Assembly: GCA_042571515.1 (NCBI GenBank)
Contig: JBHPHX010000002.1
Span: 31,164 to 95,163, forward strand
Reading direction: 5' to 3'
DNA from: Patescibacteria group bacterium
Lineage (GTDB): Bacteria; Patescibacteriota; WWE3; UBA101185; UBA10185
DNA: 64,000 nucleotides
How positions within the stretch are numbered: the first letter of the stretch is position 1; each line of letters begins with the position of its first letter. Below the pieces are notes generated by a model that saw only the letters and a program-made list of their open reading frames with translations, was not told where the DNA came from and ran no database searches. Of the stretch, positions 1 through 64,000 are shown piece by piece. The translations under genes and the position numbers were made by a program.

Positions 1-404
1 TGGAAAGTTTCAGTGCTAAATTGTTTAAAAATAACTGGTTTGCGCTATACCCTCCCGTACACATCTTTCACTATAGTATCGATACGATAGCTAAGGTCCT
101 AGAAAAAAGTGGGTTTGAGGTAAAAAAAGTGGACAAATTCTCTTGGGAATATACACCCTTTGTAATATTACAGTCTTTACTAAACTCAACAGGTCTTTTT
201 GAAACAAATTTCTTATACAAATATCTTCGAGGGTCTAGGTGCAATAAAACACAGTTTTTAGCTACCCTACTGTTGTGTTTGGCTCTCCTACCCCTTTTGT
301 TAATACTTACTGCTATTGAACTACTAGATGAAAAAGGCTCTAGTGTAGTAAATATATATGCTTACAAGGCTTCTTCTCTTGGAAAGGAAATAGGAAGGGA
401 GTAG
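1..404 (+). CDS. SAM-dependent methyltransferase-like protein, C-terminal fragment (5' end outside window)
   Basis: Frame 3 is open from the window edge (ESFSAKLFKNNWFALYPPVHIFHYS...). This stretch, followed by a hydrophobic tail, resembles the C-terminal part of class I methyltransferases found in polysaccharide loci (from memory only). It converges on the next gene with a 43-nt overlap. Confidence 0.4.
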   Translation, partial: ESFSAKLFKNNWFALYPPVHIFHYSIDTIAKVLEKSGFEVKKVDKFSWEYTPFVILQSLLNSTGLFETNFLYKYLRGSRCNKTQFLATLLLCLALLPLLLILTAIELLDEKGSSVVNIYAYKASSLGKEIGRE

Positions 405-790
405 GTATTTATTAAGATAGGATCATCAAATGCCCTATCTCGATACATATTAAGGTACAACCCAAAACTTCCCCCCTTCCCTGGTATAGTGGTGGGGTTC
501 CACATGTAAGACCCCTCAAATGAACCATAGGGCACTAAATCTTTCAAGAACTCCTCTAGCACAAAACCCGGCATATTTATTTGCCTTGTTAGCACCAATC
601 TATAAAAATAGTTTTCTTCTGAAAAAAACTTATCGGACTTATTGTTGACAACGTAGCTGATATTACTTCCATCTACAAGCAAAGAGATATCAACGTTGTC
701 CTGTAAGGTATCGTGGGGTTCAAACATTGCAAAATACACAAAGAAAGCAACTAATAATGTGAATAATATAATCCATTCTTTCTTGCTCAT
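362..790 (-). CDS. hypothetical N-terminally anchored protein
   Basis: 142-aa ORF. Its ATG overlaps the TGA of the upstream 988-aa gene (ATGA at 787..790). It has one N-terminal hydrophobic helix (WIILFTLLVAFFVYFAMF) followed by a soluble domain. No family recognised. Confidence 0.5.
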   Translation of the reverse strand: MSKKEWIILFTLLVAFFVYFAMFEPHDTLQDNVDISLLVDGSNISYVVNNKSDKFFSEENYFYRLVLTRQINMPGFVLEEFLKDLVPYGSFEGSYMWNPTTIPGKGGSFGLYLNMYRDRAFDDPILINTYSLPISFPREEAL

Positions 791-3753
791 TTTGTATCCC
801 TTTCTGTCCCAATAAATATTAGTTTGGAGTATTTGTTGTTATTACCAAATACCTCGGTTGTCCAGTCTCGTATCTTTTTTGGCCTTCCAGAAAAGATATA
901 GTCGCCACTTGCAAGTCTATTGTCTTCATATTTGGGTACCCCTTTGCTAATGTAGTGAATTTTGTATAGCAGTTCGGTATTACCTAACAAAGGCTTCCAG
1001 TGCCTTCCTTGATCCTGAGAAAGCTTATATCTATATTCTTCTGATTCTTTCTCCTCTTTTGTTTTCCCAGCAGTATAAATCCTAAATATGTTGTAGCGAT
1101 CATAATCTCGTCCATCATTCTTATCTATTGAAAATACTATCCAATATTTGGCTTCTATATCCCATTCAACCGCAGATAAATCCAGAAACAATGAATCTTC
1201 CTTGTAAGTTAAGTCTTCTTTATCAATGCTTGTATCGTATACAACTTTCCCAAACGGCGCGTCATTAACATGTTTAAGTATTTCAATTTTCAATTTTCCT
1301 CTTGGTGGTTTGAAAATAGTCGCCAAACGCTCTTTAAACGAAGAAATAGGGTATTTGATCTTTTTGATAGGAATTTCTATAGCCCCAACCTTTTCACTAG
1401 TAAAATCCATTTGTTGGGCAAATACAACATCAGAGGTTATTTCTACTGTTCTGTCCCTCCCAACACCCGTAGAAAAATAATTTTCACTCTCTGTGGACTT
1501 TAAAATGGCTAAATATTCTTTATTTTCTGAGAATGCCGAAAAATCTAGGCCCTCGCTCATATCAAAAGTATTTATTAACGTGTTTTTTGCATACACAAAC
1601 ATTGAAAAGATCTCTAATATCTCACTCCAATCATCATCGCCCACTATTTGGGTATAAACACCACCTCTCCACGCATCAAACACGACTAAATCTGGCAAGT
1701 ACCCTCCATAATGCACGCTACTAAAATACCACTCCCTCTGAGCTAGATGTTCCATATAGATGTCCTGCGCACCAATCGAATAGATGTGGGGAATGTTTCT
1801 TAACACAATGTCATGTTGGCGGTCTCTTTTAGTTACCTCGTAGCGGGAGATTTCGAAATATTTGCTAAAAGGAAGGTTTGCCCCGTAACCATAACTCCAG
1901 TTGATAAAAATTGAGTAGAGTAACATGCCAATCAGCCCAAATTTGACTATACGCCTTCCTCTAAAGGCTTTAAGTGCCGATACAAGGGCAAAAAACAAGA
2001 AGGGAGTTATAGATGAATGATAGTAGGCCACAGTTGAAGCCAAACGTGTACTGCTTGCCACCAAACTAAGCCCTATCAGCGGGGCTGCAATCAACATAAT
2101 TTTTGGAGCAAACAAGGGTAGGAAGAATAAAGAACTAAATAGATTTTTTAGATACCTTAACTTAGTTTCACCTAAAACATTATCAATCACCAGCTTGGGG
2201 TTTCTTACCATAGTAGTAAGTATCTCTCTGACGCCACCACCATAGTCTCCAAAGAAACCAAAAATGTAAGGGGTAGATCCAGGGTCTATAAACTTAGGGT
2301 TTATAAATTTTAGTACATATATAACCCAAAATATGCTTACGGAAGACAGGAACAGGCCTTCCGGTTTCTTTTTCCCAAAGAAAAAGGCGTAAAAACCAAG
2401 CATAAAAACAGGTAAAACCATGTTCACCCTTAACCCAAGGGTAAGTAGCGAAAATAAGATAAACAATTTGGAATTATTTTTATGTAGAAAATAAAATGCA
2501 AAGGCAAGAAGCGGTGTAGCAAAGGCTTCTTCGCAAAATCCCTGTTGGTGACTCCAAACGAATGGATGATAAATCATATATATAAAACTGACTAAATAAG
2601 CAAGGCTTTTTCTTTTCAGTATGTCTAGAGCATATAAGTATATAGGGATGATAGAAGCTGCAATAAAAATATTGAAAATAAAATATAAAGTAAGCGGATG
2701 TTGAACAAATCTGTATATATAACTTATTAATATTAAAAAGGGTGCAAAGTGGAGCTTAAAAAAGTGTATCTGAGTTCCCCTACTCTGGTTGTACATGAGC
2801 AATTTCCCCTTTACTGTGTTGTGTAGCATCTGAACGTAGGCGTGGTAGTCCATGCTAGGTGTATGTGCTTGCCAACGCAGATAGGTTAGACCAAAAAATA
2901 AAAGAAGGTAGGCCACAGCTAAATAATAAATTGCAGGAATTTTCAGTATTTTAAACCCGGGAATCTTATCCAAAAGGTTTCTTATACCTCCTTGAATATA
3001 GGAAAAACCTGCTTTTATCCTAGGTAAATGAAATCTACCGAAATAAGATAAGCGATACTTGACAATCAACAGAATCATGATTATTCCCAGCTTTAATGCC
3101 TTCCAATAATCTCCAGTAACCGAAGAAACCCCTACCCTCTCCAAATAATTCACTGGAATCTGAATACATCTAAACTTATGTAAAAAGGTCAGGATCATCA
3201 TCTCAGGGCCAAAGTGTTCTCTACCTACGGTAAATTCAGAATCGATTTTATCTATTACTTCCTTTTTGACTAATCGGGTGGTACAACCAACATCGGTCAG
3301 GTTGGTGGTATTAAACAAAACCTCCATAAGCTTTGCTACAAACAAATTCCCCCACCTTAAAAACCAACCCATATTAGCCCCACCCCATATTAACTGACGG
3401 GAGGTACGACTTCCGTATACGACATCAAACTCTTCGCTGTAAGATAATAGCTTTATAACATCTCCCCCAGAAAAGGTACCATCTGGCTCAGCAACAATTA
3501 TCAAGTCCCCTTTAGCTTCTTTGAAACCCCGTCTAATAGCAAAACCATAGCCCTGCCTTTTTTCAATCACTTCTCTTGTGATTTTGGAATTAGCCTTGGA
3601 AACTTCCTCCGATGTACCTTTTGCTGCATTGTTATTGACAACAATAATCTCATCGATGTAACCACTCTTTTCAAAGTCGATGATAGCTTCTTTTATTGAA
3701 TCTTTTTCATTGTAAGTAGGAAATATTAAGGAGACTTTTTTTCCCTTCCACAT
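787..3753 (-). CDS. fusion protein: GT2 polyprenyl-phosphate sugar synthase-like domain + DUF2079-like polytopic membrane domain + C-terminal soluble domain
   Basis: The N-terminus (VSLIFPTYNEKDSI...IIVAEPDGTF...VVYGSR) is GT2/DPM1-like. The middle has more than 10 hydrophobic segments. The motif AQDIYMEHLAQREWYF...LPDLVVFD parallels THLAQRETYAIFP...ADYVIVD in the stand-alone DUF2079 protein at 19397..21508. The last ~300 aa are hydrophilic. Confidence 0.8.
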   Translation of the reverse strand: MWKGKKVSLIFPTYNEKDSIKEAIIDFEKSGYIDEIIVVNNNAAKGTSEEVSKANSKITREVIEKRQGYGFAIRRGFKEAKGDLIIVAEPDGTFSGGDVIKLLSYSEEFDVVYGSRTSRQLIWGGANMGWFLRWGNLFVAKLMEVLFNTTNLTDVGCTTRLVKKEVIDKIDSEFTVGREHFGPEMMILTFLHKFRCIQIPVNYLERVGVSSVTGDYWKALKLGIIMILLIVKYRLSYFGRFHLPRIKAGFSYIQGGIRNLLDKIPGFKILKIPAIYYLAVAYLLLFFGLTYLRWQAHTPSMDYHAYVQMLHNTVKGKLLMYNQSRGTQIHFFKLHFAPFLILISYIYRFVQHPLTLYFIFNIFIAASIIPIYLYALDILKRKSLAYLVSFIYMIYHPFVWSHQQGFCEEAFATPLLAFAFYFLHKNNSKLFILFSLLTLGLRVNMVLPVFMLGFYAFFFGKKKPEGLFLSSVSIFWVIYVLKFINPKFIDPGSTPYIFGFFGDYGGGVREILTTMVRNPKLVIDNVLGETKLRYLKNLFSSLFFLPLFAPKIMLIAAPLIGLSLVASSTRLASTVAYYHSSITPFLFFALVSALKAFRGRRIVKFGLIGMLLYSIFINWSYGYGANLPFSKYFEISRYEVTKRDRQHDIVLRNIPHIYSIGAQDIYMEHLAQREWYFSSVHYGGYLPDLVVFDAWRGGVYTQIVGDDDWSEILEIFSMFVYAKNTLINTFDMSEGLDFSAFSENKEYLAILKSTESENYFSTGVGRDRTVEITSDVVFAQQMDFTSEKVGAIEIPIKKIKYPISSFKERLATIFKPPRGKLKIEILKHVNDAPFGKVVYDTSIDKEDLTYKEDSLFLDLSAVEWDIEAKYWIVFSIDKNDGRDYDRYNIFRIYTAGKTKEEKESEEYRYKLSQDQGRHWKPLLGNTELLYKIHYISKGVPKYEDNRLASGDYIFSGRPKKIRDWTTEVFGNNNKYSKLIFIGTERDTK

Positions 3754-3821
3754 GTTTCAAGTAACCATTCTGGGCAGTAGTATTTTATATTGTACAATCA
3801 TATTATAATCCATTATATTGC

Positions 3822-4994
3822 CTAAACTTCTATATCCATTTGTTGAAACATTTTAGTAAAAATATTGTCCCAAGTCATGTCCTTGCAAAAGTTATAGACG
3901 TTTTTCTCAATTTTTTTCCTCTCCGCTTTGTCTTTCAAAAGACCGGAAACTTCTTTAACAAAAGAGTTTACATTGTATTTAACTACTCTACCAAGGTTAT
4001 ACTTTTTCACATCCTCTGAGAGCGGAATGACTGAGGTTGTTATGATAGGTAAGCCACAAGACATATAATCCTTGGGTTTTGTAACGTCCGAAAACTTTTT
4101 ATAGGTTGAGTCACTATCCTCATAAGTTGCAATCCCTAATGTGCTTTCCTTGAGAAGCTTTAACCATTTATTTCTATTTTTTGCAGTGTCGATGTACCCT
4201 AAAAAATTAACGTTTTTTTCTATACCTAATTTTTCTGTCATATTTTCCAATTTCCCTTTTAACACTCCGTCTCCGATTATTCTAAGTTCTAAATCTGGAA
4301 AGTCCTTAACCAATTTTGGCATCGCTTCAAGCATCATTTCCAAACCAAACTCTGGCGTTAATCCTCCACTATAAACAAGGATGTTATTTTTCTTTCTAAT
4401 CTTTAGGTCAAGGGCTTCTGTCATTACTCCAATTGGCACCACAATCTGTTTTTGTTTTTTCGCTTTTGCACCAAGTTCTTTTATACGTTGGCGAGACATC
4501 CTATCTGAAACATTTAACGTGTAGTCTGTATTGAAAAAGGCGAACCTATCCAACCAAACATAAAATTTGTTTACAAGGCTCCATTTTGTTCTATTATGCA
4601 TAACATAGTCAATTGTGAAAAAAGCAGTTTTTTCAACCTTTCCAAGCTTTTGCATCAAAACACCAAAGAGAGCATTAAAAGAATCCACCCCAATAAATAA
4701 GTCTATTTTCTCTCTATTAAATAAAAAGAATTTCAAGTTATAATAAGCGTCTCTTATGTAAAGCAAATACTCATTTCTTGGAAGAATGGGTGATTCAACT
4801 TTCTTTTTGAGTTTCCCTTTTTCAAAATAATTCAAATATGAAATACTTGGTTGTTTGGAGTAGAAAAACAGGTGGGCAACATACCAAAGTTTAGAAATCT
4901 TTTTCTTATTCAAAAAATCTCTTAACTCTTGCCCCGACCCTTTGAAGTCTTCGTGTGTAACTACAGCAATATTTAGTTTTTTAAGATTATCCAT
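3822..4994 (-). CDS. GT-B fold glycosyltransferase (GT4-like)
   Basis: 390-aa ORF. The C-terminal half has a GT4-like layout (ILVYSGGL...LELRIIGDG...NVNFLGY...GLPIITTS). It is more divergent than the other GT4s in the locus. Confidence 0.6.
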   Translation of the reverse strand: MDNLKKLNIAVVTHEDFKGSGQELRDFLNKKKISKLWYVAHLFFYSKQPSISYLNYFEKGKLKKKVESPILPRNEYLLYIRDAYYNLKFFLFNREKIDLFIGVDSFNALFGVLMQKLGKVEKTAFFTIDYVMHNRTKWSLVNKFYVWLDRFAFFNTDYTLNVSDRMSRQRIKELGAKAKKQKQIVVPIGVMTEALDLKIRKKNNILVYSGGLTPEFGLEMMLEAMPKLVKDFPDLELRIIGDGVLKGKLENMTEKLGIEKNVNFLGYIDTAKNRNKWLKLLKESTLGIATYEDSDSTYKKFSDVTKPKDYMSCGLPIITTSVIPLSEDVKKYNLGRVVKYNVNSFVKEVSGLLKDKAERKKIEKNVYNFCKDMTWDNIFTKMFQQMDIEV

Positions 4995-5008
4995 AAACGC
5001 CTAAAAAA

Positions 5009-7240
5009 TTAGAATTCCATTTTTTCAAAAGTCTTTTCAAAAATACTTGTCCAGCTAAATTTCTTAATGTAATCTTTAGCGTTATCACTACATTCCTTAT
5101 ACAGGCCCTTCTCATTCCAGAGCTCATTTAGTGTTTTAGTTAGATCCTCTTCATTATACGAAATAACCTTTCCAAGTTTTTCTTTTTCAACATCTTCTGC
5201 TATCCACAATATATCCGTGACAACAACGGGCAGCCCCGCGCCAAAAAACTCCTTTGGTGATATTGGATCTGAAAAATATGCGGAGTCATTCTTGTTGCCT
5301 TCATATAAACAAAGCCCAATTCCAAATGAGCCCAATTCCTCCCGATATTTGTTCGGGGACATACTACCAACAAAGTTTATATGTTTAGAAACCTTATACC
5401 TTTTTGCCATAGCCTTCAGATTATCTTCGAAAGGACCTGTACCCACAACGACAACTTTAGCTTCCTTATTAATTTTCCTTATCTTCCTCAAAGATTTAAT
5501 TACCAGTTGTACACCTTTTTCCGACGTTAAATGCTCAACAATAACCAAAGTGTTTCTATCTTTGTTTACAACCTTACCCTCTATCTTATTTATATCCGTT
5601 CCGTTATGTACAACCAAGTTTTTCTTCTCTGCAACCCCTTGTCCTCTTCTAACAGTTGCAATCCGCTTACTAGAATTCCATACATAGTCTGCATTTTTCA
5701 AAGCAAGTTTGTCTATGCAGTGATAGAAACTATTCAAAATTGGGTTTTTAAATCTTTTTGGATTGAAATCCACACTGTAATAAACTAATTTAAATTTAAA
5801 CCCAAAAAACTTAAGAAACGCCCCAGCAAATGCATTCAATGCATCTATACCAATAAATATCTTGGTTTTCCTACCAACTTTTAAAAACCAATAGATGGTA
5901 AGTGCGAAATTACTAACATATGAGATAAGTTCCATGTCCAGGGGGCCTTTTACACTCCTTTTTTCCTGTGCAGAGAGCAAACTACCTCTGAAGGTATCTA
6001 ATTTAGAGCTAGATATTTTTGAATAAGTAAACGGGTGTTCTACGAAAATAAATTTTGAAAACTTCTTAATCAGATACGATTTAAGTGCCTGAACTGGGCC
6101 AAAGGCTTCAGTAATATGTGAGGATGCGAAAACAGATATCTTTTCCCCAGTACCCACTTTAGACATTATCAATTTGCCAACATCAGGTTTGGAAAAATGA
6201 CCAAGTTCACAAATTTCAGAAATTATTGCGTCGATATCATGTGTGTACTTCCAATTTGGATAGTGTTTTTGAAATTTTGAAACATCTGATATGTACCAAA
6301 TATGATCTCCCGATCTGTTTTCAGCCGTATATCCAATATCTCCCTTTCTCCCCAGGTAATTCTCAATTTTCTCCACAGCCTCCATCATTGAAATATTAGA
6401 ATATCTAGAGCCGCCGGTGTTGTAAACTTCACCAATTCTAGGTTTTTTGTAAAATTCATAAAACATTTGAATAAGGTCATAGGAATGAATGTTATCTCTT
6501 ACTTGTTTTCCTTGGTAACCAAAAATCGTATATTTTCTATTTTCTGCAATACATTTGACCAAATAAGCCAAAAACCCATGTAGTTGTGTTCCAGAGTGTG
6601 CTGGACCTGTTAGACATCCCCCTCTAAAAACCGCTGTATGCAAATCAAAGTATTTCCCATACTCTTGAACCATAACATCCGCCGCTACCTTTGATGCACC
6701 AAAAATACTGTGCTTTGAGTCATCTATACTCATACTCTCATCAATACCTTTTTCGTATTTGTGATTTGGCTTTATCTCATATCTAGTCTCAAGCTCTATT
6801 AAAGGCAAAAGGTTTGGTGTATCCCCGTACACTTTATTAGTTGAAGTAAAAATAAAAACTGCCTCGGGGCAATACTTTTTGAAAGCCTCAAGCAAAATTA
6901 GTGTACCTGTTGCATTTACCGAAAAATCAGTTAGTGGCTCTTTCATGGCCCAATCGTGTGAAGGTTGTGCAGCAGCGTGAATTATAAAATCAAACTTGTA
7001 ATTTGAAAAAACCTCATTAATTGCCTTTTTATCTCGTATATCTAAATTGAAGTGTTTATAGTTTTTATACCTTTTTTCCAATAGCTCTCTGTTCCAGTCT
7101 GTACTAGCCTCCTCCCCAAAAAAATATTGTCTCATATTGTTGTCTACACCAAAAACATCAAACCCAAGGGAACAAAAAAACCTGACAGATTCAGAGCCAA
7201 TTAATCCGGCAGAGCCGGTTACTAAAACCTTTTTTGACAT
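5009..7240 (-). CDS. fusion protein: NAD-dependent sugar-nucleotide epimerase (CDP-paratose 2-epimerase-like extended SDR) + GT4 glycosyltransferase
   Basis: N-terminus: [13 protein letters not shown] (GxxGxxG), STNKVYG, and FGASK in place of the SDR YxxxK motif. C-terminal half: GT4-like (VVVGTGP...INFVGS...[10 protein letters not shown]). Start placed at the ATG 7240 (MSKKVLVTG); the ORF track begins at a TTG at 7255. Confidence 0.8.
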
Positions 7241-7376
7241 ATATATATATAACAACCCTATTTTACATAATACACATTAACACAAATCCTGTATATATTA
7301 TTGCTTCTAACCTTTTTTGTTCGTTTCTTCTTTCTTAAATAAATCAATTACAATAAAATTTGTGGATAATTCTTTG

Positions 7377-8909
7377 TCACTTAAAAAAACTTTTTACAAC
7401 ACTAACCCAATACTTTGGATGCCACCAGTTGATCCTGGTTTGCTCCTTATCAAAGTCTAGTAAGTGGGCGAGGAGTCTTTTTGCAGCCATAAAGAAAAAC
7501 GCAATGTCTTCTTTAGTTCTAATAGATAAAATTTTACGAATAATAAACTGGGGACTAAAAAAGGATGAGTATAATTCTTGTGTTAGACCATAAAGCTTCT
7601 CCTCCTCAAATGGTATTTTCATAACTGGTCTTCTCATGTCAAAAGCTGCATAATCTAGAGGGTCAACTGCCAGCCAATGATTTTTCACACATTCCTTATA
7701 GAGCGGTGTGCCGGGGTAGGGAATGACAATTGTTGCCTGCATGGTGTCTACATATCCTTTTTTGAACAAATCCTTAGCCAAATTAATTGTATTCTTTGCC
7801 ATCTCATAAGTTTCCCAGGGGTACCCTAACATTATGGTAAGGTGGGGCTCTAAACCAGCCCTCTTGGCCATTCGGGCACCCTCTTCTATTTGGTGTACCT
7901 GCAGCCCCTTGTCCAATTTGTCTAGAGTTTCTTGATTACCAGATTCCATCCCATAAAGCAGGAACCTAAAATTAGCTTTGGCCATTAGATCATAATATTC
8001 TTGATTTAGGGCATTTAACCTCATATTGCAGCTATAAACCACTTTTTTGTTGTAGCCAGATTCTATAAGGAGTTCACAGAATTTTTTAAGGGGAGGCCCT
8101 ACAAACAAAGTTCCCGCATCATCAAAAATTTCCTTTACACCATATTTATCAACCACATGTTTTACTTCTGCTAATAGTCGTTCTGGGGAAAAACGTCTAT
8201 AAGATCCTTGAGGGTTTAAAGTGTGGTCCCAAACACAAAACGTGCACCTATTCCACCAACAATCTCTTCCAGAATACATATAAGTTGCGGGGGTAAATTT
8301 GTAGTTGCCGTTCTCATAGGCATAAAGTTCCCACTTAGTTAAATCTCGATCCACAAATGGAAGCTCGTCCAATTTATGATTCAATTTTGCAGGTCCAGTA
8401 TTTAATACCTTATTTCCTTGGCTCTTATACCACACTCCTGCCGGTAATTCTTTTTTCTTTTCTAAAGCATCTAAAAACTCTACCAGTAAAAAGTCATAAT
8501 CCCCGCCGGCCAGAATATAATCAACCTTACAATTATCAAGACTTTCCTCCGGTTTATAAGTGACGTGATCCCCCACAAGAATAATTTTTAATTTAGGTAA
8601 TTCTTTTTTAAGTTTATTTATTATTATCCAATGCTCTTTTATTACAGGGGCTTTAGTTTCAATTAATAAGTAATCTGGTTTTTCTTTTTTAAGCGCTTTT
8701 TCCCATTCGGCATAACTTTTTTGTTCTGCAATACCATCCATCCAAACTACCTTATAACCTGCTTTTTTTGCCACCGTTGCCGCATATGCTGGAACCATAG
8801 GATAAATGTACGTTGGCGCGTTAAAATATTGAAATTGCCTATTTTGGGACAGTAGTGGTGTCCCTTTTTCTTGTTTTATTGGTGGGTATCCTATTATAAC
8901 TTTGGCCAC
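7377..8909 (-). CDS. B12-binding-domain radical SAM protein
   Basis: The N-terminal region is cobalamin-binding-like (KIILVGDHVTYKPEE). The cluster motif is GRDCWWNRCTFC at nt 8235..8261, spaced Cx4Cx2C. 510 aa. Confidence 0.8.
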   Translation of the reverse strand: MAKVIIGYPPIKQEKGTPLLSQNRQFQYFNAPTYIYPMVPAYAATVAKKAGYKVVWMDGIAEQKSYAEWEKALKKEKPDYLLIETKAPVIKEHWIIINKLKKELPKLKIILVGDHVTYKPEESLDNCKVDYILAGGDYDFLLVEFLDALEKKKELPAGVWYKSQGNKVLNTGPAKLNHKLDELPFVDRDLTKWELYAYENGNYKFTPATYMYSGRDCWWNRCTFCVWDHTLNPQGSYRRFSPERLLAEVKHVVDKYGVKEIFDDAGTLFVGPPLKKFCELLIESGYNKKVVYSCNMRLNALNQEYYDLMAKANFRFLLYGMESGNQETLDKLDKGLQVHQIEEGARMAKRAGLEPHLTIMLGYPWETYEMAKNTINLAKDLFKKGYVDTMQATIVIPYPGTPLYKECVKNHWLAVDPLDYAAFDMRRPVMKIPFEEEKLYGLTQELYSSFFSPQFIIRKILSIRTKEDIAFFFMAAKRLLAHLLDFDKEQTRINWWHPKYWVSVVKSFFK

Positions 8910-9124
8910 AGCTGGTTTCCTTCCATGTCTTCAACAATGACTGCCATTGTGGGACATGACTTTGCCCCGGCAATAATCTTTTCCGCCTCATCCCACTCCC
9001 CTTCCTTAACATATGCAATACCATCATCATCCAAGGCATAGGTGTTGGGGGCATGTACCACGCAGGTTGCGGCACTTATACATTTATCTCTAATTATTTT
9101 AATTTTTAATTTTTTCTTTTCCAT
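8894..9124 (-). CDS. single-cluster ferredoxin (Cx5C...CP, 3Fe-4S/4Fe-4S type)
   Basis: 76 aa with DKCISAATCVVHAP...SCPTMAV, the pattern of mono-cluster ferredoxins. Its 3' end overlaps the radical SAM start by 16 nt. Confidence 0.7.
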   Translation of the reverse strand: MEKKKLKIKIIRDKCISAATCVVHAPNTYALDDDGIAYVKEGEWDEAEKIIAGAKSCPTMAVIVEDMEGNQLWPKL

Positions 9125-9125
9125 A

Positions 9126-10121
9126 TTATCCTTCTATATAATTTCCGGTTACTTTATCAATTCTCCTTAATTTTAACTCCGGTTTCTTCATAAATCCAAT
9201 TATAAAATTAATTCCATATACCAAATGCGTTGAAATAATGCCTAAAAACGCTGAGCCTAAGGAAATTATTTTTCTTTCTTTGAAAAAGGCCCTAAACGCC
9301 TCTACAAAAACCAACACTAAATATGTTATTACAACACAGATATAAACTTTTACTGAAACTGCCCATCCAAACAGTAATCCAAAAACAAACACCGAAGGAA
9401 CAAAATACGAAAATCTTCTTGAGGTTTCAGGAAAAATTCTAGCAAATTGACCTCGGTGTTTCCCATAACGGGAAACTTGTTTTAGGTGTGGTAAAAATAA
9501 CTCTCTCCTATGATGAAAAACGACAGGCCTTGGATCATAATCAAACTTCCTATTCATCTCCTCCACCATGTCTAGACATAGTTTTGTATCCTCTCCGGGC
9601 CAAAACTCCTTGGTAAACCCCCCAACCTTATTAAAAACTTCTTTTTTAACAAACAGATTAACTGAAGGGTAGTCATCAATCTTTCTTGCCCCCTGTGGAA
9701 CGTGTCTAAAAACAGTATTTCCGCTAACTAACATTGATTCCAAAACCCTCCCGCCCATTTTTTCCAGAAAAGTGGCATTTTTTGGCGTAACCGCGGGTGC
9801 CCCCAAAGCATAGATACCCTTTCTATTAAAAATTTTCTCCGCTTCTCTCAACCATCTCTTCGAAGGATAAGCATCATCGTCTAAGAAAACCACTACATTC
9901 CCCGAACTTTCTTTAACCCCAATGTTTCTTTTTTCACCCGGACTTCTTTTACCAGAGGCAATTATTTTAAATCTTTTATCCCCACCAAAATTAAACTTTT
10001 CCTTTTTATCCAAAACTATTATTACTTCAAAATCTTTATAATCAAGCCTTCTCAGATGAGAAATATTTTCTACCAAAAAGTCATTTATCTTTCTAACTGG
10101 GATAATAATCGAAAATTTCAT
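9126..10121 (-). CDS. GT2 glycosyltransferase with C-terminal membrane segments
   Basis: FSIIIPVRK..., VVFLDDDAYP (DxD). The C-terminal ~100 aa are hydrophobic. Confidence 0.8.
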   Translation of the reverse strand: MKFSIIIPVRKINDFLVENISHLRRLDYKDFEVIIVLDKKEKFNFGGDKRFKIIASGKRSPGEKRNIGVKESSGNVVVFLDDDAYPSKRWLREAEKIFNRKGIYALGAPAVTPKNATFLEKMGGRVLESMLVSGNTVFRHVPQGARKIDDYPSVNLFVKKEVFNKVGGFTKEFWPGEDTKLCLDMVEEMNRKFDYDPRPVVFHHRRELFLPHLKQVSRYGKHRGQFARIFPETSRRFSYFVPSVFVFGLLFGWAVSVKVYICVVITYLVLVFVEAFRAFFKERKIISLGSAFLGIISTHLVYGINFIIGFMKKPELKLRRIDKVTGNYIEG

Positions 10122-10927
10122 TTCATAGCTCCTGTATTTATTCGCATATCCAATTCTTCGCTATATCTCCATTTTCTTTTATTGTGATCGTCGTAATATT
10201 TGAGAATTTTTAATCTGTAATAAATTGCTAGGGTATCAATTAGCATGCCAATAACGTTAGGATCCAAAAACAGAGGTCGGTATTTGCTCCACTTGGAATT
10301 CGGATCAAAATCAAGGGTTAGTTCAACTGGCGACTCATCAATTTTTGTATATCCTAATCGATGGGCAACTGCTAGAAGCTCAATATCAAAGGCAAATTCC
10401 TTAACCAATAATCTTGGCAGCACCTCTTCTAAAACCTCTCTTTTAAAAACCTTTAATCCCACTTGTGTGTCTCTAATTCTCAAACCAAAAAGGATTCTTA
10501 CACCATAGTAATAGCCTATGCTGTATATCTTTCTCATTAGAGAAAAATTGACCTTGGAGGCTGAGTGTCTTTTGCTGCCAACCGTAATGTCAGAATCGTA
10601 CCACTCCCTGTGCTCTAAAAGCATAGAAATGCTATTTGGATTAATATCCATTCCCGAATCCACAAATGCGATAAGATCCCCCTTAGCCCTGGCCATACCA
10701 TACCTTACTGCATAACCCTTACCATGATTTTTCTTATAACCTATGATTTTTACTTTTTTCCGTTTAAATTTTTTTGCTTCCTTTAAAGAATTGTCTGGGG
10801 AACCGTCCACAACTCCAATAATCTCAAAGTCCCAACGAGTTTTTTTCATTACATCGTAAATATTCTTTAGGTCTTTTCTTATTGTTTTTTCTTGGTTATA
10901 TATCGGAACGATGACGGAAACTAACAT
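10118..10927 (-). CDS. GT2 glycosyltransferase
   Basis: VSVIVPIYNQEKTI, IAFVDSGMDINP. 4-nt overlap with the downstream GT2 gene. Confidence 0.8.
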   Translation of the reverse strand: MLVSVIVPIYNQEKTIRKDLKNIYDVMKKTRWDFEIIGVVDGSPDNSLKEAKKFKRKKVKIIGYKKNHGKGYAVRYGMARAKGDLIAFVDSGMDINPNSISMLLEHREWYDSDITVGSKRHSASKVNFSLMRKIYSIGYYYGVRILFGLRIRDTQVGLKVFKREVLEEVLPRLLVKEFAFDIELLAVAHRLGYTKIDESPVELTLDFDPNSKWSKYRPLFLDPNVIGMLIDTLAIYYRLKILKYYDDHNKRKWRYSEELDMRINTGAMK

Positions 10928-12173
10928 AGTATAACCATAATACCAAATGCAGCATCGCTACAACTAGTATATTAATATTTATAATTTGATCTAAAGAACT
11001 ATGAAATGTGTTGATAAGAAAAAATTGAACAACTACAGCAATTGTTAGAAACAGGGAAACAACCTTCCTTTCTATTGCCAAAAAGAAAATAACCAAAAAA
11101 TTTGTTAGGGCATAAAGGGCAACAAATATGGAAAACTTTGGCAAATACTCAACTGAGGCTAGAAATCTTTCTCCAAAAAAGATTAAAGTAATTAACCTTG
11201 GCAACGCTAAATAAACTATAGTGCCGGCTAAAACCAAAACGAACTGAATAATCAGAAACTGCTTAAATCTTTGGATATAATCACCCCTTTTTGCATAAAG
11301 ATTGGATATTTGGGGAAACATAACAGTGGCAACCATGGTGGCACCAAACAAAAATATTTTTCCTAAAGTAACCGTACCAGAGTAAAATCCAGCGGTGTCA
11401 GAATCAAAATATCTTTTAACCAAAACTACATCTACATTGTTTAAAGCCATTAGACCAAATTGAATAAAAAACACAGGTAGGCTAAAACTAAGTATTTTTC
11501 TAAAATAGTCGTTTAGTACAATTGGTTTTTTCTTTGTTAAATTTTTCTTTAGTACAAGGGTTGTTATAAAAATAGACAAAATTCCTGTAAGAAAAAGTCC
11601 TACGACAGCCCCCCTGAGTTGAAACCCCAGATATACTGCTAATACTGTCAAAAAGAATCTTGAAAATCCTATAACTACGGAGGAAAAAGCCAATCCTTTA
11701 AATCTCAGCAACCCCTGTAAATAAGCCAGTGGCACAACTCTCACTAGACTTAAACTGGCAAAAAGTCCAAAAATAGAAATTAACAAAACATCCGAAATAT
11801 TTAAATATTCTGCAATTCTAAATTTTAACAACCAGAAAATGCAAAAAAACAATATACCAATAAAAGAGGTCATTCCTACAAGTTTCCAAAATAGGGCGGT
11901 GAGTTTATCAAAATTATTTTTGGCAAGAAGTTCGGAAGAAATTTTTATAAGCGAGGTGCTCAAAATTCCAGCCGGGGCCCCCACCAAAATACCCAAAGAT
12001 AATAATGCATTAAAGGTGCCGTAATCTGATGGGCTTAGCATTCGACCAAGAAAAAATTGAAGTAAATAACTAAAAACACTCCCAACCATAATCCCAGTGG
12101 AAATTATAACGGTCCCATAAATAGCAGGGTTTCTCCTTTGCTCTTTTATTAGATTAATTACGCCTGTAAACAT
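10896..12173 (-). CDS. MOP/Wzx-type polysaccharide flippase-like membrane protein
   Basis: 425 aa and polytopic throughout. The N-terminus (GTVIISTGIMVGSVFSYLLQFFLGRMLSPSDYGTFNAL) is typical of polysaccharide biosynthesis (Wzx/MurJ superfamily) proteins. Confidence 0.6.
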   Translation of the reverse strand: MFTGVINLIKEQRRNPAIYGTVIISTGIMVGSVFSYLLQFFLGRMLSPSDYGTFNALLSLGILVGAPAGILSTSLIKISSELLAKNNFDKLTALFWKLVGMTSFIGILFFCIFWLLKFRIAEYLNISDVLLISIFGLFASLSLVRVVPLAYLQGLLRFKGLAFSSVVIGFSRFFLTVLAVYLGFQLRGAVVGLFLTGILSIFITTLVLKKNLTKKKPIVLNDYFRKILSFSLPVFFIQFGLMALNNVDVVLVKRYFDSDTAGFYSGTVTLGKIFLFGATMVATVMFPQISNLYAKRGDYIQRFKQFLIIQFVLVLAGTIVYLALPRLITLIFFGERFLASVEYLPKFSIFVALYALTNFLVIFFLAIERKVVSLFLTIAVVVQFFLINTFHSSLDQIININILVVAMLHLVLWLYYVSFRHRSDI

Positions 12174-13656
12174 GGTAGATGGGAAAACCCCTTAACTTGA
12201 TTTCTCCTTCAAACTCCAAATTAAATCTATCTTCAAGGCCAGAATCATCGTCCCAAATCGGATAAACAAAATAATTTGTGTGTTTAGCTTGGGCGGTAAT
12301 ATCTTTTATGCTTGCTCGGCCACCAATTTCATTTATAAAGGGCCAAATTTGGGTATAATACTTCTCTTTAAACCCAATTGTTAATTTATTTTCCAATTCT
12401 TTTTTATTTATGTATTGGTCAAGGGTCTCCCCCTCTTTAAATCTAGAAAGTTCATTACTTTTGAAATAATTTTGAATTTCTGTTTGCCCAAACATCCACT
12501 TGGGTTCAATCATATGCACTCCCTTTTTTAAACCCACAGCGTAATAAGAAAAATAATTTGGATGCAAATAAGCTAGAAGCAAAATAGCCGGTAGTCCAAA
12601 TAAAATAATTTTTTTCAAATTATCTAAATATTTTTCAAAAAATGCAGTGGCAATAAAAATCCAACAAAGCATTACGGGCAATAAATATCTGTCTAATTTT
12701 TTAGAAGGAATAGACATAAATACTAGATATAAAATTCCAAATGACAAATTATAAATAACGAAATCCTTTCTAGGTTTTTCTTTGGTAAGTAAATACCCTA
12801 TCAAACCAATGATTAGATAAGGTGAAGATCTGAGAAAAAAAACAATTGGGTAAAACAAAATTCCAGGGTTTTCCACCCACTTGCCCAAAAATAACTGCAT
12901 ATGAGATCTTTCCACGCCAATGGTAAAGATTCCTCGGTATAGAGTCTGCAACGCAAGGGGCGCATGGGTTAGCATTGCGGGCCATAGTAATACAAAACCC
13001 AAAATAAAAATTCCTAGCCAAATTAAACCTTCTTTAATTTGCTTTTTCTTTAGAAAAATCACTCCTACAAAAGGTAATAATATCAGGGCAGAAGTTTTAG
13101 TCAGTACGGCAAGGGAAACAAAGATTGCGGAGACAAATAGGTGCTTTTCATTTTTCAAATAGTAATAAAACCAAACCAGACTAGCTAGCATAAAGGAGCT
13201 CACTAGCCCCTCCAAATGAAAGACTCGTGTTAGAGCTGCGTAAAGGGGCTCCACAGAGATAAGAAAAATACTAAGAAGTGCATATTTTTTCCCAAAAAGT
13301 TTTCTAAGAGGATAGAAAATAAAGCTTAGTGTCAGTCCAATGGTGATAACCACTAGCAATTTTTGAACTTGATGTAGATTAAAAATGAATTGGATATCAC
13401 TTTCTGGAATTTTGTTAAAAAGATTAAATATTTTTACTCCAAAAGACCCAATCCACATTAAAGTCACTCCTGGATGATACTTTTGAATAGTTTTTTCAAA
13501 ATCCAAGGTAAAAACTCCTGTGCCAAAATCATAAGTTCGGGCTTTCCACTTCCAAACGTCTGTATTAAACACGTCGTGGCCGAGGCTTGGTACTCGCAAT
13601 AAAATGAAAAAAACCAGAACTGCTATTTCTAATTTATATTTTTTAATGAATTTCAT
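12154..13656 (-). CDS. GT-C fold glycosyltransferase (ArnT/PMT-like), paralog A
   Basis: 500 aa, polytopic N-terminal two-thirds plus a soluble C-terminal domain. Shares FEKTIQKYHPGVTLMW, GILFYPIVFF and PSKKLDRYLLP blocks with 15087..16559. Confidence 0.65.
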   Translation of the reverse strand: MKFIKKYKLEIAVLVFFILLRVPSLGHDVFNTDVWKWKARTYDFGTGVFTLDFEKTIQKYHPGVTLMWIGSFGVKIFNLFNKIPESDIQFIFNLHQVQKLLVVITIGLTLSFIFYPLRKLFGKKYALLSIFLISVEPLYAALTRVFHLEGLVSSFMLASLVWFYYYLKNEKHLFVSAIFVSLAVLTKTSALILLPFVGVIFLKKKQIKEGLIWLGIFILGFVLLWPAMLTHAPLALQTLYRGIFTIGVERSHMQLFLGKWVENPGILFYPIVFFLRSSPYLIIGLIGYLLTKEKPRKDFVIYNLSFGILYLVFMSIPSKKLDRYLLPVMLCWIFIATAFFEKYLDNLKKIILFGLPAILLLAYLHPNYFSYYAVGLKKGVHMIEPKWMFGQTEIQNYFKSNELSRFKEGETLDQYINKKELENKLTIGFKEKYYTQIWPFINEIGGRASIKDITAQAKHTNYFVYPIWDDDSGLEDRFNLEFEGEIKLRGFPIYHVYRRN

Positions 13657-15103
13657 ATACTTTTATTGGCGGACCTGTGCGCAAATAATTATCTTGTTCA
13701 AAAACCAAAACCCCAACATCGAGGTCACTATCCTTGTCTGCTTCGATGTATAAACCTTTGTTACTAAAGGAGGTCATGCCATAATCCACTTTTTTGGCCC
13801 CAGATTTCAATAACAACTTGAGTGACTCATCATCGAAATAAACGGGCATCTGTTGTTCCTCCAACCACTCACTTAAAATAATTCTCGTATCCTTCCTACT
13901 AAGTATGTACGATCCCCTAAGAGTATAAAGCGCTGGGATCACCAAAAACCCCGCCATTAGGATAAATTTAGTCCAGGGAGCCTGTTTCGGCTTCAGTACT
14001 ATTTCCGAGAAAAAACACGCAGAAGCTAAAATTAATGTGGGATAAACCATAAAAAAGTAGTGGGATCTAACCTTTTCAAACCCCGAAATATAATAAATAA
14101 AGGCTAAACTTGGGATCACAAGAAACCAAAGTGCTTTGTTTGCCAAAACCTTTTCTTTGGTAAACTGAGTTAGTAAATACACAAAACAAATAAAAAATAC
14201 TATAAAAAGGGTAAACCCAAAATCATCGGGCAATTTGTTAATTAAGGCGTTGAAAAATTGTCCTATATGCTGGGAAAAATTAACATCCCCCACATTTGTA
14301 AATTGCCACAGCGCCCCGGCCGGACCATCTGTTCGGCTAAATGTTTTAAAATCAAAAAGGGCATAGGGTGTACCAATCAAAAATCCTAAAACTGAGGCAA
14401 CCCCCGAAATAACTAGATTTTGAAGTTTGCTTGTGATTTTTTCTTTAGGTTCAGAAAAAACCCTAAAAAAATGAGCTAGAACAACAGTAAGGGCAATTAA
14501 CGCTCCGTTATATTTTGTAGAAGCGGCAAAGCCTACAAACAATCCTGCTAGCAAATAGTTTTTTAGATCTTTTTTAAATAAAACCAAAACTGAGAAGTAC
14601 ACCGCCCAAGCACAAAAGAAAGCCATGGGAACATCTGTAAGTGTATAGTGTGAGTGGTGGCTGTGATAAGGAGTTATAGCAATAGCTAGGGCTGCTAAAT
14701 ACCCTGCTTTTTTATTAAAAACTTTTTTTCCTGTCAAATATAGTGGAATAGCAGTCAAAGCCCCTAAAGTGGCGGTAAAAACTCTTGTTATGAAATAAAA
14801 AACTAAATCATCATTCCACATCAAAGGAAATATAGGAGAAATGATGGGCCTTATATTCAAAGTAGTCAGTACATCTCTAACACGGGCAAATATCATGTAT
14901 ACGTAGTAGTTTAGGTAAATGTATAGGTGCGGCCAATCAAAATGAGCAGGATTTGGATCAAACCTCACCCCCAAGGCAGTCCTAACCGTGGTCGCTTCGT
15001 CCGGATGAAAGATATAGGGGAATGAATGTTTTAAACCCCAGTATCTTGCAAACAAAGCAAATAAGATTATTAAAAGTAATTTGTGATCAATTTTCTTTAA
15101 CAT
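13643..15103 (-). CDS. GT-C fold glycosyltransferase (GT39/ArnT-like)
   Basis: 486 aa. The first-loop motif FHPDEATTVRTALG is typical of phospholipid-carrier-dependent GT-C enzymes. Polytopic. Confidence 0.7.
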   Translation of the reverse strand: MLKKIDHKLLLIILFALFARYWGLKHSFPYIFHPDEATTVRTALGVRFDPNPAHFDWPHLYIYLNYYVYMIFARVRDVLTTLNIRPIISPIFPLMWNDDLVFYFITRVFTATLGALTAIPLYLTGKKVFNKKAGYLAALAIAITPYHSHHSHYTLTDVPMAFFCAWAVYFSVLVLFKKDLKNYLLAGLFVGFAASTKYNGALIALTVVLAHFFRVFSEPKEKITSKLQNLVISGVASVLGFLIGTPYALFDFKTFSRTDGPAGALWQFTNVGDVNFSQHIGQFFNALINKLPDDFGFTLFIVFFICFVYLLTQFTKEKVLANKALWFLVIPSLAFIYYISGFEKVRSHYFFMVYPTLILASACFFSEIVLKPKQAPWTKFILMAGFLVIPALYTLRGSYILSRKDTRIILSEWLEEQQMPVYFDDESLKLLLKSGAKKVDYGMTSFSNKGLYIEADKDSDLDVGVLVFEQDNYLRTGPPIKVYEIH

Positions 15104-16559
15104 ATATAGTCCAGTAATTCAGCCCATTAATACTAACCATACCATCTTTAGTAAACTGCACTCCACTCTTTAAGACATCTTCTGGAAACTCCTCGTTAAT
15201 AGCTAAAATAACCAAATCATAATTGCTTGTACCATCAACTCTCATGTCAAAAACGCGGGAATTTGGATAAATGGCTTTCATTGGCTTGGTATCAATAAAG
15301 CCCAGTTTAACCTGGCCATAATTATCCAGAATATATTCTCTAAGTTCAAAAATACCTACGCCAAAAGGTTTTTGTCCTACAATATTATTAGCCATATTGG
15401 CTGGAATGGAAGTGTATGTGAAATAATAGGGAAAATTTTTAATTAAAGGGTAAATAACGAATGGCACATACAAAAAAGCCAACAACCAAACATTTTTCTT
15501 GTTAAAAATTTTCCAAAATCCCACAACTGCTAGGGTAGCTAGTAAGGGCCATAATGTAAGCATATATCTGTCCAGTTTCTTACTAGGCCAGGTCATAACT
15601 AGGAAATATCCTATGTAAAACAGCCCCAAATACAAAATAAATCCAGATTTTAATTTCCTATCCTTACTGGGCCTCAAAAGATAGGTTAGGTAGGCTACCA
15701 ACCCAACCCATAAAAAGGGTGAAGTTTTTAAAGCAGTTACAATAGGGTAGAATACCACACCGGGATCTCGGGTATATTCACCGAAAAATATTTGGCTGTG
15801 GCCTTTTCTCACCCCCACCCGTTCCCCCTCAGAAAATATTTCTGAGATAGTATCTACGGGTTTCACCCAGAGTGCAGGAAAAAATACGAAAGTGGTAAGT
15901 AAAAAGGTAAAAATGTACAAAAACATCTTTTTCGGGGATTCTTTTTTAAGAACAGCCATTCCAAGAACATACAAAAACACTCCAAGGCCTATACTTCTTG
16001 TTAAAAACGTAAATGAGGTCAAAATTGCCGACAATAGATAATTTTTGTTAAATGCTGTAATGAGCGCTCCAAAAATCAACAAAGTAAATAACACATCCAT
16101 ATGAAACATTCGCGAATTTCCTACAAAAAAGGGTTCAAATGTAAAAAGGGCAATAATAAACAAACTTTTGTAAAAGTTATTAAAAGAACGGGACAGCCAG
16201 TAGATTAATAGAATACTCAAGAATATTTGAGCAAAAACTAGCATAAATTTGGCAGCAAAATGAAAAAGCGTGAAATTTAAATGCGTGTAAGTATCCATTC
16301 CTGTAACTTGCTTTACAACTTCTATTCCAGTACCCGCAACCCACATCAAGGTTACTCCGGGGTGGTAGTGTTGGAAGGTTTTTTCAAATTGCCTAGTTTT
16401 TAACCCTACCATAAACTGCTGAGAACGATAGTGCCAATTTACAGCATCTGGGTTTACAGAGTCTGTGGCTAGTTCAGGAATTCTCGTAACGAGAAATAGA
16501 ATACAGAATAAAGTAAGGGAAATAACTTTTCTAAAATCAATTTCCTTTGCCCGTTGCAT
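15087..16559 (-). CDS. GT-C fold glycosyltransferase (ArnT/PMT-like), paralog B
   Basis: Blocks FEKTFQHYHPGVTLMW, GVVFYPIVTA and PSKKLDRYMLT match paralog A. Start moved to the ATG at 16559 because GGAGGGG lies 6 nt upstream; the track start at 16574 has no SD. Confidence 0.65.
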   Translation of the reverse strand: MQRAKEIDFRKVISLTLFCILFLVTRIPELATDSVNPDAVNWHYRSQQFMVGLKTRQFEKTFQHYHPGVTLMWVAGTGIEVVKQVTGMDTYTHLNFTLFHFAAKFMLVFAQIFLSILLIYWLSRSFNNFYKSLFIIALFTFEPFFVGNSRMFHMDVLFTLLIFGALITAFNKNYLLSAILTSFTFLTRSIGLGVFLYVLGMAVLKKESPKKMFLYIFTFLLTTFVFFPALWVKPVDTISEIFSEGERVGVRKGHSQIFFGEYTRDPGVVFYPIVTALKTSPFLWVGLVAYLTYLLRPSKDRKLKSGFILYLGLFYIGYFLVMTWPSKKLDRYMLTLWPLLATLAVVGFWKIFNKKNVWLLAFLYVPFVIYPLIKNFPYYFTYTSIPANMANNIVGQKPFGVGIFELREYILDNYGQVKLGFIDTKPMKAIYPNSRVFDMRVDGTSNYDLVILAINEEFPEDVLKSGVQFTKDGMVSINGLNYWTIYVKEN

Positions 16560-17422
16560 ATAGCACCCCTCCAATTAAACTTGTACCTAGCCTAAACAAA
16601 TGATACAAAACAGATGCACTCAGGCTGACCGGACCAGCAACTCCTACCGTAAGAAAAAACTGCATGTAAAGGGCGTCTTGGACGCCAACACCATTTAGAG
16701 AGGGTATAAAAAATCCTGCCAAAGTAATAATGGGGAAAATAAATAGAGAAAAGGCGATGGGTAATTTAACACCAATGGCCAAAAAAACCACATACTGGGT
16801 GGCAATGGCTATAAACTGTATAATTAACGACGTTATAAAGGACCAGGCCAAAACTTTATTTTGACTTTTGTACAAAATTAACGATTCATAAATTTCCTGT
16901 AATTTTTTAAATTTATTTCCTAGAAGTTTTAGGGTCTTAAGTCCAATAAAAAAGGCAATCCAGAATCCCACAAAAATCAGAATCCCCCACCAGCCCATAA
17001 ACTTAAAAAGGGCAGCAATGGATATCATGCCAAGAGCAATAACACCGGTGAATCTTTCCATGAAGGTTGCAGCAAAGGCATCCACAGTGTTACTTATTTT
17101 TCTTCCCAAGCCGATAGACTTTGTATACATCTCCACCGACGCTTGTTGGCATGAAATTATTAAAAAAGGCCCCAATAAAATACAAGGAAGTTAGGTACGG
17201 AACTGTCACATGTTCTGAGTTTTTATGAATTAATAATGCCTTCCATCTAAAAGAACCTACAATATAGTTTAACGCTATTAAAATAAAAATGAACGGTACG
17301 TATCTCAAATCCAGTAACTTAATATTTTCCACCAGCATTGGTTTATCCACACGCCATAAAATAATGCCAAGTAAAACAGAGCTGACAACAATTTTAGTAA
17401 TTAATTGGAGGTTTTTCTTCAT
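16537..17422 (-). pseudogene. UPF0104 / lysyl-PG-synthase-TM-like (flippase-like) membrane protein, interrupted by a frameshift
   Basis: Two overlapping ORFs (17090..17422 and 16537..17175) join into one protein: ...TSVGGDVYKVYRLGKK | ISNTVDAFAATFMERF.... The frame change maps to an A5 run on the coding strand (plus-strand T5 at 17097..17101). Confidence 0.6.
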
Positions 17423-18873
17423 TTCTTCCTTTTAACCATTGATAATACTAATCTAACGTCTTCCATAGAAACGAGTTTTGCAAGTACGGCAGTCCAAGCG
17501 TAGAGTGCACTTAGAACAATGTAACTTCCAATTTTCAGGGGCAAAATTCCGTTTGTACATGACAAGCTAATAGCTACTGCCTGAACAAAAACCAAAACGT
17601 GTGGATATTTGAAAAAGGCCAGGTTCAACCTGTCTTTTATAATATATACAAAAAATACAAAGCTCAGCAGTCCGCCAAAAAGCATTCCGTAGGCCATGGA
17701 ATCTAAAGGAGAAAAAAAAGATTTACCAACAAAATATATGCTTATTGTGGAAACTAACAAAAGTATAAAGCCAAAAATCATTTCCAATTTTAGCTTTGCC
17801 GGGATAATCACACTTGATTTTACAATATTGATTAAGGAGAAAAAAACAAAAGCAAATACTAGCGGCATCAAAAGGTGGTATGCACCAGCATATTTATCAC
17901 CACCTACCAAGATCGAAATTAATTCCGGGGCCCAAAAAGTGGCAGAAAAAGCAATAAAAACTATAAATGAAAATATTTTATTGAAGTTTCGCATAAAGGC
18001 TTGGTTAAAGTTTTTACGATCGTGAACATATTTTTCCGAAAAAACGGGCAAATTTACGTCTGTTATTGAGTCTGAGACGTGAATAAGTTTTTTACCATAT
18101 AACATGGCAAAAGTGTACAAACCAAGCATGTTTGCATCTCCCAGTAAACCAATCAGGTTCGGACCGGATTTTTCCCAATATTTGAGCAAGATTTTAACTA
18201 TATAAATAGACATTCCCAAAGAAAATAGTTCTTTGAAAATAATTTTGAATTCATTCCTAGTGGGGAAAGTGATTTTTTTGAAATAAGGCCTAAGTGCGAT
18301 AAAAAACAGGCTTAGAGATTTAAGGGATTCATGAATTATAAGAGCGTAAAAAAATCCAACAACTTTGAAATAATAAACAAACAAGATGTAGATTGGAACA
18401 CTAATTGCGGCAATAACGATTTGAAAAGTAAAAAGTTCTTTGAATCTTTTGGTTCCAGCAATCATGGAATTTAACATTGCTTGCATACCCTGAACAATGA
18501 TTACTCCAGCATAGATCTTAAGAGGTAGTAAAATTTCTTGAAACCCGTAAACACTAGCAATCTTGGGAGCAAGCATGTATAGGCCAATTCCTAGGGGGAT
18601 GGTGATACAGTAGCGTATTAAAACTGTGGTTATGAATATTTTTATAACATCTGTACCTTTTTTTGCAGTGGAAATTTCACGGTTTGAGGCACTGGCTAGT
18701 CCTAAGTGTTGGTAAATTCCAAGGGACTCACCCAAAGATACGGCAAGTTGAACAATGCCCCATTCAGGAACGTTCAAAATTCTAAGAATTACAAAGGTTT
18801 GAAGTAACCCTACAGCCATGGCTGAGCTACGCGAAATGAAACTAATAATTTGCCATTTTCCAAGTGTTCCCAT
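17419..18873 (-). CDS. MOP/Wzx-type polysaccharide flippase-like membrane protein
   Basis: ~484 aa, polytopic. Start placed at the ATG 18873 (MGTLGKWQ...); the track begins at a TTG at 18882. TATAAT at 18882..18887 (minus) lies 8 nt upstream of the ATG. Confidence 0.6.
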   Translation of the reverse strand: MGTLGKWQIISFISRSSAMAVGLLQTFVILRILNVPEWGIVQLAVSLGESLGIYQHLGLASASNREISTAKKGTDVIKIFITTVLIRYCITIPLGIGLYMLAPKIASVYGFQEILLPLKIYAGVIIVQGMQAMLNSMIAGTKRFKELFTFQIVIAAISVPIYILFVYYFKVVGFFYALIIHESLKSLSLFFIALRPYFKKITFPTRNEFKIIFKELFSLGMSIYIVKILLKYWEKSGPNLIGLLGDANMLGLYTFAMLYGKKLIHVSDSITDVNLPVFSEKYVHDRKNFNQAFMRNFNKIFSFIVFIAFSATFWAPELISILVGGDKYAGAYHLLMPLVFAFVFFSLINIVKSSVIIPAKLKLEMIFGFILLLVSTISIYFVGKSFFSPLDSMAYGMLFGGLLSFVFFVYIIKDRLNLAFFKYPHVLVFVQAVAISLSCTNGILPLKIGSYIVLSALYAWTAVLAKLVSMEDVRLVLSMVKRKK

Positions 18874-18975
18874 ACCTATCAATTATACTACACACCTTTC
18901 CCCAATCTGCTATAATACAATCCAAATTGAGCAATTGAATCAGGTTTTCAAATAAAATAAAGAGGAGAGAATATA

Positions 18976-19344
18976 GTGAACAGGATAGGAACTATTCCAA
19001 AAGACAAAGTCGAAATTAAGGAAAGCGAAGACCTCGGGATAGCGAAGGCTGCTGCTGCGTTCGCTTTTACTAAACACCTCGAGGCGGGAACAGGGTATAA
19101 GGTGGTTTTTGGAAAGATGGGAAACAATTCCGACTTTTGTACGTTTTTTGCTATACGTAAGGGGGAATCTTGTCCTATTGCAGAAGCTTTCGTCTTTCTA
19201 AAGGACAGACCACCGCGGGGTATAACTAAGTATACTGTCGACGTAAAAAAGGGAGATAATAAATGCAGGTACGCCCTCAAACTCACCGGCCATGACACTT
19301 TTGGTCTTATAGAGGCCAGGAGACGGGGCCGCGGCTGGTCTTAA
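18976..19344 (+). CDS. orphan hypothetical protein (122 aa); alternatively part of a structured RNA
   Basis: GTG start preceded by GAGGAG (18963..18968) with a 7-nt spacer. TATAAT at 18911..18916. A hairpin plus T6 terminator follows at 19360..19398. It is the only credible plus-strand gene in a ~53-kb minus-strand block. The translation alternates helix-like and strand-like segments and ends in RRRGRGWS. Codon choice (many G/C-ending codons, frequent AAG) differs from neighbouring genes. Confidence 0.45.
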   Translation: MNRIGTIPKDKVEIKESEDLGIAKAAAAFAFTKHLEAGTGYKVVFGKMGNNSDFCTFFAIRKGESCPIAEAFVFLKDRPPRGITKYTVDVKKGDNKCRYALKLTGHDTFGLIEARRRGRGWS

Positions 19345-19359
19345 ACTAAAGTGATCCTT

Positions 19360-19398
19360 GCGGGGAGAGTGGAACCTACACCTATCCCCGCATTTTTT
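19360..19398 (+). terminator. intrinsic terminator of the plus-strand island
   Basis: GCGGGGA (19360..19366) pairs with TCCCCGC (19385..19391). An inner GTG/CAC pairing is possible. TTTTTT follows at 19393..19398, and this T-run overlaps the stop codon of the convergent DUF2079 gene. Confidence 0.6.
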
Positions 19399-21508
19399 AT
19401 TCCACAATCACATCCCCAAGATAAATACTCCTCGTTCTAGATTTATTATCCATCCCCACAAAAACCATATACTCTCCCGCGTCCACAAACTCAGGCAAAA
19501 CAAATTCCACATTCTCAATATAAAACCTACTTTTCTCCCAGTCCTCTGGGCGTGTAATAGCATGGGAAGGAAGATTTGCCATTTGATAAATTTCCCCAGT
19601 TTCTTTATGCACAAAAGACGTGAACATCAAATACTCCTCAAGGGTAGTATTCTTATTTCCTCCTGCACCAACTCTATCATAAACCACCATAAGTCTACTT
19701 AAATTTCCCCTTTGCACTACTTCCTCCACTTCAAAATCTACTACAGTAACACCCTGAAAAAACTCGTAATTTACCTTTCTATCATATTCAAACCTTTGCT
19801 GCATAGGCAGTAGGGGCTCTTTTTCATGCGGGCCAACTCTTTGAAACACAAAATAATTACCACAACCAAGTTTCAGCGCATAATTTTCATCCTTGATTAA
19901 ATCCTCAATAAAACCCTGCACCATCTCTACGTCAATATCTAAAATAGTCAGAATCTTACGCGCAAAAACATCCACAATCACATAATCAGCCTCATTATAT
20001 AGAGCTGGAAAAATCGCGTAGGTCTCCCTTTGTGCCAAATGTGTTCCTAGGGAATCCGGTCCTGAAACAGACGCCTCTGGCGGTACTAAATTTACAATTT
20101 TTATAGCACACTCTCTATCTTTTCCTTCAAGTTCAGATAATCTAATCACTTCCCCCAACTCTAACTCCTTCCCTATTAACTCTTCTGTTGATTTTGCAAA
20201 GACTCTCTTTTTGATTGCTTGGGATAACCATAAATACACTGGATTATTAAATTTAAAAGATGTATAAACATTTGTTCCCAAAACTAGTGTCGCCAAAATA
20301 ATAATCGCAGTCTTACGCAATTTCCATTTTTTAAACTGTGCACTTAAATACCTTATCCCTAAAATTGTGGAAATAAATAAAATAGGAACAATCATAGAAA
20401 TTCGGTGGTTAGAAATCTCCGCAGTACCAATCCCGCCTGCAGTAGTCAAATAATTTATAGCTAAATCCGGTACTGCCAAAATAAAAAATGAGGGGTAAGC
20501 TAAAGGCAAATAAACTAGAGGCATAAAAGTACGGTTCAGATTATCTAGTTTATCCCCACCAAAAAACACCTCTGCTGTTTTTTTTGGTCTAATAAGCATA
20601 TTTGCGGCAATTTCCAAATAAGAGTCCCCAAATTCGTCATACCTACTGAGAAAATAGTTTGGTAAAGCTACATCCCTTGCAACAGAATCGTCTAGTTTAA
20701 TTGATTGTACAAATTTTTGATACCCCTCGACCCTGTAATGTGCATTAAGTGGGATAATCACGAAAAAAGCCATAAAAAACCACAGCGCGCTAATTCCAAC
20801 AACCCACAAACCCAACCTACCAATTTTAGTTTTAAAAAGCTCCGAAAAACTCTTAGCCTCGTAATTTCTAAATAGAAAAATAAAAATCCCACAAAAAAAT
20901 ATATACAAAGGGAGTTGCTCCTTGCCCATCATAGTAAGAACAGTCAAAACCCAAAATGCAGTAATTCCTCCTTTAGTAAAATTTCTATCTTTGTACATCT
21001 TCTCAAACACATAAAAAGCGCCTAGAAAAAATGGAATTACTGCTGTAACACCATGAAATCCGGTCCAAGCAATTAAAAATCCAATCGCAGGATATACTAA
21101 ATAAGAAATCCCCAATAAAAAGGCTGCAAAACGGGATTTTAGGTGCAACTCAGCAATTTTATAAATCAAAATGGAAGAGAAAATAACTAGAATAAGCTGG
21201 GAATAAACTAAAGTAAGTGCATGTGGAAAAACTGCGAACAAAGGCACAAACAGATACAAAATTGGGTCCACATGGCTCATCGCCCATCTGGGTAAATTAG
21301 TTCCAAAATAATCTGTAAGCATTAAGCCATTGCCTTGAGTTACGTTCCATACCATTTGAGTCATATTTCCAAGATCAAATTTTCCATAGTCAAAATTATG
21401 GTATCTAAAGGTATTTATTCGAATATTTACAAGTAAAATCAAAAGGGAATATAAACCCAAACAAATCAACCAAAAATTTTTCCTGATAATTTTTATCATT
21501 TTAGTCAA
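19397..21508 (-). CDS. DUF2079 family polytopic membrane protein with C-terminal soluble domain
   Basis: The N-terminus (FRYHNFDYGKFDLGNMTQMVWNVTQGNG...WAMSHVDPILYLF) is the DUF2079 signature as I remember it. Later motif: THLAQRETYAIFP...ADYVIVD. Confidence 0.8.
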   Translation of the reverse strand: MTKMIKIIRKNFWLICLGLYSLLILLVNIRINTFRYHNFDYGKFDLGNMTQMVWNVTQGNGLMLTDYFGTNLPRWAMSHVDPILYLFVPLFAVFPHALTLVYSQLILVIFSSILIYKIAELHLKSRFAAFLLGISYLVYPAIGFLIAWTGFHGVTAVIPFFLGAFYVFEKMYKDRNFTKGGITAFWVLTVLTMMGKEQLPLYIFFCGIFIFLFRNYEAKSFSELFKTKIGRLGLWVVGISALWFFMAFFVIIPLNAHYRVEGYQKFVQSIKLDDSVARDVALPNYFLSRYDEFGDSYLEIAANMLIRPKKTAEVFFGGDKLDNLNRTFMPLVYLPLAYPSFFILAVPDLAINYLTTAGGIGTAEISNHRISMIVPILFISTILGIRYLSAQFKKWKLRKTAIIILATLVLGTNVYTSFKFNNPVYLWLSQAIKKRVFAKSTEELIGKELELGEVIRLSELEGKDRECAIKIVNLVPPEASVSGPDSLGTHLAQRETYAIFPALYNEADYVIVDVFARKILTILDIDVEMVQGFIEDLIKDENYALKLGCGNYFVFQRVGPHEKEPLLPMQQRFEYDRKVNYEFFQGVTVVDFEVEEVVQRGNLSRLMVVYDRVGAGGNKNTTLEEYLMFTSFVHKETGEIYQMANLPSHAITRPEDWEKSRFYIENVEFVLPEFVDAGEYMVFVGMDNKSRTRSIYLGDVIVE

Positions 21509-22205
21509 AAAACCTAAATCTAATTAAAGTAGTGACAGCGGAAACACCATCTCTCCAAGTTATTTTTTTACCTTCACTGTGTGTTCTCCCTTTGTATGAG
21601 ATTGGCACCTCCTTAATTCTCATTCCGCTCTTGAGAATTTTAGCTGTAATTTCCGGTTCAAAATTAAATCTTGGGGATTTTATATCTATTTTTCTGACAA
21701 ATTCACCGGGCAAAAGTTTGTAACAGGTTTCCATATCCGTGAGCATTACGCCGAAAAATACATTTGTTATTAAAGTTAAAAGTTTATTTCCAAAATAATG
21801 CAGATTTGACATATCTTCATAATTTCCGGAAAATCTTGAACCATAAACCACATCAACATCCTCCTCCTCCAAAGTTCTTAGTAATTTTTTATATTCTTCC
21901 GGCTCATACTCCAAATCCGCATCTTGTACTATTACATGGTCCCCCGTAGTATGTTTAAAGCCTTCTTTTAAGGTAAATCCCTTGCCTGTGTTTTTATCTT
22001 TAAAAAAAATCTTGAGATCTTTATCCTCCTTCTGAAGTTTCTCCAAAATATCCCGCGTACCGTCAGTAGACATGTCGTCTACCAAAACATACTCTTTCTT
22101 TATACCGTCTAGCTTTACTGCTTTGACTTTTTTCAATAGCTTTCTAAAAGTATCCCTCTCGTTATAAATTGGTATTACTATTGATAGTTTTTGGACCTTT
22201 TTCAT
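21501..22205 (-). CDS. GT2 polyprenyl-phosphate sugar synthase-like glycosyltransferase
   Basis: LSIVIPIYNERDTF, VIVQDADLEYEPEE, VVYGSR. 8-nt overlap with the downstream DUF2079 gene. Confidence 0.85.
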   Translation of the reverse strand: MKKVQKLSIVIPIYNERDTFRKLLKKVKAVKLDGIKKEYVLVDDMSTDGTRDILEKLQKEDKDLKIFFKDKNTGKGFTLKEGFKHTTGDHVIVQDADLEYEPEEYKKLLRTLEEEDVDVVYGSRFSGNYEDMSNLHYFGNKLLTLITNVFFGVMLTDMETCYKLLPGEFVRKIDIKSPRFNFEPEITAKILKSGMRIKEVPISYKGRTHSEGKKITWRDGVSAVTTLIRFRFFD

Positions 22206-22208
22206 AAT

Positions 22209-23672
22209 TTATTTCCTGACCTCAATAATTTTTGTAAAAAATTCTGTGCCTCTAACATTATATCTAAATTCTTTAACTTCTCCCAAGTAGGGTCTTTTTA
22301 CAATATCCAACTCCATTGTGGGATTGTGCTCATTGGTTATAAGTAAGAAATCTACATCTTTTTCCAATAGAGTAGTATATTCTCTATTTTCCTTAACATC
22401 CAAATTTAGATAAAAACCACGGTCTTTTAGGTACCAATCCGAAACACTACTTACGTCGTTGTAGGCAATCTTACCGGTTGTATTTTTGGCGGCATATTCT
22501 GCACCATTTTTGACCGCAATAAAAATATCTTTATGCAAAATAATGGTAGAAATAGACCAGGTTAGCATGGAGGCTGTTACTAGGCCGAAAAAAAGGTGTT
22601 TCTTTTTGAAATACAGGGCCCCTAAAACAAAAATTTGTAAAATCACAACCACTAAAAATACATATTTAAACAAAATTAAAAATTGTAATTTGAGAAAATA
22701 CTGAGAAACAATGAAAAAAATTAAGAGTGTTAAATTTAAAATAACAAACAACAAGTTTTTTCTACTCGTTTTAAAATGATTACCAACTCCATCTGCAATT
22801 AAAATAATCAAAAATGGTAACACTGGAACAAGTAGTCTCGGGATTGCTGCTGGCCATAAAAGTGCTAAAAGTAGATCAAGAATAACAAAAACAATTATCC
22901 CAAAGTGTTTTTTTGATACTTTTTTGAAATTTAGTAAGCCAGTTGCTGACACAAATCCAAAAGCAAAAACCAAGCTTGCGAAATAAGTCCAAAGCATTTT
23001 AAAGTTATAAACTCTGTTTGCAGGTTCTTCAAAATAAGAGGAAGTTAGCGGATTTCTAAACATAAACCAAGGCAACAAAGTTATTAAGCTAGCCATGCCA
23101 AAATATATTAAATATTTCCAATTTTTTTGTATTAAAAAGTGCAAGCCAATTGCAAAGCCCAATAAATAACCCTCAAAACGAGTTAGGGTCGCCAAACCAA
23201 CAACAATTCCGATTAGACCAGGGTGATTTCTGTTGTAAAAAAGGTAAAAAGCGATAAGAGTAAACAATAAAAAAGGAATATCTGCATAAATCCTCAAAGA
23301 CCAATACAATAAAACTGGATTAAGAATAAAAAGTAAAAGGGCGAGAATTTTTTTATCATTTGGAAACTGTAATTTATCATTTAGCTTGTCAAAAAACCAA
23401 AGTGTTAAAAAACTAATTCCCAACATTACTCCCCTCCCCCATAAAATTGGATCCACATTCTTCGGTCGAATGGCAAGTAAAGTAGAAAACAGCGGGGGAC
23501 GTTTCTCATTGGTTGGATACGAACCTTCCCTCACATGTTCAGACGCACGTAAAATTCGGTAGGTATCTCCCCATTCGGCAATATTAATATTTAAGAATAT
23601 CAAATGCAAAACGATAAATGACAGAAAAATTAATGTTCGAGGATTACTCGTAAGCTTTTTTAACAAACTCAT
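22209..23672 (-). CDS. GT-C fold glycosyltransferase-like polytopic membrane protein
   Basis: Polytopic with a soluble C-terminal ~100 aa and an ArnT-like layout. Start uncertain: the ATG at 23672 was chosen to limit overlap with the upstream GT4 gene, whereas the track begins at 23759. Confidence 0.55.
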   Translation of the reverse strand: MSLLKKLTSNPRTLIFLSFIVLHLIFLNINIAEWGDTYRILRASEHVREGSYPTNEKRPPLFSTLLAIRPKNVDPILWGRGVMLGISFLTLWFFDKLNDKLQFPNDKKILALLLFILNPVLLYWSLRIYADIPFLLFTLIAFYLFYNRNHPGLIGIVVGLATLTRFEGYLLGFAIGLHFLIQKNWKYLIYFGMASLITLLPWFMFRNPLTSSYFEEPANRVYNFKMLWTYFASLVFAFGFVSATGLLNFKKVSKKHFGIIVFVILDLLLALLWPAAIPRLLVPVLPFLIILIADGVGNHFKTSRKNLLFVILNLTLLIFFIVSQYFLKLQFLILFKYVFLVVVILQIFVLGALYFKKKHLFFGLVTASMLTWSISTIILHKDIFIAVKNGAEYAAKNTTGKIAYNDVSSVSDWYLKDRGFYLNLDVKENREYTTLLEKDVDFLLITNEHNPTMELDIVKRPYLGEVKEFRYNVRGTEFFTKIIEVRK

Positions 23673-24843
23673 ACACCTTGTCAATTTGGGCAGCTTTGAC
23701 ATCCCAAGAATATAAATGCATAACCTTATAAGTGTTAACCTGCGGTGGATTTGTAACAACAGCTTTAATCTGAGCCGCTAAGTTTTCTGGATCCGCCTTT
23801 TCAATCTTAACAAAACCAGGAACCTCGTATTTAGGCTCAAAACCAGAGGCTAGAACAGGAATACCTGTAGCTAGAGCTTCTAAGGCAACTTTTGGGAACC
23901 CTTCAAACGAAGAGGGCAAGACAAAAATATCCGCCATCTGAAACGCAATAGGCACTTGGGGATAGGGTGTGTACCCTACCCTTATTACTCTCTCTTCCAA
24001 ATTATATTGATCAATAATACTTAACAATTTAAGTTTATACCCATCATCCTCTCCATCTGGACCTAAAAGCATAAGTTTATATTCTGGAGGAAGAAATCTC
24101 AAAGACTCGATCAAAGTATGGATGTTCTTTCTTTCCACCATTATTCCTAAATTTAATATTACTTTGTCGTAACGATCCAAGTTCAAGTCATTTCTGGTTT
24201 TTTGTTTTTCTTCGGATCCAGCCGACCTAAAAATTTCAATATTTACCCCAGATTCGATAACAAAACATCTTTCTGGATCAGCCTTATAATATTTGATAGC
24301 CTCCTGTTTCAACTTTTCTGAAACGAATATACATGCCGTAGCTCCTTTTAAGGCCCATTTATCCGCCTTCTGAGCCAAGGGCCAATCTAAAAATCTTGAG
24401 ATGGGACTCACATAGGCTTTTTCCTCCTTGAGCTTTTCCCAACGGCCTTTTACAGTATTATGAAAATGCATAACCATAGGGGTTTTTAGCTCTTTTGACC
24501 AAGGAAAAAACCTTTCTAGAAAATTTCTGTACAAATAAATCCAAATTCCAAAGTGCCCATGTGCGTGGATTATGTCAGGTGTGTTGCGCTTCCTCCACTT
24601 ACGATATTTAAAAAATATGTGAATAGCAGAGGTTAGAGCCACAGTTCCCTGTAAAGGAGCTCTCCAAACATGATGGATATTAACATCTGGTACAGTTACT
24701 AATCTTCCAGATCTTGGCCAACGAGCACAAAAAATTGTAACCTCATGTTTCTTCTTAGTTTGGGATTTAGTTATTTCATAAGGTGCGGGGGCTAAACCTG
24801 CCCAAGGAGGGGGCCACTCATATACGATTCTTGCAATTTTCAT
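23644..24843 (-). CDS. GT4 glycosyltransferase
   Basis: LPSSFEGFPKVALEALATGIPVLAS (E-x7-E region). 399 aa. Confidence 0.85.
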   Translation of the reverse strand: MKIARIVYEWPPPWAGLAPAPYEITKSQTKKKHEVTIFCARWPRSGRLVTVPDVNIHHVWRAPLQGTVALTSAIHIFFKYRKWRKRNTPDIIHAHGHFGIWIYLYRNFLERFFPWSKELKTPMVMHFHNTVKGRWEKLKEEKAYVSPISRFLDWPLAQKADKWALKGATACIFVSEKLKQEAIKYYKADPERCFVIESGVNIEIFRSAGSEEKQKTRNDLNLDRYDKVILNLGIMVERKNIHTLIESLRFLPPEYKLMLLGPDGEDDGYKLKLLSIIDQYNLEERVIRVGYTPYPQVPIAFQMADIFVLPSSFEGFPKVALEALATGIPVLASGFEPKYEVPGFVKIEKADPENLAAQIKAVVTNPPQVNTYKVMHLYSWDVKAAQIDKVYEFVKKAYE

Positions 24844-26015
24844 CTAGCCACCTTTTTTATAATTTCAATATATTTTGAAAGCATTACATCAATTGTATAA
24901 TTTTCTTCTGCAATTTTCATAGCATTTCTAGAAAATTGGTTTCTCAAAACCTCATCTTCCAATAACCCAATCAATTTACTCTTAAATTGTACCTTATCTT
25001 CCTTTTTTACTAGAAAACCGGTTTCGTTATCTCGCACCGCATCCGAAACCCCACCCATATCATATGCAACTATAGGCAATCCAGCAAACATAGCCTCAAC
25101 TAAAACCATAGGAAAACCTTCAAATCTCTTTGTAGGGAATACGAAAACTCCGTACTCTGGACTACTAAAATAATTTTTTAAAACCTCTTCGTACGTCATC
25201 TTTCCTAAAACATGAATATTGCCGTACTTTTTAACCTTTGACTTAAATTCTTTTAGGTAATCTCCCCCTCCAACAATATCTACCTCATAATCTAAACCCG
25301 GGAAAATTTCAGCAATATCATCTAATCCTTTAGTTTTGTCAATTCTTCCAACGTATAAGGCCTTTTTCCCTCTTTTAATATCTCCAACTTCAAAAGGCAC
25401 TATACCATTATGAATTACAGTAAATTTCTTTTCTGGCGCAAAGGTTTCTTCAATTAAGGAATTCTTCACAGCATTTGAAACACAAATTACTTTATCTGAT
25501 TTATGTACAAACTCTCTCTGACGTCTAAAAAAGTTTTTTATAACAAAACCTGTATTCTTAATAAGTAAAGTCAAATCCTGAGGAAATTTCACGCTTTTTA
25601 TAAAAGTGGTATACTCACCAATTATTGTGCCATGTGAAATTGAGATAACCGGAACATCAAACTCTTTTTTTCTCTTTATTACACCTAGTCCACTGGAGCT
25701 TTGGGCTAATACAAGATCAAATTTTTCTTTTATGTGAGCTTTTTCAAACTCCTCGGCCGACCTATTTATCCAATTAGATTTTTGGAATGTTCCAAAAAAT
25801 CCAAATATAGGCCCCATGCGGTAGACACAGTCTACAAATACGTATTTTACCCCGTTTTCTTCAGCTTGATTCGTAGAAAGGCTCCATTTTGGGGAAAATA
25901 CAGTAACATCGTAATTTTTAGCTGCTAAACCCTCTACCAAAGCCTTATTTTGGGTTTCTAGCCCCGCAAAGCCTTCATGCAGGGTGGTTTTCTTTGTAAA
26001 TACTGCTATCCTCAC
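24840..26015 (-). CDS. GT4 glycosyltransferase
   Basis: FPTKRFEGFPMVLVEAMFAGLPIVAYDMGG. 4-nt overlap with the downstream gene. Confidence 0.85.
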   Translation of the reverse strand: MRIAVFTKKTTLHEGFAGLETQNKALVEGLAAKNYDVTVFSPKWSLSTNQAEENGVKYVFVDCVYRMGPIFGFFGTFQKSNWINRSAEEFEKAHIKEKFDLVLAQSSSGLGVIKRKKEFDVPVISISHGTIIGEYTTFIKSVKFPQDLTLLIKNTGFVIKNFFRRQREFVHKSDKVICVSNAVKNSLIEETFAPEKKFTVIHNGIVPFEVGDIKRGKKALYVGRIDKTKGLDDIAEIFPGLDYEVDIVGGGDYLKEFKSKVKKYGNIHVLGKMTYEEVLKNYFSSPEYGVFVFPTKRFEGFPMVLVEAMFAGLPIVAYDMGGVSDAVRDNETGFLVKKEDKVQFKSKLIGLLEDEVLRNQFSRNAMKIAEENYTIDVMLSKYIEIIKKVAR

Positions 26016-26019
26016 AATC

Positions 26020-27201
26020 TTATTTTAACAGAAGTTTTTCTAGCTCTCTTACGTTTCTCTCAATATCAAACATTTTTATAGCTTTGGATTGAGCATTCTT
26101 TCCAAGCTCTCTTCTTAAATCCTCATCATTTAATAACATCTCAATTGCACTAGCCAAAGATTTGGAACTCTTTTGAGGAACCACCAAGCCGTTAAATTCA
26201 TGTTCCACAAACTCCAAAATACTACCTGCATCCGTTGTTATAATAGGCAATTTAGCTAGCGCTGCTTCTATAAGAGCATTTGGTATTCCATCAACATCCC
26301 CCTCCTCTAATGCAATATTAGGAGACACCAAAATATCTGCAATTCTGTAATACTGAGAAACCGTATCAAAAGGAACTCCCTTTTCACCCCCATGAAAAAA
26401 CACCATATCTCCCAAACCTGAGCTTTTCACCTGATTTTGTAGCTCTTTATGCAGGGGCCCACCCCCTGCTATATGTACCTCAAAATCATAATTCTTATCA
26501 CTTAATATCTCCGCTGCCTCAATTAGGTATTTGTGACCCTTTTTTCCTACCAAACGTGCACCCCCACTAAAAATAACTGGTCTTTTTGGCTTAACTATTG
26601 TTAGGGGAGAGCTAAATAACTCTGCCCTGCTCACGCCATGATAAATTTTGAAAATATTTTTAGCCCCTGGAATAAAATTTTTGCAAACTTCAAACACATT
26701 TGTGTTACAAACTGTAATAAATTTTGCTCTTTTAACTTTTTCTTCCTCCAGAGTTGGATATTCTGTTACATCTCTAGCGTGTGCATTTATACTAAAAGGA
26801 ACTCCCAAAATTGTGGCAGCTCCCATAGCAATAGTGGAAGGTTCACTCATAAAATGAGCGTGAATTTCATCCGGATTGTATTTAGAAAAAACTTGTGCGT
26901 AACCCACAGATTTGAGAAATAGATACACATTTTTTATTAGAAAAAATACCTCAAAAACCCGTCCAAACTTGGTTACAAAAAACCTCAGTGCACAAAAAGA
27001 ATCCCACCAAGTAAGACGGGCCTCCTCAGAAACAGAAGAGGAAAATTCGGACATTTTGCCCTCTCCTTTTTCTAAAAATAGCACCTTTACATCCAAATTT
27101 CCTAACTCTACAAGTTTGGAAATATCTCGTTCAATAAACGTCTCCGTAAGTTTCGGAAACTTTGGCAAAAATATAATTATTCTCTTTTTATTGGTTTCCA
27201 T
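26020..27201 (-). CDS. GT4 glycosyltransferase
   Basis: EGDVDGIPNALIEAALAKLPIITTDAGS. 393 aa. Confidence 0.8.
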   Translation of the reverse strand: METNKKRIIIFLPKFPKLTETFIERDISKLVELGNLDVKVLFLEKGEGKMSEFSSSVSEEARLTWWDSFCALRFFVTKFGRVFEVFFLIKNVYLFLKSVGYAQVFSKYNPDEIHAHFMSEPSTIAMGAATILGVPFSINAHARDVTEYPTLEEEKVKRAKFITVCNTNVFEVCKNFIPGAKNIFKIYHGVSRAELFSSPLTIVKPKRPVIFSGGARLVGKKGHKYLIEAAEILSDKNYDFEVHIAGGGPLHKELQNQVKSSGLGDMVFFHGGEKGVPFDTVSQYYRIADILVSPNIALEEGDVDGIPNALIEAALAKLPIITTDAGSILEFVEHEFNGLVVPQKSSKSLASAIEMLLNDEDLRRELGKNAQSKAIKMFDIERNVRELEKLLLK

Positions 27202-28561
27202 TACTTAAAATAGCGAAAGATTTTCTAATTTGCCTGTCTTCTTGCTCAACAAGTGCGTTTGTAGGCCTCCCAACAGCAAAATAGGTAAATCCAGCAGATT
27301 GTACCTCCTTCTTATCTAGCAGATTCCTACCATCAAAAATGACTGGAGTTTTTAGTAATTTTTTAGCCTTTTTTAAATCCAAGCCAGCAAATTCCTTCCA
27401 CTCTGTTAGTATAAATAGCGCATCCGAGCCCTTCATTGCTTCATATTCTTCTGCACAGTACGTTATATTTTCACTTCCCAATATCTTTTTGGCGTTTCTT
27501 GTAGCTTCGGGGTCAAACACCCTTATTTTTGCACCCAAACCTCTCAAAAGGCGTATAAACTCAATAGAAACTGATTCTCTGACGTCATCTGTATTCTCCT
27601 TAAAAGACAGCCCCAAACAGGCAAGGGTTTTACCAACCAAATTATTTCCAAAATATGACTTAACCTTTTTTATAAAGTAAAATTTTTGTATTTCATTAAC
27701 TTCCATTACACCTCTTAATAACTTAAAGTCATATGCCTGATCAGTGGAAGTTCTATACAAAGCAGCTACATCTTTTGGAAAACAACTTCCTCCGTAACCC
27801 AAACCAGCATACAAAAACCTTGGCCCAATTCGACTATCCAAGCCCATTCCCTCTGCTACAACCGATACATCTGCACCAGCACGTTCGCAAAGCTGACCAA
27901 TTTCATTTATAAAAGAGATTTTAGTAGCTAAAAAAGCATTTGAGGCATATTTAATCATCTCGGCAGACCTCAAATCACACTCTAAAAAGGGAGCTTTAAG
28001 GTGATCATATAGCTTTTTCATAATTCTCATAGCTTTTTTTGAATCGGCTCCAACCACTGTTCTGTCCGTGTTTTGCATATCTTCAATAGAATACCCCTCT
28101 CTTAGAAACTCTGGGTTAGAAACAACATCAAACTTTGCCTTGGTTTTTAAGTTCTCTTCAATAATTTTTCTGACCTGTTCATTTGTACCTACTGGAACCG
28201 TACTTTTAACCACTATAACTTTATATCCATTTAGATTTTTGCCAATCTCCTTTGCTACATCCCATACTGCCCCAAGATCCGCAGTACCATCATCCCCTTG
28301 AGGTGTTCCTACACAAATAAAAACCACCTCAGCGTCTCTTGTACCTCTAGCTAAAGAGGTAGTAAACTTCAATCTTCCACTTTTTATATTCTCCATGACA
28401 ATCTCTTTGAGACCTGGTTCATAAATGGGCATTTTTCCAGACTTTATTTTTTCTATTTTCTCCTTATCTATGTCTACTCCAACGACATTATTACCCCAAT
28501 CAGCAAAAACCGCAGCACCTACAAGACCTACATAACCAGTCCCGATAACTGCTAAATTCAT
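27188..28561 (-). CDS. ugd: UDP-glucose 6-dehydrogenase family protein
   Basis: MNLAVIGTGYVGLV... (Rossmann fold) and GGSCFPKD (catalytic Cys). The 457-aa length fits the UDP-glucose/GDP-mannose dehydrogenase family. Confidence 0.9.
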   Translation of the reverse strand: MNLAVIGTGYVGLVGAAVFADWGNNVVGVDIDKEKIEKIKSGKMPIYEPGLKEIVMENIKSGRLKFTTSLARGTRDAEVVFICVGTPQGDDGTADLGAVWDVAKEIGKNLNGYKVIVVKSTVPVGTNEQVRKIIEENLKTKAKFDVVSNPEFLREGYSIEDMQNTDRTVVGADSKKAMRIMKKLYDHLKAPFLECDLRSAEMIKYASNAFLATKISFINEIGQLCERAGADVSVVAEGMGLDSRIGPRFLYAGLGYGGSCFPKDVAALYRTSTDQAYDFKLLRGVMEVNEIQKFYFIKKVKSYFGNNLVGKTLACLGLSFKENTDDVRESVSIEFIRLLRGLGAKIRVFDPEATRNAKKILGSENITYCAEEYEAMKGSDALFILTEWKEFAGLDLKKAKKLLKTPVIFDGRNLLDKKEVQSAGFTYFAVGRPTNALVEQEDRQIRKSFAILSNGNQ

Positions 28562-29310
28562 AAGTATACTCCCTTTCTATCATTAAGGCGGACTTTTATA
28601 ACATCTCTTAGCATCAAAATGGAGTCTTTAATTGGGTTAAGTCTCTCTGTTGGCATATATGTCCATTCAACTGGCACCGTTTTTATCTTATAACCAAGTT
28701 TTTTGGCAATATATAAAACCTCAACATCAAAAGCACCAAGATAAGCTTCAGAAATTTCGGGGGCATCTTTTCCGTATATACTGAGTTTTTCAAATATCTC
28801 CTTTGCAGCCTCTTTTTTAAATAGTTTGAAACCACATTGAGAATCTTGGATTCCAGGCAATGCGATTACTCGGACAAAAAAATTGAATACTCTTCCCATC
28901 AAATGCCTGTATAAGGGTTCTTTTATTCTTTTTGCTCCCAAGCCTTCTCTTGAGGCAATAACAATATCAAATTCATGTTCAATAATCCAATTAGCCAGGC
29001 GTTTTATCTCACTAATTGGAGTTGAAAGGTCTGCATCGGCCATATATATAAATTTTCCCTCAGCGGCCATAATTCCAGCATAAATTCCGGGGCCCTTTCC
29101 TTTATGCTTGTTCCTTAGCAATTTTACTTCTGGGTTTTCTTTAGCATAGCTCTCGACAAGATTCGCTGTATCATCTTCGCTTCCATCATCCACAATTACA
29201 ATCTCAAATTCCTTTGCGAATGTCCTCATAAAAGAGGTGATTTGTGTTAGGGAGGCGGTTATATTTTTCGCCTCATTATAGGCGGAAATAACAATCGAGT
29301 ACTCAAGCAT
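28558..29310 (-). CDS. GT2 polyprenyl-phosphate glucosyl/mannosyl-transferase-like
   Basis: YSIVISAYNEAKNI, FIYMADADLSTP. 250 aa. Confidence 0.85.
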   Translation of the reverse strand: MLEYSIVISAYNEAKNITASLTQITSFMRTFAKEFEIVIVDDGSEDDTANLVESYAKENPEVKLLRNKHKGKGPGIYAGIMAAEGKFIYMADADLSTPISEIKRLANWIIEHEFDIVIASREGLGAKRIKEPLYRHLMGRVFNFFVRVIALPGIQDSQCGFKLFKKEAAKEIFEKLSIYGKDAPEISEAYLGAFDVEVLYIAKKLGYKIKTVPVEWTYMPTERLNPIKDSILMLRDVIKVRLNDRKGVYL

Positions 29311-29311
29311 A

Positions 29312-30442
29312 TCAACCTATTTTAACATTTTTCTTCCAAATCAACCTGCTGTAAACCGCATAATTCCAGATCAGGCCTATAAATATTCCAACAAAGAACG
29401 CTAAATTAGAAGTTACGAAGGTGTCTCCAAATCTAGTGGTGCTATACCCAATTAACCAAGACCTAAAAATAATGGGGATGTATGAAGACACACAGTATAC
29501 AATAAAGCTTATTATTTTTTTACTATTCTTTTCTATTTTTCTATCACCAAAAGACCACAAGTTATTAAGTGTATAAGTGGTTAACATACCTATAAGCCCC
29601 GAGGCGTACGAAGCTGTATCTGAACCCAGAGGTGTAATCCTTAATATATTAAAACTAGTACTATCTACAAACAAACCAATAAAACCAACTACAACAAATT
29701 TCAAAAAGCTTAAATGCCTCCTAATTCGTAACAATATGATCACTTTAAGGGAATCTATTGCGTTATCTCTTTCCATTTTGGAGTCTCCCTGACCTCTGAG
29801 GCCAAATTTAATTGGAACTTCGCATATTTTGGCTCCAAGTTGGCTCATTTTATAAAGTAGATCTATCTTGTAAGCAAAGCCTTTGGAATTAACAGCCCCT
29901 AAGTCAACCCGGTTTAGGAAACCTTCGACCCTGGTCAACTTAAAGCCAGTGGTAAAGTCATTAATGTTAAAAACACCCAAAACCATTTTAGAGACAATGT
30001 TCCCAACCACACTCAAAAACTTTCTATAAAAAGCCCATTCTTTTGGAATGCTTCCACCTTCTATAAAACGGGATCCAATAACATAGTCCGCACCTTTGTC
30101 AAGCTCTTCAATTAGCTTTGGAAGGTCTTTGGGATCGTGTTGAAAGTCAGCATCCATTTCAATAACTGCTTCAGCTCCCATATTCTCCATAGCGTATTTG
30201 AATCCATGAATATACGCTGCCCCAAGTCCTTCCTTTTCTTTCCTTAGTAAAAGGTGAATATTTTTGTATTCTTGACTCAAATCGGAAACAATATCCGCAG
30301 TTCCATCAGGAGAACTGTCATCTACTACTAAAATATTAATTTCGTGGTGAGAAAAGTTTTCGGTTTCTTTAAGTATTAGAGGTAACAACCTTCCAACATT
30401 TTCGGCCTCATTGTAGGTTGGTATCACAATTACAATTTTCAT
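29312..30442 (-). CDS. GT2 polyprenyl-monophosphate sugar synthase fused to a GtrA-like membrane domain
   Basis: KIVIVIPTYNEAENV, VIEMDADFQHDP. The C-terminal four hydrophobic helices carry FLKFVVVGFIG...NNLWSFGDRK (GtrA-like). Confidence 0.85.
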   Translation of the reverse strand: MKIVIVIPTYNEAENVGRLLPLILKETENFSHHEINILVVDDSSPDGTADIVSDLSQEYKNIHLLLRKEKEGLGAAYIHGFKYAMENMGAEAVIEMDADFQHDPKDLPKLIEELDKGADYVIGSRFIEGGSIPKEWAFYRKFLSVVGNIVSKMVLGVFNINDFTTGFKLTRVEGFLNRVDLGAVNSKGFAYKIDLLYKMSQLGAKICEVPIKFGLRGQGDSKMERDNAIDSLKVIILLRIRRHLSFLKFVVVGFIGLFVDSTSFNILRITPLGSDTASYASGLIGMLTTYTLNNLWSFGDRKIEKNSKKIISFIVYCVSSYIPIIFRSWLIGYSTTRFGDTFVTSNLAFFVGIFIGLIWNYAVYSRLIWKKNVKIG

Positions 30443-30445
30443 ATC

Positions 30446-30703
30446 TTAATTACCGATGACTATAAGCAGTATTAAATTAGCTACCAAACCTATAAGTATA
30501 TACTCCATGGCGACCAAGCGAGTTAGTCTTTTTTCTAAGTAGTGGTGGATGACTCCCCAGGTTACATAACCAAATGAGCCAAGTGTGGAAATAACCCTAA
30601 GAGAAGGAGGATCAAATCTGAAATTCCAAAACAAAAATATAAATCCTATAACTGATATGACCAAGGCGGCATATTCAACTGTTTTATAAGTCTTGAAGTT
30701 CAT
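30446..30703 (-). CDS. small membrane protein (3 predicted helices)
   Basis: 85-aa ORF. 4-nt overlap with the upstream CAP-domain gene. Hydrophobic. Confidence 0.5.
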   Translation of the reverse strand: MNFKTYKTVEYAALVISVIGFIFLFWNFRFDPPSLRVISTLGSFGYVTWGVIHHYLEKRLTRLVAMEYILIGLVANLILLIVIGN

Positions 30704-31602
30704 AAAATAGCTCCAGGCAAAACAGAAATGAGTACGCTACCTAATACTACAATGAGAAACAGCAAGTGGGCTAGGGTATGTCCAGAAACTTTAAGAATTT
30801 TGTGTTTCTTTGAGTACCAAAGGTCCAAGGAGAATAATGTTACCAAAAACCCGCCAAATAAGAATGTTGTCGACCTAGAGACTTGTCTAACATCCAGAAC
30901 TGGGCTTGTAACAACGGGCTCTCCTACCGTTTCTATTTGTACACTATTTACTTCTGGAAAAGCTTCTTCCACCACAGGGACTTCTGCCAAATAGGCTGGG
31001 CTCCTACCTTTACCAAACATTTGTACTACTAGGGTTGTTTCATAACCATCTAAAACCCCATTCACTACAGCAAATCCAATTTCTTCATAATTTGGGTTCA
31101 TGAGGTTCTCTCTATGGGTTGGGGATTGAACCCATGCTTCTACCACACTTTTTGAGTTAGAAAAGTTTTTGGCTAGGTTTTCCCCAGCGTAGATGTAGTC
31201 ATAACCAGAAGATAAGATAAAATCCCAAGGTTCGGTACCATCAGGGGAAACATGAGCCCAATAATTATTTTCAAACATGTGTTTAGCCTTTTGAGCAGCG
31301 GCTTTGGAAAGAGTGGGGTTAAATTCCAAGGTTCCAAGTCCGGCCTCTTCTCTTTCTTTATTGGTGTATCTTAGTAAATCGGAAGTACTAATATTTGATG
31401 CGTAACCTAATATTCCTGGGAGATACCTTGGTACAAGCCTAAAAAACCCAAGAAGAACTACAAGCAGGAGTACGTAGCCCAAAAGAGCGTTTAGAGACAA
31501 TAACCTAGCCCGTTTTCTTTGCTCGGGGTGAGGTAAAAAATGATATATGAAACGATATTTTTTTATTGCTTCTACTTCTCTGTTTGGCGAGTATGCTTGC
31601 AT
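30700..31602 (-). CDS. membrane-anchored CAP/SCP (PR-1-like) domain protein
   Basis: YWAHVSPDG...YAGENLA...VEAWVQSPTHRENLMNPNYEEIGFAV is a CAP-domain signature. Hydrophobic segments flank it on both sides. Confidence 0.7.
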   Translation of the reverse strand: MQAYSPNREVEAIKKYRFIYHFLPHPEQRKRARLLSLNALLGYVLLLVVLLGFFRLVPRYLPGILGYASNISTSDLLRYTNKEREEAGLGTLEFNPTLSKAAAQKAKHMFENNYWAHVSPDGTEPWDFILSSGYDYIYAGENLAKNFSNSKSVVEAWVQSPTHRENLMNPNYEEIGFAVVNGVLDGYETTLVVQMFGKGRSPAYLAEVPVVEEAFPEVNSVQIETVGEPVVTSPVLDVRQVSRSTTFLFGGFLVTLFSLDLWYSKKHKILKVSGHTLAHLLFLIVVLGSVLISVLPGAIL

Positions 31603-31688
31603 TACCTTAAAATTATATCACTCCAAAACAAAAACAGGATAAGTAGCGGAAAAAGCGTGGTTTCCCAACTTATAAGTTAATTGCAGGA

Positions 31689-32240
31689 TTATTTTTGAGT
31701 AAAAGTCAGTAAACTTTCCTTAACCAGTTCAAAAACCTCATCTTTCGTTCCTTCCCCATCAATCTCTAATAATATTCCTTGGTTTTCGTACATATCTACA
31801 ACAGGCACTGTTAGCGTTTTGTATAATTCAAAACGGGTTTTTAAAATGTCTAGGGAGTCGTCTTTCCTGCTTTCTAGTTCAGCTCGCTTCTTAGTTCTCT
31901 CAATGGCAGTTTCTTCGCATATTGTGATGTGGATTACCGCGTCAGGTTTAGGATCAAACTGCTCTAAATCACTCATTCGGCGTCCCCAACCATCCAAAAT
32001 ATATCCATTTTGATATTTTTCTTCGGAAATAGCTTCTTCCAGTAACCTTCCAATAATGTCGTTAGGAACAAGATTTCCTTTATCCATTTCCTTGTGAATC
32101 ATTTCATACCAAACTGATTCTTTAGGAACATTGCGTAATTGTTGACCAACACTAACAAGGGGTAGCTTCAAATACTCACTTAATTTTTTTCCTACTGTTC
32201 CTTTTCCGCTTGCCGGCGCCCCCATTAAAAGTATTTTCAT
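31689..32240 (-). CDS. adk: adenylate kinase (short form)
   Basis: MKILLMGAPASGKGT P-loop. 183 aa. Sits after secY, as in spc operons. Confidence 0.85.
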   Translation of the reverse strand: MKILLMGAPASGKGTVGKKLSEYLKLPLVSVGQQLRNVPKESVWYEMIHKEMDKGNLVPNDIIGRLLEEAISEEKYQNGYILDGWGRRMSDLEQFDPKPDAVIHITICEETAIERTKKRAELESRKDDSLDILKTRFELYKTLTVPVVDMYENQGILLEIDGEGTKDEVFELVKESLLTFTQK

Positions 32241-32269
32241 AATATTAGTGTACCAATTTTTCTATGGCA

Positions 32270-32536
32270 TTAAAGTCCAGGGAAGCCGAGGTCGCCGAGT
32301 TGGCCACGCATCTGCTTCTCCACCTTTTTATCCACCTTCTTAAAAGCCTTATTTAACACGTCTCTAAGTTCCTTATTTTCCTCCCCTTCAATCTCTAAAA
32401 AATCTATCTTCTTATCCCCTCTCACACGAATTGTCACTCCACGTGACTCCTCTGTCACATAAATTTGCTCCATCTCCTTTTTAATTTGAGACTGAGCCTT
32501 TCTCAAACTGTTTGCATCCTTTAATTTATCAAGCAT
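32270..32536 (-). CDS. ybaB: YbaB/EbfC family nucleoid-associated protein
   Basis: 88 aa with a ...KAQSQIKKEMEQ...V.V.GD..I..LEI...L.....A...V... pattern and a C-terminal GFPGL, as in YbaB. Confidence 0.7.
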   Translation of the reverse strand: MLDKLKDANSLRKAQSQIKKEMEQIYVTEESRGVTIRVRGDKKIDFLEIEGEENKELRDVLNKAFKKVDKKVEKQMRGQLGDLGFPGL

Positions 32537-32546
32537 ATAGATCCTT

Positions 32547-33803
32547 TCAATCTAAGAAACTTTGGTAATTTCTAGTTACTAGCATAGACTCTACTTGGCG
32601 AATTGTATCCAAAACAACCGAAACCATAATTAACAAACTCGTACCCCCTACAGTTAAATTTGCAATACCCGTTGTGGAAGAAATAATATAAGGCAAAATT
32701 GCAATGAGACCTAGAAAAAGTGCGCCCACTAAAGTAAGTTTCAAAACTATGTCTTTTAAAAATTTGGAGGTAGTGCGCCCCGGCCTAATACCTGGGACAA
32801 AGCCACCTCTCTTTTTTACATCATCTGCAATTTTTTCTGGGTCAAATTGAGAAAAGGTGTAAAAGAAGGTAAACCCAAAAACCAGTAGAAAATACAACAA
32901 ATTATATAAAAGGGTCTGGGGGCTAAAATTACTTGATAAGAAAAACCCAAATTTTTGTAAAAAAGGATTTGACGCAACCTGAAGCGGACCACCTAAAATT
33001 GATGGAACTTGCACCAAAGCCACAGCAAAAATTATAGGCATAACTCCAGCTTGGTTAATCTTAATTGGTAAGGTATTAGTAACTTTTTGGGTTCGCACTC
33101 CCCTTCTCCCATACTCAAGCGGAATATTTCTTGTCCCCTCATTAACCAAAACCACTCCTGCAATAATAACTATTACCAAAACTAAAAACGCCGAGACTAT
33201 AATCAAACCTTGGGTGTTTAAAAGATCCAAGAAATTAATAACCCCTTGAGGCAATCTGCTAACAATCCCAGCAAAAATAAGAAGAGAAATTCCCTGCCCA
33301 ACACCGTATTCTGTAACCAAATCACCAAGCCAAATCAAAATCATTGAACCACCAATTAATGTAAATAGAAGCGTGGTTAAGCCCAAAGCAGGCAGCTTCT
33401 CTATAATCCCCTGCCTATTTAACAAAAAGTAAACACTATAACCCTGAATTAAACACAAAGGTACTGTTAAAAGCTTGGTATACAGGTTAATCTTCTCTCT
33501 TCCAGCTTCTCCCTCTTTCATAAGTTCTTCAAGAGAGGGGATAATTTTGGAAAACATTTGCACAATAATAGAAGCACTAATGTATGGCCCCAACCCAAGT
33601 GTAACTATAGAAAAATTTTGGAATCCTCCACCACTGAACAAATCAAACATACTAAAAAACGCACTCCCAGACAAAAAGGACTTAACTGCCTCCAAGTCTA
33701 CTCCGGGAACAGGAACTCTTGTTAAAAAGCGAAAAATTGCAATTGCAAATAACGAAAATAAAATCTTGTTACGAACCTCACGATTTTTTAATAACTTATT
33801 CAT
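32547..33803 (-). CDS. secY: preprotein translocase subunit SecY
   Basis: 418 aa, polytopic. Motifs include LGLGPYISASIIVQ. Position after rplO. Confidence 0.95.
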   Translation of the reverse strand: MNKLLKNREVRNKILFSLFAIAIFRFLTRVPVPGVDLEAVKSFLSGSAFFSMFDLFSGGGFQNFSIVTLGLGPYISASIIVQMFSKIIPSLEELMKEGEAGREKINLYTKLLTVPLCLIQGYSVYFLLNRQGIIEKLPALGLTTLLFTLIGGSMILIWLGDLVTEYGVGQGISLLIFAGIVSRLPQGVINFLDLLNTQGLIIVSAFLVLVIVIIAGVVLVNEGTRNIPLEYGRRGVRTQKVTNTLPIKINQAGVMPIIFAVALVQVPSILGGPLQVASNPFLQKFGFFLSSNFSPQTLLYNLLYFLLVFGFTFFYTFSQFDPEKIADDVKKRGGFVPGIRPGRTTSKFLKDIVLKLTLVGALFLGLIAILPYIISSTTGIANLTVGGTSLLIMVSVVLDTIRQVESMLVTRNYQSFLD

Positions 33804-34240
33804 TTCAAAATCTCTGAACCAGATTTCTCTATTAATTCCTTTGCCTTTGCGCTAAATTTAAACCCTTTTAGTTTTATCTTTTTGTGTAAATTTCCAACCG
33901 CTAAAATTTTAACATCGTCTTTTGGTAATTTTTTAAAGAAACCTTTCTCTACCAAACTCTGTGGAATCACTTCCTCACCATTTTTAAAAATATTCAATCT
34001 TGCAAGTGGTACCGAAATAACATCTTTGGAGGTTGGGTTTCTAAAACCGCTTTTCTTGGGAATTTTCTTATACAAAGGAACCTGACCGCCTTCAAAACCA
34101 ACCGGAATACTTTTTCCGGAACGTGCCTTTTGGCCTTTTGTTCCTCTCCCCACAGTATGCCCTCCTTTACCACTACCATAACCCCTGCCAAGTTTCTTTT
34201 TCTTACGTCTTTTTATACTAATTAACTCATGTAATTTCAT
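33800..34240 (-). CDS. rplO: 50S ribosomal protein L15
   Basis: MKLHELISI...RGYGSGKGGHTVGRGTKGQKARSG. Confidence 0.95.
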   Translation of the reverse strand: MKLHELISIKRRKKKKLGRGYGSGKGGHTVGRGTKGQKARSGKSIPVGFEGGQVPLYKKIPKKSGFRNPTSKDVISVPLARLNIFKNGEEVIPQSLVEKGFFKKLPKDDVKILAVGNLHKKIKLKGFKFSAKAKELIEKSGSEILK

Positions 34241-34827
34241 TTTTTATCCTTTTTTGCAACCTTTTTCACCTTTTTCACCACTTTTTTTACTACTTTTTTC
34301 TTCTCCACCTTGTCATTGCGAACCTGCTTTGTAGGTGTGGCAATCTCTTTTTCTTTCTCCCTCCCTCCTACCTTCTTCAACTTCTCCAAAGCTTCAATTG
34401 TACACCTAACATTTGACAACTTATTGCTTGAACCAAGCATTTTTGCAGATACATCCTTTACGCCAGCCAACTCCAAAACTGTTCTTAACGCACCTCCCGC
34501 AATAATACCGGAACCTTCAGGTGCTGGTTTTAGAAGCACCCTCGCAGCAGCATATTTATGATTAACTTCATGCGGAATAGTGGAACCAGAAAGATTTATT
34601 TTAACAATGTTCTGCTTAGCTTTGGAAATACCCTGTTGAATTGCTTTTGAAACGTCCCTTGACTTTCCTAATGCCGCCGCAATTTTCCCATTTTTGTTTC
34701 CTATCACAATCAGCGCTGTAAACCCAATAGCATTTCCTCCAGTAGTTTTTTTGGAAACTCTTTTTATCTGATAAACGCGCTCTTCAAATTCTTTGGTTTG
34801 TACAAAGCCAGATCCTGATTTAATCAT
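34237..34827 (-). CDS. rpsE: 30S ribosomal protein S5 with lysine-rich C-terminal extension
   Basis: VKINLSGSTIPHEV...GSGIIAGGALRTVLELAGVKDV. Tail: ...KKKVVKKVVKKVKKVAKKDKK. The stop overlaps the rplO start, so no L30 gene lies between them. Confidence 0.95.
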   Translation of the reverse strand: MIKSGSGFVQTKEFEERVYQIKRVSKKTTGGNAIGFTALIVIGNKNGKIAAALGKSRDVSKAIQQGISKAKQNIVKINLSGSTIPHEVNHKYAAARVLLKPAPEGSGIIAGGALRTVLELAGVKDVSAKMLGSSNKLSNVRCTIEALEKLKKVGGREKEKEIATPTKQVRNDKVEKKKVVKKVVKKVKKVAKKDKK

Positions 34828-35156
34828 AATTTCAAGCCTCCTTTTCTAGCACCTTCTGCCACATTTTTCACAACACCATGATATTTATATCCACTTCTAT
34901 CAAAAACTACATCTTTAATTTTTTTCTTTTTCGCCTCTGCTGCTAACTCTTCTCCAACTTTTAACCCGCCCTCCATATTTCCACTTCCCTTTACGGTAAC
35001 TAGTGTTTTTCCCTTAACGTCATCAATAAGTTGAGCGTAAACATATTTATTTGATTTAAAAATAGAAATTCTAGGGATTTTTGCTGTGCCAGAAATCTTT
35101 TTTCTTACCCTTAGCTCTCTTCTTTCTTTATTTGTTTTTCTTAATTTAACTTTCAT
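34824..35156 (-). CDS. rplR: 50S ribosomal protein L18
   Basis: RELRVRKKISGTAKIPRISIFKSNKYVYAQLIDD. Confidence 0.95.
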   Translation of the reverse strand: MKVKLRKTNKERRELRVRKKISGTAKIPRISIFKSNKYVYAQLIDDVKGKTLVTVKGSGNMEGGLKVGEELAAEAKKKKIKDVVFDRSGYKYHGVVKNVAEGARKGGLKL

Positions 35157-35695
35157 CAGATTTTACCTGCCTTACCTGGCTTCCTTTTTACAATTTCGTC
35201 TATATATTTAATCCCTTTTCCTTTATAGGGCTCAGGTTTTTTAAACGATCTAATTTTTGCGGCCACAAGACCAACCTGCTGTTTGTCAATTCCCTTTATT
35301 GTAATATTTTTGTTATCTACAACTTCGAGTTTTACTCCCTCTGGAGGAGAATACTCAACCGGGTGGGAAAACCCTAAACTTAAAGTAATTCCCTCATCAG
35401 CCTTGGCTACCCTATACCCAACTCCAACCAACTCCAGTTTTTTCTCATATCCCTTGGTAACACCACCTACCATATTTGCAATAAGTGCTCTGGTCATTCC
35501 CCAAAAAGCCTTTGCTTCTTTGGACTTTTCCCCAATAGAAGCCTCTATAATCCCATCCTTAACCTCAACCTTAATTTCTGGTCTTATTTCTTGCTTTAAC
35601 TCACCATTTGGGCCTTTCACAGTTATAAAGCCTTTGGAAATCTCTGCTGTTACGCCCTCAGGCAATTCAATTGGTAATTTTCCAATTCTAGACAT
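35156..35695 (-). CDS. rplF: 50S ribosomal protein L6
   Basis: MSRIGKLPIELPEGV...KGKGIKY. Confidence 0.95.
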   Translation of the reverse strand: MSRIGKLPIELPEGVTAEISKGFITVKGPNGELKQEIRPEIKVEVKDGIIEASIGEKSKEAKAFWGMTRALIANMVGGVTKGYEKKLELVGVGYRVAKADEGITLSLGFSHPVEYSPPEGVKLEVVDNKNITIKGIDKQQVGLVAAKIRSFKKPEPYKGKGIKYIDEIVKRKPGKAGKI

Positions 35696-36093
35696 TAGGA
35701 TACCTCACACAAAATTTCTCCACCTAACTTCTTTTGTTTGGCTTGCATGCCCTCCATAATTCCCCTGGAAGTAGAAAGCACCAAAATTCCAAATCCTCCT
35801 GAAACTGGTCTAATGTCTCTTGCCTTCATATATAGTCTTCTTCCGGGTTTAGAGATCCTTTTGACGTCTGATATTTTGAAGTCATCACCTTCTTTTGCAA
35901 GTTCCAGTCTTAAGCCTTTGTGTTTTTTTCCCTTGGTCTTAAAGGACTTTACCTCACTCAAAAACCCAGCACTTTTCAGCACTTTCGCAACTGACTCACA
36001 CTCCTTAGAGTGAACTGTCTCAATAAAACTATTCCCCGCCATGACGGCGTTTTTGATTGAACTTAACATGTTTGACAATCTATCTATACTCAT
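35695..36093 (-). CDS. rpsH: 30S ribosomal protein S8
   Basis: DRLSNMLSSIKNA...GGEILCEV. Confidence 0.95.
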   Translation of the reverse strand: MSIDRLSNMLSSIKNAVMAGNSFIETVHSKECESVAKVLKSAGFLSEVKSFKTKGKKHKGLRLELAKEGDDFKISDVKRISKPGRRLYMKARDIRPVSGGFGILVLSTSRGIMEGMQAKQKKLGGEILCEVS

Positions 36094-36097
36094 ATTT

Positions 36098-36286
36098 TTA
36101 CCAACTTGCTTTCTTTACTCCAGGAAGTTCTCCTTTGTGAGCCAACTCCCTAAAACACTTCCTACAAATTTCAAACCTTCTCATATAACCTCTAGGATTA
36201 CCGCAAAGTCGGCACCTATTATAGGCCCTAACTTTGAATTTGAAGTTTCCTCTCTTATGTTTTTGTATTAACGCTTCTTTAGCCAT
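36098..36286 (-). CDS. rpsZ: 30S ribosomal protein S14 type Z (zinc-binding)
   Basis: 62 aa. CRLCG...CRKC cysteine pairs. Confidence 0.95.
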
Positions 36287-36308
36287 AAACAGTCGCTACT
36301 ATAGCACT

Positions 36309-36854
36309 TTATGCCTCTTTTTTAAACGGCATGCCTAAATAATTTAATAATGCTTTATTTAACTTTTTGTCATTGCTTGAACTAACAATTGTAACCTGCA
36401 GACTTCTCACTCCTTTTATAGTGTTGGGATTAACCTCCGGAAAAATTACGTGTTCAGTTATTCCAAAGCTGTAGTTTCCAGCCTCATCAAAGGAATTGGG
36501 ATTTAAACCCCTAAAATCCCTAATTCTAGGGATAGCTATACTCACAAGCTTGTCAAAAAATGCCCACATTTTGTCTCTTCTTAAAGTTGCACTGTATCCT
36601 ACAACATCTCCTTTTCTAATCTTAAATCCAGCTACTGATAACCTTGCTTTTCTGGGGTGCGGGGTTTGTCCCAACAACTGCCCTAATTCATTTACAAAAC
36701 TTTCAATTGCGTCTTTATTATCTTTAAAATCGCCAATTCCTGTATTTACTACAACTTTCTGAAGTCTTGGAACTGCCATAATACTTTTGAGACCAAACTC
36801 TTTTTGCATTTTTGGCGCTATATCTTTTTTGTATATTTCTTGTAATCTAGTCAT
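36309..36854 (-). CDS. rplE: 50S ribosomal protein L5
   Basis: [19 protein letters not shown]...FPEV. Confidence 0.95.
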
Positions 36855-37161
36855 TTTTTAACACCTCTCCACTTTTTTTATTTACCCTATATTTTTTACC
36901 GTCAATAATCTTAGAACCTAATTTAACGGGTTTATTAGATTTGCTGTCAAAATACATCACATTGGAAACGTTAATGGGTAGCTCTTTGGTAATAATTCCA
37001 CCTTCTTTGGATACTGCACCTGGCTTGACGTGCTTTTTTACCAAATTTATACCTTCAACTAACACTCTTCCCTTCTCGGGAAATACTTTTAGGACAACGC
37101 CTTTCTTGCCCTTATGCTTTCCACTTATTACCTGTACTGTATCTTTTTTACGTATTTTCAT
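36847..37161 (-). CDS. rplX: 50S ribosomal protein L24
   Basis: [26 protein letters not shown]. Confidence 0.95.
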
Positions 37162-37164
37162 TTT

Positions 37165-37533
37165 TTACCAAACTTCCTTTGCCAAACTAGCTATTTTTAA
37201 ATAACCTTTATCCCTCACTTCTCTTGCCACCGGTCCAAAAACCCTGGTACCAAGCATATTTCCGTCTTTACTTATAATTACAGCTGCATTATCATCAAAT
37301 CTTACGTAACTTCCATCTTTTCTTCTCACTTCTTTTTTGACTCTTACCATAAGGCCTTTTACAATAGAGTGGTCACTGACCACCCCCGTGGAACTAGCTC
37401 CACTAACAACTACGGTTACCACATCCCCAATACTAGCAAATCTCCTCTTGGAACTCCCGGGAATACCAATTAGCTTTAGTTTCTTTGCACCAGAGTTATC
37501 TGCAACTTTTAGTACCGTTCCTACTTGAACCAT
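37165..37533 (-). CDS. rplN: 50S ribosomal protein L14
   Basis: MVQVGTVLKVADNSGAKK... Confidence 0.95.
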   Translation of the reverse strand: MVQVGTVLKVADNSGAKKLKLIGIPGSSKRRFASIGDVVTVVVSGASSTGVVSDHSIVKGLMVRVKKEVRRKDGSYVRFDDNAAVIISKDGNMLGTRVFGPVAREVRDKGYLKIASLAKEVW

Positions 37534-37764
37534 TTACTTATTCTCCACAACTTTCCATTTAACAGTTTTACTAAAAGGAACACATTCCTCAATAGTAACT
37601 ACATCTCCAACCTTTACCCCAATCTCATCCCTGGCTTTAAACTTTTTGGTGTTTTTTATTAATTTTTTGTAAACTGGGTGTCTCTTTGGGGTTTCGACAG
37701 CAATGACCGCTGTCTTCTCCATTTTTGTTGACACTACTTTTCCAGTAAATCTTTTTTTAGACAT
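37534..37764 (-). CDS. rpsQ: 30S ribosomal protein S17
   Basis: FTGKVVSTKMEKTAVIAVE...HPVYKK. Confidence 0.95.
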   Translation of the reverse strand: MSKKRFTGKVVSTKMEKTAVIAVETPKRHPVYKKLIKNTKKFKARDEIGVKVGDVVTIEECVPFSKTVKWKVVENK

Positions 37765-37921
37765 TTTTCTTCTCCATAGAAATCTTTGTAACTACTCTTG
37801 CTACCTCTTTTCTTAAAAACTTTAGTTTGCTCACATTTTTCTCTTTGCCTTTATACACCGCTGCTACCACATCTTCAAGTTCTTTTTGTTTACTTTTTAG
37901 TTCTTTTTGTAAATCTTTCAT
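37757..37921 (-). CDS. rpmC: 50S ribosomal protein L29 (54 aa; absent from the supplied ORF track)
   Basis: Hand translation of the minus strand gives [54 protein letters not shown]. The ATG overlaps the rplP TGA (ATGA at 37918..37921), and the stop overlaps the rpsQ start by 8 nt. This is the expected L16-L29-S17 position. Confidence 0.85.
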
Positions 37922-38331
37922 AGTGAATCCCTTGCTACAAATTTGGTTTTCATAGGTAATTTATCCGAGGCTCTCTTGAAAGCAGCTTTGGCAAGTTCCT
38001 CTGGAATACCAGAAATTTCAAAAATAATCTTTCCAGGCTTGATTACTGCAGCATAGTGGTCAGGGGCTGACTTCCCGCTTCCCATTCTTGTTTCTTGGGC
38101 TTTCTTGGATACAGATTTGTCTGGAAAAACCCTAATCCAAAGTTTTCCCCCTCTTTTTGTTTTATGGGCAATGGCCTTTCTAGCAGCCTCAATTTGTCTT
38201 GAAGTTAGTAAGCCCCTATCCACGGCTTTTAACCCAAATTCTCCAAAGGAAATAGAAGCGCCACGAGTAGCTATACCCTTATTCCCTCCTCTTTGATGCT
38301 TACGATATTTAACTTTTCTTGGCATTAACAT
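37918..38331 (-). CDS. rplP: 50S ribosomal protein L16
   Basis: [15 protein letters not shown]... Confidence 0.95.
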
Positions 38332-38335
38332 ATTT

Positions 38336-38968
38336 TTATATCTCCAATTCCCCTTTGTAGATCCAGACTTTGATGCCTACAACCCCGTACAACAACTTAC
38401 AATCTAACTGCGCGTAATCAATATTTGCTCTTAAGGTCTGAAGCGGTACCGGACCATTTCTGAAAGTTTCAGTTCTTGCAATAGTATTACTTCCACTAAG
38501 CAACCCCTTAATTTGAATTTTAATTCCTTTAGCTCCCTTATCCATAGCGGTATTGACAGCTGAGTTAGCTATTCTTCTAGCAGGAATTCTACGTTTAAGC
38601 TGCCTGGAAATATACTGTGCTACGAGCTCCGCTTCAACCTCTGGGGTTTTTATCTCCTCTGCGGTAATCTTTACCTTTGAATTTGTTAGTGACCTAAGCT
38701 CCTTTTCTATAGCCTCAATTCCAGAACCTCCCCTACCAATTACTAAACCGGGTTTTGAAACTTTTACTGTAATTTGAATATCATTAACAGATCTTTCTAT
38801 GTCGATTGTTTTTAAACCAGCCTCACTAAGCTTATCTTTTAGAAATTTTCTAATTTGCTGGTCTTCATAAGCTAGCTTGGCATATGACTTTTTATCTGCA
38901 AACCAGCGAGATTTCCAATCTTTTGATATTCCTAATCTAAACCCATACGGGTGTATCTTTTGACCCAT
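38336..38968 (-). CDS. rpsC: 30S ribosomal protein S3
   Basis: [14 protein letters not shown]...[10 protein letters not shown]. Confidence 0.95.
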
Positions 38969-38969
38969 A

Positions 38970-39320
38970 TTACTCCTTTTTAACCTCCTTTAAACCAACT
39001 ACAATATGACAACTTCTCTTAAAAATTGGGTTTACTCTGCCTTTTGTAGCCGCTCTCCATCTTTTTAACGTTTGGGCTTCGTTGGCATAAATATCTGAAA
39101 TAATCAAACCTCCAGAGCTTAAACTCAAATTATTTTGAGCATTAGCTTCCGCAGATTTAACCACTTTCAAAATCATTTTTGCAGCCTTTGTGGAATCAAA
39201 AGCCAAAATCTTTTTTGCTTCCATCAAACTTTTTCCTTGTACTAAATCCATAACTACCCGCACTTTTCTTGCAGATATTCGGGCATTATTATGTTTTGCA
39301 TAAACTTGCGCTTTTTCCAT
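38970..39320 (-). CDS. rplV: 50S ribosomal protein L22
   Basis: ARISARKVRVVMDLVQGKSLMEA. Confidence 0.95.
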   Translation of the reverse strand: MEKAQVYAKHNNARISARKVRVVMDLVQGKSLMEAKKILAFDSTKAAKMILKVVKSAEANAQNNLSLSSGGLIISDIYANEAQTLKRWRAATKGRVNPIFKRSCHIVVGLKEVKKE

Positions 39321-39322
39321 TT

Positions 39323-39592
39323 TTATATTTTCTTTTTAGAGGAATGTCCCCTAAAAGTTCTTGTAGGGGCAAACTCTCCTAATTTGTGACCAACCATTGC
39401 CTCATTTACGAGCACTGGAATATGTATTTTGCCGTTGTGAACTTCAAACGTTAATCCCACCATGTCTGGTGTTACTGTGGATCTTCGGGACCAGGTTTTA
39501 ATTGGTGTTCTACTTCCACTTTCTTTGACTTTTTTTACTTTAGCCATTAGTTTCTCATCAACGTATATTCCTTTTTTTAGTGATCTACTCAT
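39323..39592 (-). CDS. rpsS: 30S ribosomal protein S19
   Basis: [12 protein letters not shown]...HNGK...[17 protein letters not shown]. Confidence 0.95.
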
Positions 39593-40410
39593 CTTTTTAC
39601 CTTTCTTGTAACAATAAATTTATCAGTATTTTTCCTTTTCCTAGTTTTTTTACCACGTGTCTTTTTACCCCAAGGGGTTTTTGGAGAAGGCATACCAATA
39701 CCTGTATCTGAATAGGAACCCCCATGTGGGTGTGCGTCGGTACCCATGGCAACTCCACGTACCGCCGGTCTCCAACCCAAATGCCTTCTTCTACCAGCTT
39801 TTCCAGCTCGAGCATGTCTCAAGTCTGCATTTCCTAATTCGCCAATGGTAGCATAACATTTTAATTGCACTTTTTTAACTTCTCCGCTTGGAAGTTTTAT
39901 GTTTGCATAGGGACTTTCCTTTGCCATGATTGTGGCATAGTTACCAGCCCCACGTGCCATTTGACCACCTCTTCCTGGATTAAGTTCAACATTGTGAATT
40001 CTAGTACTTACCGGAATATCAGCAATAGGGAGAGCGTTACCCAAAGATAGGGGAGATTTAGGACCTGACATGATCTCAGTACCAACTTTCAATCCTTCTG
40101 GGGCAAGAATATATCTTTTTTCACCGTCTGCGTAATTTATTAAAGCAATATCACAACCTCTATTTGGATCATGTTCAATGAAAGCTACTTTACCGGGAAT
40201 ATCAAACTTATCTCTTTTGAAATCAATTATTCGATAAAACTTTTTTGTACCTCTCTGCCTGTGTCTTGTGGATATCCTCCCTTTGCTTCTACCTACGGAT
40301 CCTTTTAGGGGTCTGGTCAGTGACTTTTCTGGGCGCTTTTTGTCCACATCCCTTACCAAAGTTTTCCTACCTCTTATTCCTGGACTTGTTGGACGATACG
40401 TTTTTATCAT
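39589..40410 (-). CDS. rplB: 50S ribosomal protein L2
   Basis: [11 protein letters not shown]...[11 protein letters not shown]. Confidence 0.95.
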
Positions 40411-40697
40411 TTGTTACTATAAATATCTAAATTTTCCCCTTCTTTCAACTGCACAACAGCTTTTTTCCATTTTTTGGTTTTTATAAACCTACTTGTTTTG
40501 GGCACTCTTCTCTTTTTGCCCGGCATAATCATAGTACTAACAGAGTCAACTTTAGTTTTGTATAATTTCTCAATTTCTTCTGCTATCCTACCTTTTGAAA
40601 CTTTCATATTTACCCTAAACACATATTTTCCCTCTGACTCTAGTGCCATGGTTTTTTCGGTTACAATGGGTTTTATTATCGCTTTATTTAACTGCAT
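40407..40697 (-). CDS. rplW: 50S ribosomal protein L23
   Basis: IIKPIVTEKT...YVFRVN. Confidence 0.9.
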   Translation of the reverse strand: MQLNKAIIKPIVTEKTMALESEGKYVFRVNMKVSKGRIAEEIEKLYKTKVDSVSTMIMPGKKRRVPKTSRFIKTKKWKKAVVQLKEGENLDIYSNK

Positions 40698-41311
40698 AAT
40701 TTTTTCTCCAGATCTTTAAGTGCATTCTTAGTAAATATCACATTTTTATTTTTTATAATTTCGAAGGCATTTACATTACTAACTAAAGCCGTGGTAACCT
40801 CAGGAATATTTCTTGCACTTTTTGCCACACTTTCGTTTTTCTCTTTTACAACCAATATACTTTTACCTTCTAGTTTTAGTTTTTTAAACATAGCTGCCAT
40901 ATCTTTGGTGCTAGGTTTTTTAAAAGTAAGTTTGTCTAATACTGTTATTTCTTTTTCCTTCGCTTTTTGAGAAAGTGCAACTTTCATGACAAGTTTCTTC
41001 ATTTTTTTTGGCATCTCTAGCCTCCAGCTTTTTGGTTTTGGTCCGTGAGTTATTCCACCGTGCCTCCAAAGTGGGCTTCTTGAAGAACCTGCTCTCGCCC
41101 TGCCTGTTCCTTTCTGTTTCCACGGTTTTTTACCTCCACCAGAAATTTCAGCTCTAGTCTTGGCAGAAGAGGTTCCTTGTCTTTGGTTTGCCAAAAAAAC
41201 TCTAATGTACTGTGTCAAAAGGGCTTGGTTCATTTCCACACCAAACACTTCCTTTTTCAAGGTTATTTCTTCTATTTTTTTACCTTTTTGATCTTTTACA
41301 CTAACTTTCAT
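40688..41311 (-). CDS. rplD: 50S ribosomal protein L4
   Basis: QRQGTSSAKTRAEISGGGKKPWKQKGTGRARAGS. Confidence 0.95.
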   Translation of the reverse strand: MKVSVKDQKGKKIEEITLKKEVFGVEMNQALLTQYIRVFLANQRQGTSSAKTRAEISGGGKKPWKQKGTGRARAGSSRSPLWRHGGITHGPKPKSWRLEMPKKMKKLVMKVALSQKAKEKEITVLDKLTFKKPSTKDMAAMFKKLKLEGKSILVVKEKNESVAKSARNIPEVTTALVSNVNAFEIIKNKNVIFTKNALKDLEKKLCS

Positions 41312-41738
41312 TTATTTTTATAGTTAACTTACCATTTCTAGCGCCGGGCAACGGGCCAGAAACCATAAACTCCCCTTTTTCGGGAGTTACTTTTAAAATT
41401 TTGAGGCCTTTGATTGTAACCTTTTCATTTCCTACCCTACCAGCCATCTTTTTCCCCTTAAGGACTCTGCCCGGAGTCTGGGATCCAATGGATCCTCCGG
41501 ACCTTGGTTTATTTGATTGGCCATGTGTAGCCGGACCCCCTTTAAAACCCCATCTTTTCATAACACCAGTAAACCCTTTACCTTTAGAAAACCCTGTAAT
41601 AGCAACCTTTTTATCCAGCATCTCTTCTGAAAGTTCTGCCTCTGTTTTAACAATGGTGGCAGGGACAACTTTTCCGTTATCCAAAAACATTTGTGTCATA
41701 TTTAGTTTTTTTCCTTTTATTAAAGTCTCCATAAACAT
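41301..41738 (-). CDS. rplC: 50S ribosomal protein L3, unusually short (~145 aa)
   Basis: GKKLNMTQMF...FSKGKGFTGVMKRWGFKGGPATHGQS...GRVLKGKKMAGRVGNEKVT. Start uncertain: GTG 41750, ATG 41738 or ATG 41732. ATG 41738 was chosen because AGGTGG lies 8 nt upstream. Confidence 0.85.
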   Translation of the reverse strand: MFMETLIKGKKLNMTQMFLDNGKVVPATIVKTEAELSEEMLDKKVAITGFSKGKGFTGVMKRWGFKGGPATHGQSNKPRSGGSIGSQTPGRVLKGKKMAGRVGNEKVTIKGLKILKVTPEKGEFMVSGPLPGARNGKLTIKINES

Positions 41739-41847
41739 TAAAGCGCCCACCTGGGCGCCCCAAAAGTAACGAACGTTCCCAAATTCTGGCTATGTTTCTT
41801 TATTTTTCACAAATAGCATTATAACAAGTTTTCCTCGTAAATACGAG

Positions 41848-42171
41848 CTACATTTTAATTGATATCCCTACTCCTGCAGGCAGATTCAACCTTGAGAGAC
41901 TGTCAATAGTTGAACTTGTTGGGTTAATAACATCAACCACTCTCTTATGTGTCTTTAACTCAAACTGTTCCCTTGATCTTTTGTCAATGTGTGGCCCTCT
42001 AATTACTGTGAATCTCTCCGTTTTTGTTGGCAAAGGTACTGGCCCAACAACCTTTGCTCCTGTTCTAATAACAGTATCTACAATTTTAGAACAACTCAAA
42101 TCCATAACTCTACTGTCATAGGCGTTAAGTTTTACTCTTATTTTTGTTTGTTTTGTACCACCTTTTGCCAT
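41848..42171 (-). CDS. rpsJ: 30S ribosomal protein S10
   Basis: [15 protein letters not shown]...FELKTHKRV. Confidence 0.95.
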
Positions 42172-42177
42172 ATTTTA

Positions 42178-42205
42178 ATTAAGTAAAGCCCCGCTTTAGC
42201 GGGGC
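42178..42205 (-). terminator. hairpin/partial terminator (attenuator-like) between tuf and rpsJ
   Basis: On the minus strand, GCCCCGC-UAAA-GCGGGGC (plus-strand coordinates 42188..42205) is followed by UUUACUUAAUU. The U-tract is short, so termination is probably only partial. Confidence 0.45.
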
Positions 42206-42217
42206 CATACCGTCCAT

Positions 42218-43399
42218 TTACTTGGTAACTTTAGTGATTACACCAGCACCTACTGTGTGTCCACCTTCTCTAATAGCAAACTTAAGACCTTCTTCCAGTG
42301 CAACTGGGGTAATAAGTTTTACATTTAGATTTACATTATCTCCTGGCATAACCATCTCTACCCCTTCAGGTAAAGTAATTTCTCCAGTAACGTCTGTGGT
42401 TCTAAGATAGAACTGAGGCCTATAACCACTGAAAAATTGCTTGTGTCTACCACCTTCCTCCTTGGAAAGCACATAAACTTCGGCTTCAAAATCACTATGT
42501 GGGGTTACAGATCCTGCTTTTGCAATAACTTGACCTCTTTCAATATCTTCCCTGTCAACTCCCCTTAGAAGTAAACCAACATTATCGCCAGCCTCACCCT
42601 CTTGCATAGATTTCCTAAACATCTCTACGCCAGTGACAACTGTTTTTGTAGTATCTTTAATACCTACAATTTCTACTTCTTCGTTTACGTTCACTTTTCC
42701 TCTTTCAATTCTACCGGTTGCAACTGTACCTCTACCTTTAATAGAGAAAACATCCTCAATTGGCATTAAGAATGGTTTGTCCAAGTCTCTTTTTGGAGTT
42801 GGTATATATTCATCTACTGCCTTCATGAGCTCTTCAATAGATTTAATTGCTTCTGCATCACCATCCAAAGCCTTTAGCGCAGAACCTTTAATTATTGGTA
42901 TCTCATCCCCTGGGAATCCATATTTGGTTAGAAGTTCTCTTACTTCTAACTCAACCAAATCAATAATCTCTGGGTCCTGTACCATATCTGTTTTGTTCAT
43001 ATACACAACCATTGCCGGAACATTGACCTGGTCTGCCAATAAAATATGTTCTCTGGTCTGTGGCATGGGGCCATCAGGTGCAGAAACTACTAAAATTGCA
43101 CCATCGATTTGAGCTGCACCAGTAATCATGTTCTTGATGTAGTCAGCATGCCCTGGACAGTCGATATGTGCGTAGTGTCGAGCCTCAGTTTCATACTCGA
43201 CGTGTGTAATACTGATTGTAATACCCCTCTCTCTTTCCTCGGGGGCTTTATCAATATTTTCAAATGCGGTATATTCCGCAAGTCCTTTTTCAGAAAGAAC
43301 TTTTGTTATAGCCGCAGTAAGCGTGGTTTTCCCGTGGTCTACGTGACCAATAGTACCAACGTTAACGTGCGGTTTATTCCTAATAAATTCAGCTGCCAT
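42218..43399 (-). CDS. tuf: elongation factor Tu
   Basis: [24 protein letters not shown]...DCPGHADY...NKTD. Confidence 0.98.
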
Positions 43400-43476
43400 A
43401 TTGTACCTTTCAAATTAATTACGTTTTTATAATAGCAAATTTAACAGAGGTAGTTAACCAAAGTTTTGCCTAAAAA

Positions 43477-45553
43477 TCAAGCTTTTCCTTTAATTATCTC
43501 CTCTGTAATTTGAGCGGGAACTTCTTCATAATGGCTGGGCTCCATGGAAAATCCCGCTCTACCTTGAGTTAGGCCTCTAACTTCAGTAGCATAACCAAAC
43601 ATTTCAGCTAAAGGTACCTTTGCCCTTATAACTGTAGCCTTTCCTTGTACTTCTGTACCTTCAATTTTTCCTCTTTTTCCAGATAAATTACCAATTATAT
43701 CTCCCATATGCTCCTCTGGGGTTACCACTTCTACCTGCATAATTGGCTCTAACAAATACGGATCTGCCTTCCTTTGGGCTTCCCTAAATGCTCCAATTGC
43801 GGCCATTTTAAAAGCCATTTCAGAGGAATCAACCTCATGGAATGATCCATCAAGCAGGATGGCTGCAAAGTCGGTAACAGGGTAACCTGCAATACCTCCA
43901 CTTTCGGCTGCTTCCTTAATACCTTTTTCAACACCAGGAATAAATTCTCTAGGAATTGCACCCCCTACAATTTTGTTAATAAATTCAAGACCTTTTCCTC
44001 TCTCAAGGGGCTCCATCTTAATATATACGTGACCGTACTGACCCCTTCCTCCAGATTGTCTAATGTACTTATTCTCAACTTCCACGGCTTTTTTAATACT
44101 TTCTCTGTAAGCAACCTGGGGTTTGCCTGTGTTTACTTCCACTTTAAACTCCCTTCTCATTCTATCTACAATAATTTCCAAATGCAGCTCACCCATACCG
44201 TATAAAACAGTCTCATTTGTTTCGGGATCCGATTTCACTTTTAGTGTGGGGTCTTCTTCAATAAATTTTTTCAAAACTTCACCAAGCTTATCACGGTCAC
44301 TCTTTGTTTTTGGCTCAACCACAACCCCAATAACTGGTTCCGCAAAGGTGATATTTTCCAAATAAATTGGGTTTTTCTCATCACAAAGAGTATCTCCCGT
44401 TGCGGTATTACTCAAACCAATAACTGCGGCAATTTCCCCAGCCTTTACTTCCTTTACTTCCTCCCTGTGATTTGCATGCATTAACAAGATTCTCCCTACT
44501 CTCTCTTTTTGATCTTTGGTTGAATTCAAAACGTAAGAACCAGATTTTAAAATACCAGAATATACCCTAATATAAGTAAGTCTTCCTACAAATGGGTCTG
44601 TTTGAATTTTGAATGCTAACGCAGCAAAAGGTTCCTCTTCCGTTTCTTCTAAAACGTACTCCTCTCCAGAATCAACTTTGGTTGCAGTTACATTGGTAAC
44701 GTCTTTTGGAGAAGGCAAATAATCTACAACCCCATCTAAAAGTTTTTGAACACCAATATTTCCTAAAGCTGAGCCCGCAAAAACAGGGTAAATTTTGGCT
44801 GCCGTAGTTTGCTTCCTAACACCAGCTTTTACTTCCTCTACGGTCAATTCCTCACCATTTAGAAATTTTTTCAATCAGTTCATCATCACTTTCAGCTACT
44901 TTTTCCACCAAAACAGCCCTATATTTCTCCATTTTCTCTTTCATATCTTCAGGGACAGGTACTTCTTTTACCTCTTCCCCTAATTCCCCACCAAACGTAA
45001 AGGCTTTACGTTCAACCAAATCTATCACTGTGTTAAAACCCTCCTCTATTCCAATTGGTAGTTGCACCGCCACAGCTTTCTTTGTGAGACGATCATCAAC
45101 AGATTTCATAGATTTATAAAAGTCGCCACCTACTTTATCTAATTTATTCATGAAAAAAAGTAAAGGAACACCATATTTTTCAGCTTGTCTATAAACTGTC
45201 TCAGATTGGGGTTCCACTCCTTGAGAAGAATCCAAAAGTATGACAGCACCATCTAATACTCTCAAACTTCTTTCCACTTCTGCCGTAAAGTCAACGTGTC
45301 CTGGAGTATCTATGATGTTTATTCTGCAATCCTGCCAAAAACAAGTAGTCGCAGCACTAGTAATTGTAATTCCACGCTCTCTTTCCTGTTCCATCCAGTC
45401 CATTTGAGTATCCCCCTCATGAACTTCTCCAATTCTGTGGTGCTTGCCGGTGTAATACAAAACTCTTTCCGTAGTAGTGGTTTTTCCAGCATCAATGTGG
45501 GCAATAATGCCTATATTTCTAACTCTTTCAATTGGGTAGTTCTTATTTTCCAT
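43477..45553 (-). pseudogene. fusA: elongation factor G, reading frame interrupted by a single-nucleotide frameshift
   Basis: ORF 44852..45553 carries the N-terminal part of the G domain ([16 protein letters not shown]...DTPGHVDF...NKLD) and ends ...[14 protein letters not shown] 43477..44874 continues ...[17 protein letters not shown]...VDYLPSP. Removing one A from the A6 run (plus-strand T6 at 44866..44871) restores ...[15 protein letters not shown].... Confidence 0.85.
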
Positions 45554-45555
45554 AT

Positions 45556-46023
45556 TTAAAACCTCGCAAAATGGGAAAAAGCACGGTTAGATTCTGCCGT
45601 TTTGTGAGTTTCACCTCTCTTTTTAACAGCATCGCCTGTTCCTTCAAAAGCACCTTGTAGCTCGTTGTACAGTCTATCCACCATGGGAGTACCTTCTTTA
45701 TTTTTGGCTGCATCAATGATCCATCTTATGGCTAGTGCCTCGGACCTATCATGCTTTAGAGGATAAGGAACTTGATACGTTGCACCACCAACTCTTCTTG
45801 ACCTCACTTCCTGAGCTGGCATAACATTCTTCACAGCTTGTTCAAGCATTTTTAACGCTTCTTTTCTGTCCTCATTCAACTTTTCCATTGCTCCGTAAAC
45901 AATGTTTTCAGCAGTTTCTTTTTGTCCCCGCATCATAACAACATTTATCATTCTTGTGACTACACGGGATTTATAAATTGGATCTGCGATTACAGGTCTT
46001 TTTTTTGCGCGTTTAGATCTCAT
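45556..46023 (-). CDS. rpsG: 30S ribosomal protein S7
   Basis: [22 protein letters not shown]... Confidence 0.95.
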
Positions 46024-46427
46024 CCTTTTTTAACTCCATATAGGGATCTTGAACTTTTTCTGCCCGCAACTCCCTGCAAATCATATACACCCCTTACAAT
46101 CGTATACTTTATACCTGGCAAATCTTTTACCCTACCTCCGCGAATCATCACTACAGAGTGTTCTTGTAACCCATGACCTTCCCCTGGAATATAAGCTGTA
46201 ACCTCACGCCTATTGGAAAGCCTAACCCTAGCCACTTTTCTTAAAGCAGAATTTGGTTTTTTTGGTGTTTGGGTCTTTACTTGCAAACATACCCCACGTT
46301 TAAATGGGGATCGGGTTTTTAGATAGCTTCTTCTTTTCGTATTATAAACTTCACCCATTGCTGGGGTTTTAGCCTTTTTTACCTTAGCCTTACGGCTTTT
46401 TCTTATTAATTGGTTTATAGTAGGCAT
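46020..46427 (-). CDS. rpsL: 30S ribosomal protein S12
   Basis: [10 protein letters not shown]...[16 protein letters not shown]. Confidence 0.97.
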
Positions 46428-46431
46428 AACC

Positions 46432-49400
46432 TCACTCCAACTTTGCGTCTTCGCCCGAGGGAATTAGTCTTCCTATGATGACGTTTTCCTTGAGCCCAAG
46501 AAGCGAATCGACTCTACCAGAGGCTGCCGCATCGGTCAATACATTACTTGTTTGAATAAAGGATGCTGCTGCTAAAAAGCTGTCACTTACTAGGGAAGAT
46601 TTGGTAATGCCTAAAAGGTGTAATTCTGCAACTGCGGGTTCTCCACCTACAGCCAAAGTTTTTTCATTCTCTTCTTGGAACTTGTCTAAAGATACTATTT
46701 CCCCGCTTAGGAAATCTGTATCTCCACCTTCCTGAATCTTCACATTTTTAAACATTTGTTTAACAATTATTTCAATATGCTTATCGTTTATACTTACACC
46801 TTGAGAAGAGTAAACATTTTGAACTTCGTCTATTAAATACTTTTGTGTTTCCTCTACACCAACAACACTTAGAAGATCCCTCAAATCCAAGTGGCCAGAA
46901 GTTAGTTTTTGTCCCTTTACAACCTTTTCTCCATCCTCAACCAGAATTTCCGAAATTGGATCAACCATATATTCTACTAAATTGTTAGCCTCCGATTTAT
47001 CTTCTCCCATTATAATTATTTTTCTCTCATCCCCAGATTTGATTACACCGGCCTTACCATCAAGCTCACTCATTATTGCCAAAAATTTCGGCGTCCTGGC
47101 CTCTACCAATTCCTCTACTCTTGGTAAACCTTGTGTAATATCTTTTCCTGCAACACCACCAGTGTGGAATGTTCTTAGTGTTAGTTGGGTTCCTGGCTCA
47201 CCAATAGATTGTGCGGCCGAAATACCAACCGCGGCACCAGTGGTAATTTCTTTTCTTGTGTTCATATCAAAGCCATAGCACTTCTTACAAATTCCTCTTC
47301 TGGCCTCACATTTGAGCGGTGATCTGATTAGGATAAACTCATTTTTGGACTCTTCAATTTCCCCGGCTAGTTCTTTTGTGATTAAAGCTCCTCTTCTTGC
47401 AATTATTTTACTTCCCTTTTTAACAGTTTCAACCGTGTACCTGCCGGATATTCTCTCCACGAAAGATTGCAACATAGTCCCTTCACCCACCTTTATTATT
47501 CTTCCCTCTTTAGTACCACAGTCCTCCTCTCTTACAATTACCTCTTGAGACACATCAACTAGTCTTCTAGTTAGATATCCTGCATCAGCAGTTTTTAAAC
47601 CCTTATCAACCAAACCTTTTCTTGCACCACGAGCACTTACAAAATATTCAAGACCTGGAAGACCGGTTTTATAGTTGCTTAAAATAGGCATTAAAACTGT
47701 TTTACCGGTTGGGTCTGCTACAAGCCCAATCACACCAGAAGTTTGGTTAACCTGACTTCTTGAAGCACGAGTGGAACCAGAAGACACAAGTTGTTTGACA
47801 GGATTGTCTTCTTCTAAACCGCCCCACACTGCGTCTCCCACACTATCCACTACTTTATACCAAGCATCTTCTATTAACCTTTCCGCTTCTTGGTTGGTAA
47901 TTAAACCTCTCATTAGATTCTTATCTACTTCGGCTACTGCTTTTCTACCCTTACCCACAAGATCATCAACCTCTTCCGGAATATAAATATCAGAAAGTGC
48001 AACAGACTGCCCAGATCTTGTACCATAATCAAAACCAAGATCTTTCAAATCATCTATTAATTTAACTACAACTTCTTGTGTTTCGGTCTCAAATGCTCTA
48101 GTTAACATTTCTGTAACATTTTTTCTATCCATTGCTTTATTAACAAAACCAAAGGATTCTGGTACCACCTCGTTGAATAACACTCTTCCAGGAGTAGTTT
48201 CCACCATTTTCCCATCTAACATAACCTTTACAGGCTGTCTTAACTCTACAGTTTCCTCCGCACGGAGCGCATAGAGTAACTCTGTCTTGCCAGAAAAGGA
48301 GGTTTCGTGGATTTTATGATTTATGTCTATAGCCGTCATGTAGTAAACACCATAAAGCATAATTTTTGTAGGAATAGACATAGGAGAGCCGTTTGATGGA
48401 TTTAATAAATTTCTCGTGGAAATCATTAGCTCTTTGGCCTCTTTAACAGCTTTTTTAGATAAAGGAACGTGGACTGCCATTTGGTCACCGTCAAAGTCTG
48501 CATTAAATCCAGAACAAACACATAGATGTAACCTAACGGAATTACCCTCAATAAGTTTGGGATAAAATGCCTGAATTCCCAATCTCCAAAGCGTTGGAGC
48601 ACGGTTTAACAAAACCGGATGATCTTCTACCACATCTTCTAAAATATCCCATACCTCAGCACTTTTCTGATCTAAATAAAATCTAGCGCTCTTGACGTTA
48701 GGAGCATACCCTCGGGACATAATTTCTCTTAAAACAAATGGTTTAAAGAGCTCAAGCGCCATTTCTTTTGGAATACCACATTGATTAAGTTTTAGATTTG
48801 GACCATTAATAATTACAGCACGACCGGAATAATCTACTCTTTTACCAAGTAGGTTTAATCTAAAGATTCCTTGCTTACCCTTTATCATGTCGGCCAGGGA
48901 TCTTAGCTCTTTTCTGCCACGAGAAATTCTGGTTTTTCTCCTCTGTTTGGAAGAGTCAAACAATGCATCAACTGACTCTTGCAACATTCTTTTTTCATTT
49001 CTTACAATAATCTCTGGGGCACCAAGATCCAAAAGTCTTTTCAACCTGTTGTTTCTATTAATAACCCTTCTATAAAGGTCATTTAAGTCTGAGGTTGCAA
49101 AGCGGCCACCCTCAAGCTGAACCATGGGCCTAAGATCTGGGGGAATAACTGGGATAGCGTCCAAAACCATTCTACTGGGGGGAATATCTGCTCGTCTAAA
49201 TTGTTCCACGGTGCGCAGTCTTTTTGAAAGCTTAATTGCCTTTTGACCTTTGGCAGTTTCCATATTTTCCCTTAACTGGGCGGATAATTCATGAAGGTCC
49301 AGGCCTTCTAAGATTCCTTTTATAGCCTCAGCACCAATTTCTAATTTACAAAACTTGTGCAAATATTTATATAAACTAATATATTCGTTTTCGGAGAGAA

Positions 49401-50109
49401 CAGTATGAATTTTTACACTCTCAACTTTTTTCTGAATTATTTTATAAGTTTTTTCCTGTTCAACAATTTTCTCGTCGTATGTAGCTTTTAGTGCCTGGAT
49501 CTTTTGTTTTAGTTTGTGGTCTGCCTCCTGCGCTTTTAATTCATCTTTCTTCTTTCCTTTCTTGGCTGGAGCATTTTCTTTTTCCATCACCTTTGCCTGA
49601 TCATCCCTTTCCTTCTCTAAAAGCAGTTTGGACTTCTCAAAATCTTTTTCTACCTGGCTAATTGCCTCCGCCTTCTTTGTGCTATCCACCTCGGTTGCAA
49701 TAAAGGAAGAAAAGTAAATTACAGATTCCACGTTCCTGGGTGAAATATCTAAAAGCAAAGCCATTTTTGATGGAATTCCTCTGAAGTACCAAACATGGGC
49801 CACTGAACAAGCTAATTTTATATGCCCCATTCTCTCCCTTCTCACACGGGAGGTAGTAATTTCCACACCACATTTGTCACAAATTACATTTTTATACCTA
49901 ATACCTTTATACTTTCCACAATAACACTCATAATTTTTCACTGGGCCAAATATTCTTTCGTCAAAAAGTCCGTTTTTTTCTGATTTATAGGTTCTGTAAT
50001 TTATGGTTTCTGGTTTAGTGACCTCTCCATAAGACCAATCCAAAATTTCATCCGTAGAAGCTAAATATATCCTTATAGCATCAAAGTCCCTTAAAATTAA
50101 ATCTTTCAT
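46432..50109 (-). CDS. rpoC: DNA-directed RNA polymerase subunit beta'
   Basis: Zinc motif [22 protein letters not shown]. Catalytic [14 protein letters not shown]. 1225 aa. Confidence 0.98.
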
Positions 50110-53100
50110 TCTTTAACCTCTTTCTCTTCCGAACTTTTTGTATCTTCTTTAAGAGAAATCCCGGGGGTTGCAGCAACTTCCTCTTCTAGCTCTTCCTCAT
50201 CCTCTACTTCCTCCACAGCCTCCTCTGTTGATAATGCCTCAATTCCAATACCCAACCCATTTAATTGCCTAACCAATAACTTAAACGTTTCTGGTACGGT
50301 TGAATCTGGAATCTCCGACCCTTGAATGATGGCACTGTAGGCCTGTGTTCTACCGATCAAATCATCCGATTTGATTGTAAGCATCTCATTTAGCACGTGT
50401 GCAGCTCCATAGGCCTCTAGCGCCCAAACCTCCATCTCTCCAAATCTCTGACCACCAAATTGCGCTTTTCCACCCAATGGTTGCTGTGTAATTAGGGAGT
50501 AAGGGCCAGTGGATCTGGCGTGAATCTTTTCTTCACTCATATGAACCAATTTCAAAATATATGTTTCCCCTACAACAATTTCCTCATCAAAATAATTTCC
50601 GGTTCTGCCATCAATAAGTTTCATTTTTCCACTCTTTGGAAGTTTAGCTGCGACTAGCTCTTTTTCAATTTCTTCTTCAGCTATTGGTTGTAATAAAGGA
50701 ACCTCATACCTCTTACCTAATCTTTTACCCGCCATACCTAGCGGCGCTTCTAAAATTTGGCCAACATTCATTCTTTTTAAAACTGCCTCGGATGAGAAAA
50801 TAACGTCTATGGAAGAGCCATCTTCGAGTGTGGGCATGTCAATAGAGGGAACAATTGCAGAAATAACACCTTTGTTACCGTGCCTACCTGCAAGTTTATC
50901 TCCAACTTCAATCTTTTTTTGCTGGGCAACGTAAACTGAGATCTCCTCTAACGTCCCTGCCGGTAAATCTTCATTTTCTTCTCTTGTTACCTTCTTAACT
51001 CCAATAACTACACCATGTTGACCATGTGGCATATACAAAGAGTTATCCCTTACATCCTTTGCCTTTTCACCAAAAATAGCCCTCAGCAATCTTTCTTCTG
51101 CAGATAACTCTGCTTCACCCTTAGGTGCAACCTTACCAACCAATACATCATTGGAATGAACTTTTGAACCAATAGCAACAATTCCTTCATCATCCAGATT
51201 TCTCAAAGCCTCTTCGGCTACGTTTGGAATATCTCTTGTAATTTCCTCTGGGCCAAGCTTAGTTTCTAAAACTGGAATAACATGATCAGTAATGTGAATA
51301 GAGGTCAATACGTCCTCTTTTACTAACCTATCAGAAATAATAATTCCATCTTCAAATTCATACCCCTCCCAAATCATGTATGCAACACTAACATTGGTAC
51401 CAATAGCTATATCACCATCCTCTGCGCTAGGGCCTTCAATAAGCACATCGCCCTTTTTGACTTTCTGTCCTGTTTCCACCCTTACATACTGGTTGAAACA
51501 AGTTTTAGTATTAGATTGTTTGAACTTAGCCACTTCATATGTGGCTTTTCCCCCTTCTTTGTACTTTACCTCAACCTTTTCAGCATCTGCATAAGTAACT
51601 TCTCCTGCATTCTCTGCTACTATAACAGCGTTGGCGTGTACTGCTATGTCTCTTTCTACTCCTGTACCAACAATGGGTGACTCAGGTCTGATTAATGGTA
51701 CTGCCTGAGACATTTGTTGCGTACCCATAAGTGCTCTACCCACAGCATTATTTTGCAAAAATGGAATTAAACCGGCACTTATACCAACAACCTGTCTTGG
51801 CAGGGCTTCAATGTACTCAGCTTTTGCAGCATCCCCTAAAATAAAGTGACCCCCTTTTCTTAGAGGGACTTGGCTTTCGACAATATATCCCTTGTCGTCT
51901 ATTTCAATAGAAGAGTCTGTTATAAAAAAGTTTTCTTCGTCATAGGCTGCCAAATAAACAATATTATTTGTTAATTTTACTTTGCCATTTGCCTCTTTTT
52001 TGAGTTTTATATATGGGGTTTCCAAAAAGCCATATTTATTTACCTTGGCATACATGGATAAATAGTTAATCAAACCAATATTTGGTCCTTCTGGTGTTCT
52101 GACCGGACAAATCCTACCAAAAGAAGAGTAGTGTACGTCCCTTACAGCCATGCTTGCACGTTCTTTTGTGAGCCCACCTGGACCCAAAACCGAAAGCCTC
52201 CTTAAATGTGCCAAGGAGGTTAATGGGTTTTGCTGATCTTGAAACTGTGAAAGTTGTCCTGTTGCAAAAAAGCTATGTACGCTGGCAGCCACTGCACGTG
52301 GGGAAATTAAAACTCCAGGCATTGGAAGCTCTTCCCTTGGTTGAAGGGTCATTCTCTCTTTAATATTTTTTTCCATTCTTAAAAACCCAATTCTCATTTG
52401 CCACTGTAAAAGTTCTCCCACCCTTTTTACTCTTCTATTGCCTAAATGATCTACATCACTTACTTCCCCAACTCCATTATTTAACTCAATAATTCTGGAG
52501 ATGATTACTATTAAATCTTCTAGTTGTAAAAGGAGGTGCTTCTCATCATCTTCAGAAAAGTTTAGACCTAATGTTTGGTTTAATTTGAATCTACCAACTT
52601 TACCTAAACTGTATCTTCTTGGGTTGAAAAATAGTGTATTTACAAATTCTTTAGCATTTTCCAAAACAAGGGGCTCCCCTGGTCTTTGTTTTCTATAAAC
52701 TTCTAAACAGGCTTCATCAAAAGAATTAGTAGGATCCTTGGCCAAAGTGCTTTCCACAAAACTAATTTCGGGACTCGAATCTACACCCTCAAAGGACTTT
52801 CTTATCCCATCATCTGTTTCCAACCCAAAGAGCCTTAGCAAAGTGGTAATTGTCATCTTTCTTTTTCTGTCAATCTTTACGCTGATAACTCCAGTTCTGG
52901 AGGTTTCAATTTCAAGCCAAGCACCATTTTTTGGTAGGATTTTTGCCCCAGCTAAAAATTGGCCGGTAATTGGGGAGATGCTACCGGTAAACAAGACACC
53001 TTCGGATCTAATGAGTTGGTTAATAATAACCCTCTCAACACCGTTAATAATAAATGTCCCCTGATCTGTCATCAGGGGTATATCTCCCATGTAAATTTTT

Positions 53101-53393
53101 TGAGAATTCTTTTTTTTGTTAAGTGTATCTTCCAAAGTGGCTTTTATATACCAAGGGGCGTCATAAGTTCGACCGCTGTGAATTGCCTCTCCTACGCTTA
53201 AATTTTCCTTTTTTATATCGGGATCTGTAAGTGTAACAGTCCAACCTCTGCCAGAATAGTCCTCAATGGGGCCTAATTCCTCAAGAATATCTACAATACC
53301 TTCTTTTAAGAACCATTCGTACGACTCTAACTGGACGTCTGACAAGTTGGGCAAAGGCAAAGACGTCTTTAATTTTGAAAAACTTTGGCGCAT
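50106..53393 (-). CDS. rpoB: DNA-directed RNA polymerase subunit beta
   Basis: GRHGNKGVIS, GGQRFGEMEVWALEAYGAA. 1095 aa. 4-nt overlap with rpoC. Confidence 0.98.
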   Translation of the reverse strand: MRQSFSKLKTSLPLPNLSDVQLESYEWFLKEGIVDILEELGPIEDYSGRGWTVTLTDPDIKKENLSVGEAIHSGRTYDAPWYIKATLEDTLNKKKNSQKIYMGDIPLMTDQGTFIINGVERVIINQLIRSEGVLFTGSISPITGQFLAGAKILPKNGAWLEIETSRTGVISVKIDRKRKMTITTLLRLFGLETDDGIRKSFEGVDSSPEISFVESTLAKDPTNSFDEACLEVYRKQRPGEPLVLENAKEFVNTLFFNPRRYSLGKVGRFKLNQTLGLNFSEDDEKHLLLQLEDLIVIISRIIELNNGVGEVSDVDHLGNRRVKRVGELLQWQMRIGFLRMEKNIKERMTLQPREELPMPGVLISPRAVAASVHSFFATGQLSQFQDQQNPLTSLAHLRRLSVLGPGGLTKERASMAVRDVHYSSFGRICPVRTPEGPNIGLINYLSMYAKVNKYGFLETPYIKLKKEANGKVKLTNNIVYLAAYDEENFFITDSSIEIDDKGYIVESQVPLRKGGHFILGDAAKAEYIEALPRQVVGISAGLIPFLQNNAVGRALMGTQQMSQAVPLIRPESPIVGTGVERDIAVHANAVIVAENAGEVTYADAEKVEVKYKEGGKATYEVAKFKQSNTKTCFNQYVRVETGQKVKKGDVLIEGPSAEDGDIAIGTNVSVAYMIWEGYEFEDGIIISDRLVKEDVLTSIHITDHVIPVLETKLGPEEITRDIPNVAEEALRNLDDEGIVAIGSKVHSNDVLVGKVAPKGEAELSAEERLLRAIFGEKAKDVRDNSLYMPHGQHGVVIGVKKVTREENEDLPAGTLEEISVYVAQQKKIEVGDKLAGRHGNKGVISAIVPSIDMPTLEDGSSIDVIFSSEAVLKRMNVGQILEAPLGMAGKRLGKRYEVPLLQPIAEEEIEKELVAAKLPKSGKMKLIDGRTGNYFDEEIVVGETYILKLVHMSEEKIHARSTGPYSLITQQPLGGKAQFGGQRFGEMEVWALEAYGAAHVLNEMLTIKSDDLIGRTQAYSAIIQGSEIPDSTVPETFKLLVRQLNGLGIGIEALSTEEAVEEVEDEEELEEEVAATPGISLKEDTKSSEEKEVKE

Positions 53394-53408
53394 TAAATAT
53401 TTCTTAGA

Positions 53409-53428
53409 ACCTTAAATAACCTTAAATA
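53409..53428. repeat. tandem 10-nt direct repeat in the rpoB 5' leader
   Basis: ACCTTAAATA occurs twice in tandem on the plus strand (mRNA sense UAUUUAAGGU x2), 16-35 nt upstream of the rpoB ATG. Confidence 0.7.
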
Positions 53429-53442
53429 CGGGCAACCTGGGT

Positions 53443-53471
53443 AAGGTAACACAGCGAAAACCCCCTGTCAA
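53443..53471 (-). promoter_or_regulatory. candidate sigma-70-type promoter for rpoBC
   Basis: On the minus strand: TTGACA (53471..53466), a 17-nt spacer, then TACCTT (53448..53443). The -35 is perfect, the -10 matches 3 of 6 positions (T1, A2, T6). It lies ~50 nt upstream of the rpoB ATG. Confidence 0.3.
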
Positions 53472-53529
53472 CAGGTAAATTCAACAAAATATGAAACTTT
53501 TTGCTCTCACTGCAATTATATTCTACAGC

Positions 53530-54072
53530 CTATTGTATATATCCCGCAATAGATAACGGCCAAAACCTGAAAACCACTCTACCTACAATGTCTTCTTTGG
53601 ATATAAAACCAAAAATTCTTGAGTCTACAGACCTACTTCTGTTATCCCCCAGGACTAAGTACTCGTTTTCCCTTAGCTTAAGGGATCTTCCTTCTTTTAC
53701 CTGTCCATTAGAAGAGGTACAAGTATCATCCATTAGGTAGGGCTCATCCAAAACATATTTCTGCCCGTCCCTTAGGATATAAACCTGGCAATCATATATT
53801 TTAACGACGTCTCCGGGAAGCCCAATTACTCTTTTTATATAACTTATGTGGGGGTCGTGTGGTGGATGTAAAACAACTACTTCTCCGGTCTCATATTCTT
53901 TGAAATGTTTGGTTACTTTTTCCACCAAAATACGCTCCCCGGTGTAAAAAGTAGGCTCCATGCTTGCCCCTTGCACATTTTCTGGCACGGCAATAGTCAT
54001 ATATATTACTAAGATCACAATGCCACTAGTAATCAATGATTCAATTATTTCTTTAATAAATTTTTTGAACAT
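53530..54072 (-). CDS. lepB: signal peptidase I
   Basis: GASMEPTF (catalytic Ser box), YIKRVIGLPGD, LGDNRSRSVDSR. N-terminal anchor. Confidence 0.9.
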   Translation of the reverse strand: MFKKFIKEIIESLITSGIVILVIYMTIAVPENVQGASMEPTFYTGERILVEKVTKHFKEYETGEVVVLHPPHDPHISYIKRVIGLPGDVVKIYDCQVYILRDGQKYVLDEPYLMDDTCTSSNGQVKEGRSLKLRENEYLVLGDNRSRSVDSRIFGFISKEDIVGRVVFRFWPLSIAGYIQ

Positions 54073-54089
54073 GCGGTAGACTTATATTA

Positions 54090-55589
54090 ATGAAAAAGAT
54101 TTTAATTGCAAATATACCTTTTTTCGTTCTGGTTTTCTTTTTAGCATTTTTTGTTTTTATAAATGGTGTAAACGGTGAATTTGTGTCCGACGACATTGCT
54201 GCTATAGTGAATAACCCCCATATTGGGGTTTTGGATCCTAGGAGCCCTGATTTTAGGTTTTGGTATTTACCCCACGCCATTATTTATAACTTATTTGGTC
54301 CCACACCGGTTCCTTATCATTTGCTATCTATGGTATATCACTTTATTAACCTCGTACTTTTTTTCTTAATAGCACAAAAGGTATTTGGTAATAAAGCAGC
54401 TTCAATCTCTACTTTGCTTTTTGCTGTTCATCCATTAGTTTCAGAACCATTACTTTGGATTTCGGCCTCACCTTATTTATTAAACTCGATTTATTCATCC
54501 ACACTTTTACTCTTGTATATCAAGTACAAGGAAACCAAAAATAAGAAGTTTCTCTGGATGGTTTTTACCTTTTATGCTTTTATTCTTCTTCCCGGAAGCG
54601 CCTGGGTTATGACTATTTCTGGTTTCATTTTGGTTTTTGACCAGCTTCTAATTGAAAAAGAAATTAATTTCAAGAAATTAGGCCCGCCTTTGGTGCTTAT
54701 TGCTTTAGCTTTACTTAGTGCGGTAAAGCTTGCTACAACAACTACAAAAATTCCCTACCGACTTCAGGAAGTGTCGGGGACAGAGCCCTACGTCAACAGG
54801 TTTTTCTATTCAACGTACATGGTAACAAAACTGCTTGTCTTTCCTAAAGATTTATCTCTTTATCATGAAGGAAATATCATCACCAAAACACATTTCACCA
54901 TTATGATTGTGGTTTCCGTACTCGTTGTAGGAACTACACTCTACCTACTAAAAAAGAAGAATAAAATTGGGGCTCTTATTTTACTTGGTTTTGTTTCCAT
55001 AGCCCCCGTCTACAGCCCAGTACAAATTTCTTGGTTTGTAGCGGAGAGGTATTTGTATAAGTTTGCGGGTTTATTTTGTATTATCTTGGCCCTACTTTTC
55101 CTAAGAATTAAAAATAAAAAGGTTATGGGGGGTTTGGTTGTAGTATTATTTTGTATTTATTCCACTCGAACTTTTGTAAGAACCTTTGATTGGAAAACTA
55201 GAAAATCCCTTTGGCATTCTACTCAAAAAATAGCTCCATATAGTAGACGGGTTTATAACAATTTGGGAGACGTGTATTCTAAGGAAGGTAATTATCCAGA
55301 GGCAGCGAAGTATTTTCTTCAAGCTATAAAAATTGACCCTAGTTATTCCGAAGCTATGCATAATTTGGGGTTGGTTTACTTAGAGATGGATGATTTGGAA
55401 AATGCAGAAATATTGTTTAAAAGGTCCATTCAGGTTAATCCAAATTTGTACCAGTCATATTTGCAATTGGGGATAATAGAGGCCCAAAGGGAAAATTATG
55501 ATTCAGCAAGGGTGTATTTTGAAAAAACGCTTGAGATTAATCCCAACGAGGCTTCCACTCAACAACTACTAAACCAACTATCTCGGTAG
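54090..55589 (+). CDS. polytopic GT-C-like membrane protein with C-terminal TPR repeats (TMTC/PMT-like architecture)
   Basis: First loop: GEFVSDDIAAIVNNPHI. About 10 hydrophobic segments, then TPR repeats (YNNLGDVYSKEGNYPEAAKYFLQAIKIDPSYSEAMHNLGLVY...). Confidence 0.7.
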   Translation: MKKILIANIPFFVLVFFLAFFVFINGVNGEFVSDDIAAIVNNPHIGVLDPRSPDFRFWYLPHAIIYNLFGPTPVPYHLLSMVYHFINLVLFFLIAQKVFGNKAASISTLLFAVHPLVSEPLLWISASPYLLNSIYSSTLLLLYIKYKETKNKKFLWMVFTFYAFILLPGSAWVMTISGFILVFDQLLIEKEINFKKLGPPLVLIALALLSAVKLATTTTKIPYRLQEVSGTEPYVNRFFYSTYMVTKLLVFPKDLSLYHEGNIITKTHFTIMIVVSVLVVGTTLYLLKKKNKIGALILLGFVSIAPVYSPVQISWFVAERYLYKFAGLFCIILALLFLRIKNKKVMGGLVVVLFCIYSTRTFVRTFDWKTRKSLWHSTQKIAPYSRRVYNNLGDVYSKEGNYPEAAKYFLQAIKIDPSYSEAMHNLGLVYLEMDDLENAEILFKRSIQVNPNLYQSYLQLGIIEAQRENYDSARVYFEKTLEINPNEASTQQLLNQLSR

Positions 55590-55592
55590 TAG

Positions 55593-55623
55593 GGGTCTGA
55601 CCCGTACGGGTCAGACCTTTTCT
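55593..55623 (+). terminator. intrinsic terminator
   Basis: Perfect 10-bp stem GGTCTGACCC (55593..55602) / GGGTCAGACC (55607..55616) with a GTAC loop, followed by TTTTCTT. It starts 3 nt after the stop codon. Confidence 0.8.
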
Positions 55624-55709
55624 TACCTTTTCTTACAAAAGTAAGGAGAGACCAGGTCTACTTTTACCAGGGTTGAATCTTCTGGGGGTTTTTGGTATGA
55701 GTAGAGAGT

Positions 55710-56315
55710 ATGGAAAAATGCATTTTAGTTAGAGGCAAACCCGGGTCAGGAAAGACATCACTGGCACAAGAAATAGCAAAAAAAGAAAATATCCGGATAA
55801 TAGATTCTGGGGAGGTGGATAAAACTTCCAAAGAATACCAACATTTTAAACCTATCAGAAATCGCAATCCAACCGACCAAGTTAAAAAGTATAGTTTTCT
55901 ATTTCATAAGGCCAGAGAGCATTTAGAAAACAAGGGAACAATACTTTGGTGCCAACCCTGGAGCAGGATGTCTGAAATAATGGTAACTCTGCAAAATTTT
56001 GCTTATCACTTTGGAGAAACACATAGCAAAACCTGGGAATTAAACCCAAAGGAACTATTGGAAACTCTACCCTTTGCGCTAGTAATCATAGAGCTGGAAA
56101 TAAGTGATAAGAATTCTATAGAGAGGATACAGAAAAGGAAAAAAGTTCCTTCGGAAAAGATAAATAAATATAAAAAATTCAATAGAATGTATCAGGAATT
56201 AGTTTTTCCAATAAAAACCCTTAAACTAAGCGCATTGGACACAGTTGAAGTAAACTCAAATCTTGCAAACGATTTCGTTAAATCTCTAAACCAACCCCCA
56301 CACCCCAAGCGCTAG
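55710..56315 (+). CDS. P-loop NTPase/kinase-like protein
   Basis: Walker A VRGKPGSGKTSLAQEIA. 201 aa, with no other motif recognised. The 3' end overlaps the convergent mraY by 30 nt. Confidence 0.6.
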   Translation: MEKCILVRGKPGSGKTSLAQEIAKKENIRIIDSGEVDKTSKEYQHFKPIRNRNPTDQVKKYSFLFHKAREHLENKGTILWCQPWSRMSEIMVTLQNFAYHFGETHSKTWELNPKELLETLPFALVIIELEISDKNSIERIQKRKKVPSEKINKYKKFNRMYQELVFPIKTLKLSALDTVEVNSNLANDFVKSLNQPPHPKR

Positions 56316-57284
56316 GATAGAAAGAACAGCGTGGGCCACCCAAAACCTAAACACCACCTTATCCTCCGGCCAACCAACAGCCTCAAAATAATGATGCAGC
56401 GGTGCAATCTTAATAATCCTTTTCTTCCTAAACTTAATGCTCAAAATCTGCAAAAAGGACGAAAGTGCATCTACAATAAAAACAAGGCCAAAAATCAAAA
56501 ACAGCCACAAAAGATCATTCATTAATATAAACAGTGCAAGAATCGCACCGAGAGAAAAAGACCCCGCATCTCCCATATAAACTCTTGCTGGCCGGATATT
56601 AAAATATAAAAAGGCTAAAAGAGCCCCAAAAATTACCGAAATGTAACCGAGTTCCACTTCTCTTCCCATGCTCTTAAAAACTACATACAAAACCCCAAGT
56701 GTAATCAAATACATTCCCGAACTCAATCCATCTGCTCCATCTATAATATTAAACGCATTAATAATAAAAACGATTGTGAACATAGAAATCATAAAAAGGA
56801 TCCAATAGCCTACGATTTCATATCCTAAAAAGCTCACTTTAAATAAATCATTCGCCAACGCAAAATAAGTCAAAATCCCTGCCATACCAAACTCAATCAA
56901 AAATTGATACCTCACCCTCATACCTAAACTCTTAGTTCTCAAAATCTTCCGCAAATCGTCTGTTAGGCCAAATAAACCAAAAACCAAAGTCCCACAAAGA
57001 AGTAGGGTAGTTTTAAAAATGTCAAAATTATAAAACTTAGCTAGTAACCAAAACCCAACCACATAAACTAAACTAAACAAAATTCCCCCACCAATTGGTG
57101 TCCCCACTTTGTGTCCATGGATTTCGTCATAAACATCAGAAGATTCGCCACGATTACCCATTCTTCCCTTTTCCCTTTGGGGCTGCTGCATTTTTAGCTT
57201 GTATAAAAGGTTAATGAAAGGAATATATAAAACTCCTGTTATTAGGGTTGTGATAGATGATATTAAAAATACGTTAAATGACAT
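56286..57284 (-). CDS. mraY: phospho-N-acetylmuramoyl-pentapeptide transferase
   Basis: HGHKVGTPIGGGI, GLTDDL, NAFNIIDGADGL, APLHHYFE. 332 aa, polytopic. Confidence 0.9.
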   Translation of the reverse strand: MSFNVFLISSITTLITGVLYIPFINLLYKLKMQQPQREKGRMGNRGESSDVYDEIHGHKVGTPIGGGILFSLVYVVGFWLLAKFYNFDIFKTTLLLCGTLVFGLFGLTDDLRKILRTKSLGMRVRYQFLIEFGMAGILTYFALANDLFKVSFLGYEIVGYWILFMISMFTIVFIINAFNIIDGADGLSSGMYLITLGVLYVVFKSMGREVELGYISVIFGALLAFLYFNIRPARVYMGDAGSFSLGAILALFILMNDLLWLFLIFGLVFIVDALSSFLQILSIKFRKKRIIKIAPLHHYFEAVGWPEDKVVFRFWVAHAVLSILALGVWGLV

Positions 57285-57322
57285 ACTAATATAGTATAGC
57301 GAAAAAAGGATATAATTGGCAC

Positions 57323-58078
57323 ATGGGTATAAAAAACGAAGTTAAGGAATTGGTAAAGAAACTGGATGGAAATATTGGTGTATATGTTAAATTTCTAAAT
57401 TCTGGAGAAACCATTGAAATAAACGCGGACTTGCAGTTCCAAGCAGCAAGCATAATAAAAATACCAATACTTACAGAGTTTTTCAGACAAGTTGAAGAGG
57501 GGGATCTCAAACTGAACCGGAAGATAAAAATAAAAGAAGAAAATTTAGTTAAGGGTTCTGGGATAGTACACTTGTTGGACAAAAATAATGAATACACACT
57601 TGAAGATCTTGCAAAACTCGCGGTAATTCTTTCTGATAATGCCTCCACAAACGAAATCGTGGATTTAATCGGACCAGAGAATGTGAAAAAACATATTGAG
57701 AAATTGGGACTGGAAAAAACAACCTTTAAACACAAGATGATGATAAAAGCAAACGGGGGCCCTAACTTAACAACCCCAAAAGAAATCTCCATACTTTTGG
57801 AAAAGCTGTACAATAACGAATTAGCTTATTCTGAGAAGATATTAGACATAATGACTGAGTCAAAACTTCGACACGGAATACCCTCGCTCATCCCAAACGA
57901 AATAAAAATCTCTCATAAAACAGGTAATCTGCAAAATACGGTCCATAATGTGGCAGTAATTTACGCAAAAAACCCTTTTATAATGTCTTTTCTTTCCAAT
58001 AATCAAAAGGACAAACGTTTTACAAACAAAGTAATGGCTGAATGTGCAAAATTATGTTTCGCGTATGCTAATAAATAA
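57323..58078 (+). CDS. class A beta-lactamase-like serine hydrolase
   Basis: The three class A boxes are present: SIIK (SxxK), SDN (LSDNAST) and KTG (HKTGN). No signal peptide is evident. The omega-loop region lacks an obvious Glu166 equivalent. Confidence 0.75.
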   Translation: MGIKNEVKELVKKLDGNIGVYVKFLNSGETIEINADLQFQAASIIKIPILTEFFRQVEEGDLKLNRKIKIKEENLVKGSGIVHLLDKNNEYTLEDLAKLAVILSDNASTNEIVDLIGPENVKKHIEKLGLEKTTFKHKMMIKANGGPNLTTPKEISILLEKLYNNELAYSEKILDIMTESKLRHGIPSLIPNEIKISHKTGNLQNTVHNVAVIYAKNPFIMSFLSNNQKDKRFTNKVMAECAKLCFAYANK

Positions 58079-58940
58079 ACTATTGCGCAAGCCATACAGA
58101 CAAATATTGAAAACCCTGACAAAAGCAGTGTTAAACAAACACAAACCCACCATTGTCGCCATAATGGGTGACAGGCAAACCTCAATTGGTAGGGAAGTGG
58201 TATACCAAGTTTTAAAAACAAAATTTCCCGTTAGGAGAAATTTAGAAACCCCTGAAGCTGAATTTAGCGTTCCACTAACAATTTTAGGCTACCCACATTA
58301 TCCAAAAACAAATTTGGAATGGATTTGGGTACTAATCAAAACAATTGGCGGGCTTTTTACTATAAAACCTTACAGCCATTTCCTAGTTTTAGAACTAAAC
58401 TTCGTACAAAAAGAGCTAATGGAATACTGGCTAGAAATAACGACACCAGAAACGGCTGTAATTGTGGGAAATTCTCCTATTGACCAAGCCCAATACAACT
58501 TTAAAAAACTTGTGAAAATAACTTCCACACACTCTCAAGATATTTTAGGTCCCTTTAAAATAGCTGCACAGCAAGTGGGAAAATTTTACAGAATTGAAAA
58601 TCAAGTTATAGAACAAACCCTCCAAACTCTAAACCTCCCTACTTCAAAAATCCGTCTTCTTCCTGGCAAGGGGGGCTCTTTGATAGTTGATGCCACGCAC
58701 TACTATAAACCGACAAGTTTAGAGGCGGCGCTTGAATTCGTGGATGAAAAAGAAGTGGGTGATAAGTATTTAATCTCAAATGTGCCTCAGGATCTACAAT
58801 TTGCCAAATCACACCTTGTACAGAAAGGGTGGCAACTCAACTCACAAAATTTATCTCCTAAGAATAACGACATTATTATTTTACGTGGAAACAGGGTAAG
58901 GGTTCTTCAAGAACAAAAATTGTTAATTAATTACAGTTAA
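58065..58940 (+). CDS. truncated, motif-degenerate MurF-like (Mur ligase family) protein
   Basis: PTIVAIMGDRQTSIGREVVYQVL aligns by eye with the Mur ligase P-loop region (..GS.GKTS..E....L) but lacks GK. EFSVPLTILG matches the NNEIGVPLTLL box. LIVDATHYYKPTSLEAALEF matches the liDDsYNANP.S..aAl box. Start set at the ATG 58065. Confidence 0.55.
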   Translation: MLINKLLRKPYRQILKTLTKAVLNKHKPTIVAIMGDRQTSIGREVVYQVLKTKFPVRRNLETPEAEFSVPLTILGYPHYPKTNLEWIWVLIKTIGGLFTIKPYSHFLVLELNFVQKELMEYWLEITTPETAVIVGNSPIDQAQYNFKKLVKITSTHSQDILGPFKIAAQQVGKFYRIENQVIEQTLQTLNLPTSKIRLLPGKGGSLIVDATHYYKPTSLEAALEFVDEKEVGDKYLISNVPQDLQFAKSHLVQKGWQLNSQNLSPKNNDIIILRGNRVRVLQEQKLLINYS

Positions 58941-58947
58941 TTCCAGC

Positions 58948-59499
58948 ATGAGTAAAGTTTCAATGGATTTAAAAAAAGAAAAACGCTTAATCGAGCTCGC
59001 TCGCAAAGACAAAAAACACTTTGGTCCCCTATACAAACACTATGTACGACATATTATGAAATACTTCTCTTTTAGGCTTAACAACAACCAAATCGCCGAG
59101 GAGCTTACTTCTCAAACTTTTGAAAAAGCGTTAAAAGGACTAGATAATTTTCAGTGGCAGGGGGTATCTTTTTCGGCGTGGTTGTACCGAATAGCTAGAA
59201 ATACACTCGTAGATTATTACCGAAAAAATGAAAAGAGAAGTAAGGTTTCTAGTCTAGACGATACTTTTGAACCAGAAGGGGACTCCCCTACCCCTCCCGA
59301 GCAGGTAGAAATAGCGTTTGAGCAGGAATATTTGCATAAACTACTAAATGAACTTCCACAGCGCGATCGTGACATTATATACATGAAATTTTTTGATGGG
59401 TATACAAATAGAGTAATTGCAAAGACAACGGGTTTAAGTGAAACAAATGTGGGGACGATTGTTTATAGGGCAATAAGGAAGTTAAGGGAAATGTATTAG
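58948..59499 (+). CDS. ECF-type RNA polymerase sigma factor (sigma-70 family)
   Basis: Region 2: FSAWLYRIARNTLVDYYRK. Region 4: LSETNVGTIVYRAIRKLRE. Confidence 0.85.
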   Translation: MSKVSMDLKKEKRLIELARKDKKHFGPLYKHYVRHIMKYFSFRLNNNQIAEELTSQTFEKALKGLDNFQWQGVSFSAWLYRIARNTLVDYYRKNEKRSKVSSLDDTFEPEGDSPTPPEQVEIAFEQEYLHKLLNELPQRDRDIIYMKFFDGYTNRVIAKTTGLSETNVGTIVYRAIRKLREMY

Positions 59500-59500
59500 G

Positions 59501-60253
59501 TTAATTAAGAACCAATTCCACAGGACAATGGTCCGAGCCAAACACCTCCGTTAGAATATCCGCCGAAATTAATTTCTTCTCCAGATTTCTCGTTACGAGA
59601 AAATAATCAATTCGCCAACCAACATTCCTTTCACGAGCATCAAACATCTGTAACCACCAAGTATATTTACGTTCCTCTGGGTGAAAATACCTAAAAGTGT
59701 CTATAAATCCTGTTTTCAACAGTTTACTAAACCAGTTTCTTTCCTCATCTGTAAAACCAGCATTTCCTCTATTTTGTTTAAACCTCTCAATATCAAGTTC
59801 TGTGTGGGCAACGTTAAAATCTCCCGCTAAAATTGTGGGCTTTTTTAAATTTTGCATTTGAGCTAAAAATTCATTGTTGAAGTTCATTTTGTGGTCTAAT
59901 TTTTCTAGGGATCTGCCAGTGTGGGGAAAATAAACATTCAGTAAATCAAGTTCGTTAAATTCCAGATGCAAAATTCGCCCCTCATCTCCGGAATCAACCT
60001 TTGTTTCTGTGGGTTTCTTTTTGGATAACACTAGTAAACCACTATAACCCCCTCTTCTTGTGGCGTAATGCCAAAACTGATGATACTTAGGCAAATTTTC
60101 TGAAAATAACTCTTTAATTGGATCTGCGTCTTTTTCTGATAATTTTATTTCTTGGAAACAATAAATGTCTGCGTTGTCTTTTTTGAGAAATTCTAATAAA
60201 CCTTTTTTAACACAAGCTCTTATTCCGTTTACATTCCAAGATATTATTTTCAC
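59501..60253 (-). CDS. xth: exodeoxyribonuclease III
   Basis: (V)KIISWNVNGIRA..., FQEIK, GDFNVAH, GSDHCPV. Start set at the GTG 60253, the typical MKIISWNVNG N-terminus; the track begins at a TTG at 60271. Confidence 0.85.
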   Translation of the reverse strand: MKIISWNVNGIRACVKKGLLEFLKKDNADIYCFQEIKLSEKDADPIKELFSENLPKYHQFWHYATRRGGYSGLLVLSKKKPTETKVDSGDEGRILHLEFNELDLLNVYFPHTGRSLEKLDHKMNFNNEFLAQMQNLKKPTILAGDFNVAHTELDIERFKQNRGNAGFTDEERNWFSKLLKTGFIDTFRYFHPEERKYTWWLQMFDARERNVGWRIDYFLVTRNLEKKLISADILTEVFGSDHCPVELVLN

Positions 60254-60271
60254 AAAGGAATTATATAGCAA

Positions 60272-60307
60272 GAAAAAAGCGCTGCTTCTAAAATTTCAAA
60301 GCAACGC
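60272..60307 (-). terminator. intrinsic terminator after the 69-aa gene
   Basis: On the minus strand: GCGUUGCUU-(11-nt loop)-AAGCAGCGC, 9 bp including one G-U pair, followed by UUUUUUC (plus-strand A6 at 60273..60278). Confidence 0.7.
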
Positions 60308-60320
60308 CTTTTGACAACTT

Positions 60321-60530
60321 TTAAGCTTTTGGCAAATCTAACTCCTTTTCTTTTTCCTTCTTTTCGATTTGACTCAAAATTCCGTCTCTAAAAACTTCAA
60401 GATTTCTCTGCTGCTTATCATTTTTGAATACATCTACCTCAGGGCTACCGATAGCATCTTTACACGCTCTTATTTCCGAATTTACCTCTGCTAACTTAAC
60501 ATACAGATCTTTTAGGGACATTTGTGTCAC
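60321..60530 (-). CDS. small hypothetical protein (69 aa, charged, helix-prone)
   Basis: GTG start with AAGGAG 7 nt upstream. TATAAT at 60575..60580 (minus). Own terminator downstream. Confidence 0.55.
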   Translation of the reverse strand: MTQMSLKDLYVKLAEVNSEIRACKDAIGSPEVDVFKNDKQQRNLEVFRDGILSQIEKKEKEKELDLPKA

Positions 60531-60589
60531 TTTTTATCTCCTTTTTTTGTATTCGTTGGAAAATGTCAAGATGGATTATACCAAGAATA

Positions 60590-61594
60590 TTAGCCCTTTG
60601 CAGAAACAATGCTGTATAAAACCCTTCCCAATTTTTCCGAATCATGACGAATTAGGCTTCGCTTTACAACATCACCAGACTTTCTTACTACTTCACTTCT
60701 TGCCACCAGATCTTTTTTGACAATCTCTATACCTGGAAGTTTTTTTAAATCATTTATTACCACAAACTCATTTGCTCTTGCATATTTCACAACAACATTG
60801 TTAGGAAGATCCCCATTGTTAACCAGAATAAAATGAGGATATTTCCCAATATATTTTCTAATTTCCTCCACATGATCTTTTGCTGAGAAATTGTGTGTTT
60901 GGCCATACTTTGTAACTAAATTTACAATATAGGCTATTTTTGCCTTAGAGTTCTCAATAGATTTTGCACACCCAGTCACCACAACATTTGCCAAAATGCT
61001 GGTATAGAGATCTCCTGGGCCCAAAACAATAAGGTCGGCCTCCGTAATTGCCTCTCTTGCTCTTTTTGAGATAGAAAGACTTGGTTGAACACTCAATTTT
61101 GTAATTTTTTGAGTAGAGTCGTGTCTGACGTGGGGCTCATCAATGTGTGCCTCTCCTACAATTAAGGAACCATCTTCATACTCTGCCACCAAGGTGGTAT
61201 GCTCCTCTGTTATAGGTAAAACCTGACCTTTTAGTCTTAATATTTTTGAAGCATATCTAAAAGCTTTTTCTTCTGATTCAAGTAGGTCTGTAAGGGCGGT
61301 TAGTAATAAGTTACCAAAATTATGGCCTTTTAAACCTGTTCCTTTATTAAATCGGTATAAAAACAAATCACGTAAAATGTCACCTTCTTTGTTGTCATCG
61401 GCTAGAGCAACTAAAGCCTGGCGCAAGTCCCCTATAGGCAGATTACCAAACTCGTCACGCAAGCGTCCGGTGCTTCCACCGCTGTCTGTGACACCTACAA
61501 TTGCAGTTATATCCAAAGGGAATTTTTTCAAACCAGAGAGTACAGAATAAGTTCCAGTTCCTCCACCAACTACAACTACTTTTTTATCCTGCAT
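60590..61594 (-). CDS. yvcK: YvcK/CofD-like (UPF0052) gluconeogenesis-factor family protein
   Basis: KVVVVGGGTGTYSVLSGLK...TDSGGSTGRLRDEFG.LPIGDLR...GPGDLYTSILAN. Confidence 0.85.
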   Translation of the reverse strand: MQDKKVVVVGGGTGTYSVLSGLKKFPLDITAIVGVTDSGGSTGRLRDEFGNLPIGDLRQALVALADDNKEGDILRDLFLYRFNKGTGLKGHNFGNLLLTALTDLLESEEKAFRYASKILRLKGQVLPITEEHTTLVAEYEDGSLIVGEAHIDEPHVRHDSTQKITKLSVQPSLSISKRAREAITEADLIVLGPGDLYTSILANVVVTGCAKSIENSKAKIAYIVNLVTKYGQTHNFSAKDHVEEIRKYIGKYPHFILVNNGDLPNNVVVKYARANEFVVINDLKKLPGIEIVKKDLVARSEVVRKSGDVVKRSLIRHDSEKLGRVLYSIVSAKG

Positions 61595-61630
61595 TAAAGG
61601 GTAAAACGTTACTTCCTAACCTTTGTCACG

Positions 61631-62089
61631 CTACTCAATCAAACAAACATTGTTTTCGTCAATTATTTCTCTCATGTTCACCACAGTTCCGTAACTCGTG
61701 TTGTACTCACACTCATAGTGACAACCCTTACCATTACTGCCTGTCCCAGCACCCAAAATTCCATTTACAACAATTTCATACTCTTCCTCCTCCACTACCT
61801 CTATAGAAGAGATACTATAGTCCGATCCTTCCGGCGTACCATCCCTTTCTATAATTCCAAGATCCTCAAACGAATCACAATCACTTTGGGGATTTCGACT
61901 GGTGTTAACACAGGTGAGCATAGCATAACAGTGCAAATCTACGTTTGCTCTAACAACAGCTTCGTTGGCCTTGCGCCGTTGAACTGGAATATTTAATGTT
62001 ACTAGAGAGATCGCAGAAATAATCCCTATTATAGCAACAACAACCAAAAGTTCTACAAGAGTAAAACCGTTTTTTATATTCTTTTTCAC
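61631..62089 (-). CDS. type IV pilin-like protein (prepilin N-terminal cleavage/methylation domain)
   Basis: GTG start. KNG|FTLVELLVVVAIIGI signature. Six Cys in the globular part. Confidence 0.8.
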   Translation of the reverse strand: MKKNIKNGFTLVELLVVVAIIGIISAISLVTLNIPVQRRKANEAVVRANVDLHCYAMLTCVNTSRNPQSDCDSFEDLGIIERDGTPEGSDYSISSIEVVEEEEYEIVVNGILGAGTGSNGKGCHYECEYNTSYGTVVNMREIIDENNVCLIE

Positions 62090-62109
62090 TTTTTAAATAC
62101 AAACCTAAA

Positions 62110-62562
62110 CTAATCAATCAAACAGTCGGCTGGGACAACTGGTGCAACCGCAGTAGCGGTTCCATCACTAGTGTTATAAGTACAATTAAAATCACATCCC
62201 GCAGAATCTGAACCAGTCACTGTGATTGTAGTCGTAGCAGGACCATAATCAATAGCGTAAGTGGAACCTATTGGTGTGTCATCAGGTGCAGTAGCGCCTA
62301 TTGTATCTACTGTATTTGCGCCAACAATGAAGGCTACACAACCAACCTCTGGTGTTGTTGTAGTTGCGGCACAGGCGTGCATAGCCAAACAAAGCTTGTC
62401 TGTATTAGCTCTTACAACAGCTTCTCTAGCCTTTCTTTGCTGCTCAGCTGGATTCATAACTGAAATAACCACACCGGCTAGAATACCGATAATAACAATA
62501 ACTATAAGCAGCTCAATTAGTGTGAAACCACCATCATTAGCACCTTTATTAAACTTTTTCAT
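62110..62562 (-). CDS. type IV pilin-like protein, Thr/Ala-rich paralog
   Basis: Start moved to the ATG 62562, which has GGGAGGAGGTG 7 nt upstream. DGG|FTLIELLIVIVIIGI signature. Six Cys at positions matching the neighbouring pilin. Confidence 0.8.
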   Translation of the reverse strand: MKKFNKGANDGGFTLIELLIVIVIIGILAGVVISVMNPAEQQRKAREAVVRANTDKLCLAMHACAATTTTPEVGCVAFIVGANTVDTIGATAPDDTPIGSTYAIDYGPATTTITVTGSDSAGCDFNCTYNTSDGTATAVAPVVPADCLID

Positions 62563-62624
62563 GGTTTTACACCTCCTCCCGTTCCTCTTTTTTAAAAAAA
62601 AGAAGATCAACATAGTTACTTGGG

Positions 62625-62651
62625 CAGATGATAACGTTAATTGATCATCTG
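62625..62651. repeat. perfect 8-bp inverted repeat with an internal palindrome
   Basis: CAGATGAT (62625..62632) and ATCATCTG (62644..62651) flank ...TAACGTTA..., itself a palindrome. Located between the HAD gene stop and the pilin gene start. Confidence 0.6.
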
Positions 62652-62667
62652 TATATTCAGTATGATT

Positions 62668-63309
62668 TCAAGAAGAAACAATGTCAAGAAGCTGCGAAGG
62701 AATATCCACAAGGTATTTGGGCATATGTTCCTTTAAAATTTCGCTTGAATTAAACCCCCATGTTACCGCTGCTATATCTATTTCTACCTTTTTACAAGCC
62801 TCAATATCTCTAACCTCATCTCCCACATACAAAACTTCTTCCTTTATATAACCAAACTCTTCTATAACTTTTTCTATTTTATGGTGCTTACCAAAAATTG
62901 CCTTCTCACTACGAATAAATTTGAATAGCTTTTCTTGTTCATCTGTAAACAAATCCGTAACATTTTTAACATAATTACTCGTAACAACCCCTTGCTCTAT
63001 TCCCAATTTGTCAATTTCCAAAAAAACTTCATTTATTCCCTCAAACATTTCCACCTCGCTAAGTCTTTGGGAAAGTTCGGTTCGAACAATTCCTGCTAAC
63101 TTAGGAAGTTGCATTACATGAATACCAAACTCTTCAAGCAAATACTTTAGTGGTCTACCTCTCAGTTCCGAGATTTCATCTTGTGAAACACCGTCAATTC
63201 CAAATTCCTGAGCATGATTATTTACTATATCAATTACAATGGGCATGGTATTTGCAATAGTTCCATCAAAATCGTATATAACTATTTTATATTTAGGCAT
63301 TTGCTCCAT
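62668..63309 (-). CDS. HAD-superfamily hydrolase (phosphoglycolate phosphatase-like)
   Basis: [13 protein letters not shown] (DxDGT), [14 protein letters not shown]. Start at the ATG 63309 or 63300; the longer track ORF would run antisense-overlapping into secA. Confidence 0.8.
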
Positions 63310-64000
63310 GGCAGCGTTTGAACTTTTTACCAGACCCACAGGGACAAGGGTCGTTTCTACCCACTTTTTCTTTTCCGGACTCCACTTTTTGGACACGAGC
63401 AGGGCCTTGTGCTTGCACAGCACTAGACTCCTCCCCTACTCCAGATTCAAACTCACCTTTTTGATAAGAAATATTTTGCCCTCGTTGTGTGGGACCCGCA
63501 TGCGATATTCCTACGTTAGCAGGTTCCACTGCGGCCAGTAACCTTTCTGCAACAGAGGAATAAATTTTTGATACCAGCATCTCAAACCTCTCGTGCCCTT
63601 CTCTTTTATACTCTACCATTGGAGTTTTTTGTGCGTATGCTTGCATTCCTACACCCTCTCTTAACTGATCCATAACAACAAGGTGCTCCATCCACAAAAC
63701 ATTAATTATAGGTAAGCTTATTTTGGCAATTCCATCAAGCCAAACTTCCTTTCCAAATTTCTCTGCAAATTCATCCCATTTTTTAGCCGTAAATTCCGGG
63801 GCAAATTCCTGAACTTTTTTGATAAACCAATCCTTGTGTGTCTCATCCCCCGCACCCATTTCCAAAACTCTCCTTCTTAACTGGTAAACCACCTGCCTGT
63901 GTACATTAATAACGTCATCCATTTCCACAGTTTGTTTTCGCCTGTCAAAGTTAAAGCCTTCAACTTTTTTCTGAGAATTTTCAATAGCTTTTGTTACAAT
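63293..64000 (-). CDS. secA: preprotein translocase ATPase SecA, C-terminal part (5' end outside window)
   Basis: The frame is open to the window edge. The C-terminal zinc-binding tail is [19 protein letters not shown]. Upstream residues are HSD/HWD-like ([16 protein letters not shown]). Confidence 0.9.

Follow-up and report, generated by a model that had tools for sequence, protein, structure and literature searches.

A lineage-specific, G+C-rich insertion with a candidate orphan gene in a conserved WWE3 glycosylation block

ORFan genes, also annotated as those of lineage-specific 'hypothetical proteins', that were acquired as single-gene inserts share a number of features, such as the lack of any homologue, atypical G+C content and codon use, expression signals of their own (promoter-like site, Shine-Dalgarno sequence, terminator), and a position in an intergenic spacer between flanking genes that have remained intact. 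Long G+C-rich intergenic regions in A+T-rich genomes are, on the other hand, the classic signature used in searches for structured RNAs (GC/IGR-length screens). The DNA analysed here, a 64-kb stretch from an uncultivated WWE3 (Patescibacteria) bacterium referred to as the window, contains a 514-nt gap in a glycosylation gene block, hereafter the island, which, like the large structured bacterial RNAs, is long, intergenic and richer in G+C than the genome. An initial annotation, made from the sequence alone, offered two readings of it, either an orphan gene of foreign origin that had entered a glycosylation operon or a ~450-nt structured RNA.

The analysis described below places the island in an ordinary ORFan, or 'hypothetical protein', situation. 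The points worth noting against other members of that class are the opposite-strand orientation of the gene (ORF122) within an otherwise co-directional 30-kb block and the fact that the whole lineage is a singleton; nothing else sets it apart. With some reserve, we favour a horizontally acquired, monocistronic orphan protein gene as the explanation. The conspicuous G+C-rich gap would then be a dispensable, lineage-specific orphan cassette rather than a new class of RNA, a result that matters little beyond annotation.

The DUF2079/flippase junction in the window and in related loci

Most of the long ORFs in the window (36 of 40) lie on the minus strand. A minus-strand gene block extends from 787 to 30442, in which the genes mostly abut or overlap; its largest gap, of 514 nt, separates the DUF2079 gene from the flippase-like gene. 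The neighbouring genes are as follows.

17419–18882, minus strand: flippase-like gene (Polysacc_synt_3), probable ATG at 18873
19397–21508, minus strand: DUF2079 membrane-protein gene
21501–22205, minus-strand block: GT2 glycosyltransferase gene
Near the island, minus-strand block: LPG_synthase_TM gene and PMT_2-type glycosyltransferase genes

Direct reading of the sequence agreed with the initial annotation on the size of the gap and on its position between two minus-strand genes. Both flanking genes are full-length, the C-terminus of the DUF2079 protein ('...RTRSIYLGDVIVE*') and the N-terminus of the flippase ('MGTLGKWQ...') being kept, and the insert is therefore exactly intergenic.

A total of 106 loci encoding relatives of the DUF2079 protein were retrieved, of which 75 hold both flanking genes in co-orientation. 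None of these 75 syntenic loci contains the island, and nothing like ORF122 or the island DNA was found in the 106 related loci. The distance from the DUF2079 stop codon to the flippase ATG is below 8 nt in 56 of the 75 and 8–62 nt in a further 14. It reaches 849 nt in three loci (L008, L045 and L046), where an alpha/beta hydrolase gene is present on the operon strand, and 3.4 kb in two others (L030 and L074), which carry an M16 peptidase and an ABC transporter. These inserts, which represent two other lineages, occupy the same DUF2079/flippase junction as the island, with gene contents unrelated to ORF122. Genes appear to have been gained repeatedly at this junction. In the closest sequenced relative, whose DUF2079 protein is 68% identical, the island is lacking and only 6 nt separate the stop codon from the flippase ATG. 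Judged from these loci, the island is an insertion specific to an otherwise unsampled lineage. Absence of the region from close relatives had been put forward beforehand as a sign of neutral insertion, and its absence from 75/75 loci in which the operon is intact indicates that the insertion is dispensable.

The island is also foreign in composition, as the initial annotation had suspected from base counts. It is the most G+C-rich stretch of the window. The G+C content of ORF122 is 0.47, compared to 0.37 for the window, a value within the highest 0.2% of 366-nt segments. Its GC3 amounts to 0.46, whereas the 40 long ORFs average 0.32.

Two further observations were made in the neighbourhood. 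The LPG_synthase_TM (PF03706) gene beside the flippase gene, at 16537–17422 on the minus strand, is present as two overlapping ORFs in different frames, matching profile positions 2–101 and 107–302, respectively; in 36/36 relatives having both halves they form a single frame. The frame switch was placed at an A-run at ~17100–17112; an error in sequencing, a pseudogene and a frameshift are the candidate explanations of the split. In the same glycosylation block, a minus-strand ORF at 15087–16574 encodes a 495-aa multi-pass membrane protein to which no Pfam family could be assigned at E ≤0.001.

ORF122, its coding evidence and its bracketing signals

The following features were read in the island.

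18889–18916, plus strand: ORF122 promoter-like site, TACACA, 16-nt spacer, TGcTATAAT (extended −10)
18917–18975, plus strand: predicted ORF122 5′ UTR, ~53 nt, A+T-rich
18962–18967, plus strand: Shine-Dalgarno sequence GAGGAG, 8 nt before GTG 18976
18976–19344, plus strand: ORF122, 122 codons, GTG start
18948–19298, minus strand: antisense ORF, 116 aa
19359–19398, plus strand: intrinsic terminator of ORF122, hairpin 19359–19392 and T6 19393–19398

The 122-aa plus-strand ORF starting at GTG 18976 was already proposed in the initial annotation, together with the presence of long ORFs on both strands, and both statements were borne out, the second by the 116-aa antisense ORF. ORF122 is listed in NCBI as hypothetical protein ACFL13_00835. 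Its predicted product is a basic, soluble protein of 13.5 kDa (pI 9.7, GRAVY −0.37), for which neither a signal peptide nor an N-terminal hydrophobic segment was predicted. When the island was shuffled 5000 times, an internal ORF as long as ORF122 or longer arose 25 times (0.5%, p ~0.005), and no shuffle had ORFs of 110 codons or more on the two strands at once. A host-independent test of codon positions (purine, G1 and periodicity) with a stop-free null gave a first-position purine fraction of 0.71 against 0.60 ± 0.04 (p 0.007), a G1 of 0.38 (p 0.026) and a 3-periodicity chi-square p of 0.016; the p values thus range from about 0.007 to 0.03, and the direction is gene-like. ORF122 is, in sum, an open frame longer than expected by chance with codon-position periodicity.

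Comparison with host codon usage gave a different picture. When a stop-including background is used, the in-frame score of ORF122 lies at the 6th percentile of real gene chunks and above that of 610/610 off-frame chunks of real genes. In the stricter host-codon test (stop-free and composition-corrected), 32% of spurious ORFs score as high as or higher than ORF122. Over the tests, its host-codon score falls at the 2nd–6th percentile of host gene chunks, so that its codon usage is not host-like. This poor score fits a foreign gene and is also compatible with non-coding DNA. Taken together, ORF length, first-position purines and the bracketing signals moderately support the coding status of ORF122. 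The antisense ORF displays the mirror image of the sense frame, with a first-position purine fraction of 0.47, a G1 of 0.22 and 74% pyrimidine at position 2. It has no homologues and no family matches in Pfam, PHROGs, NCBIfam or PADLOC, and was judged to be a shadow, or by-product, of the sense frame and not a gene.

The promoter-like site upstream of ORF122 matches 10/12 consensus positions, with a TG at 18908–18909 preceding the −10 box; the assignment is one of consensus match. The predicted 5′ UTR is unstructured (fold z +0.95), as expected of an accessible ribosome-binding site, and the 93-nt promoter region (18883–18975) has a host-like G+C content of 0.30. The window has only four copies of the motif GAGGAG on its plus strand. 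Downstream, the terminator begins 14 nt after the ORF122 stop codon, which ends at 19344, and consists of a G+C-rich 8-bp stem with an inner 3-bp helix, followed by a T-run that reaches into the complement of the stop codon of DUF2079 (19397–19399). The hairpin has a dG of −19.1 kcal/mol (z −4.3), none of 200 shuffles folds as well, and no other combination of hairpin and T-run in the entire 64 kb is as strong. A stable G+C-rich hairpin with a T-run, 3′ of a stop codon, is what a Rho-independent terminator would present. Of the signals named in the initial annotation, the plus-strand TATAAT at 18911–18916 and the strong hairpin with its T6 terminator were thus confirmed, and the GAGGAG motif and the GTG start codon stand with a corrected spacing of 8 nt instead of 7 nt.

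Searches for relatives of the ORF122 product were carried out in several collections. ORF122 retrieved only itself from 5.8 billion clustered proteins in a word-indexed search. An exhaustive phmmer search of 1.84 billion representative proteins returned three matches with E values of 1e-5 to 3e-4, all of them long proteins of tandem Fn3-like repeats. In these surface proteins (P0002–P0004; Pfam fn3 / Fn3_Dep-1_3rd), a repeat segment of ~40 residues resembles residues 17–56 of ORF122 with 35–41% identity. However, no repeat scores above 12.5 bits, single E values are 1e4 or worse, the ORF122 segment is predicted to be a helix rather than strands, and the domain boundaries do not coincide. Per-repeat scoring revealed the significance to be a sum over near-identical, non-independent repeats, and kinship with Fn3-like proteins was rejected; ORF122 gave no Pfam match, to a fibronectin type III-like domain or otherwise, at E ≤1. 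No match was obtained in Pfam, PHROGs, NCBIfam or PADLOC, the best match among PDB sequences (2iay_A, E 1.1) is not significant, and nothing was found in metagenome and viral contigs (tblastn-confirmed) or in phage and plasmid records (tblastn). PADLOC, PHROG and the phage and plasmid records thus gave no indication of an anti-phage defence gene or a phage-derived gene.

Structural modelling with AlphaFold from the single sequence of ORF122 produced a helix (residues 19–35) and six strands with a pLDDT of 50 and a pTM of 0.42. The model of the antisense ORF, used as a control, is mostly coil with a pLDDT of 57 and a pTM of 0.26. Because the control reaches a similar pLDDT, the confidence of the ORF122 model does not discriminate, and the model carries no evidential weight. 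In a Foldseek search of the ORF122 model against PDB, the best match had an E value of 0.23 and a TM of about 0.2.

Combined with the comparative and compositional data, these signals describe a lineage-specific insert of ~0.5 kb, foreign in composition, in the short DUF2079/flippase spacer of a conserved WWE3 glycosylation block. On the opposite strand it would form a complete cassette for a single gene, with a putative sigma-70-type promoter carrying an extended −10, an unstructured leader of ~53 nt, a strong Shine-Dalgarno sequence and the 122-codon ORF, and would end in the strong predicted terminator adjoining the stop codon of DUF2079. What the ORF encodes is most likely a genuine protein, small, basic and cytoplasmic, in which a single helix is combined with several strands; it is an ORFan whose role is probably accessory and unrelated to the chemistry of glycosylation. 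The data establish the insertion and its uniqueness, its foreign composition, the presence of the sequence signals and the lack of a signal of RNA structure; from them we infer that ORF122 is translated and was horizontally acquired, and that the promoters work as read here. The first of the two readings in the initial annotation, a foreign orphan gene in a glycosylation operon, is supported by the absence from 75/75 loci, the foreign composition, the lack of a homologue and the bracketing signals.

A less likely alternative, which deserves to be taken seriously, is that the insert is real and the gene non-functional, the island being decaying foreign DNA whose frame either stayed open by chance or is left over from a gene that once existed; at most, the hairpin would then act as a terminator or an insulator between the operon halves. 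Such an origin is consistent with a singleton that has no homologue in any searched collection, with a host-codon score indistinguishable from that of spurious ORFs and with a structure prediction that is uninformative in view of its antisense control. A frame of 122 codons is nevertheless rare by chance, as seen in the shuffles, its codon-position pattern is gene-like in direction, and every signal from the promoter-like site through the Shine-Dalgarno sequence, start codon and stop codon to the terminator is intact and properly spaced, which decay would be unlikely to preserve.

Signs of a mobile element were sought at the borders and within the island. With regard to insertion sequences and MITEs, no terminal inverted repeats were present at the island borders, only a direct repeat of 10/12 identity, no transposase family in Pfam, PHROGs, NCBIfam or PADLOC matched ORF122 or the antisense ORF, and no second copy of the island occurs within the 64-kb window. 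An integron cassette was rejected as well, given that 19345–19420 contains no GTTRRRY / RYYYAAC core sites of an attC on either strand. The 12-nt direct repeat that flanks the island lies at 18869–18880 and 19375–19386 (CCCATACCTATC / CCTACACCTATC), one copy across the flippase start and the other within the terminator loop. It is probably due to chance, with the leftover of a junction duplication as a conceivable alternative.

Assembly artefact and structured RNA

It is very unlikely that the 0.5-kb segment arose artificially during assembly or binning, namely as a chimeric join in a metagenome-assembled contig. The source is indeed a metagenome-assembled genome, the composition of the island is unlike that of its surroundings, and the one-base homopolymer frameshift 1.7 kb away hints at an imperfect consensus quality. 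Against these points, the segment is internal to a 106-kb contig, the genes on either side are complete as far as the stop codon of one and the start codon of the other, the T-run of the terminator merges with the DUF2079 stop codon, and the promoter region is A+T-rich like the host. A short internal chimera with both junctions exactly intergenic would be improbable.

Hardly any credence can be given to the second reading in the initial annotation, in which the island is a ~450-nt structured non-coding RNA on either strand and the ORF is incidental. It draws on the length and G+C-richness of an intergenic region whose genome is A+T-rich, and on several local helices that can be drawn. At gathering thresholds, Rfam gave no match in the whole 64-kb window; at E ≤10, a single match was obtained in 18700–19600, with an E value of 9.4 and 15.4 bits compared to a threshold of 41.2. 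ARAGORN detected no tRNA or tmRNA in the window. The minimum free energy of 18920–19400 is within one standard deviation of that of dinucleotide-preserving shuffles (plus strand, z −1.0; minus strand, z −0.5), and the terminator hairpin is the only significant structure of the island. No homologous region in which compensatory base changes could show was found in the 106 related loci or in the collections searched. The region had been described as full of nested helices; the helices do exist, and they are not unusual, as the three that were named have z values of −1.5, +0.7 and −1.8 and the island folds like its shuffles. One of them, the GCGAA...TTCGC helix, is accounted for by a run of Ala codons (GCG AAG GCT GCT GCT GCG TTC GCT). 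Unlike the large structured bacterial RNAs, the island therefore combines the absence of an Rfam match and of excess stability with a periodic open frame and translation signals, and the folding energy clearly below shuffles that a structured RNA of any kind would display was not observed.

The flippase promoter and leaderless-type starts

A second promoter element, ancestral and outside the insert proper, lies next to the flippase end of the island.

18882–18887, minus strand: TATAAT, −10 box of the flippase gene, 8 nt upstream of the probable ATG at 18873

On the minus strand, the sequence upstream of this ATG reads TAGTATAAT-TGATAGGT-ATG, and the flippase start has no Shine-Dalgarno sequence. 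An exact TATAAT 7–9 nt before the flippase ATG is found in five of the seven distinct relatives with a 23–62-nt spacer (L001, L003, L004, L005 and L024), compared to one of 35 where the genes abut. Since relatives without the island have the same TATAAT box, the flippase promoter is older than the insertion, and the flippase half of the block would already have been transcriptionally autonomous when the island arrived. The initial annotation had suggested that transcription of the operon's downstream half is restarted from this minus-strand TATAAT, a proposal that is supported and that the comparative counts strengthen. With a promoter of its own for the flippase gene, the downstream half of the block would be independent of read-through, and the insertion was probably tolerated because this promoter was already in place. 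Its conservation may also explain why repeated insertions have been tolerated at the DUF2079/flippase junction.

The −10 box of ORF122 (18911–18916) and that of the flippase gene (18887–18882) stand back to back, 23 nt apart, and mutual interference of the two predicted promoters is possible on the basis of this spacing. ORF122 might even be the founder of a family of small, basic nucleic-acid-binding proteins regulating the divergent flippase half, although we regard this as improbable. If it were true, occupancy of one promoter should exclude that of the other, which would give the cassette a regulatory grip on the split operon.

On general grounds of promoter geometry, a −10 box as close to the start codon as that of the flippase gene, together with the missing Shine-Dalgarno sequence, suggests a leaderless or near-leaderless flippase mRNA, and the TATAAT 7–9 nt before the flippase start in turn suggests leaderless-type internal promoters within what appears to be a single long WWE3 operon. 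A search of the literature on leaderless translation in Patescibacteria returned nothing directly relevant. Two further genes in the window, with ATG at 57323 on the plus strand and at 31602 on the minus strand, have a TATAAT 6–9 nt upstream of their start codons, and leaderless-type starts may thus be recurrent in this genome.
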